From Marinobacter sp. (GTDB lineage: Bacteria; Pseudomonadota; Gammaproteobacteria; Pseudomonadales; Oleiphilaceae), in contig NZ_JAWLCH010000010.1 of NCBI RefSeq assembly GCF_041687235.1, positions 1,900 to 65,899 of the forward strand: a DNA stretch of 64,000 nucleotides. Direction: 5' to 3'. Below are positions 1-64,000 of this stretch, in pieces. Below the pieces are notes generated by a model that saw only the letters and a list, made by a program, of their open reading frames with translations, was not told the origin of the DNA and did not search any database. The first letter of the stretch is position 1; each line of letters opens with the position of its first letter. Both the position numbers and the translations under genes were made by a program.

Positions 1-1
1 A

Positions 2-319
2 AAAGAGGTTCATACGACTCAAGGCGCTAGAATATTAAAAGTCAAAAAACCTGACTATTTGGGTAAATCAAAATGGGCCTTTAGATATAATGGGCATGCT
101 ATTGAGGCAAAAGTTTCGGATATACCATGGTTGGTTAGTTTTCAGGCTGGGGATATTCCTGTAAATCCTGGTGACTCCATTCGAGCTGAGCTGAAAGAGG
201 ATATCGCTTTTGGTTACGACGGAGAAATAATTCATGTCTGGTACGATATACTTGAGGTCTATGAAGTCATTCCTGGAATGAGAGCTGTCCAAGGCGGATT
301 ATTTGATTCTAAGAAGTGA
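2..319 (+). CDS. Cassette-encoded hypothetical protein, C-terminal part (5' end outside window)
   Basis: Frame open from position 2 (KEVHTTQGARILKVKKPDYLGKSKWAF...) to TGA at 317-319, abutting attC1; AT-rich. Confidence 0.75.
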   Translation, partial: KEVHTTQGARILKVKKPDYLGKSKWAFRYNGHAIEAKVSDIPWLVSFQAGDIPVNPGDSIRAELKEDIAFGYDGEIIHVWYDILEVYEVIPGMRAVQGGLFDSKK

Positions 320-391
320 TTTAACAAATGCAGGTTGTCGGACAGTGTACTCCGCTGCGCTCCGTACCTGCCGCAACTGCAAGCGTTATAA
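319..391 (+). repeat. attC1
   Basis: R'' ATTTAAC 319-325, internal inverted repeat, R' GTTATAA 385-391. Confidence 0.9.
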
Positions 392-466
392 GTTGCGAGA
401 AGCTTTTGCAGGACTTCGGAAAGAGAGCAGATATTTGCGATCCGATGCGGATAGAGGACAGGAAAT

Positions 467-670
467 TTGGGTAGTCTGAGTAGGTGGTTCAAGGTTCTAC
501 AGCTACTGTTACCGATTATCCTGATCTGCATCGGGGTGCTTCATGCAGTGTCGACTCTGATAGCGGCCGGTTTTGACGCTGCTATCAATCAATTTCTATA
601 TCCGTTCATCTTTGTCACAAGCGGGCTCGTTCTCGGTGACTTCAACAGGCGCCGCAAGGATCTAAACTGA
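467..670 (+). CDS. Small hypothetical membrane protein (67 aa), cassette 386-765
   Basis: Only plausible sense ORF in the cassette; purine-rich RBS before TTG; two hydrophobic stretches and a basic tail. Confidence 0.55.
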   Translation: MGSLSRWFKVLQLLLPIILICIGVLHAVSTLIAAGFDAAINQFLYPFIFVTSGLVLGDFNRRRKDLN

Positions 671-686
671 GGGTCTATGCCACGAC

Positions 687-771
687 TTATAACAAGGCCA
701 GGCACGGCGACGCCTACTACATTGCGGCTTCGCCTCCATTCCGTAGCCGCGCATGCTGGCTGGCGTTATGC
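687..771 (+). repeat. attC2
   Basis: TTATAAC 687-693 ... GTTATGC 765-771; R'' complements the TTATAA at 386-391. Confidence 0.95.
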
Positions 772-777
772 AGGATT

Positions 778-1116
778 ATGAACTGGTCCGTTGTTAAAAA
801 GTTCTCAGGTGCGGCACTGTCCTTAATTGGTTTGGCGGTGGTTGCAGACGTTATTATCGTTGCACTCTTTGAGCGCGGCGCGGTGACCGCTGAGTATGCT
901 GGCTGCTATCTTACCGATGCAATGGTGGTCGGTTACGAGTGCCAGGGCTTCTGGCCAGCAGACATCATATCAGCGTGGCTCAATCTGCCGTTGTGGTCGG
1001 TCTACGGGCTCCTTTTTGCGCCATATAGCCTTAAAGCAGCGCTTCTTGCGGTCTTGGTTTGGTCACCACTAGTGATATATGTCATGGCGTCTCGCAAGGT
1101 GGCCCAGCATGCATAA
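778..1116 (+). CDS. Hypothetical membrane protein (112 aa), cassette 766-1189
   Basis: ATG 12 nt after the core site; TAA lies inside the R'' of attC3; hydrophobic segments; CxxxxxxxxxxxC motif. Confidence 0.8.
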   Translation: MNWSVVKKFSGAALSLIGLAVVADVIIVALFERGAVTAEYAGCYLTDAMVVGYECQGFWPADIISAWLNLPLWSVYGLLFAPYSLKAALLAVLVWSPLVIYVMASRKVAQHA

Positions 1117-1195
1117 CCAGGCCAGTCACGGCGACGGCTACTACATTGCGGCTGCGCCTCCATTTCGTAGCCGCGCGTGCTGAGCGGCGTTATGC
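1111..1195 (+). repeat. attC3
   Basis: GCATAAC 1111-1117 ... GTTATGC 1189-1195; same family as attC2 and attC8. Confidence 0.95.
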
Positions 1196-1206
1196 AGGGA
1201 GCAATC

Positions 1207-1623
1207 ATGAAACCACGAATTAGCATGATCACTTTAGGTGTAAGTGACCTGCCGCCCTCTGTAGTGTTTTACGAGCAGGGCCTCGGGCTTCCGCGAATGG
1301 ATTCTCCTCCCGAAGTGGCGTTCTTTACGTTGAATGGTACTTGGCTAGGATTATATGGTCGCGAAGCGCTGGCTGAAGATGCGTCAGTCTCTGGGGAATC
1401 AAGCGGATTCTCAGGGTTCAGCCTAGCGCACAATGTGGGGTCCGAGCAGGAGGTTGATCAAGTTATGGCTCAAGCTGCATCAGCCGGCGCCGTTGTGACG
1501 AAACCAGCTCAGAAAACAGATTGGGGTGGGTACGCAGGATACTTTGCTGATCCGGACGGTTATCTCTGGGAAATCGCGCACAATCCGCTTTTTTGGGTCG
1601 GGCCCTCAGATGAGCCTGCATAA
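1207..1623 (+). CDS. VOC/glyoxalase-bleomycin resistance family protein, cassette 1190-1668
   Basis: MKPRISMITLGV...DWGGYAGYFADPDGYLWEIAHNP motifs; RBS before ATG 1207; stop inside R'' of attC4. Confidence 0.9.
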   Translation: MKPRISMITLGVSDLPPSVVFYEQGLGLPRMDSPPEVAFFTLNGTWLGLYGREALAEDASVSGESSGFSGFSLAHNVGSEQEVDQVMAQAASAGAVVTKPAQKTDWGGYAGYFADPDGYLWEIAHNPLFWVGPSDEPA

Positions 1624-1674
1624 CAAACCGCATCAGTACGCGGCCGATGGCCGCCGCTTATTTTTGCGTTACAC
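1618..1674 (+). repeat. attC4 (short, 57 bp)
   Basis: GCATAAC 1618-1624 ... GTTACAC 1668-1674. Confidence 0.9.
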
Positions 1675-1689
1675 CCTACTGATCCGGCC

Positions 1690-1718
1690 TTGACGGCTAT
1701 ACGGCAGAGCCGTATATT
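1690..1718 (+). promoter_or_regulatory. Cassette-internal sigma70 promoter with operator palindrome for higBA-2-like module
   Basis: TTGACG 1690-1695, 17 bp, TATATT 1713-1718; inverted repeat TATACGGC-aga-GCCGTATA 1698-1716. Confidence 0.75.
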
Positions 1719-1724
1719 TTAGCA

Positions 1725-2036
1725 GTGCTATTTATCGAAACCTCAACGTTCACCAAGCTATTGCCGAACTACCTCACGGATGAGGAATACCGGGGGCTTC
1801 AAACTTACCTTCTACAGAAGCCAGATGCAGGGGATCTGATTAAAGGTTCGGGTGGTGTTCGTAAAGTTCGGTGGGCACCAGCGGGTTCGGGAAAGAGCGG
1901 TGGTATCAGAGCCATTTACTACTGGAAGAAATCTGACCACGAGATATGGATGCTCACGCTGTACAGTAAATCAGAGCGCGCCAGTATTCCTGGCCACACG
2001 CTCAAGCAGATAGCGGAGGCAATCAAAAATGGGTGA
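1725..2036 (+). CDS. higB: RelE/HigB-2-like mRNA interferase toxin
   Basis: FIETSTF...GDLIKGSGGVRKVRW...GKSGGIRAIYY pattern of HigB-2-type toxins; toxin-first order. Confidence 0.85.
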   Translation: MLFIETSTFTKLLPNYLTDEEYRGLQTYLLQKPDAGDLIKGSGGVRKVRWAPAGSGKSGGIRAIYYWKKSDHEIWMLTLYSKSERASIPGHTLKQIAEAIKNG

Positions 2037-2316
2037 CAGAAACCTTGGGGCAGAGATTCTTGACGGTATCAATGAAATCAAGCAATTCAAGAAGGGTAAA
2101 TTGGCCTTGCGAACGCATGAGCTTGCAGAACCTTCGCCGCCCAAAGTGATCAGGCTGAAATTGCACATGTCGCAGTCAGCATTTGCCGGCCTTATGGGTG
2201 TGAGTGTGCGAACCCTTCAGGACTGGGAACAGGGTCGGCGCGAGCCGCAAGGCCCTGCGCTTGCGCTTCTGCGTATTGCTGAGCAACACCCGGAAGTTTT
2301 TAGTCAGCTTCACTGA
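2029..2316 (+). CDS. higA: HTH (Cro/C1) antitoxin, HigA-2-like
   Basis: MSQSAFAGLMGVSVRTLQDWEQGRREPQGPA HTH; overlaps toxin stop by 8 nt. Confidence 0.85.
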   Translation: MGDRNLGAEILDGINEIKQFKKGKLALRTHELAEPSPPKVIRLKLHMSQSAFAGLMGVSVRTLQDWEQGRREPQGPALALLRIAEQHPEVFSQLH

Positions 2317-2326
2317 CCAAAGTGAG

Positions 2327-2404
2327 GTGTAACCAAGCCATGCACCGGATGCCAAAACCTCCGCTTCGCTCTGGTTTTGTCACCGGTGATGGCGGGCGTT
2401 ATGT
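2327..2404 (+). repeat. attC5
   Basis: GTGTAAC 2327-2333 ... GTTATGT 2398-2404; near-identical to attC6. Confidence 0.95.
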
Positions 2405-2493
2405 GGTGCCCGCCATGCTACAAACACGATTTTTGAACAATGTTTAATCACGGGTAGCCAGGACGCTACTCAGAAAAGAAAGGAACTCTGACT

Positions 2494-4376
2494 ATGAGTA
2501 ATCTGATTGCCGCCTGTGTTGGCGACATGCACGTTTGCCCGATCAAAGGGCATGGCTCTTCCCCCATCCTGCCAAACGGCTCCAGCATCCTTGTTGAAGG
2601 TAAACCCATTGCCCGGGTGGGCGATGTCACCGGTTGCGGTGCGGTTATTACCCAAGGCTACCCGCTGGCGTTGGCCGATGGTATGCCAGTGGCCTACCTT
2701 GGCAGCCCTACCAGTCATGGCGGATCTATTGTCAGCGGTAATCCACGAGTGATTTTGGGTGTCGCCACTACCACAGCACCCGTAGTGGACTTTGCCATGG
2801 CTGGCGCACTGGATGACAAAGGCCAGCTTACCCCTGCGGCCAAAGAGTTGCTGGACAAAGATCCACAAGAGTTTGTGCGCAAAGCTGCGCATAAAGGCGC
2901 ATTGATTGATGAAGGCTTGCCGGACAAGTCACTGGATGACTCGCCCGAAGAAGATAACCGCCCCAAAGTCCGGGTAGAGGCAGGATTCTTTTTTGATGGC
3001 ACAGGCAATAACCGTGACAATACCCGTGCCTACCAGCAGGAACTTGATAAATGCCTGACCGCCAATGCCGCCGGAGCCATCTCGGAAGACGAGTGCAGTA
3101 ATGAGCTGTCGCAGGTGATGGAAGGCAGTTACCTCAATGCCGAAACCAACGTCTCGAAGCTGGAGACGCTTTACTTTAAAGACACCATAGAGCAAGACGG
3201 TTCACCAACCCACCGGCTGTCCGTTTATGTTTCAGGTGTTGGCACCAAGTTTGGTGAGCCCGACGATGGTTTGAGCATGGGGCTAGGCTTGGGGGAGCAA
3301 GGCATCCTCAGGAAGGTTGAGGAAGGTGCAGAGCAAATCACCTTTGAGATTGCCAACCGAGTCAATGATTCCATTGACGAATTGATCATCGATGTATTCG
3401 GATTTAGCCGGGGCGCGGCAACGGCACGACATTTCGTAAGCCGTGAGGTTTATGACACAACGGGCTCTTTATACGGTGAGTACAAAGGGGCATTGGTCAG
3501 AGCTTTCGAGCGGGAGGGCATTCCATGGCCTGAGAAAGTGACGGTTCGGTTTCTGGGGCTGTTCGATACCGTTGCAGGAGTCGCCGATGTAGGCAATCTG
3601 GATTATTCCGCCCACGATGGAAAAACGGGGCGTGTCAACGTCAACATAAAACCGGGGCAGGTCCAGCGGGCCGTCCAATTCGTTGCGAGGGATGAGCGGC
3701 GTCACAACTTTTCGTTAAACAGCCTTCGAAGTGATTCGGGTGACCTGCCTGAGAATTTCAGCGAGTGGGTGCTGCCCGGAGTACATTCGGATATTGGCGG
3801 CGGGTATCCAGAGCGGTTTCATGAGCGAATTGAAGTTCGCCCTCCAGAAGTCATCACGGGTAAAGACCGACGGAACCCCGAGGCCAGTTTCGAGTTTTCC
3901 CGCATGCTGCAGGAGCGAGCCCTGATCAAGGCCGAGGGCTGGATCGGATCGCACAATCCGTTGGCGACCCTCGAGATTGAACAGAAGCGCTTGCCCATGC
4001 TGCCCACTCAGCCGAGCCTGAGTGGCAATAATGTCGCTTTCACCTTTGGCTGGACCGGGAGGTTCGCGGCGAATACTCCAGAATTCCCCTGTACTTGATT
4101 CACAAACTGGCTGTCGATGCCGGTGTGCCTTTCCAGTCCATCAACCCCGATGTGAAAGGCTTTTCAATACCGCAAGAGCTTGTAGCAGTTGCCAGAAACC
4201 TTGCAGCCCACGTCTGGCACGGTCAAGATTTGCTGTTGTCACCCGAGTCAAAAGCCCTGCTTAAGCAACGGTACATCCATCATTCCGATCATTATCTGGA
4301 AATGGGACCGTTATACCCTTTCAGGCCGGCAAAGGGTGGTCGCCGGGCTATTCACCTCAACATGACCAGTGAATAA
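2494..4376 (+). pseudogene. PAAR-DUF2235 (Tle1-like phospholipase) T6SS effector, split by a 1-nt frameshift at ~4044
   Basis: N-terminal PAAR (CPIKGHG...GKPIARVGD...CGA...HGG), then FFDGTGNN, GFSRG, FLGLFDTV and HSDIGGGY. ORFs 2494-4098 and 4095-4376 join (AFT|LWLDREVRGEYSRIPLYLIHKLA) if one C is restored at ACC/CTT 4042-4046, giving ~627 aa. Confidence 0.85.
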
Positions 4377-4388
4377 ACGGAGACTGCT

Positions 4389-5006
4389 ATGAGTATCAAA
4401 CGCTGGATGACCTGTCTCTGTATCCTGGTGTTGGTAGGGTGTTCGGAACCAACGGAGTCAGAGGGTCCAAGGCACGGTCCTAACAGTACATACCGCAATA
4501 TCAATGTCGTCGCTCCAAAACACTACGATGTCTGGGTGGATAAGTTCTTTGTTGAGTCCTTGTCAGAGAACATTGGCTGGCGAGCGCCTATTGGCATTGT
4601 GTCATGTTGCTGGGAAAAGCCTCACGGCGCTTCGGCGGAATGGCAAACTATGCCCGAAGTCTTCCTCATCCGCTGGTTCTCTTTCGCGGAGCAGCAATCC
4701 TATGAAGCCCTGATCCGGCTGGAAAGCCCGGATGAGATTGAGGAAAAGATGAAGGAAGTCGCTGCATTTGAACGCTTTGGCGAGATGGTGGAGCGACCGC
4801 GCTACAATCTTGTTCTTGGCTTGGCACCGGGCGGAACAGTGGTTGCGTGGATTATGAACCGGGGTGTGAATGCTATCGAAGTTGGTCGTTTTAAAGCCAA
4901 ACCCTACGACGACAAAGAATCAGACTACACTCAATGGGTTAATGAGTATCTCGAGAGAGAAGGCGATTACCTCAAAGAGAACGGGGTGAAGCTGGATGGT
5001 TGGTAG
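4389..5006 (+). CDS. DUF2931-like lipoprotein, putative cognate Tli immunity protein
   Basis: Lipobox LVGC; W-rich core (WQTMPEVFLIRWFSFAEQQSY...LVLGLAPGGTVVAW); 12 nt downstream of the effector in the same cassette. Confidence 0.8.
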   Translation: MSIKRWMTCLCILVLVGCSEPTESEGPRHGPNSTYRNINVVAPKHYDVWVDKFFVESLSENIGWRAPIGIVSCCWEKPHGASAEWQTMPEVFLIRWFSFAEQQSYEALIRLESPDEIEEKMKEVAAFERFGEMVERPRYNLVLGLAPGGTVVAWIMNRGVNAIEVGRFKAKPYDDKESDYTQWVNEYLEREGDYLKENGVKLDGW

Positions 5007-5040
5007 GGTTATAGGCCTGAAACCGTGGGAGTTAGCCACC

Positions 5041-5118
5041 ACATAACCATGCCATGCACCGGATGCCAAACCCTCCGCTTCGCTACGGTTTTGTCACCGG
5101 TGATGGCGGGCGTTATAA
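5041..5118 (+). repeat. attC6
   Basis: ACATAAC 5041-5047 complements TTATGT at 2399-2404, defining one cassette 2399-5112; R' GTTATAA 5112-5118. Confidence 0.95.
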
Positions 5119-5159
5119 GCACGGGGCAATCAGGCTCCGGCATAAGTAGGTGAGAGTTT

Positions 5160-5351
5160 TTGGGAGAAATACTCTTTGACGGGTTGTTTAGGGGAGGGAT
5201 TCGGTTCCTCGCAAGGCTTCTCGGTTGTGAGCAAACCTGTGAAGGCGGCGCAGGACTTCTCTTGTTGGTCCTTTTGCTGATCTTGTTCATATGTGTGGTG
5301 GTTCTTGTAGTTGGCCACATTCGGAAACCGGCCAAGAAGAAAGGTCGCTGA
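5160..5351 (+). CDS. Small hypothetical membrane protein (63 aa), cassette starting at 5113
   Basis: Sense ORF ending 12 nt before attC7; one strong TM helix followed by RKPAKKKGR; TTG start uncertain. Confidence 0.5.
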   Translation: MGEILFDGLFRGGIRFLARLLGCEQTCEGGAGLLLLVLLLILFICVVVLVVGHIRKPAKKKGR

Positions 5352-5362
5352 AGCCGTGCCTG

Positions 5363-5442
5363 TTATAACAAGTCAATTAAATTCGTTCCGGCCCGATGGG
5401 CCTCCACCGGACGCCCTTGTCAGGGCGCCGTTTATTGCTGGC
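5363..5442 (+). repeat. attC7, broken at the R' crossover point
   Basis: TTATAAC 5363-5369, L'' CAATTAAA and L' TTTATTG intact; the expected GTT at 5443 is replaced by TACAG. Confidence 0.8.
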
Positions 5443-5452
5443 TACAGAATTC

Positions 5453-5480
5453 CGAGTTACCCACGAACAGTAGACACCTT
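5453..5480 (+). mobile_element. Possible IS3-family terminal inverted repeat remnant
   Basis: (C)GAGTTACCCACGAACAGTAGACACC resembles the recalled IS3-group end pattern TGA..TACCCAC.....T.GACAC; no transposase or partner end found. Confidence 0.35.
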
Positions 5481-5560
5481 CTATAGTTAGGTGGACTTAC
5501 CCCGGTGCGGACGGTGGCATCGCTGGCCGTCAGTTTAGAACAACAACGAGAAAAGGGCAG

Positions 5561-5775
5561 ATGAGCGAGCACGATGCACGGTTTTGGGATCGGTCGGCCA
5601 AAAATGCGCAGCTGTTCTGCGTCTCGTGGGCAAGGCCCCGAGCGTCGTGACCACATGCTCCTCGGGTTCGTTGCTACAAGCGATCGGTGAAGCGGGGTTT
5701 GAAATACTTGAGAACGAACGACACGGAACGAAGAAAAGTGACTACCGTCCCTTTATTGTCGCTCGGGCGAGCTGA
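5561..5775 (+). pseudogene. Internally deleted class I SAM-dependent methyltransferase
   Basis: N-terminus MSEHDARFWDRSAK fused out of frame to a C-terminus LRLVGKAPSV...IGEAGFEILENERHG...RPFIVAR; motif I region absent. Confidence 0.6.
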
Positions 5776-5880
5776 CTCTGCCTGAAGTCAGGCATGCGGG
5801 AGTGCGCGCTCCCGTGCCGCTCCGGCTTTAAGGGTGTATCCCCGACGCGAAATCAAAAATGTTCATGAACAGGAAAAAAC

Positions 5881-6759
5881 ATGAAAAAACAGCTGCTGGT
5901 CTTACTGATACCCTTCCTGCTATTGGCAGGATGTGCGAGTAGCCCGTCTGCTCTCAGACATGATGTCGCCGTGTCGTATGACGCCGAGCGTATCGCCTAT
6001 GATGTGGCCGGAGAGGGCGAAACGGCGCTGATTTTCGTTCACGGCTGGAGCTGTGACGGGCGCTACTGGCAAGAGCAGGTCCCGGTATTCGCGAAAGCCT
6101 ATCGGGTGATTACGGTCGACTTGGCAGGGCATGGGCATTCCTCATTGGAGCGATCCGATTATTCAATGCTGTCGTTCGCGCAGGATGTGAAAGCCGTTAT
6201 GGACAGGGAAAACATTGGTCGCGCTGTTCTGATCGGGCACTCAATGGGAGGTGGCGTGATTGCCGAGGCGGCCAGGCTCATGCCGAAGAGGGTTGTGGGC
6301 ATTGTCGGGGTCGATACCCTGCAAAACGTTGGGGAACGTACACCTGAGAGTGTCATTGAGGAGATGGTAACGCCATTTGAATCTGATTTCAGAACGGCGA
6401 CGCAGGGTTTTGTTTCACAAATGTTCCCGGCAGGTACCGATCAAGAGCTGATGAACTGGATAAAGGAAGACATGTCATCAGCGCCCAAGGCGCCGGCCAT
6501 GAGTGCCTTTCGTAACTACCTGGGTCAGTATGTCAGCGGAGATGCCGCCGCTGTCTTCAAGGATGTCAGCGTTCCTGTGGTCTCAATAAATGCACGACTA
6601 TGGCCGACCGCATTTGAAGAAAACCAAAAGCATATTAAAGACTATCAGCTTCTCTATATTGAGGAATCAGGCCACTTTCCCATGCTGGAAAGGCCTGACG
6701 CCTTTAATGCGCTGTTACAACAGACCATTGAAGCAATTGAAACGCGCAATGGCATCTAG
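5881..6759 (+). CDS. Alpha/beta hydrolase fold lipoprotein
   Basis: Lipobox LAGC; HGWSCD oxyanion motif, GHSMGG nucleophile elbow, SGHFPMLE catalytic His. Confidence 0.92.
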   Translation: MKKQLLVLLIPFLLLAGCASSPSALRHDVAVSYDAERIAYDVAGEGETALIFVHGWSCDGRYWQEQVPVFAKAYRVITVDLAGHGHSSLERSDYSMLSFAQDVKAVMDRENIGRAVLIGHSMGGGVIAEAARLMPKRVVGIVGVDTLQNVGERTPESVIEEMVTPFESDFRTATQGFVSQMFPAGTDQELMNWIKEDMSSAPKAPAMSAFRNYLGQYVSGDAAAVFKDVSVPVVSINARLWPTAFEENQKHIKDYQLLYIEESGHFPMLERPDAFNALLQQTIEAIETRNGI

Positions 6760-6821
6760 CCTTTGCATCACATGCGTGCCGGTGTCTCCGCTGTTCTGAG
6801 ACACCCATACCGGAGGGGCCG

Positions 6822-7232
6822 ATGGACATCAAATGCGTCTCGGGATTTGCCACGATAACCCAGGACCCTGCTGCAAGTGCCTCGCTGTATGAAGGACTGC
6901 TGGGGCTGCCGCTGGAGAAGATGGACGATTATCGCTTCATGGACAAATTCCCCGGGACGAACCATTTTGGTGTCTGGCCGCTTGCCATGGCCGCCCAGTC
7001 CTGTTTTGGGCAGGATGAATGGCCTGAGGGGGTTCCTGTGCCGACTGCCACAATTGAATTTGAGCTGGCGGATGCGGCCGCTGTCGAGGCGGCCGTGGAC
7101 GAGTTGAAAGCGAAAGGACAAGCATTCGTTCATACCGCCCGTACCGAACCCTGGGGGCAGACCGTCGCCCGGTTCATGAGCCCCGAGGGGATATTGGTGG
7201 GGCTGAGTTATGCGCCGTGGCTTCATGAGTGA
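6822..7232 (+). CDS. VOC family protein
   Basis: TIEFEL...EPWGQTVARFMSPEGILVGLSY VOC-type beta-alpha-beta-beta-beta motif. Confidence 0.85.
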   Translation: MDIKCVSGFATITQDPAASASLYEGLLGLPLEKMDDYRFMDKFPGTNHFGVWPLAMAAQSCFGQDEWPEGVPVPTATIEFELADAAAVEAAVDELKAKGQAFVHTARTEPWGQTVARFMSPEGILVGLSYAPWLHE

Positions 7233-7290
7233 GTGGTAAGGGGGGGGCAGACCCCTTGAATTATTGGCCAGACGGTTTCAGAGAGTACGT

Positions 7291-7362
7291 GTAATCATGT
7301 GGGGGTGGGCTGTTGTTGCGATACTGGCACATCTTTGGAGTAGAAGTGGGCTTTCAATCTAA
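7291..7362 (+). pseudogene. 3' remnant of a truncated cassette membrane-protein gene
   Basis: VIMWGWAVVAILAHLWSRSGLSI* ends with TAA inside the R'' (ATCTAAC) of attC8; no matching core site (TTAGAT) upstream. Confidence 0.5.
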
Positions 7363-7440
7363 CCAGTGCAGGCACGGCGACGCCCACTACATTGCGCCTT
7401 CGGCTCCATTTCGAGGGCGCGCATGCTGCAAGCGTTATGC
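7357..7440 (+). repeat. attC8
   Basis: ATCTAAC 7357-7363 ... GTTATGC 7434-7440; same family as attC2/attC3. Confidence 0.95.
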
Positions 7441-7452
7441 AAAGCGTTCGTC

Positions 7453-7480
7453 TTGACGTACGTACCTGTAGGCGTACACT
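7453..7480 (+). promoter_or_regulatory. Promoter/operator of yefM-yoeB cassette
   Basis: TTGACG 7453-7458, 16 bp, TACACT 7475-7480; GTACG...CGTAC inverted repeat between them. Confidence 0.6.
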
Positions 7481-7512
7481 TGATTAGAAGTTAAACACGC
7501 AAGAGGTGCGTC

Positions 7513-7755
7513 ATGACCGGAATCACAGCAACTGAGGCGCGCAGCAACCTTTATCGGTTGATTGACGAAACCGCCGAGTCCCACCAACCAATCGTCATCA
7601 TGGGTAAGCGGAACAAGGCCGTCCTGGTTTCCGAGGAAGACTGGTCTGCAATTCAGGAAACACTTTACCTGCTCTCCGTACCAGGTATGCGGGAGTCTAT
7701 TCGTGAGGGGATGGATACCCCCGTGGATGAATGCGATGAGGAGCTGGACTGGTGA
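7513..7755 (+). CDS. yefM: Phd/YefM family antitoxin
   Basis: ITATEARSNLYRLID...PIVIMGKRNKAVLVSEEDW...ETLYLL. Confidence 0.93.
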   Translation: MTGITATEARSNLYRLIDETAESHQPIVIMGKRNKAVLVSEEDWSAIQETLYLLSVPGMRESIREGMDTPVDECDEELDW

Positions 7756-8015
7756 CATGGAAGTTGGTTTACACCAAGCAAGCCCAGAAAGATGCAAAGA
7801 AGTTGGCCTCCAGCGGCCTCAAACCAAAAGCCCAGGAACTGTTAGCGCTGATAGCGGAAGATCCATACCGCAAGCCGCCTCCGTTTGAGAAGCTCATTGG
7901 TGATCTTGCGGGGGCCTATTCACGCCGCATCAATATTCAGCATCGTCTGGTCTACCAAGTGCTCGAGGACGAGCGAGTGGTGAAAGTTCTCAGACTCTGG
8001 AGCCATTACGAATAA
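7752..8015 (+). CDS. yoeB: Txe/YoeB family toxin
   Basis: EKLIGDLAGAYSRRINIQHRLVY...WSHYE; GTGA overlap with antitoxin. Confidence 0.93.
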   Translation: MTWKLVYTKQAQKDAKKLASSGLKPKAQELLALIAEDPYRKPPPFEKLIGDLAGAYSRRINIQHRLVYQVLEDERVVKVLRLWSHYE

Positions 8016-8016
8016 T

Positions 8017-8094
8017 GCATAACCAGCCGCTGTTGCCGGACAATTTTTCCACCGCTTCGCGGCTCCAAAATTGCCGCAAAGCTCCGCGTTAAGC
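8017..8094 (+). repeat. attC9
   Basis: GCATAAC 8017-8023 ... GTTAAGC 8088-8094. Confidence 0.93.
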
Positions 8095-8098
8095 TCCA

Positions 8099-8127
8099 TT
8101 GTTGCGTGGTGCGCAACATGCTAAAAT
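8099..8127 (+). promoter_or_regulatory. Promoter/operator of higBA cassette
   Basis: TTGTTG 8099-8104, 17 bp, TG-extended TAAAAT 8122-8127; inverted repeat TGTTGCG-N5-CGCAACA 8100-8118. Confidence 0.65.
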
Positions 8128-8133
8128 TCCCTC

Positions 8134-8412
8134 ATGATTAAATCATTCCGTCACAAAGGACTGAAGCGGTTTTACTCGACCGGCCACACGTCTGGCATAC
8201 AACCCGACCATGCCAAGCAGCTGCGTATGCAGCTGGCTGCTCTGGATACGGCGACTTCAGTGGAAGACATGGATATCCCTGGTTTTCGGCTTCATCCATT
8301 GAAGGGTAAAGACAAAGGCCAGTGGTCGATTTGGGTTAACGGAAATTGGCGCATGACGTTCGAGTTTCAGGACGGCAACGCCTACATTCTTGATTATGAG
8401 GATTATCACTAA
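8134..8412 (+). CDS. higB: HigB (RelE/ParE superfamily, plasmid-maintenance killer type) toxin
   Basis: [14 protein letters not shown]...RLHPLKG...[15 protein letters not shown]...DYEDYH. Confidence 0.93.
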
Positions 8413-8705
8413 TGACTATGCATAATCCGCCGCATCCTGGTGAATTCATTCGGGAGGTGTACCTGGAGCCTTTTGGTATCAGTTCCCGTCAGCTTGCTTC
8501 CAGTCTGGGCGTTTCACCTTCCACTTTGTCCCGGTTGCTCAAAGGGGATAGTGGTATTAGCCCGGAAATGTCTCTTAGGCTGTCCAAGGTTCTCGGGCGC
8601 ACCCCTGAGAGCTGGTTGGCGATGCAGGATATGTACGATCTGTGGGTGGCCCGCAATACGGTCAATCTGGATGGCATTCATCCCCTGGATTTCGAAGCCG
8701 CTTAA
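8412..8705 (+). CDS. higA: HigA addiction-module antidote (HTH)
   Basis: [18 protein letters not shown]...[24 protein letters not shown]; stop in R'' of attC10. Confidence 0.93.
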
Positions 8706-8771
8706 CCAGAGGTTGTTGTCGGACGCGCCTACGCTGGCGCTCCGGCACTCCGCAAAGCCAGGGCGTTAGCA
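8700..8771 (+). repeat. attC10
   Basis: GCTTAAC 8700-8706 ... GTTAGCA 8765-8771. Confidence 0.93.
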
Positions 8772-8827
8772 GCTACGGCTTCCTTCCAAATCTTGCGGGT
8801 TGAGTAAAAAAGGAATAATTTGTACTC

Positions 8828-9091
8828 ATGGATGAGTTTGAATTCGACGAAGCCAAAAGCTAGGCCAACCTGGACAAGCACGGTATAGATTTCGTGGCTG
8901 CCCAAGGGCTTTGGAAAGATCCATACCTGCTGGAGATCCGTGCAAAATCAGAGGATGAGCAGAGGTTTTTGCTGATAGGCAAGATTGGTGAAAAGCACTG
9001 GTCGGCTGTCGTCACATACAGGGATGCTCGTATTCGTCTGATTTCAGTCAGACGTTCCCGTAAGAAGGAGGTTGAGCTCTATGAAGGCTAA
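8828..9091 (+). pseudogene. brnT: BrnT family toxin with in-frame TAG at codon 12
   Basis: MDEFEFDEAKS*ANLDKHGIDF...RFLLIG...IRLISVRRSRKKEVELYE; TAG at 8861-8863. Confidence 0.85.
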
Positions 9092-9350
9092 AGACTTCGA
9101 CAAGAAATTTGAGGAAGGCCAGGAAGATATTGTTGATGATCTTGACCTGTCTTCTGCTCGTCGTGTTAATCAGGAACAAAAGCGAATCAACGTTGATTTC
9201 CCGGCTTGGGTTGTAGAGTCGTTGGATCGCGAGGCGGCGCGCATTGGCGTTACCCGCCAATCAATCATCAAGGTGTGGCTGGTGGAGCGTCTACAGGCAG
9301 AGTCTGCTAACAAGCCGCCCAATGGTGACGCCGCAGGCGGCGCACATTAG
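9081..9350 (+). CDS. brnA: BrnA/CopG-like ribbon-helix-helix antitoxin
   Basis: MKAKDFDKKF...KRINVDFPAWVVESLDREAARIGVTRQSIIKVWL; last ~15 codons read through attC11. Confidence 0.85.
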   Translation: MKAKDFDKKFEEGQEDIVDDLDLSSARRVNQEQKRINVDFPAWVVESLDREAARIGVTRQSIIKVWLVERLQAESANKPPNGDAAGGAH

Positions 9351-9363
9351 CGGAGCGTTAAAT
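9305..9363 (+). repeat. attC11 (short, 59 bp)
   Basis: TGCTAAC 9305-9311 ... GTTAAAT 9357-9363. Confidence 0.9.
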
Positions 9364-9675
9364 GCCAGTAATAGCAAGGTCCAGAGCTCCAACAATCTGG
9401 TCTCTGAGATGTGAGAGGGAGCCAATAGGGCTCTTGAGGTGTTTTTCGGGCACGGAGGAAATTTGCGGAGTTAACAGCAACAGCTCCTGATCGGCAAAGC
9501 TGATTTCGGGAGTGAGCCCCTGCATGGCTTCGCCACCGAAGGCAGAACGTTTGCCCAAGGGGATAACAATGCGAGTTGCCAAATCGCTCAAGAGGCTGCT
9601 TTGGATATCCATCAGGTATGGGTAGTGAGCCTTGCTGACTTTGCTCGGGTTGGGGTACACATCGAACTGTGCCAT
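9358..9675 (-). CDS. ccdB: CcdB family gyrase toxin (cassette inverted relative to array)
   Basis: MAQFDVYPNP...YPYLMDIQSSLL...TRIVIPL...ALDLAITGI; C-terminal TGI-type ending; stop codon is the TTA of the core site. Confidence 0.93.
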   Translation of the reverse strand: MAQFDVYPNPSKVSKAHYPYLMDIQSSLLSDLATRIVIPLGKRSAFGGEAMQGLTPEISFADQELLLLTPQISSVPEKHLKSPIGSLSHLRDQIVGALDLAITGI

Positions 9676-9920
9676 CAGAACTCCCTGAATTCGTCGCCGA
9701 AGCATCCATGTTGTTCGACGAAATCGTTGTAACTTTTTATCGCAGCGCGATTTTCTTCAACCCATTGTGCGGCTTCGCGTTTCGAAAGCTCTTCTTTCAG
9801 AGCTCGTTCCAGGGTGGCAGACAAGTTAATGTTCAGTTCCCGGGTTTTACGCAGAAGATCGCTATTGATTGAGAGGTTCGCTGCTTTTTTGGGGGCGGCT
9901 GAGTTATAGAGTTCGGCCAT
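9675..9920 (-). CDS. ccdA: CcdA family antitoxin
   Basis: KKAANLSINSDLL...NINLSATLERAL...WVEENRAAIKSYN...FGDEFREF. Confidence 0.92.
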   Translation of the reverse strand: MAELYNSAAPKKAANLSINSDLLRKTRELNINLSATLERALKEELSKREAAQWVEENRAAIKSYNDFVEQHGCFGDEFREF

Positions 9921-9960
9921 GAGGGCCTCCGAGAAGACATAGAATTCAGGTTTTGATCTT

Positions 9961-9980
9961 ATGCGCATAGCTATGCGCAT
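9961..9980. promoter_or_regulatory. Perfect 20-bp palindrome upstream of ccdA, probable operator
   Basis: ATGCGCATAGCTATGCGCAT equals its own reverse complement; 40 bp upstream of the ccdA ATG. Confidence 0.65.
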
Positions 9981-9986
9981 GCAAGT

Positions 9987-10058
9987 ATTTAACCAATGGC
10001 TGTTGTCGGACGCACCTGCGCTGGCGTTCTGTCACGCCGCAAAACTAAGGCGTTATGC
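9987..10058 (+). repeat. attC12 (last attC of the array)
   Basis: ATTTAAC 9987-9993 ... GTTATGC 10052-10058; I found no further attC downstream. Confidence 0.92.
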
Positions 10059-10066
10059 TGGTACGT

Positions 10067-10129
10067 CCGTTTATGAGCCCTGAAGGTGTTTTGGTGGGGC
10101 TGCGTTATGTGCCGTGGCTTAATGAATGA
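10067..10129 (+). pseudogene. 3' remnant of a VOC gene paralogous to 6822-7232
   Basis: FMSPEGVLVGLRYVPWLNE* versus FMSPEGILVGLSYAPWLHE*; 48/57 nt identical from ATG to stop (hand count). Confidence 0.75.
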
Positions 10130-10253
10130 CGCCTGACTATCTCGCCAAATTGTTTTATGGTGCAGCACTCCCATCACGTAAATAGTAGTCGCTGCCGGGC
10201 TGCCTGTTCGCGATGTTTCAGGTGTCTCAGTAAGAGGCGATAGAGAAAAACCG

Positions 10254-10655
10254 ATGACTGTTCATTCTGGTTCTTGCCTGTGTGGCACAGTGAAATTTGA
10301 GGTACAAGGCAGTTTCGACAGTTTCTATCTGTGTCATTGCCAACACTGCCAAAAAGATACCGGATCTGCTCATGCGGCAAATTTGTTCTCGCAGTCCGCT
10401 GAATTGACCTGGTTGTCCGGTGAAGGCGCTGTGACCTCCTTTACGCTCTCTGGCACCCGTCACAACAGGAGCTTTTGTAAGTTGTGCGGGTCAGCATTGC
10501 CGAGCAGTCCGCTTAAAGGTGTTCTCGTCGTTCCGGCGGGCTGTTTGGATACCGGAATTTCCATGGTACCCACAGCCCACATTTTTACGGCCAGTAAAGC
10601 ACCCTGGGATGGCGACTTGGGCGACGTGCCACGGTTCGAGGGCCTGCCAGAATAA
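10254..10655 (+). CDS. GFA family (Zn-binding) protein
   Basis: [14 protein letters not shown] and FCKLCGS motifs. Confidence 0.92.
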
Positions 10656-10699
10656 GCTGGTCGCATAAATCCGATAACCCGCAAGTAGGTGCCCCCTCC

Positions 10700-11914
10700 A
10701 TGACGGAACACACACAGGTTGCTGGCCTGTCTACGGATCATCTTTCAAACATTGAAAGCCACCTTGACCGTTGCTACATCCAGCCCCGGAAGTTACCCGG
10801 TGCGCTGACACTGGTCGCCCGGCGAGGGGAGATTGCTTATGTGAAAGCCCAGGGGCTGATGGACGTGGAACGCAACAAGCCGGTCCGCCGGGATACGGTG
10901 TTCCGCATCTATTCCATGACCAAACCGATCACATCTATCGCCATGATGCAGCTCTATGAACAGGGGCGGTTTTTACTGGATGATCCCGTACACAAGTTTA
11001 TTCCTGCCTGGCGAACCCGGCGGATTTATAAAAGCGGTGTTTATCCCAATTTCCTGACCACGTCTGCATCCAGCACCATGACAATTCGCGACCTGTTCAC
11101 GCATATGTCAGGCCTGACTTACGGATTCATGCAGCGCACCAACGTCGACGCTGCCTACCGCGAGCTTAAGCTGGATGGCAGCCGGAGTATGACGCTGGAA
11201 GCCCTGGTCGATCACCTCGCAGAGCTGCCGCTGGAGTTTTCCCCTGGCACAGCCTGGAACTATTCGGTCAGCACGGATGTGCTGGGGCATCTGGTGCAGT
11301 TGCTGTCTGGTAAGCCGTTTGATGAGTATCTGCAGGAGCATATTTTTGAGCCTCTGGATATGCCTGACACCGGCTTCCACGTTCGTGACGATCAGCTTGA
11401 GCGCTTCGCTGCCTGCTATCAGTACCATCCCGGTGATCAGTTCACGTTGCAGGATGATCCGCAAACCTCTCCCTTCCGGCGCAAACCTCAGTTTTTGTCA
11501 GGCGGGGGCGGGCTGGTTTCCACCATTGATGATTATTTCCACTTTGCCCAGGCACTGTGTCAGGGCGGTGAGTTCCGGGGGCGGCGCATTATTGGTCGAA
11601 AAACTCTGGAATTCATGCGTCGCAATCACCTGCCTGACAATCAGGATCTACCGGGCCTGTCGGTCGGTGCGTTCAGCGAGACACCGTTTGCCGGGACTGG
11701 CTTTGGTCTGGGCTTTTCGGTAAAAACTGACGTCGCCAAATCCCAGACCAACGGATCGGTCGGTGAGTACGGTTGGGGTGGCCTTGCGAGCACCAACTTT
11801 TTCGTCGATCCCGTGGAGGACCTGGTGATGATCTTTATGACGCAACTGATTCCCTCATCAACCTACCCCATCCGTCAGGAGTTACGGGCGATCGTTAACG
11901 GAGCGCTGCTATGA
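10700..11914 (+). CDS. Serine hydrolase, beta-lactamase/class C-like esterase family
   Basis: YSMTKP (SxxK), [18 protein letters not shown] motifs. Confidence 0.92.
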
Positions 11915-12840
11915 ACACAGTTTCAACACCCTATCCAATCGGCACCCCCGGCACGCCCTGGGGCGATGCGGAACGCGCCGAATGGTTGTCACGGCAGACC
12001 CGTCAGCGCAGTTACGAGGCGGAGGTGTTGAGTGTTATCGAGGGCCTGCGCTCGCGCTTTGATATGGAAGAATATGGCGCTCTGGATTACGGCCCGGATT
12101 ATTATCCGCTGATGGCGATTCGCAGCCGCGACTGGAATAACGATCTTCCGGTGGTGCTGATAACCGGCGGGGTTCACGGCTATGAAACCAGCGGTGTGCA
12201 TGGTGCGCTGCAGTTCCTGGACAAGCACGCTGCCGAGTATGCCGGCCGCGTGAACTTGCTGGTTGCGCCCTGTGTCAGTCCCTGGGCGTATGAGCGCATT
12301 CATCGCTGGAACCCGAACACCATTGATCCGAACCGCTCGTTCCACGAGGGCAGCCCGGCTGAGGAATCAGCCGCACTCATGCGTCTGGTAGCGCCAGTTC
12401 GTGATCGTGCGCTGATTCACGTGGACCTTCACGAGACTACCGATACCGATGAAACCGAGTTTGGGCCGGCGCTGGCTGCGCGGGACGGCAAGCCGTTCGA
12501 GCCGTCCGGGATTCCCGATGGGTTTTACGTGGTGGGTGACACCGAGAACCCGCAGCCAGAGTTTCAGCAGGCCCTGATCAGGGCGGTGGAGCAGGTGACG
12601 CATATTGCGGCGCCCGACGAGAGCGGCGAGATCCTGGGCTCACCGATGGTTGCCCGGGGTGTAATTGAGTATCCGCTCACCAAGTGGGGCCTGTGCGCCG
12701 GTATTACTCGCGCTCCTTACCGGACCACCACCGAGGTGTATCCCGATAGTCCCCGTGTAACCCCCGGGCAATGCAATACTGCGCAGGCTGCCGCGGTGTG
12801 TGCGGCGATTGACTATGGGCTGGCTGCGCGACACGCCTAG
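11911..12840 (+). CDS. M14-family metallocarboxypeptidase / succinylglutamate desuccinylase-like (DUF2817)
   Basis: [10 protein letters not shown] (HxxE), DPNRSF, VDLHET Zn ligands. Confidence 0.85.
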
Positions 12841-13913
12841 TTCTGCATGCGAATGTCGTCTTTCCAGCGGAACCCCACGCCGCCGGCCTGCCACACGCCG
12901 TCTTTATTGAACGGGTGGGGGCCAGCCATGTTGATGTACTGGGGCAGACCAAAGTGGGGTGCCAGGTTTCGCGGGGCCTTTATGGTAACCCGGTCCATGA
13001 TGCGCAGGCCTTGCTGCTCTGCTGGCAGGTGGGCCTCCGGGGAGGCGCGGTGGGCAACCGCCCAGTTGTCGATAAACAGCAGATCGCCGGTGTCATATTC
13101 GTAGCGAATGCCGTAGCCGCACTCGAAGGAATCGTTCAGCAGATCGTTGTAATCGTTGAACAGCTCTTTCATCGCGTTTTCGTCCAGCAGCCGAAAGCTG
13201 TCGGCGGGGGCGGGCAGGGTTTTCAGCTGGTCGAGTGTCAGCCCGTCTTCCGGCAGACGTTCGAGCACGGCACCGGTCATGCCCAGATGCAGCCATACGC
13301 TTTTGCGGCCGGAAATCGGGTGGGTGTGAACCACCGGGTGGGTCACGCTGGATGCGGAGTTTACCGACACCAGGCGCTCCCAAAGATCCCGCTTTTCCGG
13401 CGGCAGAGCATCAAACGCGGCGCCCTGGTGTGCAAAGTGGGTACCGCCGCCGTTTTCCGGGGCGCGGGCCATGTAGTAGGCGCTGTGGGAGAAGGTGGCC
13501 GCCTCGAAACTGCCGTCGTTGTGCCACTGGGGGCCGACGCCGAGAATGCCCTGGCGGCCATCGTTGGAGCAGCGGAAGATGTGCCGGTTGCGGCCGGGCG
13601 TTGCGGGATGAACACCGTGAGTGGAGTGGATCTCGCGGGCGCCCCACCATTTGCAGGTATCAATCAGTTCTTCGGGCGAGAGGCCGGGCTGATGCTTGAA
13701 AACAATGAACCCGCGATTCGCCATTTCCGCTTCCAGGGCCTTTATCGCATGCTCTGGCAGTTGGTTGCGCACGTCTGCGCCATAGATTTCAACGCCGATA
13801 GGGTCCAGTGGCTTGAGCGACAGGCCTTCCTGCTCGAGCAGGGCCACATTCTCCGGGTTCAGGGGCGCTACGGTGGAGGTCGGTTCGCGGGTTGTGCCCT
13901 GGGTCTGTGCCAT
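12837..13913 (-). CDS. TauD/TfdA family Fe(II)/2-oxoglutarate dioxygenase
   Basis: WHNDGSF (HxD) and FIDNWAVAHRA distal His motif. Confidence 0.88.
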   Translation of the reverse strand: MAQTQGTTREPTSTVAPLNPENVALLEQEGLSLKPLDPIGVEIYGADVRNQLPEHAIKALEAEMANRGFIVFKHQPGLSPEELIDTCKWWGAREIHSTHGVHPATPGRNRHIFRCSNDGRQGILGVGPQWHNDGSFEAATFSHSAYYMARAPENGGGTHFAHQGAAFDALPPEKRDLWERLVSVNSASSVTHPVVHTHPISGRKSVWLHLGMTGAVLERLPEDGLTLDQLKTLPAPADSFRLLDENAMKELFNDYNDLLNDSFECGYGIRYEYDTGDLLFIDNWAVAHRASPEAHLPAEQQGLRIMDRVTIKAPRNLAPHFGLPQYINMAGPHPFNKDGVWQAGGVGFRWKDDIRMQN

Positions 13914-14092
13914 TGCGGTCTACTACCATGCTGCTCGTTTTCTAGCCAGCCTAACCCAGTGGGTTTTTGAAATTCAAATCCGATGTCTCGACAAACACCT
14001 TGCGAGTCGGTCGCCCAAGGTGCCCCGGTGCTTTAAAAACCTTGCTTTGATGGTTAGGCTGACAGTAGGCACAGCGCAAGGGGCATAACGGA

Positions 14093-15364
14093 ATGAAGTT
14101 TCCTTCGAGCACGTCATTTGCACTCCTGGGTGCAGCACTGATTGCGATCAGTTACGGGCTTGCGCGCTTTGCGTTTGGTTTGTTTGTGCCCCCAATCCGG
14201 GCTGATCTGGATCTTGGGGCCGATGTGATCGGTATTATCGGTGCGCTGCCGCTGATCAGCTTCGTGCTTGCGACCGGGGTAGCACCGCTTTCTGCGGATC
14301 GGCTGGGCGCCCGCAACACTGCGATGGCCTCCGGTGTTTTCGGCGTTGTCGGCCTCGCGTTGATCAGTCAGGCCGTCGGGGCTGTCTCTCTCGGGATTGG
14401 CGTGATCGCCTGTGGTATCTGCACAGGGCTGATGATGCCGGCACTCACGGCAGCCATGCAGGCGTTGGTGAAACGGTCGCTGCATGGCCGGGTAAGCTCG
14501 GTGATGAATGCCGGCACCAGTATTGGCGTGGTGATTGCTGTACCCACGGTTCTGTTCCTCGCCGGGGCCTGGCGTTATGCCTACGCCTCCTTTGCGGTGC
14601 TGGCGGTCATCGGTGTTATTGCTACCTGGTTCTTCATTCCCTCGGTTTCCCGTGTCATGCCCGCGAACGCGGCACCGGCGCCGCCTATCAGCGCGGATCA
14701 GTGGTGGCGCCTGTTAAGGCTCTCAATGTTTGCGTTCATGATGGGCTTTGTCTCTGCCGCCTACTGGATCTTTGCGCCGGATCTGGTGGTCAATCTGGGT
14801 GACATGCCCTCCGATGCCACCGGTTGGCTCTGGCTTGGGGTTGGCATTGCCGGCCTGGGTGGCGCTGTAGTGGCCGATCTGGCCGATCGCAACAATCCCC
14901 CGATCACCCAGGCCCTGATGCTGATGATGCTGGCCGCCAGTCTGGCGTTGATTGCAGCCAGCCCCGACAACCTGATGATTTCGGGGTTCTCGGCGCTGGT
15001 GTTTGGCCTCGCTTACATGAGCCTGACGGGGCTCTATCTGATGACCGGTATTCGTTTGTTGCCTGGTCGGTTGTCCATGGGGCCGGTATTGCCCTTTATG
15101 GCGGTCTCTCTCGGCCAGGCGGCCGGCTCGCCCATCGTTGGTGCGTTGGTAAATGAAGTCGGCTATGCCGATGCCTTTGCCAGCTTCTGCACCATCGGTA
15201 TCGTTGTGGCGATGCTCTCGCCGCTTTACCCGCGGTATCTGGAATACGAGCCGGAGGAGGAGACCGAGGAGGATACCGGTCTGCAGGCAGCCTACGATTA
15301 TCAGTTGCAGAATGAGGAAGGCGAGCCGCTGACCCCGGTAACCGGCAAGTCTGAGAGCTATTAG
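14093..15364 (+). CDS. MFS transporter (YbfB/YjiJ-like)
   Basis: YGLARFAFGLFVPPIRADL start, ~12 TM segments, ADRLGARN motif A; acidic C-terminal tail. Confidence 0.88.
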   Translation: MKFPSSTSFALLGAALIAISYGLARFAFGLFVPPIRADLDLGADVIGIIGALPLISFVLATGVAPLSADRLGARNTAMASGVFGVVGLALISQAVGAVSLGIGVIACGICTGLMMPALTAAMQALVKRSLHGRVSSVMNAGTSIGVVIAVPTVLFLAGAWRYAYASFAVLAVIGVIATWFFIPSVSRVMPANAAPAPPISADQWWRLLRLSMFAFMMGFVSAAYWIFAPDLVVNLGDMPSDATGWLWLGVGIAGLGGAVVADLADRNNPPITQALMLMMLAASLALIAASPDNLMISGFSALVFGLAYMSLTGLYLMTGIRLLPGRLSMGPVLPFMAVSLGQAAGSPIVGALVNEVGYADAFASFCTIGIVVAMLSPLYPRYLEYEPEEETEEDTGLQAAYDYQLQNEEGEPLTPVTGKSESY

Positions 15365-15382
15365 AGAGTCTGGGGCAGCCCG

Positions 15383-17368
15383 TTACTCTGGTCTTCCCTC
15401 GGTGGGCGCCGCCCAGCTGGTGTAGCCCAGGTCCATTACACGGGCGACCTCCTCATCGGGTATGGCCGAGAGGTCGCCAAGCTCCAGGGTGTCGTAATGG
15501 AAGGCGTAGAGGCGGGAAGTGAACTCCGCAATCGGCAGGGAGGCCTCGCCACGAACTTCCCCGTTGCCATAGGTTGAGCAGGTAATGCCCTGGCCCCAGT
15601 TCTGGCCGCTGTCGTTATTTGGATTGAAGAAATAGACCCGCATTTCGTTCTTCGGGCTCAGGGCGACCCGCAATATGTTAATGGCGTGGCGGCCCACGAA
15701 GCGTGCGGCGCTGTCGGTCACGGCAATGCCTGCTGGCTGGGCATGAATCACCGGGATGTTGCCGTTATAGAAGGGGTGGTAGCTGGCGTAGAAATGCCGG
15801 ATGAAGCCCTCGTAGTCCTTCACCTCACCAGTTTTTACGTCGGCAACTACCCGGAAGCCATGGCTGACCCACCAGCCATAGAATTCCGGGTTGATCCAGC
15901 GGTGCGCGTCGTCCTCGCGGTTTTCACAGCGCCGCCACATCTCGCCGTAGATTCGATCCAGATGGGGGATGAGGATCAGCGATACCGGGTCCACATCCAC
16001 CGGTGTGCCCGTCACCAGCCCGGGCTCCAGATCTCTTGACGATACTTCCTGGCCTTCGAATCGGGTCAGTACTTCGTTGTCCCGCGCTGCCCAGGCCAGC
16101 ACCTGTAGCAGGTAATCGGCCTCGTTGGATGCCCACATGGAAAGGCCAATGGCAGATTGGCAGGTGGGGTTATTGCCCTGGCCGACGCCCAGGGGCTGGC
16201 CCAGCAGATTGATAACACCGGCAAGCAGGAACACCCGGGGTGGGAGGGCATCACCAAAGGCTTCTTCCAAGGCGCGCGCGGTTTCCGCTGATAGAGGGAG
16301 TTTGATCTGTCGCCAGAGGGCCTGGGCAACCGAGGGCGTAAACAGAGAGCCCCGTTCCAGCATCATGGTCAGCCCGTATACCGCCTGGCAGGTTTCCGGG
16401 TAGACGGCTTCGTCAATCAGGGCATGCACCAGCTCGGTGTAACAGTAGAGATCGTCCAGGCCGGTCATGGTCAGCCCCAGGGTGTTGGGTATCAGGTCTT
16501 CCTGTCCGGTGTCGCGCAGAAAACGGAGCATCACGGCGTGGTAGGGGGAGGCCAGGCCAGTGTCGAACATGCTGCGGGCAAAGTAGGTGGCTTCCGAGGA
16601 GAGAGCAATGTCGTCCATGTCCCTCAGGCGTTGTTCATAGACGGCAAGCCCGGGATCTTCGGCACTGGCCGGGGTGGGCGCGAAAAGCGCCTTCACCAGA
16701 CGGGTAGCGTCGCTATTGCGCCGGGTTTTGATGGCTGGATCGTATAGGCACTTGGCGATCTGACCGATCATCTCGCAGATGCTGTCCACCTGAACCGGTC
16801 CCTGGTCCAGCAAGCGCCAGACTTCGGCTACCAGGCTGTCCAGCAGGCTTTCGTATCCCAGGTGGGAGATCAGATACCGGTACAGTTCCTGAACGATGGT
16901 TCCGAGCTGCTTGGGGCGTTCCCGGTCGGCTTCTGTCAGCTGGCCAGAGAGCAGGTCCAGGTTGAGGGCCATCACCTGAGTGAGAAAATGGCGTGCCTGC
17001 TCCGCTGAGATGCCAGGATGGAAGAAGTCTCCACGGCTGACAGCAAGCATTCGTAATTCGCTGATCGCTTCCACGATGGTGGTAACGGCACCCGCCTCGC
17101 GCAGGGAGTGCTTGGCCAGCGCCGGTTGCAGAATCGCTGGCTGGGCCCAGTCGCTGGTGCCGAAAATACCGGCGGATTCCAGGGAGCGAATGCGGCGGTA
17201 CAGGGCATCGAAGCCGCCGGGTAGGGTCATCAGCATCCTGGCGCGCTCCAGCAATCCAAGGCTGGAGGCCTTGGGGTCGCTTCGACGGGCGCGGGCGAAC
17301 TCGGCCAGCGCCATATCAAACTGCATCAATGCAGGCTTGAGCGCAGGATCTGTGTCTTGGCGCTCCAT
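15383..17368 (-). CDS. Hypothetical protein (661 aa) with papain/calpain-like catalytic motif pattern
   Basis: Long ORF with RBS, 20 bp after the TPM gene; QGNNPTCQ, GRHAINIL and YFFNPNNDSGQNWG motifs. ORF is certain; function is inferred. Confidence 0.85.
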   Translation of the reverse strand: MERQDTDPALKPALMQFDMALAEFARARRSDPKASSLGLLERARMLMTLPGGFDALYRRIRSLESAGIFGTSDWAQPAILQPALAKHSLREAGAVTTIVEAISELRMLAVSRGDFFHPGISAEQARHFLTQVMALNLDLLSGQLTEADRERPKQLGTIVQELYRYLISHLGYESLLDSLVAEVWRLLDQGPVQVDSICEMIGQIAKCLYDPAIKTRRNSDATRLVKALFAPTPASAEDPGLAVYEQRLRDMDDIALSSEATYFARSMFDTGLASPYHAVMLRFLRDTGQEDLIPNTLGLTMTGLDDLYCYTELVHALIDEAVYPETCQAVYGLTMMLERGSLFTPSVAQALWRQIKLPLSAETARALEEAFGDALPPRVFLLAGVINLLGQPLGVGQGNNPTCQSAIGLSMWASNEADYLLQVLAWAARDNEVLTRFEGQEVSSRDLEPGLVTGTPVDVDPVSLILIPHLDRIYGEMWRRCENREDDAHRWINPEFYGWWVSHGFRVVADVKTGEVKDYEGFIRHFYASYHPFYNGNIPVIHAQPAGIAVTDSAARFVGRHAINILRVALSPKNEMRVYFFNPNNDSGQNWGQGITCSTYGNGEVRGEASLPIAEFTSRLYAFHYDTLELGDLSAIPDEEVARVMDLGYTSWAAPTEGRPE

Positions 17369-17388
17369 TGCGTTGGCTCCCTTTATCG

Positions 17389-18006
17389 TCAGGGCAGAAC
17401 CACCAGGTGATTGGGCAGTTCATTACGCTCGTGAGTGGCGGGTACATGCTCTTTCAGCAGCTTGCCACACGCCGCAATACAGTCAAGAAACCCCTCCCGT
17501 GTCTTTCCCTGGCGCACTTTTTCGGTGAAGTCCGCAACGATACTTTCCCATACTGAGTTGTCCAGCACATCGGCAATACCCTGATCCACCAGAATCTCCA
17601 CATAGCGTTCGGCCTCCGAGACGAAGATCAGCATGCCAGTGCCGCCTTGGGTATGGTGCAGGTTCTGCTCAAGGAATTGCCGCCGTGCGAGGTTGGACGC
17701 CCGCCAGTAGCGCACCTGCCGGGGAATCAGGCGGGTGTTTATGCCGGGCATCCGGAACAGCAGGCTGAGCAGCACGAACGTGCCCCACTGCACCAGCATC
17801 AGCATGTCGGCGCCGAGCCAGCTGCCGAAATAATTGCAAATGCCCGGCACAAGCAGAGCCAGAATGCCGGCCCAGACCAATGGAATATAGTTGTAGTTGT
17901 CCGACTGGGCCGTCAGCACGGTGACCAGTTCGGCATCGGTTTCCCGTTCCACCTTATTGATGGCGGCGGTAACGGCTTCCTGATCGCTTTTGCTTAGTAA
18001 TGTCAT
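17389..18006 (-). CDS. TPM domain membrane protein (DUF477/putative membrane protein type)
   Basis: VERETDAELVTV, LIFVSEAERYVEILVDQGI, NELPNHLV. Confidence 0.9.
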   Translation of the reverse strand: MTLLSKSDQEAVTAAINKVERETDAELVTVLTAQSDNYNYIPLVWAGILALLVPGICNYFGSWLGADMLMLVQWGTFVLLSLLFRMPGINTRLIPRQVRYWRASNLARRQFLEQNLHHTQGGTGMLIFVSEAERYVEILVDQGIADVLDNSVWESIVADFTEKVRQGKTREGFLDCIAACGKLLKEHVPATHERNELPNHLVVLP

Positions 18007-18066
18007 GATTCTGTCATTCTCATTGTCAGGTGAGGGGATTCAGCGCGCGAGGATGCCGGTACAGAG

Positions 18067-18825
18067 CTACCAGCCACCGGAGGCACCACCGCCGCCGAAG
18101 CCGCCTCCGCCGCCACCAAAACCACCGCCGCCGAGGCCGCCGCCACGGCCGCCCATGGCACCACCCAGCAGCGCCGCGCCCAGCAGGGCAGCACCCCCGC
18201 GGCCACCACGGCCACCCCGACTGCCGATAAAGAACACCACCGCCATCATGATGATGAAGAACAGCGCGACCATGCCCGCTTTGGGCTTCTCCTGCTGGGC
18301 AACTGGTTGCTGACCCTGCGGAGCCGCCATGGGCTCGCCGCCGAGCACCTGAATCATGGCGGCGGCGCCGTTAACGATACCGGCCTGAAAATCTCCCTGA
18401 CGGAACGCCGGGGTGATAATGCGATTGATAATGACCGACGAGTCGGCATCAGTGAGCCGGCCTTCCAGGCCATAGCCCACCTCGATGCGGATTTTGCGTT
18501 CTTCCTCGGCCACAATCAGCAGTGCGCCGTTATCCTCGCCTTCCTGACCGATACCCCAATGTCTGCCCAGTTGGTAGCCGAAATCCTCTATCGGAAAACC
18601 CTGCAGGTCTGGCAGGGTAACCACCACAACCTGTTCGGTGGTGTCCTGCTCATGGGCCTCGAGCATCTGGCTCAGGCTCGCCTCCGCATCAGGCGTCAGC
18701 ATTTTCGCCTGGTCTACCACCCGGCCAGTCAACTCGGGAAATTCCGGCGTGGACTGGGCCCAGACGGTGGCCGGCAGCAACAGCAGTAATGCCAGCAACA
18801 GGTTTTTGTTCAACTGGAAAACCAT
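18067..18825 (-). CDS. TPM domain protein (YgcG family) with Gly-rich tail
   Basis: LTGRVVDQA, WGIGQEGEDNGALL, RIEVGYGLEG, GGGGGGFGGGGASGGW. Confidence 0.93.
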   Translation of the reverse strand: MVFQLNKNLLLALLLLLPATVWAQSTPEFPELTGRVVDQAKMLTPDAEASLSQMLEAHEQDTTEQVVVVTLPDLQGFPIEDFGYQLGRHWGIGQEGEDNGALLIVAEEERKIRIEVGYGLEGRLTDADSSVIINRIITPAFRQGDFQAGIVNGAAAMIQVLGGEPMAAPQGQQPVAQQEKPKAGMVALFFIIMMAVVFFIGSRGGRGGRGGAALLGAALLGGAMGGRGGGLGGGGFGGGGGGFGGGGASGGW

Positions 18826-19445
18826 CAGAATTCCACCGCGGGCGCTTCATCCGCGTTTTCCGTGGTGGCTTCGAAGTTGGCGCGAGGCTCCAGATCGCTA
18901 TACAGCAGGCTGTGCCAGATTTTTCCCGGGAAGGTGCGCAGTTCGGTGTTGTACCGTTCCACCGCCTGGATGAAATCCCGTCGCGCGACGGCAATACGGT
19001 TCTCCGTACCTTCAAGCTGAGCCTGGAGGGTCAGAAAGTTCTGGTTCGATTTGAGATCGGGGTAACGTTCAGAGACCGCCATCAGACGGCTCAGGGCGCT
19101 ACTGAGCTCACCCTGGGCCTGCTGGAACTGCTTCAGTTTCTGGGGATTGTTGAGAATGCTCTCGTCCACCTGGATTGATGTCGCTTTCGAGCGCGCTTCA
19201 ATTACCGCGGTGAGGGTTTCCTGCTCCTGCGCGGCAAACCCCTTGACGGTTTCGACAAGATTGGGAATCAGGTCTGCCCGGCGCTGGTACTGGTTTTCCA
19301 CCTGGGCCCAGGCTGCGGTCACTCGCTCATCGTAGGTGGGGATGTTATTGATTCCGCAGCCACTGAGAAGAAGAACCAACGCCATCAGCGAGGTCAGCCG
19401 CCAGAAATTCCGTTGTTGAAACGGAGTGTGAAGGGTTCCGGTCAT
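18825..19445 (-). CDS. lemA: LemA family lipoprotein
   Basis: LSGC lipobox, WAQVENQYQRRADLIPNLV, YPDLKSNQNF, LEGTENRIAVARRD; start chosen at ATG 19445. Confidence 0.93.
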   Translation of the reverse strand: MTGTLHTPFQQRNFWRLTSLMALVLLLSGCGINNIPTYDERVTAAWAQVENQYQRRADLIPNLVETVKGFAAQEQETLTAVIEARSKATSIQVDESILNNPQKLKQFQQAQGELSSALSRLMAVSERYPDLKSNQNFLTLQAQLEGTENRIAVARRDFIQAVERYNTELRTFPGKIWHSLLYSDLEPRANFEATTENADEAPAVEF

Positions 19446-19556
19446 AATCATTCCCAGATGTGGTTGCATGAAGAGGGGCGTCCGCCCGGCCCGCGGGCGA
19501 AGGCAAGGGATTACTGCGAGAGATGGGGGCAAAGCCCCTGTTTTCAAGGTTAAGGC

Positions 19557-20594
19557 TCAACCGCCGACCTCCCGATAAGACACCATACGCTGTTTCTCTT
19601 CATCCCACAGGGCGTAATGGAAGCAGTCGGCAATGTCGCCGGGCGCAAGGCTTGTTGTCAGCGGCGACTGCAGTTCAGGAATGGCCGCCATCACTTCAGG
19701 AAGGCGGTAAAAGGGGATGCGGACGTTGAGGTGATGAATATGGTGATAGCCAATGTTGCCGGTAAACCACTGCATGACTTTGTTCATTCGCATGTAGCTG
19801 GAAGACTCCATGGCTCCGCGGTAAAAGGTCCAGGCTTCGGGCGAGGCAATCTGCATGCGCCGGAAACTGTGCTGGGCAAAAAACAGGTAGCACCCCATGG
19901 CAGAAGCCAGGCTCATGGGCAGCAGGATGACAAAGAAGACCAGGCTGAACCCGCCCAGTAGCCACATCACGGCGATCAACGCAAAATGACTGGCGAGGGC
20001 GATCAGGGAGTCGAGGTGTTTTCCGGGATTCTTCAGCAACGGTAGAAGCGTTATGTTCAGGCCGAACACAACAGGGTAGCTCAGCACCACGACCAGGGGA
20101 TTTCGCTGGGCGCGATAGGTGAAGCGTTGCCACTGGCTTGAGTCCCGCCACATGCGGGCGGTGATCAGTGGAAAAGCGCCGACGCTGGCTTCTGAAATCT
20201 GACCCACGTGGCCGTGGTGGTAATTGTGACTGGCAAGCCAGGAGCGAGTGGGCGTCAGCATCAGCGCACCAAAGGCATGGAACAGCCAGTAGGCAATGCG
20301 GGAGTCTTTGAGAATCGCACCGTGAAGGTAGTCATGGAAGGTGATGAAGGCGCGCACCATCAGCAGTGCGCCCAGTACCGAGAACGCCAGACGGAGAGGC
20401 CACCAGGGGATCAGCCCGGCGGCCGTCAGTGCGGTGATCATTAACACAAAGGTGGAGCCGACGCGCCACCAGCTTTGGGCAGACGACTCCTCTACGTAGG
20501 GTTTTGTGGCCGCGAGTAGCTCCCGGCCCACCCGGATACCTTCGCTGTGTTCCGGCGGCCTGTCGTCCGATTCCTGGACATTCTCCCTGGGCAT
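19557..20594 (-). CDS. Fatty acid desaturase family protein
   Basis: His boxes HDYLH, HNYHH and HHIHH; RBS before ATG 20594. Confidence 0.92.
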   Translation of the reverse strand: MPRENVQESDDRPPEHSEGIRVGRELLAATKPYVEESSAQSWWRVGSTFVLMITALTAAGLIPWWPLRLAFSVLGALLMVRAFITFHDYLHGAILKDSRIAYWLFHAFGALMLTPTRSWLASHNYHHGHVGQISEASVGAFPLITARMWRDSSQWQRFTYRAQRNPLVVVLSYPVVFGLNITLLPLLKNPGKHLDSLIALASHFALIAVMWLLGGFSLVFFVILLPMSLASAMGCYLFFAQHSFRRMQIASPEAWTFYRGAMESSSYMRMNKVMQWFTGNIGYHHIHHLNVRIPFYRLPEVMAAIPELQSPLTTSLAPGDIADCFHYALWDEEKQRMVSYREVGG

Positions 20595-20868
20595 GGCACG
20601 TTCCTCCCTGCTCCCTGCCTGTAAAACTAGATCGTTTGGCCGGTATTTTCCAATGCTTTGAAGGCAAGGGCGCCAGGGTTTAACCGGGCCGATAGGGGGC
20701 ACCCTGATCTTTTTTGCACTAAGTGCGACAGCGAACAGAACGAAAGACGTGAACCACCTAACCTGATAGCAGATGAGGCAATGGAGCAGCCTGAACAGGA
20801 CGTTACATCATGCGCCACACGGATGAGGCGCAACCATAATTCGGGCTTTGAAAGGGAAGGACCTGATT

Positions 20869-20943
20869 GTGAACAATATCATTTATATCGTTGGTGCCGT
20901 GGTCATCGTTCTGGTGATTCTTTCCTTCTTGGGTTTTCGGTGA
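20869..20943 (+). CDS. 24-aa single-TM microprotein MNNIIYIVGAVVIVLVILSFLGFR (not in ORF track)
   Basis: GTG start after GGGAAGGA RBS, fully hydrophobic core, followed at once by a GC hairpin and T-rich tail. Confidence 0.75.
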   Translation: MNNIIYIVGAVVIVLVILSFLGFR

Positions 20944-20946
20944 GCT

Positions 20947-20969
20947 GGGGCCGGTAACGGCCCCTCTTT
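20947..20969 (+). terminator. Probable intrinsic terminator after microprotein
   Basis: GGGGCCG-GTAA-CGGCCCC then TCTTT. Confidence 0.55.
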
Positions 20970-21006
20970 GGCAGTAAGGCTATGGACCCCCAGAGCCTCC
21001 AATTTT

Positions 21007-21036
21007 ACGGCCTCGCGCCCAGCGAGGCCGTTTTTT
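21007..21036 (+). terminator. Intrinsic terminator
   Basis: ACGGCCTCGC-N5-GCGAGGCCGT followed by T run. Confidence 0.7.
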
Positions 21037-21232
21037 ATGTGGCTTTAACCTGCTGACAACCAGCATTCGCCGTGCCCCCCACCAATTCCCAGGGTGGGTA
21101 ACCGCACATACTCCGCTGCTACCAAAGGCTAAGCTCTCCTCAACGGTCGACTCTGATATTGGCAGCCAGTGCCTGTCGCTGTCCTCCATATGCAAATCAT
21201 GGAACATCATCCGGCGACTCAGGAGAAACATC

Positions 21233-21545
21233 ATGGAACCTAACGATCCGAATACACAGCCGAGTAGGGGGGCACATTCCTCACCCCAGGCACAGCCACT
21301 CTCCGGTTCAGCTACAACACGGCAGGCGGGCGCAACGGGTAGCCAAGAAACTGCCAGTCACGGTGCTGAGGCGTTGAGCCGCGCCGCGGACCTCTACGGA
21401 AGATCGCGTAATGGGAGGACTGAGCGACAAAGGCACTGACATACTCAAGGAGAAAGCAGAGCACAAGCTGAAGGAAGAGCAGGAGAAGGCTTCCCCGGGA
21501 ATAGGTGGAGATTCTGGCAAGATCCGTCCCGGAACCCATTATTAG
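21233..21545 (+). pseudogene. Probable frameshifted remnant of a hydrophilic protein
   Basis: Strong RBS (AGGAG) and ATG 21233; ORF 21233-21439 overlaps an out-of-frame charged ORF (...DRVMGGLSDKGTDILKEKAEHKLKEEQEKA...) ending 21545. Confidence 0.35.
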
Positions 21546-21580
21546 CCAAATGCCAGTGTTCTTCTACCGAGACTATCTGC

Positions 21581-21614
21581 CAATAACCCCCCGGTTTTTA
21601 CCGGGGGGTTATTG
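21581..21614. terminator. Perfect hairpin, likely bidirectional terminator
   Basis: CAATAACCCCCCGG-N6-CCGGGGGGTTATTG. Confidence 0.75.
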
Positions 21615-21667
21615 TTAATAACCGGGACGTATCATTTATGCGTTAACGAAGAGCGCGGGAGCATCCG

Positions 21668-22498
21668 ATGAGGGACGAGGGCGCGAACGAAATTCCAGAC
21701 ACGAAATCCACGGATGTGGAGGAGCTGAAACGGGAGCGATACGAGCTGCTAGGGCGCCTGGAGGGCTGGCTGGAAACGCCGATGCTGATTCTCGCGTTCG
21801 TTTGGCTGGTGCTGTTGATATTAGAGCTGGTGCGGGGCGAGAGCCTGCTGTTTTATTTTCTGGGCACGGCAATCTGGGTGGTTTTCGTTTTCGACTTTGC
21901 TGTGAAGTTGGTCCTGGCCCCGGACAAGCTCGTTTACCTCAAGGGTAACTGGCTGACCGCCATTGCCCTGCTGCTTCCTGCCTTGCGAATCTTCCGCGTT
22001 TTCCGTGTGTTTCGGCTGCTCCGCCTGGCCAGGGCAGGGCGAGGGTTGCGGCTGGTCCGCGTTGTCAGTTCGCTGAACCGCGGGATGAAGGCCTTGGGCG
22101 CGAGCCTTAGCCGGCGGGGCTTCGGGTATGTGATTGCCCTCACCGTGCTGGTCACGTTCGCCGGCGCGGCCGGGATGTACGCTTTCGAGAACGAGGCACC
22201 CGGTGGCCTGGACAGCTACGGCGAGTCGCTGTGGTGGACCGCCATGATCATGGCAACGATGGGCTCGGAGTACTGGCCGCAGACGGTCGAGGGGCGTGTA
22301 CTGTGCGTCTTCCTGGCGCTGTACGCGTTTGGTGTCTTCGGCTACGTGACTGCGGCACTGGCTACCTTCTTCGTCGGCCGCGACGCGGATAATAACGACG
22401 CCGAAGTGGCAGGATCCAAACAACTGGCCGCGGTCCGGCATGAGGTGAGCGCCTTACGCGAGGAGATCCGCGCTCTGTCGCGGCAGCCGCCGGAGTAA
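21668..22498 (+). CDS. Six-TM ion channel (voltage-gated K+ channel-like fold)
   Basis: S4-like RIFRVFRVFRLLRLAR; pore helix WWTAM; filter TMGSE; C-terminal coiled coil. Confidence 0.88.
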   Translation: MRDEGANEIPDTKSTDVEELKRERYELLGRLEGWLETPMLILAFVWLVLLILELVRGESLLFYFLGTAIWVVFVFDFAVKLVLAPDKLVYLKGNWLTAIALLLPALRIFRVFRVFRLLRLARAGRGLRLVRVVSSLNRGMKALGASLSRRGFGYVIALTVLVTFAGAAGMYAFENEAPGGLDSYGESLWWTAMIMATMGSEYWPQTVEGRVLCVFLALYAFGVFGYVTAALATFFVGRDADNNDAEVAGSKQLAAVRHEVSALREEIRALSRQPPE

Positions 22499-22585
22499 TG
22501 ACACGAGTCAAACAGGGATGCTTTTTACAAATGGGGGCGTCGACTTCGACGCCAAGCGGAAAAGAGCCAATCAGGAGGGCTGGGA

Positions 22586-23143
22586 ATGAACCAACAAAAG
22601 CAGATGATGGGAATGGGCTGGGGCCGGTTTGCGGCAATGATCGCGACCTCGACTTTTATCATGTTTTTTCTGATGTATCAGCTTGTCTATTCATTCGACC
22701 ACGCATTGCTCAGCTTAAACCGTCTGATCGCTTCTCTGGTTATGGGGTGCGTCATGACCGTTGTGATGCTGGCGTTCATGTGGTCTATGTACAAAGGGAT
22801 GGGAACAAAAATCGCCGTTCTTGTTCTGGCTTCACTATTGGGCGTGTTCTTGCTGTTCGCGAATAGAGGCCAGTTGGTAATCGGGGATGTTGATTTCATG
22901 AAATCTATGATTCCCCACCACTCGATTGCCATAAACAACTCGCGGAAGGCGAGCATCAGCGACCCACGTGTTCGCAAGCTCGCGGATGAGATCATTGCGG
23001 CTCAGGTTCGCGAAATAGCCGAAATGAAACTGCTCCTGAGTGACATTGCACAAAACGGAGAAAGGGGCGAGGCTGAGCTTCCCCCTCGTTCTACCGAGAT
23101 AACCCCCGAAATGGAGCGCAAGATCGAGCAGGTGGTGCGATGA
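22586..23143 (+). CDS. DUF305 domain membrane protein
   Basis: [13 protein letters not shown]...[16 protein letters not shown] helical HH motif after TM segments. Confidence 0.88.
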
Positions 23144-23539
23144 GTGAGCGGCGTCATCGAGGCAAAGATTGCACAGCGGGTCTTGAGTGATTTGCCTTCT
23201 GTCGAGGCGCTCGGCGAGCAGGTGCCATACAACTGTCCGGACTGTGGCGGGGTGCTATGGAAGGTGGCAGACGGGGACCTTCTTAGATATCGCTGTCATA
23301 CCGGCCATGCGTTTACCTCCTCGGTGTTGCTCGCTCAACAAACAGTAAAGATTGAAGAAACGCTCTGGGTTGCGCTGAGAATGTTTGAGGAGCGCCAGAA
23401 CCTGCTCGAAACGATGAGTAACAACGAAAGCAGAAAGCCTCCCTCATCGGTCGCCCAGCGGGCCAGGGATTCTCAAGTCCACATTGACCGCATTCGGGCC
23501 ATGCTGAAAGCTACTGATAGAGAACTCCACGGCCTATAA
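23144..23539 (+). pseudogene. C-terminal fragment of extended CheB-like methylesterase
   Basis: YNCPDCGGVLW...RYRCHTGHAF...EETLWVALRMFEER matches the tail of long CheB-like proteins; catalytic domain absent. Confidence 0.7.
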
Positions 23540-23610
23540 TACCGGAGCGGAAACAACAAACCCCGACAATAAGCCGGGGTCTGAAGGTTTTCACTAAGCA
23601 GGGGCAGCGA

Positions 23611-25299
23611 TTACTTCTTCAACCCCATCTCCTCAATAGAAATCTCCCGCATCTTGAATTTCTGGATTTTCCCGGTGACAGTCATCGGGAATTCATCCAC
23701 GAACTTGTAGTTCTTCGGGATCTTGAAGTGGGCGATCTTGCCCTTGCAGAAGGCCTGCAGGTCCTCGGCCGTGACCGGCGCTGCATCCGGAGCCAGCTTG
23801 ACCCAGGCAATCAGCTCTTCGCCGTACTTGTCATCGGGAATGCCGGTTACCTGCACCTCTTCGATGGCCGGGTGGGTGTAGAGGAACTCCTCAATTTCTT
23901 TCGGGTAGATGTTCTCGCCGCCGCGGATCACCATGTCTTTGATACGGCCAACAATCTGGATGTAGCCCTCTTCGTCCATGGTGGCCAGGTCGCCTGTGTG
24001 CATCCAGCCGGCATTGTCGATGGCCTCGCGGGTTTTCTCTTCGTTGTTCCAGTACTTCAGCATCACGCTGTAGCCACGGGTGCAGAGCTCGCCGATTTCG
24101 CCACGGGGGACGACATTGCCGTTGGCCGGGTCCACGATCTTGGTTTCCAGATGTGGCTGGGTGCGGCCCACGGTGGTTACCTGTTTCTCGAACGGGTCCA
24201 GGGAGCTGGTCTGGGTGGAAACCGGGCTGGTTTCGGTCATGCCGTATGCAATCTGAACCTCTTTCATGTTCATCTTGCCGTTGACCTTTTTCATCACCTC
24301 CGCCGGGCAGATGGAGCCAGCCATGATGCCGGTGCGCAGACTGGACAGGTCATAGCTTTCAAACTCGGGCTCGGCCAGTTCGGCGATGAACATGGTGGGC
24401 ACGCCGTACAGGGCGGTGGCTTTTTCCTGGTGCACCGCCTGCAGTACAGACTTGGGTTCGAAGCCTTCACCCGGGTAAATCATGGTAGAGCCGTGGGTGA
24501 TGCAACCCAGGTTGCCCATGACCATACCGAAGCAGTGGTAAAGGGGCACCGGAATCACCAGGCGGTCTTTCTCGGTCAGAAGTTGGCTCTCGCCCACAAA
24601 GTATCCGTTGTTGAGGATGTTGTGGTGGGTGAGGGTGGCGCCTTTCGGGTTGCCGGTGGTACCGGATGTGAACTGGATGTTGATGGGGTCATCGAACTGC
24701 AGTTCGCTCTGGCGCTTGTTCAGATCGTCTTCGGAGATGTCGCTGGCGAAGCCGAGGAATTCTTTCCAGGTCCACATGCCGTCGTGCTTGTCTTCGTGCA
24801 CGTTGATTACCGCACGCAACTCGGGCACGTGGTCAGCCTTGAGCTTGCCGGGGGCGCTGCGCTTGAGCTCCGGGGCCAGCTCGTAGATCATTTCGCGGTA
24901 ATTGGAGGCTTTGAAGCTGTCCGCTGTTACCAGGGTGGTGATGCCGGCCAGGTTCAGGGCGTATTGCAGTTCGTGCACGCCGTAGGCCGGGTTGATGTTC
25001 ACCAGGATGGCGCCGACCTTGGCGGTGGCGAACTGGGTTACGGTCCACTCGTAGCGGTTGGGGGACCAGATGCCCACGCGGTCGCCGCGCTTGACGCCGA
25101 TGGCCATGAAGGCCCGGGCGGCTTCGTCGACTTTTTCTACGAATTCTCTGTAGGTCCAGCGAATGTCCTGGTGCAGGCACACCAGGGCCTCGTTGTCCGG
25201 GTACTTCTCGGCGGTGCGGTCGAGCATTTCGCCAATGGTCATGCCGAGCAGGGGAGCTTCGGCGGTTCCGCTGGTATAGCTTGGTAGAGTCTTGCTCAT
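23611..25299 (-). CDS. AMP-binding acyl-CoA synthetase
   Basis: [46 protein letters not shown]. Confidence 0.95.
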
Positions 25300-25351
25300 A
25301 TCTCTGCCTCCATTGTTTTTGTATTCGAGGGCGAGCAGGGTGGTTTACCTG

Positions 25352-25927
25352 CTAGCGACTCTGACTGTGATACTCGGGATTAGGTTGCATATCGCTGGCA
25401 ATCGCCACGCGGTTGGACATGTTGTAGAAACCGATCAGGTTGCTGAGATCCCAAATGCCCCGGTCGCTGAGTCCGGCATCCCGCAGGGCCTGGATGTCCT
25501 CTTCGGTGACGGTGGCCGGCGAGCGGGTAAGGTGGGATGCAAAATCCAGCATGGCCCGCTGGCGCTTGTCGAGTTTGGCGCTACGGTAGTTCATCACCAT
25601 GTGCTCACCCAACTGGGGATCGCCGCTCAGTACACGTACGGCGGCGCCATGGGCCACCAGGCAGTAGAAGCATTTGTTCTCGGAGGAGACCACCACGGCC
25701 ACCATTTCCCGCTCCAGTTTGGAGAGTTCACCCTCGCCAAGCATGAGCTCGTTGTACAGGCGGGTGAAGCCTTCCAGTTGTTTGAGGTTCTGGCTGTAGG
25801 CGGTGAGTACGTTCGGGATCATGCCCAGCTTTTCCTGGCAGATCTGGAAGTACTTCTGGGTGTCTTCCGGCATGTCGCTGATCTCGGGAATTGGCAGATC
25901 CAGTGCGACCACATTTTTGTTGCTCAT
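25352..25927 (-). CDS. AhpD-like peroxidase-related (carboxymuconolactone decarboxylase family) protein
   Basis: LEREMVAVVVSSENKCFYCLVAHGA (CxxC...H), FYNMSNR. Confidence 0.88.
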   Translation of the reverse strand: MSNKNVVALDLPIPEISDMPEDTQKYFQICQEKLGMIPNVLTAYSQNLKQLEGFTRLYNELMLGEGELSKLEREMVAVVVSSENKCFYCLVAHGAAVRVLSGDPQLGEHMVMNYRSAKLDKRQRAMLDFASHLTRSPATVTEEDIQALRDAGLSDRGIWDLSNLIGFYNMSNRVAIASDMQPNPEYHSQSR

Positions 25928-25941
25928 GACTACTCCTGGTT

Positions 25942-26847
25942 TTAACAGTTACCGCCCATTGCCTGGCCGACTTTGGAACCGTTGTGGCGATTTAGTTGGC
26001 TGCATATCCAGTCGCCTGTGGCGACCAGTTTGTCGAGATCGACGCCGGTTTTGATGCCAAGGCCGTTAAGCAGGTATAGCACGTCTTCGGTGGCGACGTT
26101 GCCCGAGGCACCCTTGGCGTAGGGGCAGCCGCCGAGGCCGGCGACGGAGGCATCGATGACGCTCACGCCTTCTTCCAGCACCGCATACAGGTTGGCCAGT
26201 GCCTGGCCGTAGGTGTCGTGGAAGTGGGCGGCCAGTTTTTCCATGGGCACATGGGCGGCGACGGCTTCGAGCATGCGTTTGGCTTTGATCGGGGTGCCCA
26301 CGCCGATGGTGTCGCCCAGGGAGATTTCGTGGCAGCCCATGTCGTACAGGGCTTTGGCCACGTGAGCGACCTGTTCCGGGGCGATGTCGCCTTCGTACGG
26401 GCAGCCCATGACGGTGGAGACGTAGCCGCGCACGGGGATGCCGTGTTTGCGTGCTTCTTCCACCACCGGGGCGAAGCGTTCGAGGCTTTCGGCGATGGTG
26501 CAGTTGATGTTCTTTTTGGTGAAGGATTCGGAGGCCGCGCCGAACACGGCCACTTCGTCGGCCTTCGCTGCCAGAGCCCCTTCAAATCCTTTGAGATTCG
26601 GAGTGAGAGCGGAGTAGCGAACGCCAGCCTTGCGGTTGATGCCGGCCATCACTTCGGCGGCATCGCCCATCTGTGGCACCCATTTCGGGGACACGAAGCT
26701 GGCGGCTTCGATGTGGCTAAGGCCGCTGTCGGCCAGGCGGTCGATCAGCCCGGTTTTGATGGCGGTGGCGATCACCGGGCCGGGCTCATTCTGGAGTCCG
26801 TCCCGGGGGCTCATCTCAACCAGGCGAACCTGTTTGGGAAAGGCCAT
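25942..26847 (-). CDS. liuE: Hydroxymethylglutaryl-CoA lyase
   Basis: [38 protein letters not shown]. Confidence 0.95.
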
Positions 26848-28850
26848 CAGCCTGCCTCCTCTTCCGCGTCTGCAGTGACTTCAATGGCAATCAGTTCGGC
26901 ACCTTCGGATACCTGGTCGCCTTCGGTGAAGAAGATCTCGGTGACCACGCCGTCGGCCGGGGCCTTGATGGCGTGCTCCATCTTCATGGCTTCCATGATC
27001 ACCAGGCTCTGGCCAGCGGTGACCTTGTCGCCGACTTTGGCCTGCACGGCCACGATGGCGCCGTTCATGGGCGCGGCCAGGCTGCCTTCACCGGCCATTT
27101 CCTCGAAGCCGTAGCTTTCCTTGTACACGGTGCAGTTGAAGGTGTCGCCCTCGTAGAACAGCACCAGCTGGTCGTTGTGCAGGTTGCCGTGGATGCTGAT
27201 GCGGTGGCCGTTGATGACGGCCTGCAGGTAATCGTCGTCCAGCCGGGCGGTGAGGTTGTAGACGCTGTCGCCCACGAACACCTGGTAGCGGTCGTCGCGC
27301 TCCAGCACCTTGAGGTCGTGAATCTCTTCACCGACCTGCAACTGCAGGGGCTGGGCGTATTCGGAGTTCATGCGCCAGCTGTTCTGGCGGCCAAACGGTG
27401 ACCAGGGGTCGGTGCTGACCACTTCCCGGGATTTGCGCTGCTCCAGAACAAAACCGGCGGCCAGTACCAGGGCCTTGTGGGTATCCAGCTTGGATTTCGG
27501 GAACAGCAGTTCCCGGTGATCCTCGATGAAACCGGTGGTCAGGTCTGCTTCCCGGAATGGCTGGGCGTCGGCCAGGGCGTGCAGGAACCGGATGTTGGTC
27601 TTCACGCCGGCAATTCGGTAGTGCTCCAGGGCCTGGACCATGCGGTTGATGGCCTGGTCCCGGGTTTCGTCCCACACGATCAGCTTGGCGATCATGGGGT
27701 CGTAGTGGATGCTGATGTCGTCGCCTTCAGTGACGCCGGTATCCACCCGTACATGGGCGCTTTCATCCGGGGTGCTCAGGTAGCGCAGGTTGCCTGTGGC
27801 CGGCAGAAAATCCTGGTCCGGGTCTTCGGCGTAGATGCGAGCTTCCAGGGCGTGGCCCCGGGTTTTCACCTGGGATTGGTCCAGGGGCAGGGCATCACCC
27901 CAGGCGACTTTCAGCTGCCACTCGACCAGATCCTGGCCGGTGACCATTTCGGTGACCGGGTGCTCGACCTGAAGGCGGGTGTTCATTTCCATGAAGAAGA
28001 AGGAACCGTCCACGTCGTACAGGAATTCAACGGTGCCGGCACCCACGTAGTTGATGGCCTGGGCGGCGCGCACGGCGGCCTCACCCATGGCCTTGCGGGT
28101 GTCTTCGCTCAGGCCGGGGGCCGGGGCTTCTTCCAGGACTTTCTGGTGGCGGCGCTGCACGGAGCAGTCACGCTCGGCCAGATACACGCCCTTGCCATCC
28201 TTGTCGCAGAAGACCTGAATCTCCACATGCCGTGGCTGGGTCAGGTAGCGTTCGATCAGCATGTCCGGGTTGCCGAAGGCGTTCTGGGCTTCCCGCTTGG
28301 CGGCCGCCAGGGCATCGTCGAACTCGCCCATGTTATTCACCACGCGCATGCCCTTGCCGCCGCCACCGGCGACGGCTTTGAGCAGCAGCGGGAAGCCGCA
28401 TTTCTCGGCTTCGGCCCGCAGGGTTTCAACGGACTGGTCGTCGCCATGGTAACCGGGCACCAGGGGTACACCGGCTTTTTCCATGATGGCCTTGGCCGCA
28501 GACTTGGAGCCCATGGCGGCAATGGCCGAGGAAGGCGGGCCAATGAAGACAATGTTGTTGGCTTCACAGGCTTCGGCGAAGGCCGTGTTTTCCGAAAGGA
28601 AACCATAGCCCGGGTGAACCGCCTGAGCGCCACTCTTTTTGGCAATTTCGATGATTTTTTCGGCCCTGAGGTAGCTCTCGGAGCTGGGGGCGGGACCAAT
28701 GTGGAAAGCTTCGTCGGCCATGGCAACGTGCCGGGCATTGGCGTCGGCTTCCGAGTATACGGCGACGCAACGGATGCCCATGCGGTGGGCGGTTTGTATG
28801 ATCCGGCACGCAATTTCGCCCCGGTTGGCAATCAGAATCTTGCTGAACAT
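26847..28850 (-). CDS. liuD: Methylcrotonyl-CoA carboxylase alpha (biotin) subunit
   Basis: [35 protein letters not shown] biotinyl site. Confidence 0.95.
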
Positions 28851-28855
28851 TGTTG

Positions 28856-29659
28856 TTATTCCTCCGGAACCCAGTTGGCCTTGCGTTTGTTCAGGAAGGC
28901 ATTGAGCCCTTCCTGTCCCTCTTCACCCACCCGGATATCCGCAATGCGGTGCGCGGTGTCTTCGATGACGTCCTTATCAATCGGCTTGTGGCTGACGGCA
29001 TAGACCAGGTCCTTGGCGGCCCTCATGGCTTCGGGGCCGTTTGAAGCCAGTTGCCTCACCATCTCGTTGCAACGGCTTTCCATGGCGTCGACATCCTCAC
29101 AGACGATGTGCACCAGGCCATAATCCTGTGCCTGCCGGGCCGTAAACACTTCGGCAGACAGGAAGTAGCGACGGGCTTGCCGTTCACCAATGGCGCGCAC
29201 CACGTAGGGGCTGATAACCGCAGGGATCAGGCCCAGCTTGACTTCGCTCAGGCAGAAGCTGGATTGTTCGGTGGCAATCACGATGTCGCAGCAGGCAGCC
29301 AGACCCACGGCTCCGCCATAGGCTGCGCCCTGTACCAGACCAATCACCGGTTTGCGCATGCCGTTGAGCACTTCCATCAGGCGTGCCAACTGGCGCGCGT
29401 CGTCCAGATTTTCCTTGTGGCCGTTATCGGCCATCCGGCGCATCCAGCCAAGGTCGGCTCCGGCGGAGAAGTGCTTGCCTTCGGAGCGCAGGATCACCAC
29501 CTTGGTTTTGGTGTTGGAGCTCACTTCGGTGAGGGTGTTGATCAGTTGTTGAATGATCACGTCGTCGAAGGCATTGCGCTTGTCCGGGCGGTTCAGGACC
29601 ACCTCGGCAATGCCTTCGGCACGGTGTTTGAGCAGAACTGCGGATTCGGTGTCTGTCAT
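28856..29659 (-). CDS. liuC: Methylglutaconyl-CoA hydratase (enoyl-CoA hydratase family)
   Basis: NRPDKRNAF, FSAGADL, YGGAVGL, SEVKLGLIPA; operon position. Confidence 0.92.
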   Translation of the reverse strand: MTDTESAVLLKHRAEGIAEVVLNRPDKRNAFDDVIIQQLINTLTEVSSNTKTKVVILRSEGKHFSAGADLGWMRRMADNGHKENLDDARQLARLMEVLNGMRKPVIGLVQGAAYGGAVGLAACCDIVIATEQSSFCLSEVKLGLIPAVISPYVVRAIGERQARRYFLSAEVFTARQAQDYGLVHIVCEDVDAMESRCNEMVRQLASNGPEAMRAAKDLVYAVSHKPIDKDVIEDTAHRIADIRVGEEGQEGLNAFLNKRKANWVPEE

Positions 29660-29673
29660 GTCAGTCTCCCCGA

Positions 29674-31281
29674 TTACATCCGGAACACGCCGAAGCGTGT
29701 CGGTTTGGCCGGGCGGTTAAGGGTGGCAGACAGGCTAAGGGCAACCACTTCGCGGGTCTGGGCCGGGTCGATGACGCCGTCGTCCCAGAGGCGGGCACTG
29801 GCGTAGTATGGGTGGCCCTGGTGCTCGTAGGTGTCGATGATCGGTTTCTTGAATTCAGCCTCTGCCTCGGCGCTCCATTCCTGGCCCTTGCGCTCCATGC
29901 CTTCCCGCTTGACCGTTGCCATGACGCCGGCAGCCTGCTCGCCGCCCATCACGGAGATGCGGGCGTTCGGCCACATCCACAGGAAGTCCGGGCTGTAGGC
30001 CCGACCGCACATGCCATAGTTGCCCGCGCCGAAAGACCCACCGATGAGTACGGTGATCTTGGGTACGTTGGCGCAGGCTACAGCCATCACCATCTTGGCG
30101 CCGTGTTTGGCGATGCCTTCGGATTCGTATTTCTGGCCGACCATGAAGCCGGTGATGTTCTGCAGGAACAGCAGCGGAATATTGCGCTGGCAGCAGAGTT
30201 CAACAAAGTGTGCGCCTTTCTGGGCAGACTCGCCGAACAGGATGCCGTTGTTGGCAATAATGCCCACGGGGTAGCCGTGGATATGGGCGAAACCGGTGAC
30301 CAGGGTCTGGCCGTAGTAGCGTTTGAATTCATCAAATTCGGAGCCGTCGACGATGCGGGCGATCACGTCGCGTACGTCGAACTGCTTGCGCAGGTCGGTG
30401 CCGACGATGCCGTAGATTTCTTCGGCGTCGTACAGGGGGGCCTTGGGCTTGCGGATTTCCACATCCGTTGGTTTGCGCCGGTTCAGGTTAGAGACACTGC
30501 GCCGGGCGATTTCCAGGGCGTGGGCGTCGTTCTCGGCGTAATGGTCGGCCACACCGGAGATTTTGCAGTGTACGTCGGCACCGCCCAGATCTTCGGCGCT
30601 GACTACCTCGCCGGTGGCGGCTTTGACCAGTGGCGGTCCGGCCAGGAAGATGGTGCCCTGGTTGCGGACGATGATGGATTCGTCGGCCATGGCGGGTACG
30701 TAGGCGCCACCGGCGGTGCACAGGCCCATAACGACGGCGATCTGGGGGATGTCGTCGGCAGACATTCTGGCCTGGTTGTAGAAGATGCGGCCGAAGTGGT
30801 CGCGATCCGGGAAGACTTCGTCCTGTCTTGGCAGGTTGGCGCCGCCGGAATCTACGAGGTAGATGCAGGGCAGGCGGTTGTGCAGGGCGATTTCCTGGGC
30901 GCGCAGGTGTTTTTTCACCGTCAGCGGGTAGTAGCTGCCGCCTTTCACGGTGGCGTCGTTGGCGATGATCATGCATTCGGTGCCGGAGACGCGACCCACT
31001 CCGGCAATCACGCCTGCCGCGGGGACTTCTTCGTCGTAGACGTTATAGGCAGCGAACTGGCCGATTTCCAGGAAGGGGGAGCCGTCGTCCAGGAGGCGGT
31101 TGATGCGCTCCCGTGGCAGGAGTTTGCCGCGGGCGATGTGGCGTTCCTGGTAGGACGGGCCGCCGCCTTGCTGGATGGTGGAAACTTTGTCGCGCAGGTC
31201 GGCTACGGCCTGGGCCATGGATTCCTGATTGGCCTGGAACTCTTCGGACCTGGGGTTAATCTTGCTTTGAAGTATTGTCAT
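29674..31281 (-). CDS. liuB: Methylcrotonyl-CoA carboxylase beta (carboxyltransferase) subunit
   Basis: [35 protein letters not shown]; start at ATG 31281 ([10 protein letters not shown]). Confidence 0.95.
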
Positions 31282-31309
31282 TTTTTCGGGCCTCGAGGTT
31301 CGGGGCGGC

Positions 31310-31417
31310 GGGACTGGCAGGGTGTCTTTCCGGGAACCGCTACTAGCACATCCCTGTGCGCTTGGCGTCGGCCATCCATGGCCGCCGACATTCCCGGAAA
31401 GACACCCTGCCAGTCCC
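31310..31417. repeat. Intergenic hairpin element with perfect 27-bp terminal inverted repeats
   Basis: GGGACTGGCAGGGTGTCTTTCCGGGAA 31310-31336 and its exact reverse complement 31391-31417; internal ACATCCCTGT and GGCCATCCATGGCC mini-palindromes. Confidence 0.85.
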
Positions 31418-31488
31418 TCGTCGTACTTTGGGTGCAAGCCGTCCCCGGATTTTCCGGCTGCGGACGGCTTCTGGCTTCAAGCTGCGTT

Positions 31489-32658
31489 TTATTTGTTCAG
31501 GTACAGCTCGCGACCGATCAGCATCCGACGAATCTCGGACGTTCCGGCACCGATCTCATACAGCTTGGCGTCGCGCAGCAGGCGACCTGTCGGGTACTCG
31601 TTGATGTAACCGTTACCGCCGAGCAGCTGGATGGCGTCCAGGGCGATTTTGGTGGCCATTTCGGCGGAGTAGAGGATCGCGCCGGCGGCGTCTTTACGGG
31701 TGGTTTCCGCGCCGCGGTCGGCGGACATGGCAACCATGTAGACGTAGGACTTGGCGGTGTTCATCCAGGTGTACATGTCGGCGACTTTGCCCTGTACCAG
31801 TTCGAATTCACCGATGGCCTGGCCGAACTGTTTGCGCTCGCGGATGTAGGGAACCACCACGTCCATGGCGGCCTGCATGATGCCCAGCGGGCCGCCGGAG
31901 AGGACGAGGCGTTCGTAGTCGAGGCCGCTCATCAGGACTTTGGCGCCGTTGCCAACACCGCCCAGGACGTTTTCCTTGGGTACTTTGCAGTCTTCGAACA
32001 CCAGCTCGCAGGTGTTGGAGCCGCGCATGCCGAGTTTGTCGAGTTTCTGGTGACGGCTGAAGCCCGGAGCGTCGCGCTCAACGATGAAGGCTGTAACGCC
32101 TTTGGAGCCGGCCTGGGTGTCGGTTTTGGCGTAGATGACGTAAGTGTTTGCATCCGGGCCGTTGGTGATCCACATTTTGTTGCCGTTGAGGATGTAGTGA
32201 TCACCGGCGTCTTTGGCGCTGAGTTTCATGGAGATGACGTCAGAGCCGGCGTTGGGCTCGGACATGGCCAGGGCGCCGATGTGTTCGCCGCTGACGAGCT
32301 TCGGCAGGTATTTCTGTTTCTGTTCTTCGGTGCCGTTGCGGTGAATCTGGTTTACACACAGGTTGGAGTGGGCTCCGTAGGAGAGGCCAACGGAGGCGGA
32401 CGCACGGCTGATTTCTTCCATGGCGATCACATGCGCCAGGTAGCCCATGTCGGAGCCGCCGTATTCTTCGCTCACAGTGATACCCAGCAGGCCCATGTCG
32501 CCCATTTTCCGCCACAGGTCCATGGGAAACTCGTTGTTGCGGTCGATTTCCTCGGCGCGGGGTGCGATTTCGGAAGCGGCGAAGCCGTTGACCTGCTCAC
32601 GGAGCATGTCGAGGGTTTCACCAAGACCGAAGTTGAGCTCTGAGTACTGTGATTTCAT
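31489..32658 (-). CDS. liuA: Isovaleryl-CoA dehydrogenase
   Basis: [48 protein letters not shown]. Confidence 0.96.
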
Positions 32659-32681
32659 TGTTGGCTACCTTTGATTTTCTG

Positions 32682-33128
32682 TCATTTGTGTTCAGCGGTC
32701 TGCCTGGCTTCGTCGTTGGCCGGGGCCTGCTGTTTCTTTTTTTTCTGCAGCTCGGCGAGGGCTTCCCGGCACCGGGCTTCGGCTGTATCCATTTCCATTT
32801 CTGCCTGGGCAATGTCGTTTTTCTGTTGTTCCAGCTGTGCCCGTTTGTTGTCCAGAATGGTCAGCATCTTGAGCAGCTGTTTTTCGTTGCCACTTAGGGT
32901 CTCGTCCCAAAGGTCAAACAGCTCTTTGGTTTCCGCCAGAGAGAAGCCCATGCGTTTGCCTCGCAGTATGAGCTTCAGACGCACGCGATCCTTTGAGCTG
33001 AAGATCCGCGTCTGCCCGCGCCGCGTGGGCTTGAGCAGCTCCTGATCTTCGTAGAAACGAATGCTCCGGGTTGTTACGTCGAACTCTTTGGCGAGCTCAC
33101 TGATGCTGTATGTCTTTTTAATGTCCAT
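32682..33128 (-). CDS. liuR: MerR-family regulator LiuR
   Basis: YSISELAKEFDVTTRSIRFYEDQ...RLKLILRGKRMGFSL; heads the liu operon. Confidence 0.93.
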   Translation of the reverse strand: MDIKKTYSISELAKEFDVTTRSIRFYEDQELLKPTRRGQTRIFSSKDRVRLKLILRGKRMGFSLAETKELFDLWDETLSGNEKQLLKMLTILDNKRAQLEQQKNDIAQAEMEMDTAEARCREALAELQKKKKQQAPANDEARQTAEHK

Positions 33129-33161
33129 TGGGATTTCCTTTTTAGACTTAGGTTAGATAAA

Positions 33162-33179
33162 GTTTACGTAAACGTAAAG
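33162..33179. promoter_or_regulatory. LiuR-binding palindrome
   Basis: GTTTACGTAAACGTAAAG fits the established LiuR consensus TTTACGTwwACGTAAA; lies between divergent liuR and SDR genes. Confidence 0.88.
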
Positions 33180-33232
33180 TAGTTTTAGGGTCCGATTTTT
33201 AACAAACAGAATCCTGAAAAGGGGAGTGAACG

Positions 33233-33994
33233 ATGGAATTCAAAAATGTGGCAGCCATTGTAACAGGCGGTGCCTCCGGGCTGGGCGAGGGTGCCGCGCG
33301 CGCACTGGCAGCTTCCGGCTGCAAGGTCGCTATTCTTGATCTTCAACAGGAGCAGGGTGAGAAAGTGGCCGCGGAGATTGGCGGTATCTTCCTGAAATGC
33401 GATGTCAGTTCCCCGGACAGCGCCGAAGCCGCCATCAACGCCGCCCGTGAAGCGCATGGTCCCTGCGGTATCGCGGTGAACTGTGCCGGTATTGCCACCG
33501 CCTCGAAGATTCTGGGCCGCGAGGGCGTGATGCCTCTGGAGAACTTCAGCAAGGTTATTCAGGTCAACCTTATTGGTACCTTTAATATTCTGCGCCTGGC
33601 GGCAGCAGACATGGCCCAGCGGGAACCCAACGCAGACGGTGAGAGGGGTGTGATCATCAATACCGCTTCGGTGGCCGCCTACGAGGGCCAGATTGGCCAG
33701 GCCGCCTACAGTGCCTCCAAGGGCGGCGTGGTATCGCTAACCCTGCAGTCGGCCCGTGAGCTGGCTCGCGAGGGCATCCGTGTAAATACGATTGCACCGG
33801 GCCTGTTCATGACGCCCATGATGGCGGGTATGCCCGAGGAAGTTCAGGAAAGCCTGGCAGCCACCCTGCCGTTCCCGAAGCGTCTCGGCAAACCGGAAGA
33901 GTTTGGCATGATGGTGGACCAGATGGTGCGCAACCCGATTCTCAATGGCGAAGTGATTCGTCTGGACTGCGCGCTTCGCATGGCGCCCAAGTGA
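33233..33994 (+). CDS. SDR family 3-hydroxyacyl-CoA dehydrogenase type II-like
   Basis: TGGASGLG, NCAGI, YSASKGG. Confidence 0.92.
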   Translation: MEFKNVAAIVTGGASGLGEGAARALAASGCKVAILDLQQEQGEKVAAEIGGIFLKCDVSSPDSAEAAINAAREAHGPCGIAVNCAGIATASKILGREGVMPLENFSKVIQVNLIGTFNILRLAAADMAQREPNADGERGVIINTASVAAYEGQIGQAAYSASKGGVVSLTLQSARELAREGIRVNTIAPGLFMTPMMAGMPEEVQESLAATLPFPKRLGKPEEFGMMVDQMVRNPILNGEVIRLDCALRMAPK

Positions 33995-34018
33995 AGCATT
34001 CAATTGCAGGAGACATAC

Positions 34019-35170
34019 ATGACCGTGTCTGTTGATAAAGAAGAACTGGCGATGTTCCGGGATTCCGTGATCAAGGTCCTGGAAAAGGAAGTCACGCCGC
34101 ACTACGAAGCCTGGGAAAAATCCGGGCTGGTGCCCCGCGAGCTCTGGAACACCCTGGGCGACGCCGGGATGTTGTGTGTGGATGTGCCTGAAGAATGGGG
34201 CGGGATCGGTGCGCCTTTCCAGTTCTCGGTGGTGGTGGGTGAAGAACTCGCCCGAATGGGATTCGGCGCGCTGTCCACCAACGTGATGGTGCACTCGGAC
34301 ATTGTGGCGCCTTACCTGAGCCACATGGGCAACGAAGAGCAACGGCAACAGTGGCTGCCCAGGCTGGTCTCCGGTGAAGCCGTCGGCGCCATCGCCATGA
34401 CCGAACCCGGCGCCGGCAGTGACCTGCAGGCGATCCGCACCAGCGCGGTGAAAGATGGTGATGAGTACATCCTTAATGGTTCCAAGACGTTCATCACCAA
34501 CGGCCAGCACGCCGACATGGTCATCGTCGCTGCAAAAACCGACCCGAAAGCCGGCGCACGCGGCATCAGCCTGTTCCTGGTGGACACCTCATTGCCGGGC
34601 TACAGCAAAGGCCGGAACCTCGACAAGATTGGCCAGCACTCCGGTGATACCTCCGAACTGTTCTTCTCCGACATGCGTATCCCGGCGTCCGCACTCCTCG
34701 GCGAAGAAGGGCAGGGCTTTGTGTACCTGATGAAGGAACTGCCCCGGGAGCGACTGGTGATCGGTGCACTGGGCGTGGCGGCGGCCCGTGGCTCCCTGGA
34801 CCTGACCATCGCCTACGCCCAGGAACGGGAACTGTTCGGCCAGAAGCTGGCCCAACTGCAGAACACCCGTTTTGAAATCGCGCGCATGGAAACTGACTAC
34901 CGGGTAAACAAGGCATTCGTGGACCAGTGCATCGACCAGTACGACCTGGGTGAACTGGATGCACCGACCGCCTCCATGGCCAAGTACAGCGCCACCGAAA
35001 TGCAGTGCCGGGTGGCCGATGGCTGCCTGCAGCTGTTTGGCGGTTACGGTTACACCACCGAATACCCGATTTCCCGGGCCTTTATTGACGCGCGGGTGCA
35101 GCGAATCTATGGCGGCACCTCGGAAGTCATGAAAGAAATCATTGCCCGTTCCGTGCTAGGCAAAGCCTGA
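34019..35170 (+). CDS. Acyl-CoA dehydrogenase
   Basis: AMTEPGAGSDL, KTFITNG, GGYGY, RIYGGTSE; ATG 34019. Confidence 0.93.
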   Translation: MTVSVDKEELAMFRDSVIKVLEKEVTPHYEAWEKSGLVPRELWNTLGDAGMLCVDVPEEWGGIGAPFQFSVVVGEELARMGFGALSTNVMVHSDIVAPYLSHMGNEEQRQQWLPRLVSGEAVGAIAMTEPGAGSDLQAIRTSAVKDGDEYILNGSKTFITNGQHADMVIVAAKTDPKAGARGISLFLVDTSLPGYSKGRNLDKIGQHSGDTSELFFSDMRIPASALLGEEGQGFVYLMKELPRERLVIGALGVAAARGSLDLTIAYAQERELFGQKLAQLQNTRFEIARMETDYRVNKAFVDQCIDQYDLGELDAPTASMAKYSATEMQCRVADGCLQLFGGYGYTTEYPISRAFIDARVQRIYGGTSEVMKEIIARSVLGKA

Positions 35171-35186
35171 TTAAGTGAGGAAAACC

Positions 35187-36368
35187 ATGAGCAACAACGA
35201 CGTAGTCATCGCAGGATCAGCGCGTACTCCCATGGGCGGCATGATGGGCTCCCTCAGCTCCGTGCGCTCCCCGGAGCTGGGCGCCATCTCCATCAAGGCC
35301 GCCATTGAACGCTCTGGCCTTCAGCCGGCGGATATCCAGGAAGTGATCATGGGCTGCGTGTTGCCCGCCGGCCTGGGCCAGGCCCCGGCTCGCCAGGCCT
35401 CCCGTGCCTCCGGCATTCCCGACAGCTCCGGTTGCACCACCATCAACAAGATGTGCGGCTCCGGCATGCAGGCTGTGATCATGGCCCATGACCAGATCAA
35501 GGCAGGCACCAACAACTTCATGATTGCTGGCGGCATGGAAAACATGAGCCAGGCGCCGTACCTGCTGCCCAAGGCCCGCGCCGGCATGCGCATGGGCCAC
35601 GGCCAGGTAATGGACAGTATGTTCCTGGACGGCCTGGAAGACGCCTACGAAGGCGGCCTTATGGGTGTCTTCGCCCAGCGTACCGCTGATAAATACGACA
35701 TCAGCCGTCAGGCCATGGACGAATTCGCCATCGGCTCCCTGCAGAAATCCCTGGCCGCCATCGAAAACGGCTGGTTCCGTGACGAGATTGTTCCGGTCAC
35801 CGTATCCGGCCGTGGTGGCGACACCGAAGTCGACACCGACGAACAGCCGGGCAACGCCAAGCCGGAAAAAATCCCACACCTGAAACCGGCCTTCGCCAAA
35901 GATGGTTCTGTGACCGCGGCCAACTCCAGCTCCATCAGCGACGGCGCCTCTGCCCTGGTGCTGGCCTCCGCCGCCGAAGCTGACGCTCGCGGCCTGACAC
36001 CCCAGGCCCGCATCGTGGCCCATGCCACCCACGCCCGCCTGCCGGCCGAGTTCACCCTGGCGCCCATCGGCTCCATCGAGAAGGTGCTCAAGAAAGCCGG
36101 CTGGACCGTGGACGACGTGGATCTCTTCGAGATCAACGAAGCCTTTGCCGTGGTCACCCTGGCGGCCATGAACGAGCTGAAGCTCCCCGCTGAAAAGGTC
36201 AACGTCCACGGCGGCGCCTGTGCTCTGGGGCATCCGATCGGCTCTTCAGGTTCGCGGATCATCATCACCCTGATCAATGCCCTCAAGCAGCGTGGTTTAA
36301 AGCGTGGTGTGGCTTCGCTGTGTATTGGTGGTGGCGAGGGGACTGCGGTTGCTATTGAGTTGATCTGA
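35187..36368 (+). CDS. Acetyl-CoA C-acyltransferase (thiolase)
   Basis: NKMCGSG, NEAFA, GHPIGSSG, LCIGGGEG. Confidence 0.95.
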   Translation: MSNNDVVIAGSARTPMGGMMGSLSSVRSPELGAISIKAAIERSGLQPADIQEVIMGCVLPAGLGQAPARQASRASGIPDSSGCTTINKMCGSGMQAVIMAHDQIKAGTNNFMIAGGMENMSQAPYLLPKARAGMRMGHGQVMDSMFLDGLEDAYEGGLMGVFAQRTADKYDISRQAMDEFAIGSLQKSLAAIENGWFRDEIVPVTVSGRGGDTEVDTDEQPGNAKPEKIPHLKPAFAKDGSVTAANSSSISDGASALVLASAAEADARGLTPQARIVAHATHARLPAEFTLAPIGSIEKVLKKAGWTVDDVDLFEINEAFAVVTLAAMNELKLPAEKVNVHGGACALGHPIGSSGSRIIITLINALKQRGLKRGVASLCIGGGEGTAVAIELI

Positions 36369-36395
36369 TTTGGTGCAATGGTTCCCTGTAACCTT

Positions 36396-36481
36396 GTAGG
36401 TTGGATTAGCCGCAGGCGTAATCCAACAGCTTTTGTCGGATTACGCTTCGCTAATCCGACCTACGGGCTAATCCGACCTAC
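36396..36481. repeat. GTAG-type REP doublet (BIME-like) with partial third copy
   Basis: GTAGGTTGGATTAGCCGCAGGCGTAATCCAAC followed by inverted GTCGGATTACGCTTCGCTAATCCGACCTAC and a further GCTAATCCGACCTAC. Confidence 0.9.
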
Positions 36482-36583
36482 CGCTTCCCAGAAAGCCTGA
36501 CTTGATATCAGTCATGCGGCCAAGCCCATGATTTGCTAGCCTTCAATGCATTGAACTTCCCCGGCATTGGAGAAAGAACCCCC

Positions 36584-37907
36584 GTGCGAAAGCGCCACGA
36601 GTTTATTGAGGAATCGAGAAAACAGTGGAGTTCTGAGCCTGCGTTTGTGGCCTCCATGGCCGCAGCGGCTGTGGGGTTGGGGAACCTGTGGCGGTTCCCG
36701 TACATGGTGGGGGAGAACGGCGGTGGCGCCTTTGTGGTGGCTTACCTGCTGGCTCTGATTGTGGTGGTGTTGCCCATCATGATCCTGGAAGTTTCTGCCG
36801 GCCGGCTTTCCAAGGGCAGCACGGTTCAGACCTACCGGCAGGTGAACCGCTTCGGAGTGGTGTACGGGTGGTTTGTGGTGCTCATCACCATGGCTATTAC
36901 CAGCTATTACCTGGTGATTACCGGCTGGACCCTGGGATATGCCGTGGATGCGGTCACAGACGACCTTCGGGTGTTTGGCGAGTTTTCTGCAGGGTACAAC
37001 TCGCTCTGGTATTTCTTCGTGGTTACCGTGCTTGGAGCGATTATCCTGGCCAAGGATGTTACGGCCATTGAGCTGATGTCGAAGATCCTGATGCCGGTGT
37101 TGATCATTGTGATGATCGGTCTGGTGATCTTCGCCAGCCGCACGCCCGGTTGGGAGCAAACCAAGGATTTCTTTTTTCAGGTCGACTGGAGCCGGATGGC
37201 TGACGGCAAGCTCTGGGCGTTTGCGTTCGGGCAGGCCTTCTACACCCTGGCGATTGGCCAGGGCTATCTGGTGACCTATGGCAGTTTTATTCCCCGGCAG
37301 ACTCACGTGCCGCGGGCCTGTCTGATTGTAGCGGGAACGGAGACCAGTGTGGCGCTGCTGGCGGGATGGATGATCTTTCCGTTTGTCTTCAGCCTTGGCA
37401 TGGAACCCACGGAAGGCAGTCAACTGGCGTTTGTGACCATGCCCCGGGTGTTTGAGGATATGGCCGGTGGCTATTGGGTAGGCACGCTGTTTTTTGGTCT
37501 GTTTTTCATGGCGGCGTTCAGTTCCAGCCTGGCCGGGCTGAAGGTGATGATTGCCGCGGTGGCGGAGGAGTTCCGATTGAGCAACGGTCGGGCGGTCAGT
37601 CTTGTTACCCTGGTAATGCTGGTGCTGGGAACGGCCTCGGCGTTGAGTTTCACGCCGCTGGAATGGACCATTGCCGGGGATCCGGTGCTGGATGTCATTG
37701 ACCGGGTGGCCGGTGGCAATGTGATTATCTTCTCCGGGGTCCTGGGCGCAGCTCTTTTCTGTTGGTTTATTCCGCCAGCGAGAATCCGCACCGTGTTGGG
37801 TACCGAGAGCCGCTGGTGGGAGTGGCGTATGTATCTGGTTGGCCGTTACCTGCCATTGGTGATGCTGCTCTGGATCGTAGTCACCTACGCCCTGAATCAG
37901 CTGGGGC

Positions 37908-37921
<14 letters not shown>
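36584..37921 (+). CDS. Sodium-dependent transporter, NSS/SNF family
   Basis: AVGLGNLWRFPY...NGGGAF, AFGQAFYTLAIG; GTG 36584 after GGAGA RBS (start uncertain). Confidence 0.92.
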
Positions 37922-39824
<1,903 letters not shown>

Positions 39825-39873
39825 GGCGATTTCCTGAGTCAGTCCCCGAAGGAAGAAACAACCCCTGTGCCAA

Positions 39874-39928
39874 CTACGAAAAATCGCAGTCCTGGCTACG
39901 AAAAATCGTGAATTACGAAATGTCGTAG
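39874..39928. promoter_or_regulatory. Three tandem imperfect palindromes, candidate upstream activator sequences
   Basis: CTACGAAAAATCGCAG 39874-39889, CTACGAAAAATCGTGA 39896-39911, TTACGAAATGTCGTAG 39913-39928; consensus CTACGA-N4-TCGTAG. Confidence 0.7.
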
Positions 39929-39995
39929 CTCTCCTGTTTTCAGGTTCCTCATTTCTAATTCATTAAAAACAATGGGTTAAAAAAATAGCCGGACT

Positions 39996-40011
39996 TGGCA
40001 CAAACCCTGCG
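39996..40011 (+). promoter_or_regulatory. Sigma54 (-24/-12) promoter
   Basis: TGGCAC-AAACC-CTGCG with correct GG-N10-GC spacing, upstream of the ABC operon and beside a sigma54 activator gene. Confidence 0.85.
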
Positions 40012-40137
40012 ATACCTCTCTCAGAACGCGGAGCCGACCCGACCATTTTCAGCATCGGGCCCGAGCCGCACCTTTGTTGCACCGTGAGAGTGCAGAAATA
40101 ACCCGTTACTTAGGTCCCAAACCCAGGAGAGTGCGCC

Positions 40138-41559
40138 ATGACCACGAAAAGCCTTGGAAATCCGTTTGACGGTGACAAGTCCCTGATTCACGCAAAGACC
40201 TGCGGCTGCCCGGAGTGCAAACCCGGCGATAGCTCCCCGTCCATTTCCCTCGATCTCAAGCCCTCTGCCGGCCAGCAAGCCGTAGCCGATGAGCACCTGG
40301 ATTCTGAAGCGATGATGGATCGTGCCATCGAAGGCGCGGTGGTGCGCTCGGTGTTTGGCCACAACGAACACAGCCGACGCGCATTCATGAAAATGATGGG
40401 CGCTGGCACCGCAGCGGCGGTTCTGGGCAGTGTGTTTCCCATGGAAAAGGCCAAAGCCGCGGTCAAGGAATCCCTGGGCAAACTGGAGAAGACCAAACTG
40501 AACGTCGGCTTTGTACCGATCACCTGTGCCACTCCCATCATCATGGCGCACCCCATGGGTTTCTATGAGCGCTACGGTCTGGATGTCACGGTGACCAAAA
40601 CCGCTGGTTGGGCGGTGGCCCGCGACAAGTCCCTGGCTGGCGAATATGACGCATCCCACATGCTCACGCCCATGCCCCTTGCGATGACCATGGGCGCTGG
40701 TTCAACGCCGGAGCCGTTCATCATGCCGGCCGTGGAGAACATCAACGGCCAGGCCATCGTTCTGCACGTTGACCACAAGGACAAGCGGGACCCGAAGCAG
40801 TGGAAGGGCTTCAAGTTCGGCGTACCGTTCGAGTACTCCATGCACAACTTCCTGCTGCGCTACTACCTGGCCGAGAACGGCATCGATCCGGACAAGGATG
40901 TGCAGATCCGTGTGGTTCCACCACCCGAGATGGTTGCCAACCTGCGCGCCGGTAACCTCGATGGCTACCTGTCTCCGGATCCGTTCAACCAGCGCGCCGT
41001 GTGGGAGAAAGTGGGCTTCATTCACATGCTGACGAAGGACATCTGGGAAGGCCATCCGTGCTGCGCCTTTGCCTGCAGTCAGCAGTTCGCCACCGAGAAC
41101 CCGAATACCTACGGCGCTCTGCTGCGGGCCATCATTGACGCGACCCAGTACTCCAACAACCCGGACAATCGCAAGGAAATCTCCGAAGCCATCGCGCCGA
41201 AGAACTATCTGAACCAGCCGGTGCCGGTGATCCAGCAGGTATTGACCGGCCGATACGCTGACGGCCTGGGGGAAGTCAAGAATGTGCCGGACCGCATCGA
41301 TTTCGATCCGTTCCCCTGGCACTCCATGGGTGTCTGGATCCTTACCCAGATGAAGCGCTGGGGTTATATCGAAGGTGATGTGGACTACAAGGGCATTGCC
41401 GAACAGGTCTACCTGGCAGGTGAGACCGGCAAGATCATGGAGGAGCTGGGCTATACCGTGCCGAAGGAGACCTACAAGACCCACACCATCATGGGCAAGA
41501 CCTTCGATTCTGATCGTGCGGAAGAGTATGCACGCAGCTTCGATATCGGGAGGGTGTAA
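40138..41559 (+). CDS. CmpA/NrtA-family ABC substrate-binding protein (cyanate transporter, CynA-like)
   Basis: GFVPITCATPIIMA, FEYSMHNFLLRY, PDPFNQ, HPCCAF; Tat-like SRRAFMK; in operon with cynS. Confidence 0.9.
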   Translation: MTTKSLGNPFDGDKSLIHAKTCGCPECKPGDSSPSISLDLKPSAGQQAVADEHLDSEAMMDRAIEGAVVRSVFGHNEHSRRAFMKMMGAGTAAAVLGSVFPMEKAKAAVKESLGKLEKTKLNVGFVPITCATPIIMAHPMGFYERYGLDVTVTKTAGWAVARDKSLAGEYDASHMLTPMPLAMTMGAGSTPEPFIMPAVENINGQAIVLHVDHKDKRDPKQWKGFKFGVPFEYSMHNFLLRYYLAENGIDPDKDVQIRVVPPPEMVANLRAGNLDGYLSPDPFNQRAVWEKVGFIHMLTKDIWEGHPCCAFACSQQFATENPNTYGALLRAIIDATQYSNNPDNRKEISEAIAPKNYLNQPVPVIQQVLTGRYADGLGEVKNVPDRIDFDPFPWHSMGVWILTQMKRWGYIEGDVDYKGIAEQVYLAGETGKIMEELGYTVPKETYKTHTIMGKTFDSDRAEEYARSFDIGRV

Positions 41560-41561
41560 CC

Positions 41562-42389
41562 ATGGCTTCTCTGAACGTTCGGGCAGCACTGCTGTCGGTG
41601 TCGTTCCTGATCCTGGCCCTGGGGCTTTGGGAAATGGCAACCCAACCCCCGGCGGCCCAGAGCGGAATGACCGAATACGAATTGCTCATGGGCGGTGCGG
41701 ATCAGGAATCCCGGGTGCCACCACCTTCCAAGGTCCTGGAGCGGGCGTGGATGGAGTTATCCAACCCGTTCTATGACGCAGGAGCCAACGACAAGGGGAT
41801 TGGCACCCAACTGGCCTATTCCGTGTACCGGGTGCTGACCGGCTACCTGGCCGCAATGGCCATTGCACTGCCGCTGGGTTTCCTGATCGGTATGTCACCG
41901 TTGATGTACAAGGCCCTGAACCCCTACATCCAGGTGTTGAGGCCCATCTCGCCACTGGCGTGGATGCCATTGGCCCTGTTCATCATCCAGGATTCGGATG
42001 CCTCCGCCATCTTCGTGATCTTTATCTGCTCAATCTGGCCCATGTTGCTGAACACCGCCTTTGGCGTTGCCAATGTCCGGCAGGATTGGGTGAACGTGGC
42101 CCGCACCCATGAACTGGGGCCGTTGCGCACCGCCATCACGGTGATCCTGCCGGCCGCAGCGCCCACCATCCTGACCGGCATGCGCATCTCCATCGGTATT
42201 GCCTGGCTGGTCATTGTGGCCGCGGAGATGCTGGTGGGCGGCACCGGCATTGGGTACTACGTGTGGAACGAGTGGAACAACCTGGACCTGGCCAGTGTGA
42301 TTTTCTCCATCCTGATGATCGGGGTGGTGGGCATGCTGCTCGACCTTGCCCTGGGCAAGGCCCAGAAGCTGGTGGAATACAAAGAATGA
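41562..42389 (+). CDS. NrtB-like ABC permease (CynB-like)
   Basis: LRPISPLAWMP, LTGMRISIGIAWLVIVAAEML. Confidence 0.92.
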   Translation: MASLNVRAALLSVSFLILALGLWEMATQPPAAQSGMTEYELLMGGADQESRVPPPSKVLERAWMELSNPFYDAGANDKGIGTQLAYSVYRVLTGYLAAMAIALPLGFLIGMSPLMYKALNPYIQVLRPISPLAWMPLALFIIQDSDASAIFVIFICSIWPMLLNTAFGVANVRQDWVNVARTHELGPLRTAITVILPAAAPTILTGMRISIGIAWLVIVAAEMLVGGTGIGYYVWNEWNNLDLASVIFSILMIGVVGMLLDLALGKAQKLVEYKE

Positions 42390-42444
42390 GCGGTCCGGCA
42401 CCGGCAACCGGTGCCGGCCTCAACCCTCCGAATGGAGACCTGTT

Positions 42445-43359
42445 ATGAGTAAAGCATTCCTGGAAGTAGATGGCTTGTCCAAAGTGTACCCGGACGGCCA
42501 GGGCGGCGAGCTGACCGTCTTCGAGGATATTCGTTTTGCCCTGGAGAAAGGCGAGTTTGTCTGCATTATCGGCCACTCCGGTTGCGGTAAATCCACGATC
42601 CTTAACGTACTGGCGGGTCTGGACGAAGCCAGTTCCGGCAACGTGGTGATGAATGGCAAGGAAATCAAAGGGCCGGGCCTTGAGCGCGGCGTGGTGTTCC
42701 AGAACTACAGCCTGCTGCCCTGGAAAACCACGCTGAACAACATCGTCTTCGCCGTGCGCGCCCGCTGGCCCGGCTGGTCCAAGGAGAAGGTGAAAGAGCA
42801 CAGCGAACGCTACCTGAAAATGGTGGGACTGGATCATGCCCTGAACCGCAAACCATCACAGCTCTCCGGCGGCATGCGCCAGCGGGTGAGTATCGCCCGG
42901 GCTTTCGCCACCCAACCGGAGCTTCTGTTGCTGGACGAACCCTTTGGCGCACTGGATGCGCTGACCCGGGGCGTGATCCAGGACGAACTGGTCAAGATCT
43001 GGGAAGAAACCCGCCAGACCGTGTTCATGATCACCCACGATGTGGACGAGGCCATTCTGCTCTCCGACCGCATCTTCCTGATGTCTAACGGCCCCAACGC
43101 CCGCATCGCTGAAAGCGTGAAAGTGGACATCCCGCACCCGCGGGCCAGGGCCACCATCTTCCAGAACCCCGCTTACCACAAGACCCGGGATTACCTGGTG
43201 GACTTCCTGGTCAATCGAAGCGGCTCGGCCCTGCCGGATAAAGACGGAACCCCGAAAGTTGTCGAGCCTGGCAAAGGCGTTGCCCAGTCATCGCAGGCGC
43301 CTGCCGACTCTGAAACTGAAGCCGAATCTGAAACTGCCGCTCGCGCGGTGAATGCCTGA
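42445..43359 (+). CDS. NrtD-like ABC ATPase (CynD-like)
   Basis: GHSGCGKST, LSGGMRQRV, LLLLDEPF, THDVDEA; ATG 42445. Confidence 0.93.
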   Translation: MSKAFLEVDGLSKVYPDGQGGELTVFEDIRFALEKGEFVCIIGHSGCGKSTILNVLAGLDEASSGNVVMNGKEIKGPGLERGVVFQNYSLLPWKTTLNNIVFAVRARWPGWSKEKVKEHSERYLKMVGLDHALNRKPSQLSGGMRQRVSIARAFATQPELLLLDEPFGALDALTRGVIQDELVKIWEETRQTVFMITHDVDEAILLSDRIFLMSNGPNARIAESVKVDIPHPRARATIFQNPAYHKTRDYLVDFLVNRSGSALPDKDGTPKVVEPGKGVAQSSQAPADSETEAESETAARAVNA

Positions 43360-43386
43360 CGTTAAAACCTGAAAGAGGAAACAGCC

Positions 43387-43830
43387 ATGATGAACAAAGA
43401 ATTGATGACCGCGAAAATCCTGGAAGCCAAAGTCTCCAAAGGCATGACCTGGGAAGCCATAGCCGAGGCTATCGGCATGTCCCCGGTGTTCACCACCTCG
43501 GCAGCACTGGGTATGAACAGCCTGACAGAAGACAAAGCCTTTGCTCTGTGCGAAACCCTCGGTCTCGACAAACCGGTAGCCGAAGCCCTGCAGGTCTGTC
43601 CGAAAAAAGCCTGGGACGGCGCCGTTCCCCAGGATCCGCTGATCTACCGTTTGTACGAAGTGGTGGGTGTGTACGGCGACACCATGAAAGAGCTCATCCA
43701 TGAGAAGTTTGGTGACGGCATCATGAGTGCCATTGATTTCACCATGGACATCGAGAAGGAAGAGAATCCGAAGGGCGACCGTGTCGTGGTTACCATGAAC
43801 GGGAAGTTCCTGCCTTATAAAGCCTGGTAA
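43387..43830 (+). CDS. cynS: Cyanase (cyanate hydratase)
   Basis: DPLIYRLYE, EKFGDGIMSAIDF, GKFLPY cyanase signature. Confidence 0.97.
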   Translation: MMNKELMTAKILEAKVSKGMTWEAIAEAIGMSPVFTTSAALGMNSLTEDKAFALCETLGLDKPVAEALQVCPKKAWDGAVPQDPLIYRLYEVVGVYGDTMKELIHEKFGDGIMSAIDFTMDIEKEENPKGDRVVVTMNGKFLPYKAW

Positions 43831-43865
43831 TTGGGGTGTGCCCGCCTTTGTAGCCTTTTGGTTGA

Positions 43866-43975
43866 GGGGCGGGCCTGCGGGGTGGCAGGTGGAGTTTTTC
43901 TTGGAAAAAGAACTCGCTTCGCTCAGACACCTTTTTCCGGCGAAAAATCCACCTACCACCCCGCGCCGACGTGCA
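43866..43975 (+). repeat. Hairpin element A
   Basis: Arms GCGGGGTGGCAGGTGGAGTTTTTC / GAAAAATCCACCTACCACCCCGC around AACTCGCTTCGCTCAGACA; 3' tail GCCGACGTGCA. Confidence 0.75.
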
Positions 43976-44010
43976 ACAGGGGTTCACTAAGTTAAAGACT
44001 TTTTGCTCTT

Positions 44011-44079
44011 GTAGGTTGGATTAGCCGCAGGCGTAATCCAACAGGTATTGTCGGATTACGCTTCGCTAATCCGACCTAC
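44011..44079. repeat. GTAG-type REP doublet
   Basis: Same two REP units as 36396-36464 with a different spacer. Confidence 0.9.
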
Positions 44080-44106
44080 GAAATATTCCCTTCGGAAATA
44101 TCGTTT

Positions 44107-44218
44107 CTGCACGTCGGCAGGGGGTGGGGGTACCTTTTCTGACAGGGAAAAGATGTCTGAGCGCAGCGAGTTGCTTTTCCCCGAAGAAAAGATACCCCCA
44201 CCCCCGTACCTGCCCGCC
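44107..44218 (-). repeat. Hairpin element A' (inverted, diverged copy of A)
   Basis: Reverse complement contains AACTCGCTGCGCTCAGACATCTTTTCC and the GCCGACGTGCA tail, with different arm sequence that still base-pairs. Confidence 0.72.
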
Positions 44219-44255
44219 AAATCTCAGGCTACTGAAGGACAATACCCCAAAGGCC

Positions 44256-44534
44256 TCAGGCAGAACGAGACCGGGCCGCAGAGGTCGATCCCAGGGCAAC
44301 CTCGGCAACCGTATGAAGCTTCTCCAGTTGCGACTGCAACATGGCTATCGGCCGTGTTCCTTCCAAAGTCAGCGCGATATCCAGATGCTCACCGGCGGTT
44401 TCCACGGCCATGGTGGCGATCCGGAACCCGCGGATGCGGACCACCTGGCAGAGCCGCTCCAGGGCGGCGGCTTCCTGGGTCATTCGGCAGTTGATGGTGT
44501 AGCTGGGTGTTTGTGGCTGGCTTTGCGGGTTCAT
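44256..44534 (-). CDS. ilvM: Acetolactate synthase II small (ACT) subunit
   Basis: LERLCQVVRIRGF...LQSQLEKL pattern; ATGA overlap with large subunit. Confidence 0.85.
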   Translation of the reverse strand: MNPQSQPQTPSYTINCRMTQEAAALERLCQVVRIRGFRIATMAVETAGEHLDIALTLEGTRPIAMLQSQLEKLHTVAEVALGSTSAARSRSA

Positions 44535-46231
44535 GCAACTTGCTCCTTGCTGGCTTTGGCGGTGCGGGCGGTTTCGTCAATCATTTCCCGGTTGCTGGCG
44601 CCGGGTTTGACGATGGGCCATACGTTTTCTTCACGGCTGATGGCCACGTGCAGCAGCATGGGGCCGTTGTAGGCCAGGATGGTTTCAATGCCCCGGCGGA
44701 TCTGGTCGGTGCGTTCGATGTGCAGGGCCGGGATATCGAAGGCCCGGGCCATGGCAACGAAGTCGGGGTTGTCGTCCAGGTTTATCTGGCTTTCCCGGTT
44801 GTTGTAGAAAAGCTCCTGCTGCTGGCGGACCATGCCCAGACACTGGTTGTCCATGACGATCAGTTTAACCGGCAGGTTGTAGCGGCGGATGGTGGCCAGT
44901 TCCTGGGCGTTCATCATGAAGGAGCCATCGCCGGTTACATTGATGACGGTGCTGTTGCGATCCGCAAACTGGGCACCGATGGCGGCAGGCAGGCCGAAGC
45001 CCATGGTGCCGAGGCCGCCACTGGTGAGGTGGTGGCGCGGGTGGTCAAAATCGTAGTGCTGGGCGACCCACATCTGGTGTTGGCCCACGTCACAGGCGAT
45101 CACGGTGTCGTCCGGGGCAATCCGGGAGAGCTGGCGGATGAAGGACGGGCCGGTGATGGGCGCCATCGGGTCATCGTTATCAGCCGTGTGGAAGCCGCCG
45201 GTGGTGTGCCAGGTTCGGCATTGTTTCTGCCAGCCACTGATGGCCAGCGGCTTGTCCTTTAATGCGCTGCCCAAAGCCTCAAGAATCTCATTCAGATCCC
45301 CCCGGATGGCCAGATCGGCGGAGCGAAGCTTGTTGATTTCGGCGGCGTCAGCATCGATGTGGATCATCTTTGCATTCGGTGCGAAGCCATCCAGTTTGCC
45401 GGTAGCCCGGTCGTCCAGGCGGGCGCCGATGACCAGCAGCAGGTCGCACTCGTCTACGGCTTTGTTGGCAGCCCGGGAGCCGTGCATGCCCAGCATGCCG
45501 AGATTGTAGGGGTTGTGTTTGCCCGGATTTCCGATGCCTTTCAGGGTGACAACCGCTGGCAAAGCGGAAGTTTCGGCAAAGACCCTGAAACTGTCCTCGG
45601 CGTGCGCCAGGCTGATGCCACCGCCACTGTAGAGCAGCGGCTTGCGGGCTGCGCGCAGCATTGCCAGGGCGTCTGTCAGGTCGGTTGAAGCCGTTTTACG
45701 GCATTCCGATTGGGAGAGGGGCGCATCGGCCACTTCGCTCAGCAACAGGTCTTTGGGAATATCAATCCAGACCGGCCCGGGGCGACCGCTTTGGGCCAGT
45801 TCAATAGCCTCTTCCATGATGGCAGGCAGGCTGTTCGCATCGTCGATCAGGTAGCTGTGTTTAACGATCCCTAGCGTCATGCCCAGGACGTCTGTCTCCT
45901 GGAAGGCGTCGGTGCCGATCAGGCCCGAGGGCACCTGCCCGGTGATCACCAGCATGGGAATAGAATCCCGGTGGGCGTTGGCAACGCCGGTGATCAGGTT
46001 GGTGGCACCGGGGCCGGAGGTGGCAATACACACGCCGAGTTTGCCGCTGGCCCGGGCGTAGCCGTCTGCTGCCAGGGCGCAGCCCTGTTCATGGCGGCAC
46101 AGCACGTGTTCCACGCCCATATCGTCCACCAGCGCGTCATATAGCGGCATGATGCAGCCGCCCGGATAACCGAAAACCGTGCTGATATTGTGGCGGTGGA
46201 ACGCTTCAAGAATGTGCTGTGCGCCGTTCAT
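44531..46231 (-). CDS. ilvG: Acetolactate synthase II large subunit
   Basis: VFGYPGG, RHEQG, TSGPGATN, FQETD, GDGSFMMNAQEL TPP motif. Confidence 0.93.
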   Translation of the reverse strand: MNGAQHILEAFHRHNISTVFGYPGGCIMPLYDALVDDMGVEHVLCRHEQGCALAADGYARASGKLGVCIATSGPGATNLITGVANAHRDSIPMLVITGQVPSGLIGTDAFQETDVLGMTLGIVKHSYLIDDANSLPAIMEEAIELAQSGRPGPVWIDIPKDLLLSEVADAPLSQSECRKTASTDLTDALAMLRAARKPLLYSGGGISLAHAEDSFRVFAETSALPAVVTLKGIGNPGKHNPYNLGMLGMHGSRAANKAVDECDLLLVIGARLDDRATGKLDGFAPNAKMIHIDADAAEINKLRSADLAIRGDLNEILEALGSALKDKPLAISGWQKQCRTWHTTGGFHTADNDDPMAPITGPSFIRQLSRIAPDDTVIACDVGQHQMWVAQHYDFDHPRHHLTSGGLGTMGFGLPAAIGAQFADRNSTVINVTGDGSFMMNAQELATIRRYNLPVKLIVMDNQCLGMVRQQQELFYNNRESQINLDDNPDFVAMARAFDIPALHIERTDQIRRGIETILAYNGPMLLHVAISREENVWPIVKPGASNREMIDETARTAKASKEQVA

Positions 46232-46258
46232 GGTCGTTTTTCCCTTTTCTTTTGCCGT

Positions 46259-46300
46259 AAAAAAAGAAACCCCCGGGACCTTTCGGTGCCGGGGGTTTCT
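46259..46300 (-). terminator. Attenuator terminator of ilvGM
   Basis: AGAAACCCCCGG...CCGGGGGTTTCT stem with 7-U tail on the minus strand, 28 nt before the ilvG ATG. Confidence 0.88.
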
Positions 46301-46321
46301 GGTGTCTTGTCAGGTTTGTCG

Positions 46322-46414
46322 CTATCTCACCCGCTTGTCCACGCAAAAGCCCCCGGACGGTACCACGACCACCAGGACGAGCTTCACAAGGACAATCACT
46401 GCGTTGAGAATCAT
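46322..46414 (-). CDS. ilvL: ilv operon leader peptide MILNAVIVLVKLVLVVVVPSGGFCVDKRVR (not in ORF track)
   Basis: Hand-translated 30-aa ORF; 14 of the first 18 residues are Ile/Leu/Val; directly upstream of the terminator. Confidence 0.88.
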   Translation of the reverse strand: MILNAVIVLVKLVLVVVVPSGGFCVDKRVR

Positions 46415-46542
46415 AAAATCGACAGTCTGCTCTGAATTCGTAAAAAGATTCTGTGTAGAATCTACCCCACGTTTTTATCCGGATGCAACCGTTAATTGCC
46501 GGTTTTTCTGCCAACCTTCGATTCAGGAACAGTGAGCATTCA

Positions 46543-47625
46543 ATGACGAAAGCAAAATGGGGTTCCCTCGGACTGTCACTTCTGATTGTGATCGCACTGG
46601 TGATCTGGATGGCGACCGGTGAGATGAAGGTGGCCAATGACGAGGCTCCGGAGCGGCAAGACGATGTCGATGCACAGCCGACAAGTGTCCAGGTGGAAAC
46701 GCTGACGGCGAGGCTTCACGAGCCGGGGCTTATGCTGCAGGGCCAACTGGAGCCCTGGAGCTCGGTGATGCTGAGTGCTCAGGTCTCCGGCCGGGTCGAA
46801 TCCCTGGAGGCAGGGCTAGGCGAGCAGGTTCGGAAAGGACAGAAGCTGCTGACGATATCCGATGAAGGTCGGAGTTCTGCCGTTTTGCGCTGGCAGTCCC
46901 GGGTACGGAAACTGGAAGCGGACCTTTCAGCCGCCCGCCGGCTACGCGCCGACAACCTGGCGGCGGAGTCCGAAGTGCTGACCCTGGAAAGCGAACTCGC
47001 CGCTGCAAGTGCGGAACTGACCAGCGCCCGGCAGGCCATCAGCCACCTCACCCCCGAGGCGCCTTTTGATGGCACCATCAACAGCAAATCGGTGGATACG
47101 GGCGATCTGGTGCAGGTGGGATCACCCCTGTTTCAGCTGGTAAGAGTGGATCGCCTGAAGGCGACCGCGCAAATCCCCCAGCAATCGGTGGGTGATGTGG
47201 CACCCGGCCAGGCCGTTCGTGTGGATTTGCTGGATGGCAGCCGTCTTTCCGGGGTGGTGACCTTTGTGGCCAGCGCCGCCTCGCCGGAAACCCGGAGTTT
47301 TGCGGTGGAAATTGCGGTGGAGAATCCGGATCGCAAACGGGTGGCCGGCGGCAGTGCCAGCCTGCGGGTTGCATTACCGGAGGTGAAGGCAATGTTTATC
47401 TCACCCGCGTACCTGTCCCTGGGGGATGACGGTCGCCCTGGTGTGAAGTACGTGAACGGTGAGAACCGTGTCGAGTTCGGTAAAGTGAAACTGCTGAGTG
47501 TCTCCACCGAGGGTGCGTGGGTTACCGGCTTGCCGGATGAAATCCGCCTGATTACCCGGGGCGGTGGTTTCGTGAGCACCGGTGAACAGGTTGTGCCGGT
47601 CGACGCCGCCGAAGACAGGGGCTAG
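46543..47625 (+). CDS. RND efflux periplasmic adaptor subunit
   Basis: N-terminal anchor, LSAQVSGRV, APFDGTI, ETRSFAVE. Confidence 0.92.
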   Translation: MTKAKWGSLGLSLLIVIALVIWMATGEMKVANDEAPERQDDVDAQPTSVQVETLTARLHEPGLMLQGQLEPWSSVMLSAQVSGRVESLEAGLGEQVRKGQKLLTISDEGRSSAVLRWQSRVRKLEADLSAARRLRADNLAAESEVLTLESELAAASAELTSARQAISHLTPEAPFDGTINSKSVDTGDLVQVGSPLFQLVRVDRLKATAQIPQQSVGDVAPGQAVRVDLLDGSRLSGVVTFVASAASPETRSFAVEIAVENPDRKRVAGGSASLRVALPEVKAMFISPAYLSLGDDGRPGVKYVNGENRVEFGKVKLLSVSTEGAWVTGLPDEIRLITRGGGFVSTGEQVVPVDAAEDRG

Positions 47626-47630
47626 ACCGC

Positions 47631-50600
47631 ATGCGCGCACTGATCTTTGCAGCCATTGATCGCAGCCGAACCACGCTGCTGACGCTGTTGTTCCTGATCC
47701 TCGGCGGTATTGCTGCGTTTCAGACTATCCCGAAAGAAGCCAACCCCGACGTTACCATCCCGATGATCTATGTCTCCATGACCCTGGACGGCATCAGCCC
47801 CGAGGACGCGGAGCGTCTGTTGGTGCGGCCCATGGAGCAGGAATTGCGTTCGCTTGAGGGTATCAAGGAAATGCGGGGTACGGCCTCGGAAGGGCATGCC
47901 TCGGTGATGCTGGAGTTCGATGCCGGATTCGACCCGGACAAGGCTCTCCAGGATGTTCGGGAGAAGGTGGATACCGCCCGTACCAAGTTACCCCAGGAAG
48001 CCGATGAGCCGAGGGTGAACGAGATTAATGTCTCCCTGTTTCCGGTCCTGTCGGTTGGGCTCTCGGGCCCCTTGTCGGAGCGGGAACTGATCACCATCGC
48101 CAGGCGGTTCCAGGATGCCATTGAATCCATTCCGGAAGTTCTGGAAGTGGACATTGGCGGCGACCGTGAGGACCTGCTGGAAGTGGTGGTGGATCCCCAG
48201 GTTCTGGAGAGCTACGGCATCGACTTTGATCAACTGGCTTCCCTGGTAACCCGGAACAACCAGTTGGTGGCTGCCGGCTCCCTGGATACCGGCAACGGCC
48301 GCATGGCGCTGAAGGTCCCCGGAGTGATCGAGACGGTTGAGGATGTGATGTCCATGCCGATCAAAGTCGATGGTGACACCGTCGTCACGTTTGGCGATGT
48401 GGCCATGCTCCAGCGCACCTTCAAGGATCCCACCGGTTTTGCACGTATCAATGGCGAGCCGGCCCTGGTGCTGGAGGTGTCTAAACGCTCGGGTGCCAAT
48501 ATCATCGAAACCATTGCCCAGGTCCGGGAACTGATCGAACAGGCCCGGCCAGAGCTGCCGGAATCGCTGGAAATCCGCTACATCATGGACCAGTCCGAGG
48601 AAGTGCGGGACATCCTCAGTGATCTGCTGAACAACGTCCTAACTGCCATTGTGCTGGTTCTGATTGTGGTGATCGCCGCCATGGGGCCGCGCTCTGCGGT
48701 GATGGTGGGGCTGACCATTCCGGGCGCTTTTCTCACTGGTATTCTGGTGATCTGGAGTATGGGGCTTACCCTCAATATCGTGGTGCTGTTCAGCTTGATT
48801 CTGGTGGCGGGCATGCTCGTGGATGGCGCCATTGTGGTGTCTGAACTGGCGGACCGGAATCTCTCGGAGGGGCAGACAGTCAAGCACGCCTGGGCCGAGG
48901 CCGCCAGTCGCATGGCGTGGCCCATTATTGCTTCCACAGCGACCACCCTGGCGGTGTTTGTGCCTCTGCTGTTCTGGCCGGGGGTGGTCGGCGAGTTCAT
49001 GAAGTTCCTGCCCCTGACGGTCATCATCTGCCTGGTTGCTTCCCTGGCCATGGCGCTGGTGTTCCTGCCGGTGCTGGGCAGCGCCAGTGGCGGCCGCCGG
49101 GCCCGGCAGGACCACGGGGCAGGGCGCCTGATGCAGGGGTATCGGCGGGTTCTGGCCCTACTGCTCAAGTCTCCCGGGCTGACCCTGGTGGGTGTACTCT
49201 GTGTGATTGCGGTTATCTATGCGGCATACGCCCGCTTTAACCACGGCGTGGAATTTTTCCCCAGCGTGGAACCGGATTCGGCCCAGGTGCAGGTGAGAGC
49301 CAGAGGCGACCTTTCTGTGTGGGAAAGAGACGCCGTTGTTCGTGAGGTGGAACAACGCCTGCGGGGTATGCCGGAGGTGAAGGCCCTGTATGCCCGGTCG
49401 ATGGTCAGTGCCGGCTCGCAGCTGGCGCCGGATGTGATTGGTGTCCTTCAATTCCAGTTTACCGACTGGTACACCCGGCGTCCCGCCAGTGCCATTCTTG
49501 AGGAGTTCCGGGGGCTGACGTCTGATATTCCCGGGGTTGAGCTTGAATTCCGTAAGCAGGAGGGCGGGCCTGCGGAAGGTAAACCCATTGAGTTGCAGGT
49601 GAGTAGCCGGGAGGCGAACAACCTCAACGGCTACGTGGACGAAATCAAAGACCGCATGCGGGAACTGGGTGGCTTCGTTGACATTGAAGATGACCGGAGC
49701 CTGCCGGGCATCGAGTGGCGGCTGCAAGTCGACCGGGAGGCTGCAGCCCGCTTTGGCACCGACGTGTTGGGCATTGGCAGTGCTGTCCGTCTGGTCACCA
49801 ATGGCCTCATTCTGGCCACCTACCGCCCGGAGGACGTTCGGGACGAAGTCGATATTGTGGTGCGGGTCCCCAACAACTGGCGGGAACTGGACCATCTGCA
49901 ACGGCAGACCATCCACACCTCACGGGGCCAGGTACCGCTTTCGGAATTTGTTGATCTGCGACCCGGTGACAAGACCAACAGTATTGTCAGGGTGGATGGT
50001 CAGCGGACGGTGACGATCAAGTCTGACCTGGCCCAGGGCCGCCGTGTCGATGAATTGTTGCGGGCCCTTCAATCGGAAATGCCGGAGCCTCCGGACGGTA
50101 TTTCAGTGACGTTTGCCGGCGAGAATGAGGATCAGCAGCAGGCCTCGAATTTCCTGGCGACGGCTTTCCTGGTGGCGATTGGTTTGATGCTGCTGATATT
50201 GGTGACGCAGTTCAATTCGCTGTACCAGACCTTCCTGATCCTGTCTGCGATTGTGCTGTCGACGGCTGGCGTATTGCTGGGGCTGCTGGTCAACGGCCAG
50301 TCCTTTGGCATTGTGATGGTGGGTATGGGCACCATTGCTCTGGCGGGCATTGTAGTGAACAACAACATCATTCTGATAGACACCTACAACCAGATGCGCA
50401 AGGACGGCGTTGAGTCCTACCAGGCCGCCCTGGAAACCGGGTGCCTGCGTCTGCGGCCTGTGCTGCTTACCGCCATAACAACCGTTCTGGGCCTGATGCC
50501 CATGGTTTTGGGGGTGAACGTGGACCTGCTGACACCCTCCCTCGGCCTTGGGGCACCATCAACACAGTGGTGGACCCAGCTGTCCAGCGCGATCGCCGGG

Positions 50601-50714
50601 GGCCTGGCCTTTGCCACCATACTGACGCTGTTGCTCACGCCCGCATTGCTGGTTTTGGGAAATCGGGCCGGTCAGGCCTTCGGAAGGCTGACCGACCGGT
50701 TCCGCAGTGCTTAG
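47631..50714 (+). CDS. RND efflux permease (AcrB/CzcA-like)
   Basis: 1027 aa; [32 protein letters not shown]. Confidence 0.95.
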
Positions 50715-52336
50715 TGCCTGATGCGGTTAGCCAGTTCCTTTGCCCGGGTTGCCATGGCCTCAAGCTCGGGTACGGTGCGCAGGTTGTTCTCGGCCGCCTG
50801 ATGCATGGCTTCTGAGGTCTCGGCCACATCGGTGACGTTTCGGTTGATGTCTTCACAGACGCTGGTCTGTTCTTCGGCGGCCGTGGCTACCTGCGTTGTT
50901 GCATCACTGATACTGCCCATACGTCGGTTGATTTCCGCCAGGGTGGTGCGGACCGCTTCGACTGCCTCGCTGCTTTCCTGGGCAACAACACCCGAGGCCT
51001 GCATGAACTCCGTGGCATCCCGTGAGGCACCGCCGATCGCACCGATAATCTGGTCAATCTCCACGGTCGCTTCCTGGGTTTTGGCGGCCAGATTGCGTAC
51101 CTCATCGGCAACCACGGCAAAACCGCGACCGGCGTCGCCTGCCCGGGCTGCCTCGATGGCCGCGTTCAGGGCCAGCAGGTTGGTCTGGTCCGCAATCTCC
51201 CGGATAACCTGCATGACGTCACCCACCTTTTTGCCATCGTTGGCGAGCTGATTGACGGTTTCGGCTGAGCTCCGGATCTGGTCGGTCAGCCGCTGCATAC
51301 TGTCCACCGCCTTGTTGATCTGTGAGTCGGCGGTGGCGGTTTCTTCGGATGTCTGGGTGACCTCGGTGGCCACCGACGCCGCGTGACTGGCAACGTCCTC
51401 GGCGGTCGCCGACATCTCGTTCATGGCGGTGGCAATTTGCTCTATGCGCTGGTGAGCCATGTCGGACTGGCTGACAACGCTGTTGGCGTTCTGGCGAATC
51501 AGTTCACCGGTGTCGTTCAATTGCCTGGCATTCTCGCTCAACTGGGTGCCGGTATCGCTGAGGAATCGGTGCAGGCTACGGGCGGCATCCGCCAACTGCC
51601 CCAATTCATCGGCGCGCTTCATGGTGACCGGATCGGAGAGGTCTCCGTCGCCCAGACGAGAAATTTGTGACGTGAGTTGCTGTGCGGGCCGGACCACACC
51701 CGACAGCAGGATCATGATCAGAACCACGGTGCCAAGAATGATTGCGGCGATCAGAAGCCCCGCCACCAGCCAGCTCCGTTCGGTGACAACGGTGTTCAGT
51801 GTCCCGGCCCTGGCAAGGCTGTCTTCCCGAACCGCGGCGGCCGCATCTTCAATCAGTCTGGCGGGTTCCCGGTCGATCCCCTGGACGGCCACATCGCCTG
51901 CGTTCGGATCAAAACCGGAGCGGGTGAAGGACTGGAATCCCTCACGATAGGCCCGGCCCATTGTCCGGTGTGCCTGTTTGAAATCGGACATCAGGCCCTT
52001 CGCCCCGGGCTCCTGAATACGGGGAATCAGTTCGTCAAGCTGGCTCTGGATGGACGCCTCCTGCTCCTGGAAGCGGTTCCAGTATTTCTCCAGTTGGCCG
52101 GGGTCTGATCCCCGAATCAGGACATTCTTCCATTCCTGCACCTGGGTTTTGAAATCCGAAAGCACATCCTGGGACTCGAGCGCCGTGACCATTCGGTTGC
52201 TGACGAGGTCGTTGAAATCGTCTTTGACTTTCAGGGAAAAATTCAGGTAAATCACCGCCACGGCAGCGACGATCAGGTTTGCCGTCAAGACGACCAGGAG
52301 AACCCGGTTGAGAATGCTTTTGGAGTACCAGCTCAT
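50711..52336 (-). CDS. Methyl-accepting chemotaxis protein
   Basis: Two TMs, [38 protein letters not shown]. Confidence 0.96.
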
Positions 52337-52418
52337 TGATAGGTCCTGAGTGTAATCGGGCGAAAGGGTATGTATTCAGTGTATACGTGAATTTACATGA
52401 TTAGGTTATCTACTTTTG

Positions 52419-52445
52419 GTATCGGCCGTTCTGAAGCGGTCTTGA
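52419..52445 (-). promoter_or_regulatory. FliA (sigma28) promoter for the MCP
   Basis: Minus strand TCAAG-N14-GCCGATAC, matching the pseudomonad-type sigma28 consensus, ~80 nt upstream of the ATG. Confidence 0.8.
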
Positions 52446-52491
52446 CTGCAACTGCCCCTTTTAAATGTGAAGCTTTTATGACAGTTGTCTC

Positions 52492-53235
52492 ATGAGCAAT
52501 CCACTAACCGTTCTCTATCGGGACGAACATTTGCTAGTCGTGCACAAGCCGGCAGGATTGCTGGTGCACCGTAGCCCGATCGACAAACATGAAACCGAGT
52601 TTGCCCTGCAATATGCCCGTGCACTCAATGATGGCCAGCATGTTTTCCCCGTGCACCGCCTGGACCGGCCCACATCCGGTATTCTTGTGTTTGCCAGGGA
52701 CAGCGATACCGCCCGGGTACTGGGTTTGGCGATGATGGCTGGCGAGGTGACCAAAACCTATCTGGCTATGGTCCGTGGCTGGCCACCGGAGCGCGGAGAC
52801 ATTGATCACCCCCTGCGGGAGGAGCCGGACGATCGGCGTCTGAAGGGGGTGGAGCAGCCGGTACGGGACGCAGTCACTCAGTACCGGACACTGGCAACCA
52901 CCGAGCTACCGGTCGAGATCGAGAAATACCCGACCAGTCGCTATGCGGTGGTGGAGCTGCGCCCGAAAACGGGCCGAAAGCATCAGCTGCGACGGCACAT
53001 GAAGCATATTAACCACCCGATCATCGGCGATGCCAATCACGGTCGGGGCCGGCACAACCGCTATTTCGCCGAGCGGTTTGGTCAGGGTCGGTTAATGCTG
53101 GCGGCCACGGGAATGGCCTTTCAGCACCCGGGCTCGGGTGAGCCGATGTCGATCACTGCGTCGCCGGAGGCAAGTTTCCTGGAGGTGTTATCGGTATTTC
53201 CGGGGTTTGATGTGCCGGATCAGCCTGAAAAGTAG
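52492..53235 (+). CDS. truC: tRNA pseudouridine synthase C (RluA family)
   Basis: KPAGLLVHRS, VHRLDRPTSG, PKTGRKHQLRRH, IIGDANHG. Confidence 0.9.
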   Translation: MSNPLTVLYRDEHLLVVHKPAGLLVHRSPIDKHETEFALQYARALNDGQHVFPVHRLDRPTSGILVFARDSDTARVLGLAMMAGEVTKTYLAMVRGWPPERGDIDHPLREEPDDRRLKGVEQPVRDAVTQYRTLATTELPVEIEKYPTSRYAVVELRPKTGRKHQLRRHMKHINHPIIGDANHGRGRHNRYFAERFGQGRLMLAATGMAFQHPGSGEPMSITASPEASFLEVLSVFPGFDVPDQPEK

Positions 53236-55088
53236 CGGCTTATGAATTCCGGGTAGGGAAGCGGTCTACTGTAGCGGTAACCCTGGAGGTAGTCGCAGCC
53301 TTTTTCGAACAGCCAGGCTTCATGGGCCTCGCTTTCCACCCCTTCCGCGACGACAGAAAGCCCGAGCCCCCTGGCAAGTCCGATGATCGACAGGGTAATG
53401 GCGCAATCGTTTTCATCGTCAGGCAGGTTGTTGATGAAGGAGCGATCAATCTTGATCCGGGAGAAAGGCAGGCTCTTGAGCCGGGACAGCGATGAATAGC
53501 CGGTGCCGAAATCGTCGATGGCAAGCTCGGCGCCAGCCTCTACCAGCTTTTCGAGAACCCGGCCGATCACGTTGAAATCCCCCTGGATCGAATCTTCAGT
53601 GACTTCGAACTGCAGGGCACTGACGGGCATATCGTGCTGGTTGCAGATTTCCTGTACCAGCTCCGGTAACTCGGGAACCAGAACCTGCTCGGCCGAAAGG
53701 TTGACGGAAAGGGTGGGCAAGGGGATGTTCCGGTCACTCGCGTCACGCCAGTGCGCGCAGACGGTTTTAAGTACACAGGCGCCCAGTTCGTACATCAGGC
53801 CCGCGCTCCTTGCCACATCCAGAAACTCGATTGGGGATAGCCAGCCACGCTGTGGGTGCTGCCACCGAACCAGGGCCTCGGCGCTTTCCAGCTGTTCTCC
53901 TGTTCGATCCATGATCGGCTGATAGAACACGTCCAGGCCATTGGTTTTCAGTGTTTCCCGCAGTTCGCTTTCCAGGGCAAATCGGGAGCGGGCTGTCATC
54001 TGGATTTCTGAATCAAACAGGGTGGAGCGGTCCCGGCCTTGTCTTTTGGCATGGTACATCGCGGCTTCCGCGCCCCGGAGCAGTTCTTCCGGTTCATGGC
54101 AGTCACCCGGGAAGTGGCAAATGCCCATACTGGCACTGACGTTCAGATCCTGATCGGATACCCGGATGGGCTGGCGGATCCGGCTCTGGATTTCCCGGGT
54201 CACTTCATCGAGGAAGCCAGGCAGGGTGTAATTGCGGATGACCAGTGCAAATTCGTCTCCGCCGATGCGGGCCAGAAAGTCTTTGCCCGCCAGTTGAATC
54301 TCTTTCAGCCTGAGGCCAATATCGGCAATGACCTGATCCCCTGCCTGGGGTCCAAGGCCGTCGTTGATGGTTTTCAGGCGGTCAACATCAATCCACAGCA
54401 GTGCCAGACTGCCGGTACCCCGTCGTTTGATCTTGCGCACGAGGTGACCGAGCCGGTCGCGAAGGGAATCAATATTGGCAAGGCCGGTGAGGGAGTCGTA
54501 ACGGCTGACGTACTCCAGGGCCCGCTTGGATCTCAGCCAGGCTTCGTGAGTGTTCATCAGGCTGATGGTGTCAGCGATGGCAACGGCCAGGGAGATGTCC
54601 GGGACCGACCACGACCGGCGCACGTCCGATTCCAGACAGATAACACCGCTGAGCCGTTCGCCGTCGAAAATCGGCGCATCCAGCATGGCGTGAATGTTCT
54701 GAACAGACAGATATTCGCTATCGAATGAACGGGTGCGGATATCGTTACGGGCGTCTTCCACGGCAATGACCCGTTCTTCCGTAATGGCCCGGAAGTACTC
54801 GGGGTGGTCCGAACGGAACAGGTTGAACTCTGACCCTTTCTGCGGCACGCAGCTGTTGCTGCCTGGCTGATCTTCGTCGTGCAGCCACTCGCAGCTGATT
54901 CGGTCCCGTTCCGGAGGAAACAGCCAGACGCTTGCCCGCTTCAACCCCAATAGCCGGGTACACAGCTCCATAAGGGCTGACAGTTTCCGGGGGCGGGGCA
55001 TCTCGATAAAGCTGACGTTGTGGCTCAGCTCCATCAGCGCCTTGTGGTGGGTCACGAGGACTTCACTGTCACGCATGGCCGGGCTCAA
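53220..55088 (-). CDS. GAF-GGDEF-EAL diguanylate cyclase/phosphodiesterase
   Basis: Intact ARIGGDEF, AEALVRW, DDFGTGYSSL; start may be 55076. Confidence 0.93.
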   Translation of the reverse strand: MSPAMRDSEVLVTHHKALMELSHNVSFIEMPRPRKLSALMELCTRLLGLKRASVWLFPPERDRISCEWLHDEDQPGSNSCVPQKGSEFNLFRSDHPEYFRAITEERVIAVEDARNDIRTRSFDSEYLSVQNIHAMLDAPIFDGERLSGVICLESDVRRSWSVPDISLAVAIADTISLMNTHEAWLRSKRALEYVSRYDSLTGLANIDSLRDRLGHLVRKIKRRGTGSLALLWIDVDRLKTINDGLGPQAGDQVIADIGLRLKEIQLAGKDFLARIGGDEFALVIRNYTLPGFLDEVTREIQSRIRQPIRVSDQDLNVSASMGICHFPGDCHEPEELLRGAEAAMYHAKRQGRDRSTLFDSEIQMTARSRFALESELRETLKTNGLDVFYQPIMDRTGEQLESAEALVRWQHPQRGWLSPIEFLDVARSAGLMYELGACVLKTVCAHWRDASDRNIPLPTLSVNLSAEQVLVPELPELVQEICNQHDMPVSALQFEVTEDSIQGDFNVIGRVLEKLVEAGAELAIDDFGTGYSSLSRLKSLPFSRIKIDRSFINNLPDDENDCAITLSIIGLARGLGLSVVAEGVESEAHEAWLFEKGCDYLQGYRYSRPLPYPEFISRYFSG

Positions 55089-55203
55089 TGTGTTGTCCCT
55101 TTGCTTGAAATACGAACGGCCTGGGCTCTCGGTTCGGCGGAGAAGTCAGGTTATTTCTGAGCTTCCTATAGAATATGGCAGCTGTTTTTATAAGTGTCCA
55201 ACC

Positions 55204-56709
55204 TCAGACCGTATTAGCCAGTGAATTGCCGGTGATACGGTTTTCGCTGTCACGGTCCTGGCGATCGAGATCGCGGGCCAGCGGCCAAGGATGGGCGGCT
55301 TCCAGGGTGTAAGCAATATCCAGAAGGGTGCGTTCGCCCCCGTGACGCCCCATGAACTGCACGGATACCGGCAGTTGGTCGGGCGTGTGCCCCATGGGAA
55401 TCGAGATTGCCGGTGCGCCGGTGGCGTTGGCCAGCGGCGTGAAGCTCACATACTGCCGCAGTCGATCGAACAGGGTGTCGAAGGGCACGTCAGGGCTGAG
55501 GTGACCAAGGGGTGGCGTTGTGTGACCCAGCACTGGCGTGAGTACCGCATCAAAACCGGCCATGGCGTGTGCATAATCGTGCCAGGACCGCTTCAGCCGC
55601 CAGAGTGCGGTGGGCAGGCGCCAGAACTGCCGCCGAAACCTCTGGTCGAGCCCGTTGGTCAGTCCGTCTGTCTGGCGTTTGTCGAACGCTGGATGAAGCA
55701 GTTTTTTGCCATTGGCCCTGATGCCGAAGGCCAGCAATGCCCAGTAGAGGGCGAAATCATCCGGGAACGCGCTGTGTACCGGAACGGGAACAGGCTCGAT
55801 GTGGTGGCCCTGTTTTTCCAGCCTGAGCGCGGTTTCCTCAACCGTCTGGCGGGTAATGTCATCAGTTTTGTGGCCATTAATGGAGTCCAGCACCAGACCG
55901 ATTTTCAGGGGACGACCCGACGGGCCCTCGATTTTGCCGACCGGCGGCAGCTTTGGATTCCGGTAATAAGTCTCGGCGTGATCGAGAAAGTTGGCGGTAT
56001 CCCTTACCGAGCGAGTCAATACACCTTCGCTGATAATGTTGATGGGGAGGGAAGCGGCCGCCTCGTTGTCGATCAACCGTCCTCGCGTGGGTTTCAGGCC
56101 TACCAGACCGCAGCAAGCCGCGGGGATCCGGATGGAGCCCCCGCCATCATTGGCATGGGCAATTGGAACCACGCCCGCTGCCACCAGGGCCGCTGAACCG
56201 CCCGAGGAGGCACCTGATGAGTAAGCCAGATTCCAGGGGTTACGTGTAGCTGGCCCATGGGCAGGTTCGGTGGTGGCGTTGAACCCGAATTCGGGCAGGG
56301 TGCTTTTGCCCAGGCAAAGAAAACCCTGGGCCAGCATCTGTCGGGCAAACGGACTGGTCTCGGTTGCCGGTGCTTCCGGCACGGCCAGAGAGCCATGGCG
56401 GGTAGTCAGGCCTGCCACGTTGGTGTTGTCTTTTATGTAGGTTGGTACGCCCCGGAAAAAAGGCGACGGAACGGAGCCCTCTTTTGAATCCAGCACCGAA
56501 GCTGCATGGATGGCTTCGTCATAGCTTTCTGCGGCTACACCATGGATCAGGGGCTGGGCAGCACGTGCCCTGGCAATGGCTGCCCTGGTGAGTTCCGTAA
56601 TGGAGATATCCCGATTACGAATCTTCTCGGCCAGGGCTGTGGCGTCATCCCGCCCCATGGCGTCGTTGCTGAACACATGGCAAGACTGTGGAGTTTCAGG
56701 GGCGGACAT
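55204..56709 (-). CDS. Amidase signature family protein
   Basis: GVPTYIKD, SSGASSGGSAA, DGGGSIRIPA; start at ATG 56709. Confidence 0.93.
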   Translation of the reverse strand: MSAPETPQSCHVFSNDAMGRDDATALAEKIRNRDISITELTRAAIARARAAQPLIHGVAAESYDEAIHAASVLDSKEGSVPSPFFRGVPTYIKDNTNVAGLTTRHGSLAVPEAPATETSPFARQMLAQGFLCLGKSTLPEFGFNATTEPAHGPATRNPWNLAYSSGASSGGSAALVAAGVVPIAHANDGGGSIRIPAACCGLVGLKPTRGRLIDNEAAASLPINIISEGVLTRSVRDTANFLDHAETYYRNPKLPPVGKIEGPSGRPLKIGLVLDSINGHKTDDITRQTVEETALRLEKQGHHIEPVPVPVHSAFPDDFALYWALLAFGIRANGKKLLHPAFDKRQTDGLTNGLDQRFRRQFWRLPTALWRLKRSWHDYAHAMAGFDAVLTPVLGHTTPPLGHLSPDVPFDTLFDRLRQYVSFTPLANATGAPAISIPMGHTPDQLPVSVQFMGRHGGERTLLDIAYTLEAAHPWPLARDLDRQDRDSENRITGNSLANTV

Positions 56710-56881
56710 AAACTCATTCTCCGAAAAAAAACACTCAAATACTCTAATGCATTTAAAAACGTGATGACATGTCATTTCAGGTAGGGTGGGCACCTGATCG
56801 TCACAACTCCCGGCGCAGACTCTTTTCACAGAGGTTTTCAGATAATAAGCTGTCGACCTTAACCCGTTGTAAGCGATCCTG

Positions 56882-57490
56882 ATGGAATCTATTGAACCCC
56901 TGGTACGGCACTTTCTCGGAATTTTCTTCCTGATGATCGGTCTGCAGTTTGCCGGCCGAAGCCTCGGTCTGTTCCAGCGCATGCAGTTTTCTCACATCAA
57001 CTACGGTCGTCGTGGAAGCGCACCCTGGTGGCATCGGCATATCTTCAACGTGTTCCGGGCGCTCATCCTGGGCATTTGCGTGGTGCGGATTTTTGCGGAT
57101 ATCGACGGCTGGCTGGGCGTTTTCGGCCTGCTTTACGAGTGGCCGGTCTTGCTGGCCGGCATGCTATTGCTGATTGCCTCGTTCACCTCGGTGAATTATC
57201 TGCAGGCTTACATGCATGAGGACTGGCGTTCCGGTATTGATCCCCGCAAGGATCAGCGCAAACTGCTGACAAGCGGTCCTTTCGCCCGCTCCCGGAACCC
57301 GCTGTTTCTGGCTGTGATGGCTGGGCAACTGGGGTTTTTCCTGGCTCTGCCCAGTGTGTTTTCGCTGGTGTGCCTGGTGGCGGGAGTGCTGGTGATTACC
57401 CGCCAGGCCCGGGAGGAAGAGAAGGCGCTGGCGGATAAATTCGGGGAGGAATACGAGCGTTACCGGGTGAGGGTTCCACGCTGGTTCTGA
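56882..57490 (+). CDS. ICMT/PEMT-family membrane methyltransferase
   Basis: LLTSGPFARSRNPLF...EEKALADKFGEEYERYRVRVPRW. Confidence 0.85.
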   Translation: MESIEPLVRHFLGIFFLMIGLQFAGRSLGLFQRMQFSHINYGRRGSAPWWHRHIFNVFRALILGICVVRIFADIDGWLGVFGLLYEWPVLLAGMLLLIASFTSVNYLQAYMHEDWRSGIDPRKDQRKLLTSGPFARSRNPLFLAVMAGQLGFFLALPSVFSLVCLVAGVLVITRQAREEEKALADKFGEEYERYRVRVPRWF

Positions 57491-57511
57491 TCCGGAAGAG
57501 GGGGCTGCGTG

Positions 57512-58291
57512 TTATGCGGAATTTTTTCGCGCTTCCTTGATGACATCGTAGGCATGACTGATCTCCCGGGTACGCTCCTCCGCCATTTCCCGCATGCTTT
57601 CGGGTAGTCCCCGACCCGCAAGCTTGTCCGGGTGGTTCTCGCTCATCAGTTTGCGATAGGCCTTCTTGAGGTCCGCATCACTGGCCGAGGGTGATACGCC
57701 GAGTACTTTGTAGGCATCGCTGATCTGGTCTTCTGAAGAGGGTTGGCCAGCCCCGGCCCGATGGGTGTGAGCGCCCCGCAGCATGGCTTCCAACTGGTCA
57801 ACCTGGCTCTCGGGCAGGCCCAGACCGCGGGCGATCCGCACCAGCATTTCGTGTTCTGCGGGGTGTACAACGCCATCGGCAGCCACGGCCGATACCTGAA
57901 CCTGAAGAAACATCTGCAGGAAGGCCGGTTGTCGGCCACTGCCCTGCAGGAACCGGTTCAGTTCGGCGTCCAGATCAAAGTCCGGTTCCTTGCCCCGGTT
58001 GAAGGCGGCCTTCGCTTTGGCTTTCTGTTCCTCATTGAGGCGGAAGCGTACAAACATGGCTTCCGCCATCTGGATTTCATCCCGGGATATAACGCCGTCT
58101 GCCTTGCACAGGGCTCCCATGACCGCAAACACGGATTCGATAAACCCGGACTGGATGCTCTGAAGCTTACCAAGCAGTCGGCGCTTCAGACGGTTGAAGA
58201 GAAAGGCGCCAATCGCCGCACCCACCAGAAAACCCGGAAATTTGCCAAAGGCGTAGCCAATCAGCCCGCCAACGATGATTGCAAACAGCAT
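57512..58291 (-). CDS. djlA: Co-chaperone DjlA
   Basis: N-terminal TM, TerB-like KADGVIS, J-domain KKAYRKLMSENHPDKL. Confidence 0.93.
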   Translation of the reverse strand: MLFAIIVGGLIGYAFGKFPGFLVGAAIGAFLFNRLKRRLLGKLQSIQSGFIESVFAVMGALCKADGVISRDEIQMAEAMFVRFRLNEEQKAKAKAAFNRGKEPDFDLDAELNRFLQGSGRQPAFLQMFLQVQVSAVAADGVVHPAEHEMLVRIARGLGLPESQVDQLEAMLRGAHTHRAGAGQPSSEDQISDAYKVLGVSPSASDADLKKAYRKLMSENHPDKLAGRGLPESMREMAEERTREISHAYDVIKEARKNSA

Positions 58292-58340
58292 TACTTGGTC
58301 CTTAACAGGAATGAATCAGCCGATAGAATATACGTGTTTT

Positions 58341-61166
58341 TCACTCCGGGTTCATGAACAGGCTTTCATCGACCTGGTCAACCTGGCCGGGTTGCAAGTG
58401 CTCCCGGGCGTAGCGTTTGTAAGTGCCGGAGCGGACAAACAGCTCGAACACTGCGCGGTCGATGTGCCCGTCCTCGACCATCCGGGCCATGATTGCGAGC
58501 GATTCGGTCAGAGTTTTGCCTTCCTTGTAGGGGCGGTCGACGGCGGTCAAAGCCTCGAACACATCGGCAACCGCCATGATCCTTTCGGGAATCCCCATCT
58601 CGGCCGCCGTCAGGCCGTAGGGATAACCCTGGCCGTCCATGCGTTCGTGATGTGTTCCCGCAAGCTTCGGCACATTGGCCAACCGGTCGGGCAGGGGCAG
58701 GGCGTCCAGCATGCAGATGGTCTGGACTATGTGTTCGTTAATCTTGAAGCGCTCCTCATCCGTCAGCGTACCTTTGGCTACGGTGAGGTTGTGCAGCTCA
58801 CCCCGGTTATAGGCGTACTCTGGCAATTTCATGTCGAAGCCCCAGCGATTCCGGGGGTCGTCTTTGCGGACCGGGGGAATGTGTTCGCCCCAGGGCCTCA
58901 GATGTTCCGGTTTGTCGGCAAGCAGCTGTTCAGTCGCCGGCAGTGGCGGCTCCGGGCTATCCTGCAGGGCATTTCTCTCGTCCGGCGAGAGTCCGAGCCG
59001 GTCACTGAAATGCCGCGACCAGGTTTGCTGGCCGATGCGGTGGATCGTCTCGATGTCTTTTTCGGCCATGAACTCAGTGCCCTGGTTGGCCGTTGCAATC
59101 AAACGGAATTCCTCCTGCAGGCGGGCCCGGGTGGACTGGCGTTCCTCATCAGCGGCCGTCTCATCGTCGCCTGCCAGGAGTCGGGACAGGTAACGGATGT
59201 CTGCGTCCCGATGCAGGACTTCGAACCGGGTACGGACTTCGTGGATGCGGTTGTGAATGGTTTCCAGCTTGACCGCCTTGTCGACCACATACTCCGGGCT
59301 GGTGATCTTCCCACAGTCGTGGAGCCAGGCGGCCAGATGGAATTCCTGGAGCTGCTCTTCGGTCATGGTGAACGAGTCGAAGGCACGGTCGTTGCTGGCG
59401 ATGGCTTCATCAACCAGCATCTGGGCAAGCTTTGGCACCCGCTCGCAATGGCCACCCGTGTAGGGTGATTTGGCGTCGATGGCATTGGCCACCAGCCGGA
59501 TGATGCCCTCCAGCAGCGCCTGCTGGCTCTCAATCAGTTCCCGGGTTTCGATGGCTACGGCGGCAGAGCCGGCAATTTCATCCACGAAGATGATAAGGTC
59601 ATCGCTCAGTTGGGTGTGATCACCCAGCTCCATCTCTATTGCCAGGACACCGATCAGCTGTTTGCGGCGGTTGCGGAGAACCGCGAATACCGGATGTCCG
59701 TCGATGTGCTGCCGCAGTAGGCGGATGATGGCACCATCATCAGACTCCGCCGGTACCCCAGAGATGGTTTCGGGCAGCTCAAGAGCCTGTCTCACGGCCA
59801 GCGAGAGTTGCTCCTTCTGGCGGGTAAACAGGTAAATGCCGCCACGTTCCTGGCCGACGATGTGAATGATCTGTTTAAGAATATCCCGCAAAAGGTGGTT
59901 CAGGTCCTGGCCGCGGTTGAGCACTGATGCGATGCTCTGGAAGCTGCGGATGGTTCTCGCCATGTCGTCCAGCGCCACACTCAACTGGCGGGCTTCGCGG
60001 ATGTGGGAATCGGACCTTACCGGGGTATCAAACCGGAACCGTGATAGCCGGCTGACCTGATTGGTCAGGTGTTCCAGGGGGCGGCCTACCTGGCGGCCCA
60101 GGAACCAGCCAATGACGAGCAACAGCAGGGCGATGAGTCCGGCGATCACCGTTTGCCTCGCCAGCGCCGCCCAGACCTCTGCCAGCAGCTCGTCCGAGGG
60201 TATCGCCACCGCGATTGTAAGCCCCTCCTGCTGCAGCGCGCTCAGGGGCTCCGACATTCCATACCAGTCTGCTCCGTCGACACTGAAGCGGTTAACGGCG
60301 CTGCCTTCAACGTAGTCACCGGTCTGATCAAGTGCACCAACGATGGCTGGGTCTGGCGTTGTGCGGTTGCCGGAGTCGGCGAGGACTTCCCGATCCTGGT
60401 TAACGATGGCAATCCGGGTATTGGGGGTCTGGCGAAGTTCTGCCAGTTGGCTGCTCAAATCGGTCACCGTTACATCGATACCGAAAACGGTACCGGGCCC
60501 GCCGGTTTCTTCCGATGCGCGGCGGGACAGCGTTATTCCGGTTTCCTGGGTGGTAAAGAAAGCGTAGGGTGCCGACAGTTCAGTGGAATCCGAGGCCTTG
60601 GCCGCGTTGAACCAGGGGCGCGTTCGCGGGTCGAAGTCGTACTCGGGTACCGGTCTTTGCCCGATCATCTGCATGTCGGCGTTGTAGAAACGCCATTGGC
60701 CGGGTATTTCACCTCTGCCGTGGGAAATCGTCTGTAGCAAAAACCGGGTTTCTTCCGGGGCGTCCGGAAACTGAAGGGTTCCGGAACTGCGAACCTTCCG
60801 CAGGAGAATAAAGTCTCCGTTCGGATAACCGGCATAGACGGCGCTGACGATATCGCTGCTGGCAAGTATGTCTGCCATCACCGGAAGCCGGTCAAGGCGT
60901 TGCGGCAGTGTCTGTGCGGCGGCGAGGCTGTCATGGCTGAGCACAGCCAGGGCCGTGGACGGTGGCGCTGTGATGGCGTGAATCCGGTCATCAACGCTGA
61001 GTGCCAATTGGCGGGCGGTGGCGCTTGCGGCCGATACTTTGGCTGCCTCCATGCCTCGGAAACTCTGGCCGATCAGCACGATGGTCAGAACCAGCATGGC
61101 GAGCGTGATGGCCGATGCAATCAGAAGGGCCAGCGAAACCTGGGCCGACTGGCGTTTTCGATGCAT
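58341..61166 (-). CDS. Cache/HAMP/GAF-like HD-GYP phosphodiesterase
   Basis: WLHDCGK, HHERMDGQGYP, DVFEALTA...RPYK; two TMs around a periplasmic sensor. Confidence 0.9.
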   Translation of the reverse strand: MHRKRQSAQVSLALLIASAITLAMLVLTIVLIGQSFRGMEAAKVSAASATARQLALSVDDRIHAITAPPSTALAVLSHDSLAAAQTLPQRLDRLPVMADILASSDIVSAVYAGYPNGDFILLRKVRSSGTLQFPDAPEETRFLLQTISHGRGEIPGQWRFYNADMQMIGQRPVPEYDFDPRTRPWFNAAKASDSTELSAPYAFFTTQETGITLSRRASEETGGPGTVFGIDVTVTDLSSQLAELRQTPNTRIAIVNQDREVLADSGNRTTPDPAIVGALDQTGDYVEGSAVNRFSVDGADWYGMSEPLSALQQEGLTIAVAIPSDELLAEVWAALARQTVIAGLIALLLLVIGWFLGRQVGRPLEHLTNQVSRLSRFRFDTPVRSDSHIREARQLSVALDDMARTIRSFQSIASVLNRGQDLNHLLRDILKQIIHIVGQERGGIYLFTRQKEQLSLAVRQALELPETISGVPAESDDGAIIRLLRQHIDGHPVFAVLRNRRKQLIGVLAIEMELGDHTQLSDDLIIFVDEIAGSAAVAIETRELIESQQALLEGIIRLVANAIDAKSPYTGGHCERVPKLAQMLVDEAIASNDRAFDSFTMTEEQLQEFHLAAWLHDCGKITSPEYVVDKAVKLETIHNRIHEVRTRFEVLHRDADIRYLSRLLAGDDETAADEERQSTRARLQEEFRLIATANQGTEFMAEKDIETIHRIGQQTWSRHFSDRLGLSPDERNALQDSPEPPLPATEQLLADKPEHLRPWGEHIPPVRKDDPRNRWGFDMKLPEYAYNRGELHNLTVAKGTLTDEERFKINEHIVQTICMLDALPLPDRLANVPKLAGTHHERMDGQGYPYGLTAAEMGIPERIMAVADVFEALTAVDRPYKEGKTLTESLAIMARMVEDGHIDRAVFELFVRSGTYKRYAREHLQPGQVDQVDESLFMNPE

Positions 61167-61281
61167 GGATGATCCTTGCGGGTGTAGATTGGCGTAAGAC
61201 AACAGGGGGAGACCCCTGCCTAGTCAAAGACTAGACGCTGACGTTCAATTTTTCCGTTTTTTTCATGAGAAATCGCAAGTT

Positions 61282-61932
61282 ATGACTCAAGACCTGTTCG
61301 GCGAATTGCCACCTCAACAGACCGTTGAGCCTCTGATGGAGGGTGCCGTTGTACTGCGCCAGTTTGCGCTTGCCGATGCGGGGGCGTTGCTGGAAGCCAT
61401 TGGCCGGGTGACCTCTGAGGCGCCACTCCGGTACATGAAAACGCCTGGTGGCCATGCGATGTCTGCCGCCATGAGCTGTTGCGGGAAGCTGGGTTGGGTC
61501 ACGGATACCCGAGGGTACCGATATCAGTCGGACGACCCGGAATCCGGCCGGGCGTGGCCCGCCATGCCCTCAATCTTCCGTGAACTGGCCAGGAGGGCAG
61601 CGGAAACCGCGGGCTTTGAAGGATTTGAGCCAGATGCCTGCCTGATCAACCGTTACCAGCCCGGCGCAAAAATGGGGCTGCACCAGGACAAGGATGAACA
61701 GGATTTCAGTCAGCCGATCGTCTCGGTGTCCCTCGGCCTGCCAATCGTGTTCCAGTTTGGCGGACTTAAACGCAGCGAACGCCCCATCCGGGTTCCGCTT
61801 GCCCACGGTGACGTGGTGGTGTGGGGCGGCCCGTCACGGATGCGATATCACGGTGTCCTTACTCTGAAAGCCGGGGAACACCCGATGACTGGTGCGTGCC
61901 GTTACAATCTGACGTTCCGGCGCGCCCGATAG
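61282..61932 (+). CDS. alkB: DNA oxidative demethylase AlkB
   Basis: TPGG..MS, CLINRYQPGAKMGLHQDKDE, HGDVVVWGG, RYNLTFRR. Confidence 0.96.
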   Translation: MTQDLFGELPPQQTVEPLMEGAVVLRQFALADAGALLEAIGRVTSEAPLRYMKTPGGHAMSAAMSCCGKLGWVTDTRGYRYQSDDPESGRAWPAMPSIFRELARRAAETAGFEGFEPDACLINRYQPGAKMGLHQDKDEQDFSQPIVSVSLGLPIVFQFGGLKRSERPIRVPLAHGDVVVWGGPSRMRYHGVLTLKAGEHPMTGACRYNLTFRRAR

Positions 61933-61935
61933 AAC

Positions 61936-63216
61936 TCATTGCAACCAGGCGACCAGCAGGCCGGCTGCCAGCGAGAGCACCATAGGGCCGCCGACCAGTA
62001 GCCCGGTCTGACGATTACCAACAAACCCCGCAAGAGCCGATTTGACCAGATTGTTGGTGGCGGCGGCGATTACTATTCCGATCACGGCCGTTTCCATGGC
62101 CAGGCTGTTGTTGGACATGCGGGTGAGGGACAGGGTAATGGCGTCCACATCCGCAATACCGGAGGTCGCCGCCAGGACATAAATACCCGCATCGCCCAGC
62201 CAGCTACCCAGGAACTCGCCCAGTAACAATATCGCTGTCAGCAGCACGCCAAAGACCAGAGCAGAGGTAAGGTCCAGTGGATTCTGGCTCAGAGTCGGCT
62301 GGCTGACTTGCAGGTGTTTCTCGTTTCTGCGCCAGATAATCAGCGCGGGCACGTAGAGCAGAAGCGTCATCACGATGACGGGCCAGATAAGATTTGGCAG
62401 CAAGTCCCTGTTAATCACCAGGCAGTAAACGAGAATCCGGGGAAACATGGTGCCGCAGGCAATCAGGATGCCGGCGGCGAACTGGGCATTGAGCTCCGGA
62501 TTCTTTGAGGCCTGACGAGCAAAGTGCAGGGTGAGGGCAGTAGATGAGCTCAGCCCGGCGAACAGGCTGGTAAACAGGATGCCCTTGCGGGTGCCGGCTA
62601 CCCGTATGGCGAAATAGCCAACAAAGGAAATGGAGGCGATCATCACTACCATCCACCAGATTTCCCGGGGATTCAGAACGCCGCCAGGCCCCATCTTCTC
62701 GTTTGGCAGCAACGGCAGCATGACCACGGAGATCAGCAGCAGCTTGAGAGCGGCATCCAGTTCATGTTCCTTCAGCTTGTTGACCCAGCCGTGGATTTCC
62801 TGTTTGTTGTCCAGGATAAAGGCAGTAACAACCGCGGCAGCGATGGCAATGACCGGATCCACCGCGACCGCGACGGCGCCGAAACAGAAGGTCAGCACCA
62901 TACCGACCATACCGGTGATGCTGAAATTGCGGATGTGCTCCAGCCGTTCGCTGTAGGCCACAATGGCCATGGCTACCACACTGATCAAGAGCACGGGAAA
63001 CGCCCACTCGGTGATTTCCTTGGCCAGTACGGCAGAAATGCCCCCCAGAAGCCCCACCAGAGCAAAGGTCCGGATGCCGGCAATCCGCTCTCCGGATTTC
63101 TGTTCCCGGGCATCCCATCCTCGCTCCAGGCCAATAATGGCGCCGAGAAGAAGAGCGACAGCAAGGTTAAGCGTGATCTGGTTTCCGGACAGAAACTGGG
63201 AGGCAACATCATCCAT
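61936..63216 (-). CDS. MgtC/SapB family membrane protein (DUF4010)
   Basis: GAIIGLERGW, AGIRTF, GLSSSTA, SGIADVDAI. Confidence 0.92.
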   Translation of the reverse strand: MDDVASQFLSGNQITLNLAVALLLGAIIGLERGWDAREQKSGERIAGIRTFALVGLLGGISAVLAKEITEWAFPVLLISVVAMAIVAYSERLEHIRNFSITGMVGMVLTFCFGAVAVAVDPVIAIAAAVVTAFILDNKQEIHGWVNKLKEHELDAALKLLLISVVMLPLLPNEKMGPGGVLNPREIWWMVVMIASISFVGYFAIRVAGTRKGILFTSLFAGLSSSTALTLHFARQASKNPELNAQFAAGILIACGTMFPRILVYCLVINRDLLPNLIWPVIVMTLLLYVPALIIWRRNEKHLQVSQPTLSQNPLDLTSALVFGVLLTAILLLGEFLGSWLGDAGIYVLAATSGIADVDAITLSLTRMSNNSLAMETAVIGIVIAAATNNLVKSALAGFVGNRQTGLLVGGPMVLSLAAGLLVAWLQ

Positions 63217-63551
63217 GGGTGGGTCAAAGCTCCTCTCATCAAATGGATCATCTGATGATAGCAGGAGAGGCAGTCGATCGTTAGACGTCTAAGAAGTTAC
63301 CCCTAAGCGCCTTACTTTCCGGCGAGGGGTCTGGTAAGCTTCGCGACCCTGAAATTCGCAGTTACCTGATTTTCATCAACCGTGCAGCAAACCAAAACCG
63401 TGACGATCCTTCCGCCCTAGCGCTCAGATTCCTCTCCCTCTGGTTAACTCCCTGAGAAATATGCCTGTAGCCAATGTTTGTCATATTGGGTGCAATCGAC
63501 GGTTTTGTCTCAGCTTTTCTTATTTCTACAGCAATCCGGAAACCCGACATT

Positions 63552-64000
63552 ATGGTGAATTCCCTAAAAGCCAACTGGCTTTCGAATATCCGTGGCGATG
63601 TGCTCGCTGGTATCGTTGTGGCACTGGCACTGATCCCGGAGGCCATCGCCTTCTCGATCATTGCCGGTGTCGATCCCAAAGTGGGTCTTTACGCCTCGTT
63701 CTGTATCGCGGTGATCATTGCCTTTGTGGGCGGCCGTCCCGGTATGATTTCGGCCGCCACGGGCGCCATGGCCCTGTTGATGGTGACGCTGGTGAAAGAG
63801 CATGGTCTCGAGTACCTCCTTGCTGCGACGCTGCTGACCGGTGTTATTCAGATTGCCGCGGGCTATCTCAAGCTCGGCGGCCTGATGCGGTTCGTTTCGC
63901 GCTCGGTGGTAACCGGTTTTGTAAACGCCCTGGCCATCCTTATTTTTATGGCTCAGTTGCCCGAACTGACCAACGTTACCTGGCACGTCTACGCCATGAC
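63552..64000 (+). CDS. SulP family inorganic anion transporter (3' end outside window)
   Basis: Hand translation: [50 protein letters not shown]...[12 protein letters not shown]. Confidence 0.93.

Follow-up and report, generated by a model that had tools for sequence, protein, structure and literature searches.

A probable type VI secretion effector–immunity module carried as one cassette of a chromosomal integron in Marinobacter

The cassette and its boundaries

The stretch of Marinobacter DNA considered here (the window, 64,000 nucleotides) contains an array of gene cassettes, and in the distal part of this array two genes lie together between two attC sites (Table 1). The first gene encodes a PAAR domain fused to a Tle1-type lipase domain (DUF2235) and is interrupted by a frameshift. 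The second encodes a DUF2931 lipoprotein, which is the presumed immunity protein of this effector. Both are preceded by a leader whose conservation was established from an alignment of 27 leaders.

Table 1. Features of the effector–immunity cassette and its surroundings (window coordinates)
Feature	Position	Strand	Remarks
Sigma-70-like promoter, upstream toxin–antitoxin cassette	1690..1718	+	TTGACG-17-TATATT; consensus match only
attC of preceding toxin–antitoxin cassette	2327..2404	+	Crossover between G2398 and TT, the start of the effector–immunity cassette
Integron gene cassette	2399..5112	+	2714 bp; two genes and own attC
Conserved 95-nt leader	2399..2493	+	R' half-site, GG-N10-GC motif, GTAGCC..GCTAC hairpin, AAGGAA ribosome-binding site
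PAAR–Tle1 effector, 5' part	2494..4098	+	534 aa; last ~24 aa out of frame
One-base frameshift site	4035..4045	+	By alignment with intact homologues of 620–630 aa
Effector 3' remnant	4095..4376	+	93 aa, other frame; ~90% identical to C-terminus of intact homologues
DUF2931 lipoprotein, presumed Tli1-type immunity protein	4389..5006	+	205 aa; intact; lipobox LVGC (Cys18)
attC of effector–immunity cassette	5041..5118	+	R'' ACATAAC, R' GTTATAA; crossover after G5112

The original prediction, made from the sequence alone, described a single cassette in which TTATGT pairs with ACATAAC and no attC site lies in between, and its coordinates prove exact to the base. GTTATGT occupies 2398–2404, which places the beginning of TTATGT at 2399, ACATAAC occupies 5041–5047, and GTTATAA starts with its G at 5112. 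The R' half-site TTATGT is complementary to the ACATAAC core of the cassette's own attC, R''/R' complementarity extends over 11 bp (CACCACATAAC against GTTATGTGGTG), and the 7-bp cores match RYYYAAC and GTTRRRY. The two bounding attC sites are 95% identical, and no internal attC was detected between 2401 and 5044 with the genus-specific pattern and hairpin detector. When folded as single-stranded DNA, the bottom strand is more stable than the top strand at both sites (-18.5 vs -15.5 kcal/mol at one, -20.2 vs -17.8 at the other). The hairpins are imperfect, with three unpaired bases that are all on the 3' arm, and their fold z-scores are modest (-2.3 to -3.9).

The attC detector (TAACNA, 35–125 nt, GCGTTA and a hairpin) is self-made and genus-tuned rather than a published tool, and was calibrated against the window as well as the complete genome sequence. 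A strict generic pattern (RYYYAAC...GTTRRRY plus fold) and a relaxed version of it were dropped, as they missed most sites or returned noise. A MAFFT alignment of 11 attC sites was likewise dropped as the basis of a covariance model because it is not structure-aware. With our detector, 11 attC sites were found between 322 and 10055 of the window, all on the forward strand, and none in the remaining 54 kb. Genome-wide, 13 clustered sites (C10:714–11954) stand against approximately 30 scattered hits in 4.3 Mb, and therefore only about 0.08 chance sites are expected in 11 kb. An Rfam scan of positions 1–10200 of the window gave no match. The cassette is, as had been noted from the window, much larger than its neighbours: the median attC-to-attC interval in 11 Marinobacter arrays is 657 bp, while copies of the effector–immunity cassette cluster at ~2.7 kb.

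Effector, lipoprotein and frameshift

The domain assignments of the original prediction, a PAAR spike tip fused to a DUF2235 lipase and followed by a lipobox protein, are borne out by profile searches, in which all three families score above their Pfam cut-offs. The PAAR domain (aa 1–95) matches PF05488 (E 6.6e-15, 55 bits), and the Tle1 catalytic region (aa 159–439) matches PF09994 (E 1.2e-19, 71 bits against a cut-off of 27). The catalytic motifs GFSRG (S305), FDTV (D358) and HSDIGGGY (H431) are all present, and are invariant in 14 aligned homologues. The closest solved structure to the effector is the E. coli EAEC Tle1 (PDB 6SJL, E 3e-40), and the PAAR part matches a PAAR protein (PDB 8GRA, E 2e-5). 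S305, D358 and H431 align with the GFSRG serine, FDTV aspartate and HSDIGGGY histidine of 6SJL, taken here as the EAEC Tle1 catalytic triad.

The lipoprotein matches PF11153 (DUF2931; E 1.3e-22, 81 bits), and a sequence search returned no solved structure for it. A lipobox is recognised by our own pattern in 27 of 29 DUF2931 homologues, the remaining two reading SGGC, and the DUF2931 gene lies directly 3' of the Tle1 gene in most searched loci, across genera. DUF2931 includes the experimentally proven immunity protein of the Vibrio cholerae E1 Tle1, the only member of the family for which binding and neutralisation of a cognate Tle1 are documented (PMC10395195). The cassette-encoded lipoprotein is presumed to be an immunity protein of the Tli1 type.

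The host genome was also checked for tss genes and vgrG, and it contains a complete-looking type VI secretion system (T6SS) cluster with VgrG and Hcp. TssA, TssC, TssF, TssK, TssM, TssH/ClpV, TagH and VgrG all score above curated cut-offs in profile searches, the last with 607 bits against TIGR03361. Among 151 Marinobacter species genomes, 114 have a T6SS, and TssC is present in 18 of the 19 cassette carriers, a marginal difference from the overall frequency (~0.03 by simple binomial). By analogy with characterised systems, the N-terminal PAAR domain of an intact effector would cap the host VgrG spike, so that no carrier gene would be needed. The fused Tle1-type serine phospholipase, with its Ser-Asp-His triad, would be fired into the periplasm of neighbouring cells and degrade their membrane phospholipids, and sister cells would be protected by the DUF2931 outer-membrane lipoprotein, which would bind the lipase in their periplasm.

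Both genes appear to have been maintained in related cassettes. Of the clade copies that can be read to the stop codon, 21 of 26 are intact, with effectors of 620–630 aa, each followed by a lipoprotein gene (205–211 aa). The dN/dS ratio is 0.04–0.14 at a dS of ~1.5. Toxin and immunity protein diverge in parallel, with a Mantel r of 0.72 that was reached in none of 5000 permutations.

In this strain, however, a full-length effector open reading frame is absent, as the 5' and 3' parts of the gene lie in different frames. The truncation falls after the catalytic motifs. The remnant has no further stop codons and still shares ~90% identity with intact relatives, which indicates a very recent break. 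Since the effector is frameshifted, only the shield is demonstrably intact here. The original claim of a self-contained weapon-plus-shield unit consequently holds for the architecture, with PAAR–Tle1 and DUF2931 in one cassette, but not for the weapon that this strain carries. With a frameshifted effector and an intact immunity gene, the cassette most likely now gives this strain only protection against relatives that still fire the toxin.

It is an evenly balanced question whether the cassette should be regarded, in this strain, as an orphan immunity or ‘acquired defence’ unit and nothing more, in which the weapon has decayed and selection retains the lipoprotein against neighbouring Marinobacter that fire the cognate Tle1. 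The frameshift spares the immunity gene, and the effector is broken in four other distinct copies (L021, L098, L107 and the pair L017/L106). A DUF2931 coding sequence still follows the effector in at least three of these. Orphan immunity arrays are also known elsewhere, in rAID-1 (10.1101/471110) and in V. cholerae (PMC5361080). On the other hand, the break is recent, selection for loss in particular is not evident, and 21 of the 26 readable copies are intact. An orphan immunity unit would refine, for this strain, the explanation that we prefer, namely an integron cassette with an effector–immunity module as cargo, and does not conflict with it for the family.

A simpler account of the frameshift is an error of sequencing or assembly, which would leave the strain with an intact, working PAAR–Tle1. 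The change involves a single base in a draft assembly of 36 contigs, and the downstream frame is perfectly kept. We nevertheless consider such an error unlikely, as the frameshift site is not a long homopolymer and independently broken copies occur in other genomes.

Integrase, array and recurrence in Marinobacter

An intact integron-integrase gene is present in the same genome (C15:1344–2279), with a score of 425 bits against TIGR02249 (cut-off 265). The attC beside this intI faces the start of its contig (C15), the contig of the cassette (C10) begins inside the array, and no overlap between the two was found. The draft assembly has the cassette and intI on separate contigs, so that we infer their linkage in this strain. 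Two further genomes have both on one contig, 12–16 kb apart and in the canonical orientation: in G022, intI is at 103 kb and cassettes are at 117 and 120 kb, and in G049, intI is at 157 kb and the cassette at 172 kb. IntI is encoded by 99 of the 151 Marinobacter species genomes.

More than 20 homologous cassettes with cassette-exact boundaries were found in the arrays of other Marinobacter species, where they have different neighbouring cassettes. Homology with these copies starts at 2393–2407 and stops at 5112–5118. The edges of similarity fall exactly at the crossovers (between G and TTATGTGGTG at the start, and between GCG and TTA at the end), and the flanks consist of different attC sites and cassettes. 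At one locus (L013), for example, the effector–immunity cassette is followed directly by a YefM–YoeB cassette and then by a CcdAB cassette, which in the window lie 2.3 and 4.2 kb further on. The cassette clade has a support of 100/99, and some genomes carry at least three diverged copies.

The original prediction would have been undermined had close homologues normally resided in vgrG islands without attC sites. Those with 71–88% nucleotide identity are instead mostly in attC arrays, and none is in a vgrG island. More distant relatives (~60% identity) occur outside integrons, and PAAR-less forms lie beside vgrG. No close relatives were found on plasmids, the best plasmid-borne match being ~30% identical. 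Four copies within the clade have no attC (L019, L099, L101 and L105), and the module therefore also persists outside arrays.

From these comparative data, we infer that the cassette is mobile. The pairing of one R' half-site with one attC would allow IntI to excise the cassette as a circle and to insert it again, either at attI or at a different attC. Such excision and reinsertion would explain its varied array positions and neighbours, its presence in many species, and the several diverged copies per genome. It is highly probable that the segment is a true cassette, active in the recent past, of a sedentary chromosomal integron in Marinobacter, and that its cargo is a complete T6SS effector–immunity module.

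Sedentary arrays can be stable, and in several copies attC is damaged, missing or carries an insertion (L011, L012, L016 copy 1, L019, L097 and L099). The cassette could, accordingly, have been captured once in an ancestor and have since descended vertically as ordinary chromosomal DNA that IntI no longer moves. This is improbable on several grounds. Among homologous cassettes, attC remains 92–96% identical, against 71–88% for the coding DNA, even though synonymous sites are saturated. From species to species the cassette has other neighbours, and the breaks coincide exactly with the crossover. Copies from one and the same genome fall in different parts of the family tree. Moreover, intI is intact both here and in most carrier genomes.

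That the repeats belong to some other intergenic class and bound an ordinary genomic islet is scarcely credible: although the sites were called by a home-made pattern, their R''/R' cores fit the integron consensus, their imperfect hairpins fold more stably on the bottom strand, all share a single orientation, the cargo is typical of integrons (five toxin–antitoxin cassettes in this array, with IS110-family transposases and a group-II-intron-type reverse transcriptase in related ones), and a TIGR02249-family IntI with an attC beside it is encoded in the genome.

Relation to known systems and wider meaning

Type VI effector–immunity pairs move on genomic islands, plasmids and prophage-like elements, and by homologous recombination, while the cassettes of chromosomal integrons are mostly of unknown function. 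No description of a type VI effector–immunity pair as a classical integron cassette was found in the literature searched.

Known Tle1–Tli1 pairs, from EAEC (PDB 6SJL, 6SKI), Pseudomonas aeruginosa (Tle1/Tli1a, PMC13133936) and V. cholerae E1 (PMC10395195), have in common with the cassette a DUF2235 domain with GxSxG, Asp and His. In them, too, the next gene downstream encodes the immunity protein, which is periplasmic or a lipoprotein. The V. cholerae Tli1 also shares DUF2931 with the cassette lipoprotein, whereas P. aeruginosa Tli1a is a DUF3304 protein. The effectors of these pairs are cargo proteins from vgrG islands whose loading proceeds through VgrG, in some cases with a DUF4123 adaptor. 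In contrast, the effector described here is fused to PAAR and encoded in an integron cassette, with no vgrG or adaptor gene in the vicinity. Modules with the same two genes and domain order, but without attC, occur as orphans in Marinobacter (e.g., ELB17, locus L018, ~60% aa identity), Stutzerimonas, Halopseudomonas and Hahella. These have a different leader, lie between housekeeping or toxin–antitoxin genes, and are sister to the cassette clade in the family tree.

As an integron element, the cassette follows the plan of other sedentary chromosomal cassettes, with a single R' half-site and a single attC, in an array that probably lies downstream of intI. It is multi-gene and above average in size, like defence and toxin–antitoxin cassettes (for mobile integrons, see 10.1101/2024.07.02.601719). 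It differs from known integron cargo in carrying an interbacterial weapon with its antidote, which depend on a secretion machine whose genes lie in another part of the genome.

Two systems offer close parallels. The rAID-1 arrays of Bacteroidales lie next to a tyrosine recombinase, likewise stockpile type VI immunity genes, and have intergenic repeats described as ‘reminiscent of integrons’ (Ross et al., 10.1101/471110). They use a XerD-family recombinase without classical attC sites and hold orphan immunity genes, while the Marinobacter arrays have IntI and attC, and their cassette usually carries effector and immunity gene together. In the auxiliary T6SS clusters of V. cholerae, effector–immunity modules are also exchanged horizontally and old immunity genes retained (Kirchberger et al. 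2017, PMC5361080). There, however, exchange proceeds by homologous or illegitimate recombination, and the authors noted a resemblance to integrons yet found no evidence of integrase-facilitated insertion; the boundaries of the Marinobacter cassette are integron crossover sites.

Because the cassette recurs, usually intact and shuffled, in many Marinobacter species, integrons appear able to trade whole weapon-plus-shield units. The balance of evidence tips slightly towards a broader role, in which integrons, through IntI and attC, serve as exchange platforms for T6SS arsenals. Under this proposal, the PAAR–Tle1/Tli cassette clade would have diversified inside Marinobacter chromosomal integrons, genomes would stockpile several specificities that do not cross-protect, and reshuffling or exchange by IntI would alter which rivals are killed or resisted. 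The suggestion that integrons are a reservoir of T6SS arsenals draws on a single effector family: a survey of 124 cassette ORFs showed no other type VI effector family within their 25 most frequent Pfam families.

If integrons do act as such platforms, the PAAR–Tle1/Tli cassettes would be the first class of effector–immunity modules of a secretion system documented to move by integron recombination, and the role of the integron as a ‘biobank’ would widen from phage defence to interbacterial warfare. In more than 20 independent contexts, integron crossover sites mark the boundaries of the complete weapon-plus-shield unit, which points to site-specific recombination as a mechanism by which competitive specificities may be gained, lost and reordered. 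Should the Marinobacter IntI be under SOS control like other IntIs, the shuffling of specificities might also be linked to stress. The cargo class appears new to integrons, going beyond resistance, toxin–antitoxin and phage-defence functions, and the clade offers a tractable test case, with one attC type and many natural toxin–immunity variants in a non-pathogenic marine genus.

No sigma-70-like promoter was found inside the effector–immunity cassette, leader included. A sigma-54 promoter in the leader was considered and rejected, as the conserved TGGTGCC-N5-TGCT fits the consensus at only 8–9 of 12 positions; sigma-54-like sites scoring at least 9 occur at 0.5 per kb genome-wide, and none is prominent before T6SS operons. 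A sigma-54 activator is encoded in the T6SS cluster. Read-through transcription from the sigma-70-like promoter of the upstream toxin–antitoxin cassette may extend into the effector and immunity genes.

The effector–immunity cassette

The original observation, that a single integron cassette carries a PAAR-Tle1 effector gene and a lipoprotein gene, is confirmed. [quoted passage not shown] The predicted coordinates, 2399 to 5112 (2714 bp), are exact, and the cassette's first bases are complementary over 11 bp to the R'' side of its own attC. A home-made detector (TAACNA, 35–125 nt, and GCGTTA, with a stable fold required) found no attC within the cassette, as expected. The flanking attC pair shares 95% identity, and as single-stranded DNA both sites form imperfect hairpins, with the bottom strand more stable than the top and unpaired bases on one arm. 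The cassette is also as large as supposed, at approximately four times the median attC–attC interval (657 bp; 75 intervals from 11 arrays).

Features of the effector–immunity cassette in window positions (arrows mark crossovers)
Feature	Position	Size	Strand or frame	Basis
5' crossover, G↓TTATGT	2398/2399–2404		+	sequence reading
PAAR-Tle1 effector, 5' part	2494–4098	534 aa	+	PF05488 PAAR and PF09994 Tle1 catalytic domain matches
Effector 3' remnant	4095–4376	93 residues	other frame	identity to relatives
DUF2931 lipoprotein	4389–5006	205 aa	+	Pfam match
R'' core of cassette attC, ACATAAC	5041–5047		+	sequence reading
3' crossover, G↓TTATAA	G at 5112		+	sequence reading

Pfam profile search bore out the proposed fusion of PAAR to a DUF2235 lipase. 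The closest solved structure is Tle1 of E. coli EAEC (PDB 6SJL and 6SKI; E 3e-40, residues 159–439), which has aligned counterparts of S305 (GFSRG), D358 (FDTV), and H431 (HSDIGGGY), residues that are invariant among 14 aligned homologues. Tle families 1–4 share a GxSxG motif together with a Ser-His-Asp triad (PMC9860674). Intact effector homologues are 620–630 aa long, and comparison with them reveals a one-base slip at approximately 4035–4045, followed by about 24 out-of-frame residues and a stop. Because the 3' remnant is still approximately 90% identical to relatives and lacks further stops, this break would be either recent or an assembly error.

The lipobox protein predicted downstream of the lipase belongs to DUF2931, with an LVGC lipobox whose cysteine lies at position 18. 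The lipobox pattern matches 27 of 29 homologues, and the remaining two have SGGC in the equivalent place. Tli1, the Tle1 immunity protein of V. cholerae E1, is likewise a DUF2931 protein and neutralises its toxin via direct interaction (PMC10395195). Of the two genes, the immunity gene alone is demonstrably intact in this strain.

The 95-nt leader (2399–2493) yielded no sigma-70-like promoter. One is present at 1690–1718 in the upstream toxin–antitoxin cassette, and no terminator is predicted from there to the effector gene, making effector transcription by read-through plausible in this array. Across this cassette and 26 homologous ones, the leader is conserved far above synonymous sites and contains an invariant hairpin (GTAGCC-AGGA-GCTAC) some 20 nt upstream of the ribosome-binding site. 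At its very beginning, TGGTGCC-N5-TGCT has sigma-54-like GG-N10-GC spacing but scores only 8–9 of 12; sites scoring at least 9 are common across the genome, and the motif is too weak to call. A sigma-54-type activator is encoded in the host T6SS cluster (C1:50931–52508, on contig 1).

Integron setting and host secretion system

The host genome is a draft of 4.31 Mb in 36 contigs, and the closest protein relatives bear Marinobacter names. G+C content is 51–55% over the first 10 kb of the window (C10:1900–65899) and around 60% beyond. The detector found 11 attC sites, all on the + strand, at 322–10055, and none on either strand of the remaining 54 kb. Genome-wide, 13 clustered sites (C10:714–11954, on the contig that holds the window) compare with approximately 30 scattered single matches in 4.3 Mb. 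An integron integrase gene lies on contig C15 (1344–2279; TIGR02249, 425 bits against a cut-off of 265). Upstream of it lies an attI-like region, with two or more cassettes, running off the contig start. C10 begins within the array, and the ends of C10 and C15 do not overlap. Given this attC clustering, the start of C10 in mid-array, and the intI gene on C15, the window is best read as containing the distal part of a sedentary chromosomal integron. Toxin–antitoxin pairs make up five of the array's cassettes in the window.

Directly past the last attC, 61 nt (10069–10129) are 84% identical to 7172–7232, the 3' end of a glyoxalase-like cassette gene, and are the leftover of another cassette copy at the array edge. 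Elsewhere, C2:318207–321825 holds three co-oriented attC sites distant from intI, resembling a CALIN (an integrase-less attC cluster), and contig C1 has a few isolated attC-like sites. In several homologous cassettes (L012:2930–3000, L016:7130–7200, L097, and the third copy in L102), foreign DNA sits inside attC, just past ACATAA(C). IS110-family transposases and a group-II-intron-type reverse transcriptase are present in related arrays. The start of C15, in reverse complement, has a terminal sequence opening GTGTGCCGGGCATGG directly after an attC like that at 5443–5510. Elements that target attC probably break this assembly.

The host does encode a T6SS, in one cluster at approximately 40–65 kb of C1. 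Profile searches of the genome recovered TssA, TssC, TssF, TssK, TssM, ClpV/TssH, TagH, and VgrG above curated cut-offs. There is an hcp gene at C1:497014, a second VgrG fragment at a contig end, and one other PAAR gene. Since VgrG is present, a spike is available to the cassette's PAAR domain, although the fit between PAAR and VgrG is putative. Downstream of vgrG in this cluster (C1:40000–45089, outside the window) lie a 190-aa candidate adaptor resembling DUF4123/Tla1, matched weakly at 42 bits, and a 791-aa protein that has no NCBIfam match and is probably an uncharacterised cargo effector.

Relatives and their contexts

Effector relatives in a sample of 151 Marinobacter species genomes form three tiers, and 34 loci were examined in detail. 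Tier 1 (74–92% amino acid identity, with PAAR) occurs in approximately 19 genomes, often in multiple copies, with up to 11 matches in one; tier 2 (approximately 60%) also carries PAAR; and tier 3 (approximately 40%) lacks PAAR and is found in most genomes. Tier 1 copies do not lie in vgrG islands, and their limits coincide with those of the cassette: similarity at the nucleotide level starts at window position 2393–2407 and stops at 5112–5118. At the 5' junction, the sequence is common from G↓TTATGTGGTGCC onward and the preceding attC differs per locus. At the 3' junction, the common attC ends at GCG↓TTA and unrelated sequence follows. Adjoining cassettes are shuffled between loci. In L013, a YefM-YoeB cassette (93% identical to window 7432–8092) directly follows the effector cassette and precedes a CcdAB cassette; in L017 a BrnTA cassette lies one cassette further along. 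Two genomes place the cassette and intI on one contig: the complete genome G022 (intI at 103,272–104,207, − strand; two cassette copies at 116.8 and 120.1 kb, + strand) and G049 (intI at 156.9 kb, −; cassette at 172.2 kb, +). Tier 2 modules share the two-gene content, but they lack attC, have another leader, and are surrounded by non-integron genes. PAAR-less Tle1 genes in Pseudomonas lie directly 3' of vgrG, and at least one DUF2931 gene follows the Tle1 gene in most loci searched, across genera. On comparative grounds, these contexts are taken as the decisive evidence for the cassette reading.

As proteins, the effector and its partner are unremarkable representatives of PAAR, Tle1, and DUF2931; what is unusual is how they are packaged. 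A search of non-subscription literature found no description of a T6SS effector–immunity pair as a classical integron cassette. Among the nearest known cases are the rAID-1 arrays of Bacteroidales, which have ‘integron-like’ repeats (10.1101/471110). They differ in that their cargo is orphan immunity genes and their recombinase is XerD-type. Kirchberger et al. knew of no integrase that inserts V. cholerae effector–immunity modules (PMC5361080). Other vehicles are known, since plasmids of Aeromonas and other bacteria carry PAAR-DUF2235 fusions with approximately 30% identity. A known effector–immunity family is thus carried here by a vehicle for which the literature searched gave no precedent. 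The broader proposal of integrons as reservoirs of T6SS arsenals is drawn from this one effector family: the 25 commonest Pfam families in a set of 124 cassette ORFs included no other T6SS effector family.

Selection and history of the module

An intact effector frame is retained in 21 of the 26 tier 1 copies readable to a stop codon, and in all 21 the next gene encodes a lipoprotein of 205–211 aa. Median dN/dS rises from 0.04 in PAAR through 0.09 in the lipase domain to 0.14 in the immunity protein. Synonymous divergence is saturated in the toxin and immunity genes (dS approximately 1.5–1.7), yet attC remains 92–96% identical, which argues that attC is maintained, via selection for recombination or homogenisation within arrays. 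Pairwise identities of the lipase part and the immunity protein are correlated (Mantel r 0.72, reached in 0 of 5000 permutations), and PAAR identity is uncorrelated with either. The PAAR region (aa 1–95, 2494–2778) has less than half the dS of the lipase domain (0.70 versus 1.59). Together, these values portray a delivery module that is conserved and a toxin–antidote pair that diverges in concert. The low dS and uncorrelated divergence of PAAR suggest that gene conversion or recombination swaps toxin–immunity parts behind a shared PAAR delivery domain.

Copies within the same genome have diverged (effector 84–88% identical, immunity protein 55–80%). Maximum-likelihood analysis places every attC-flanked copy in one clade (100/99 support), whose sister is the orphan tier 2 group; the copies of one genome are scattered through the cassette clade. 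Two attC-less copies branch from within the attC-flanked ones, suggesting that attC was lost secondarily, and two more lie at the unresolved base. The overall pattern is consistent with one event that captured the module as a cassette, which later diversified and was exchanged between arrays. Outside integrons, four loci with orphan modules of approximately 60% identity (L109–L112, in genomes G100 and G088) carry extra DUF2931 genes and effector 3' fragments downstream, like the V. cholerae immunity-gene arrays left by effector displacement.
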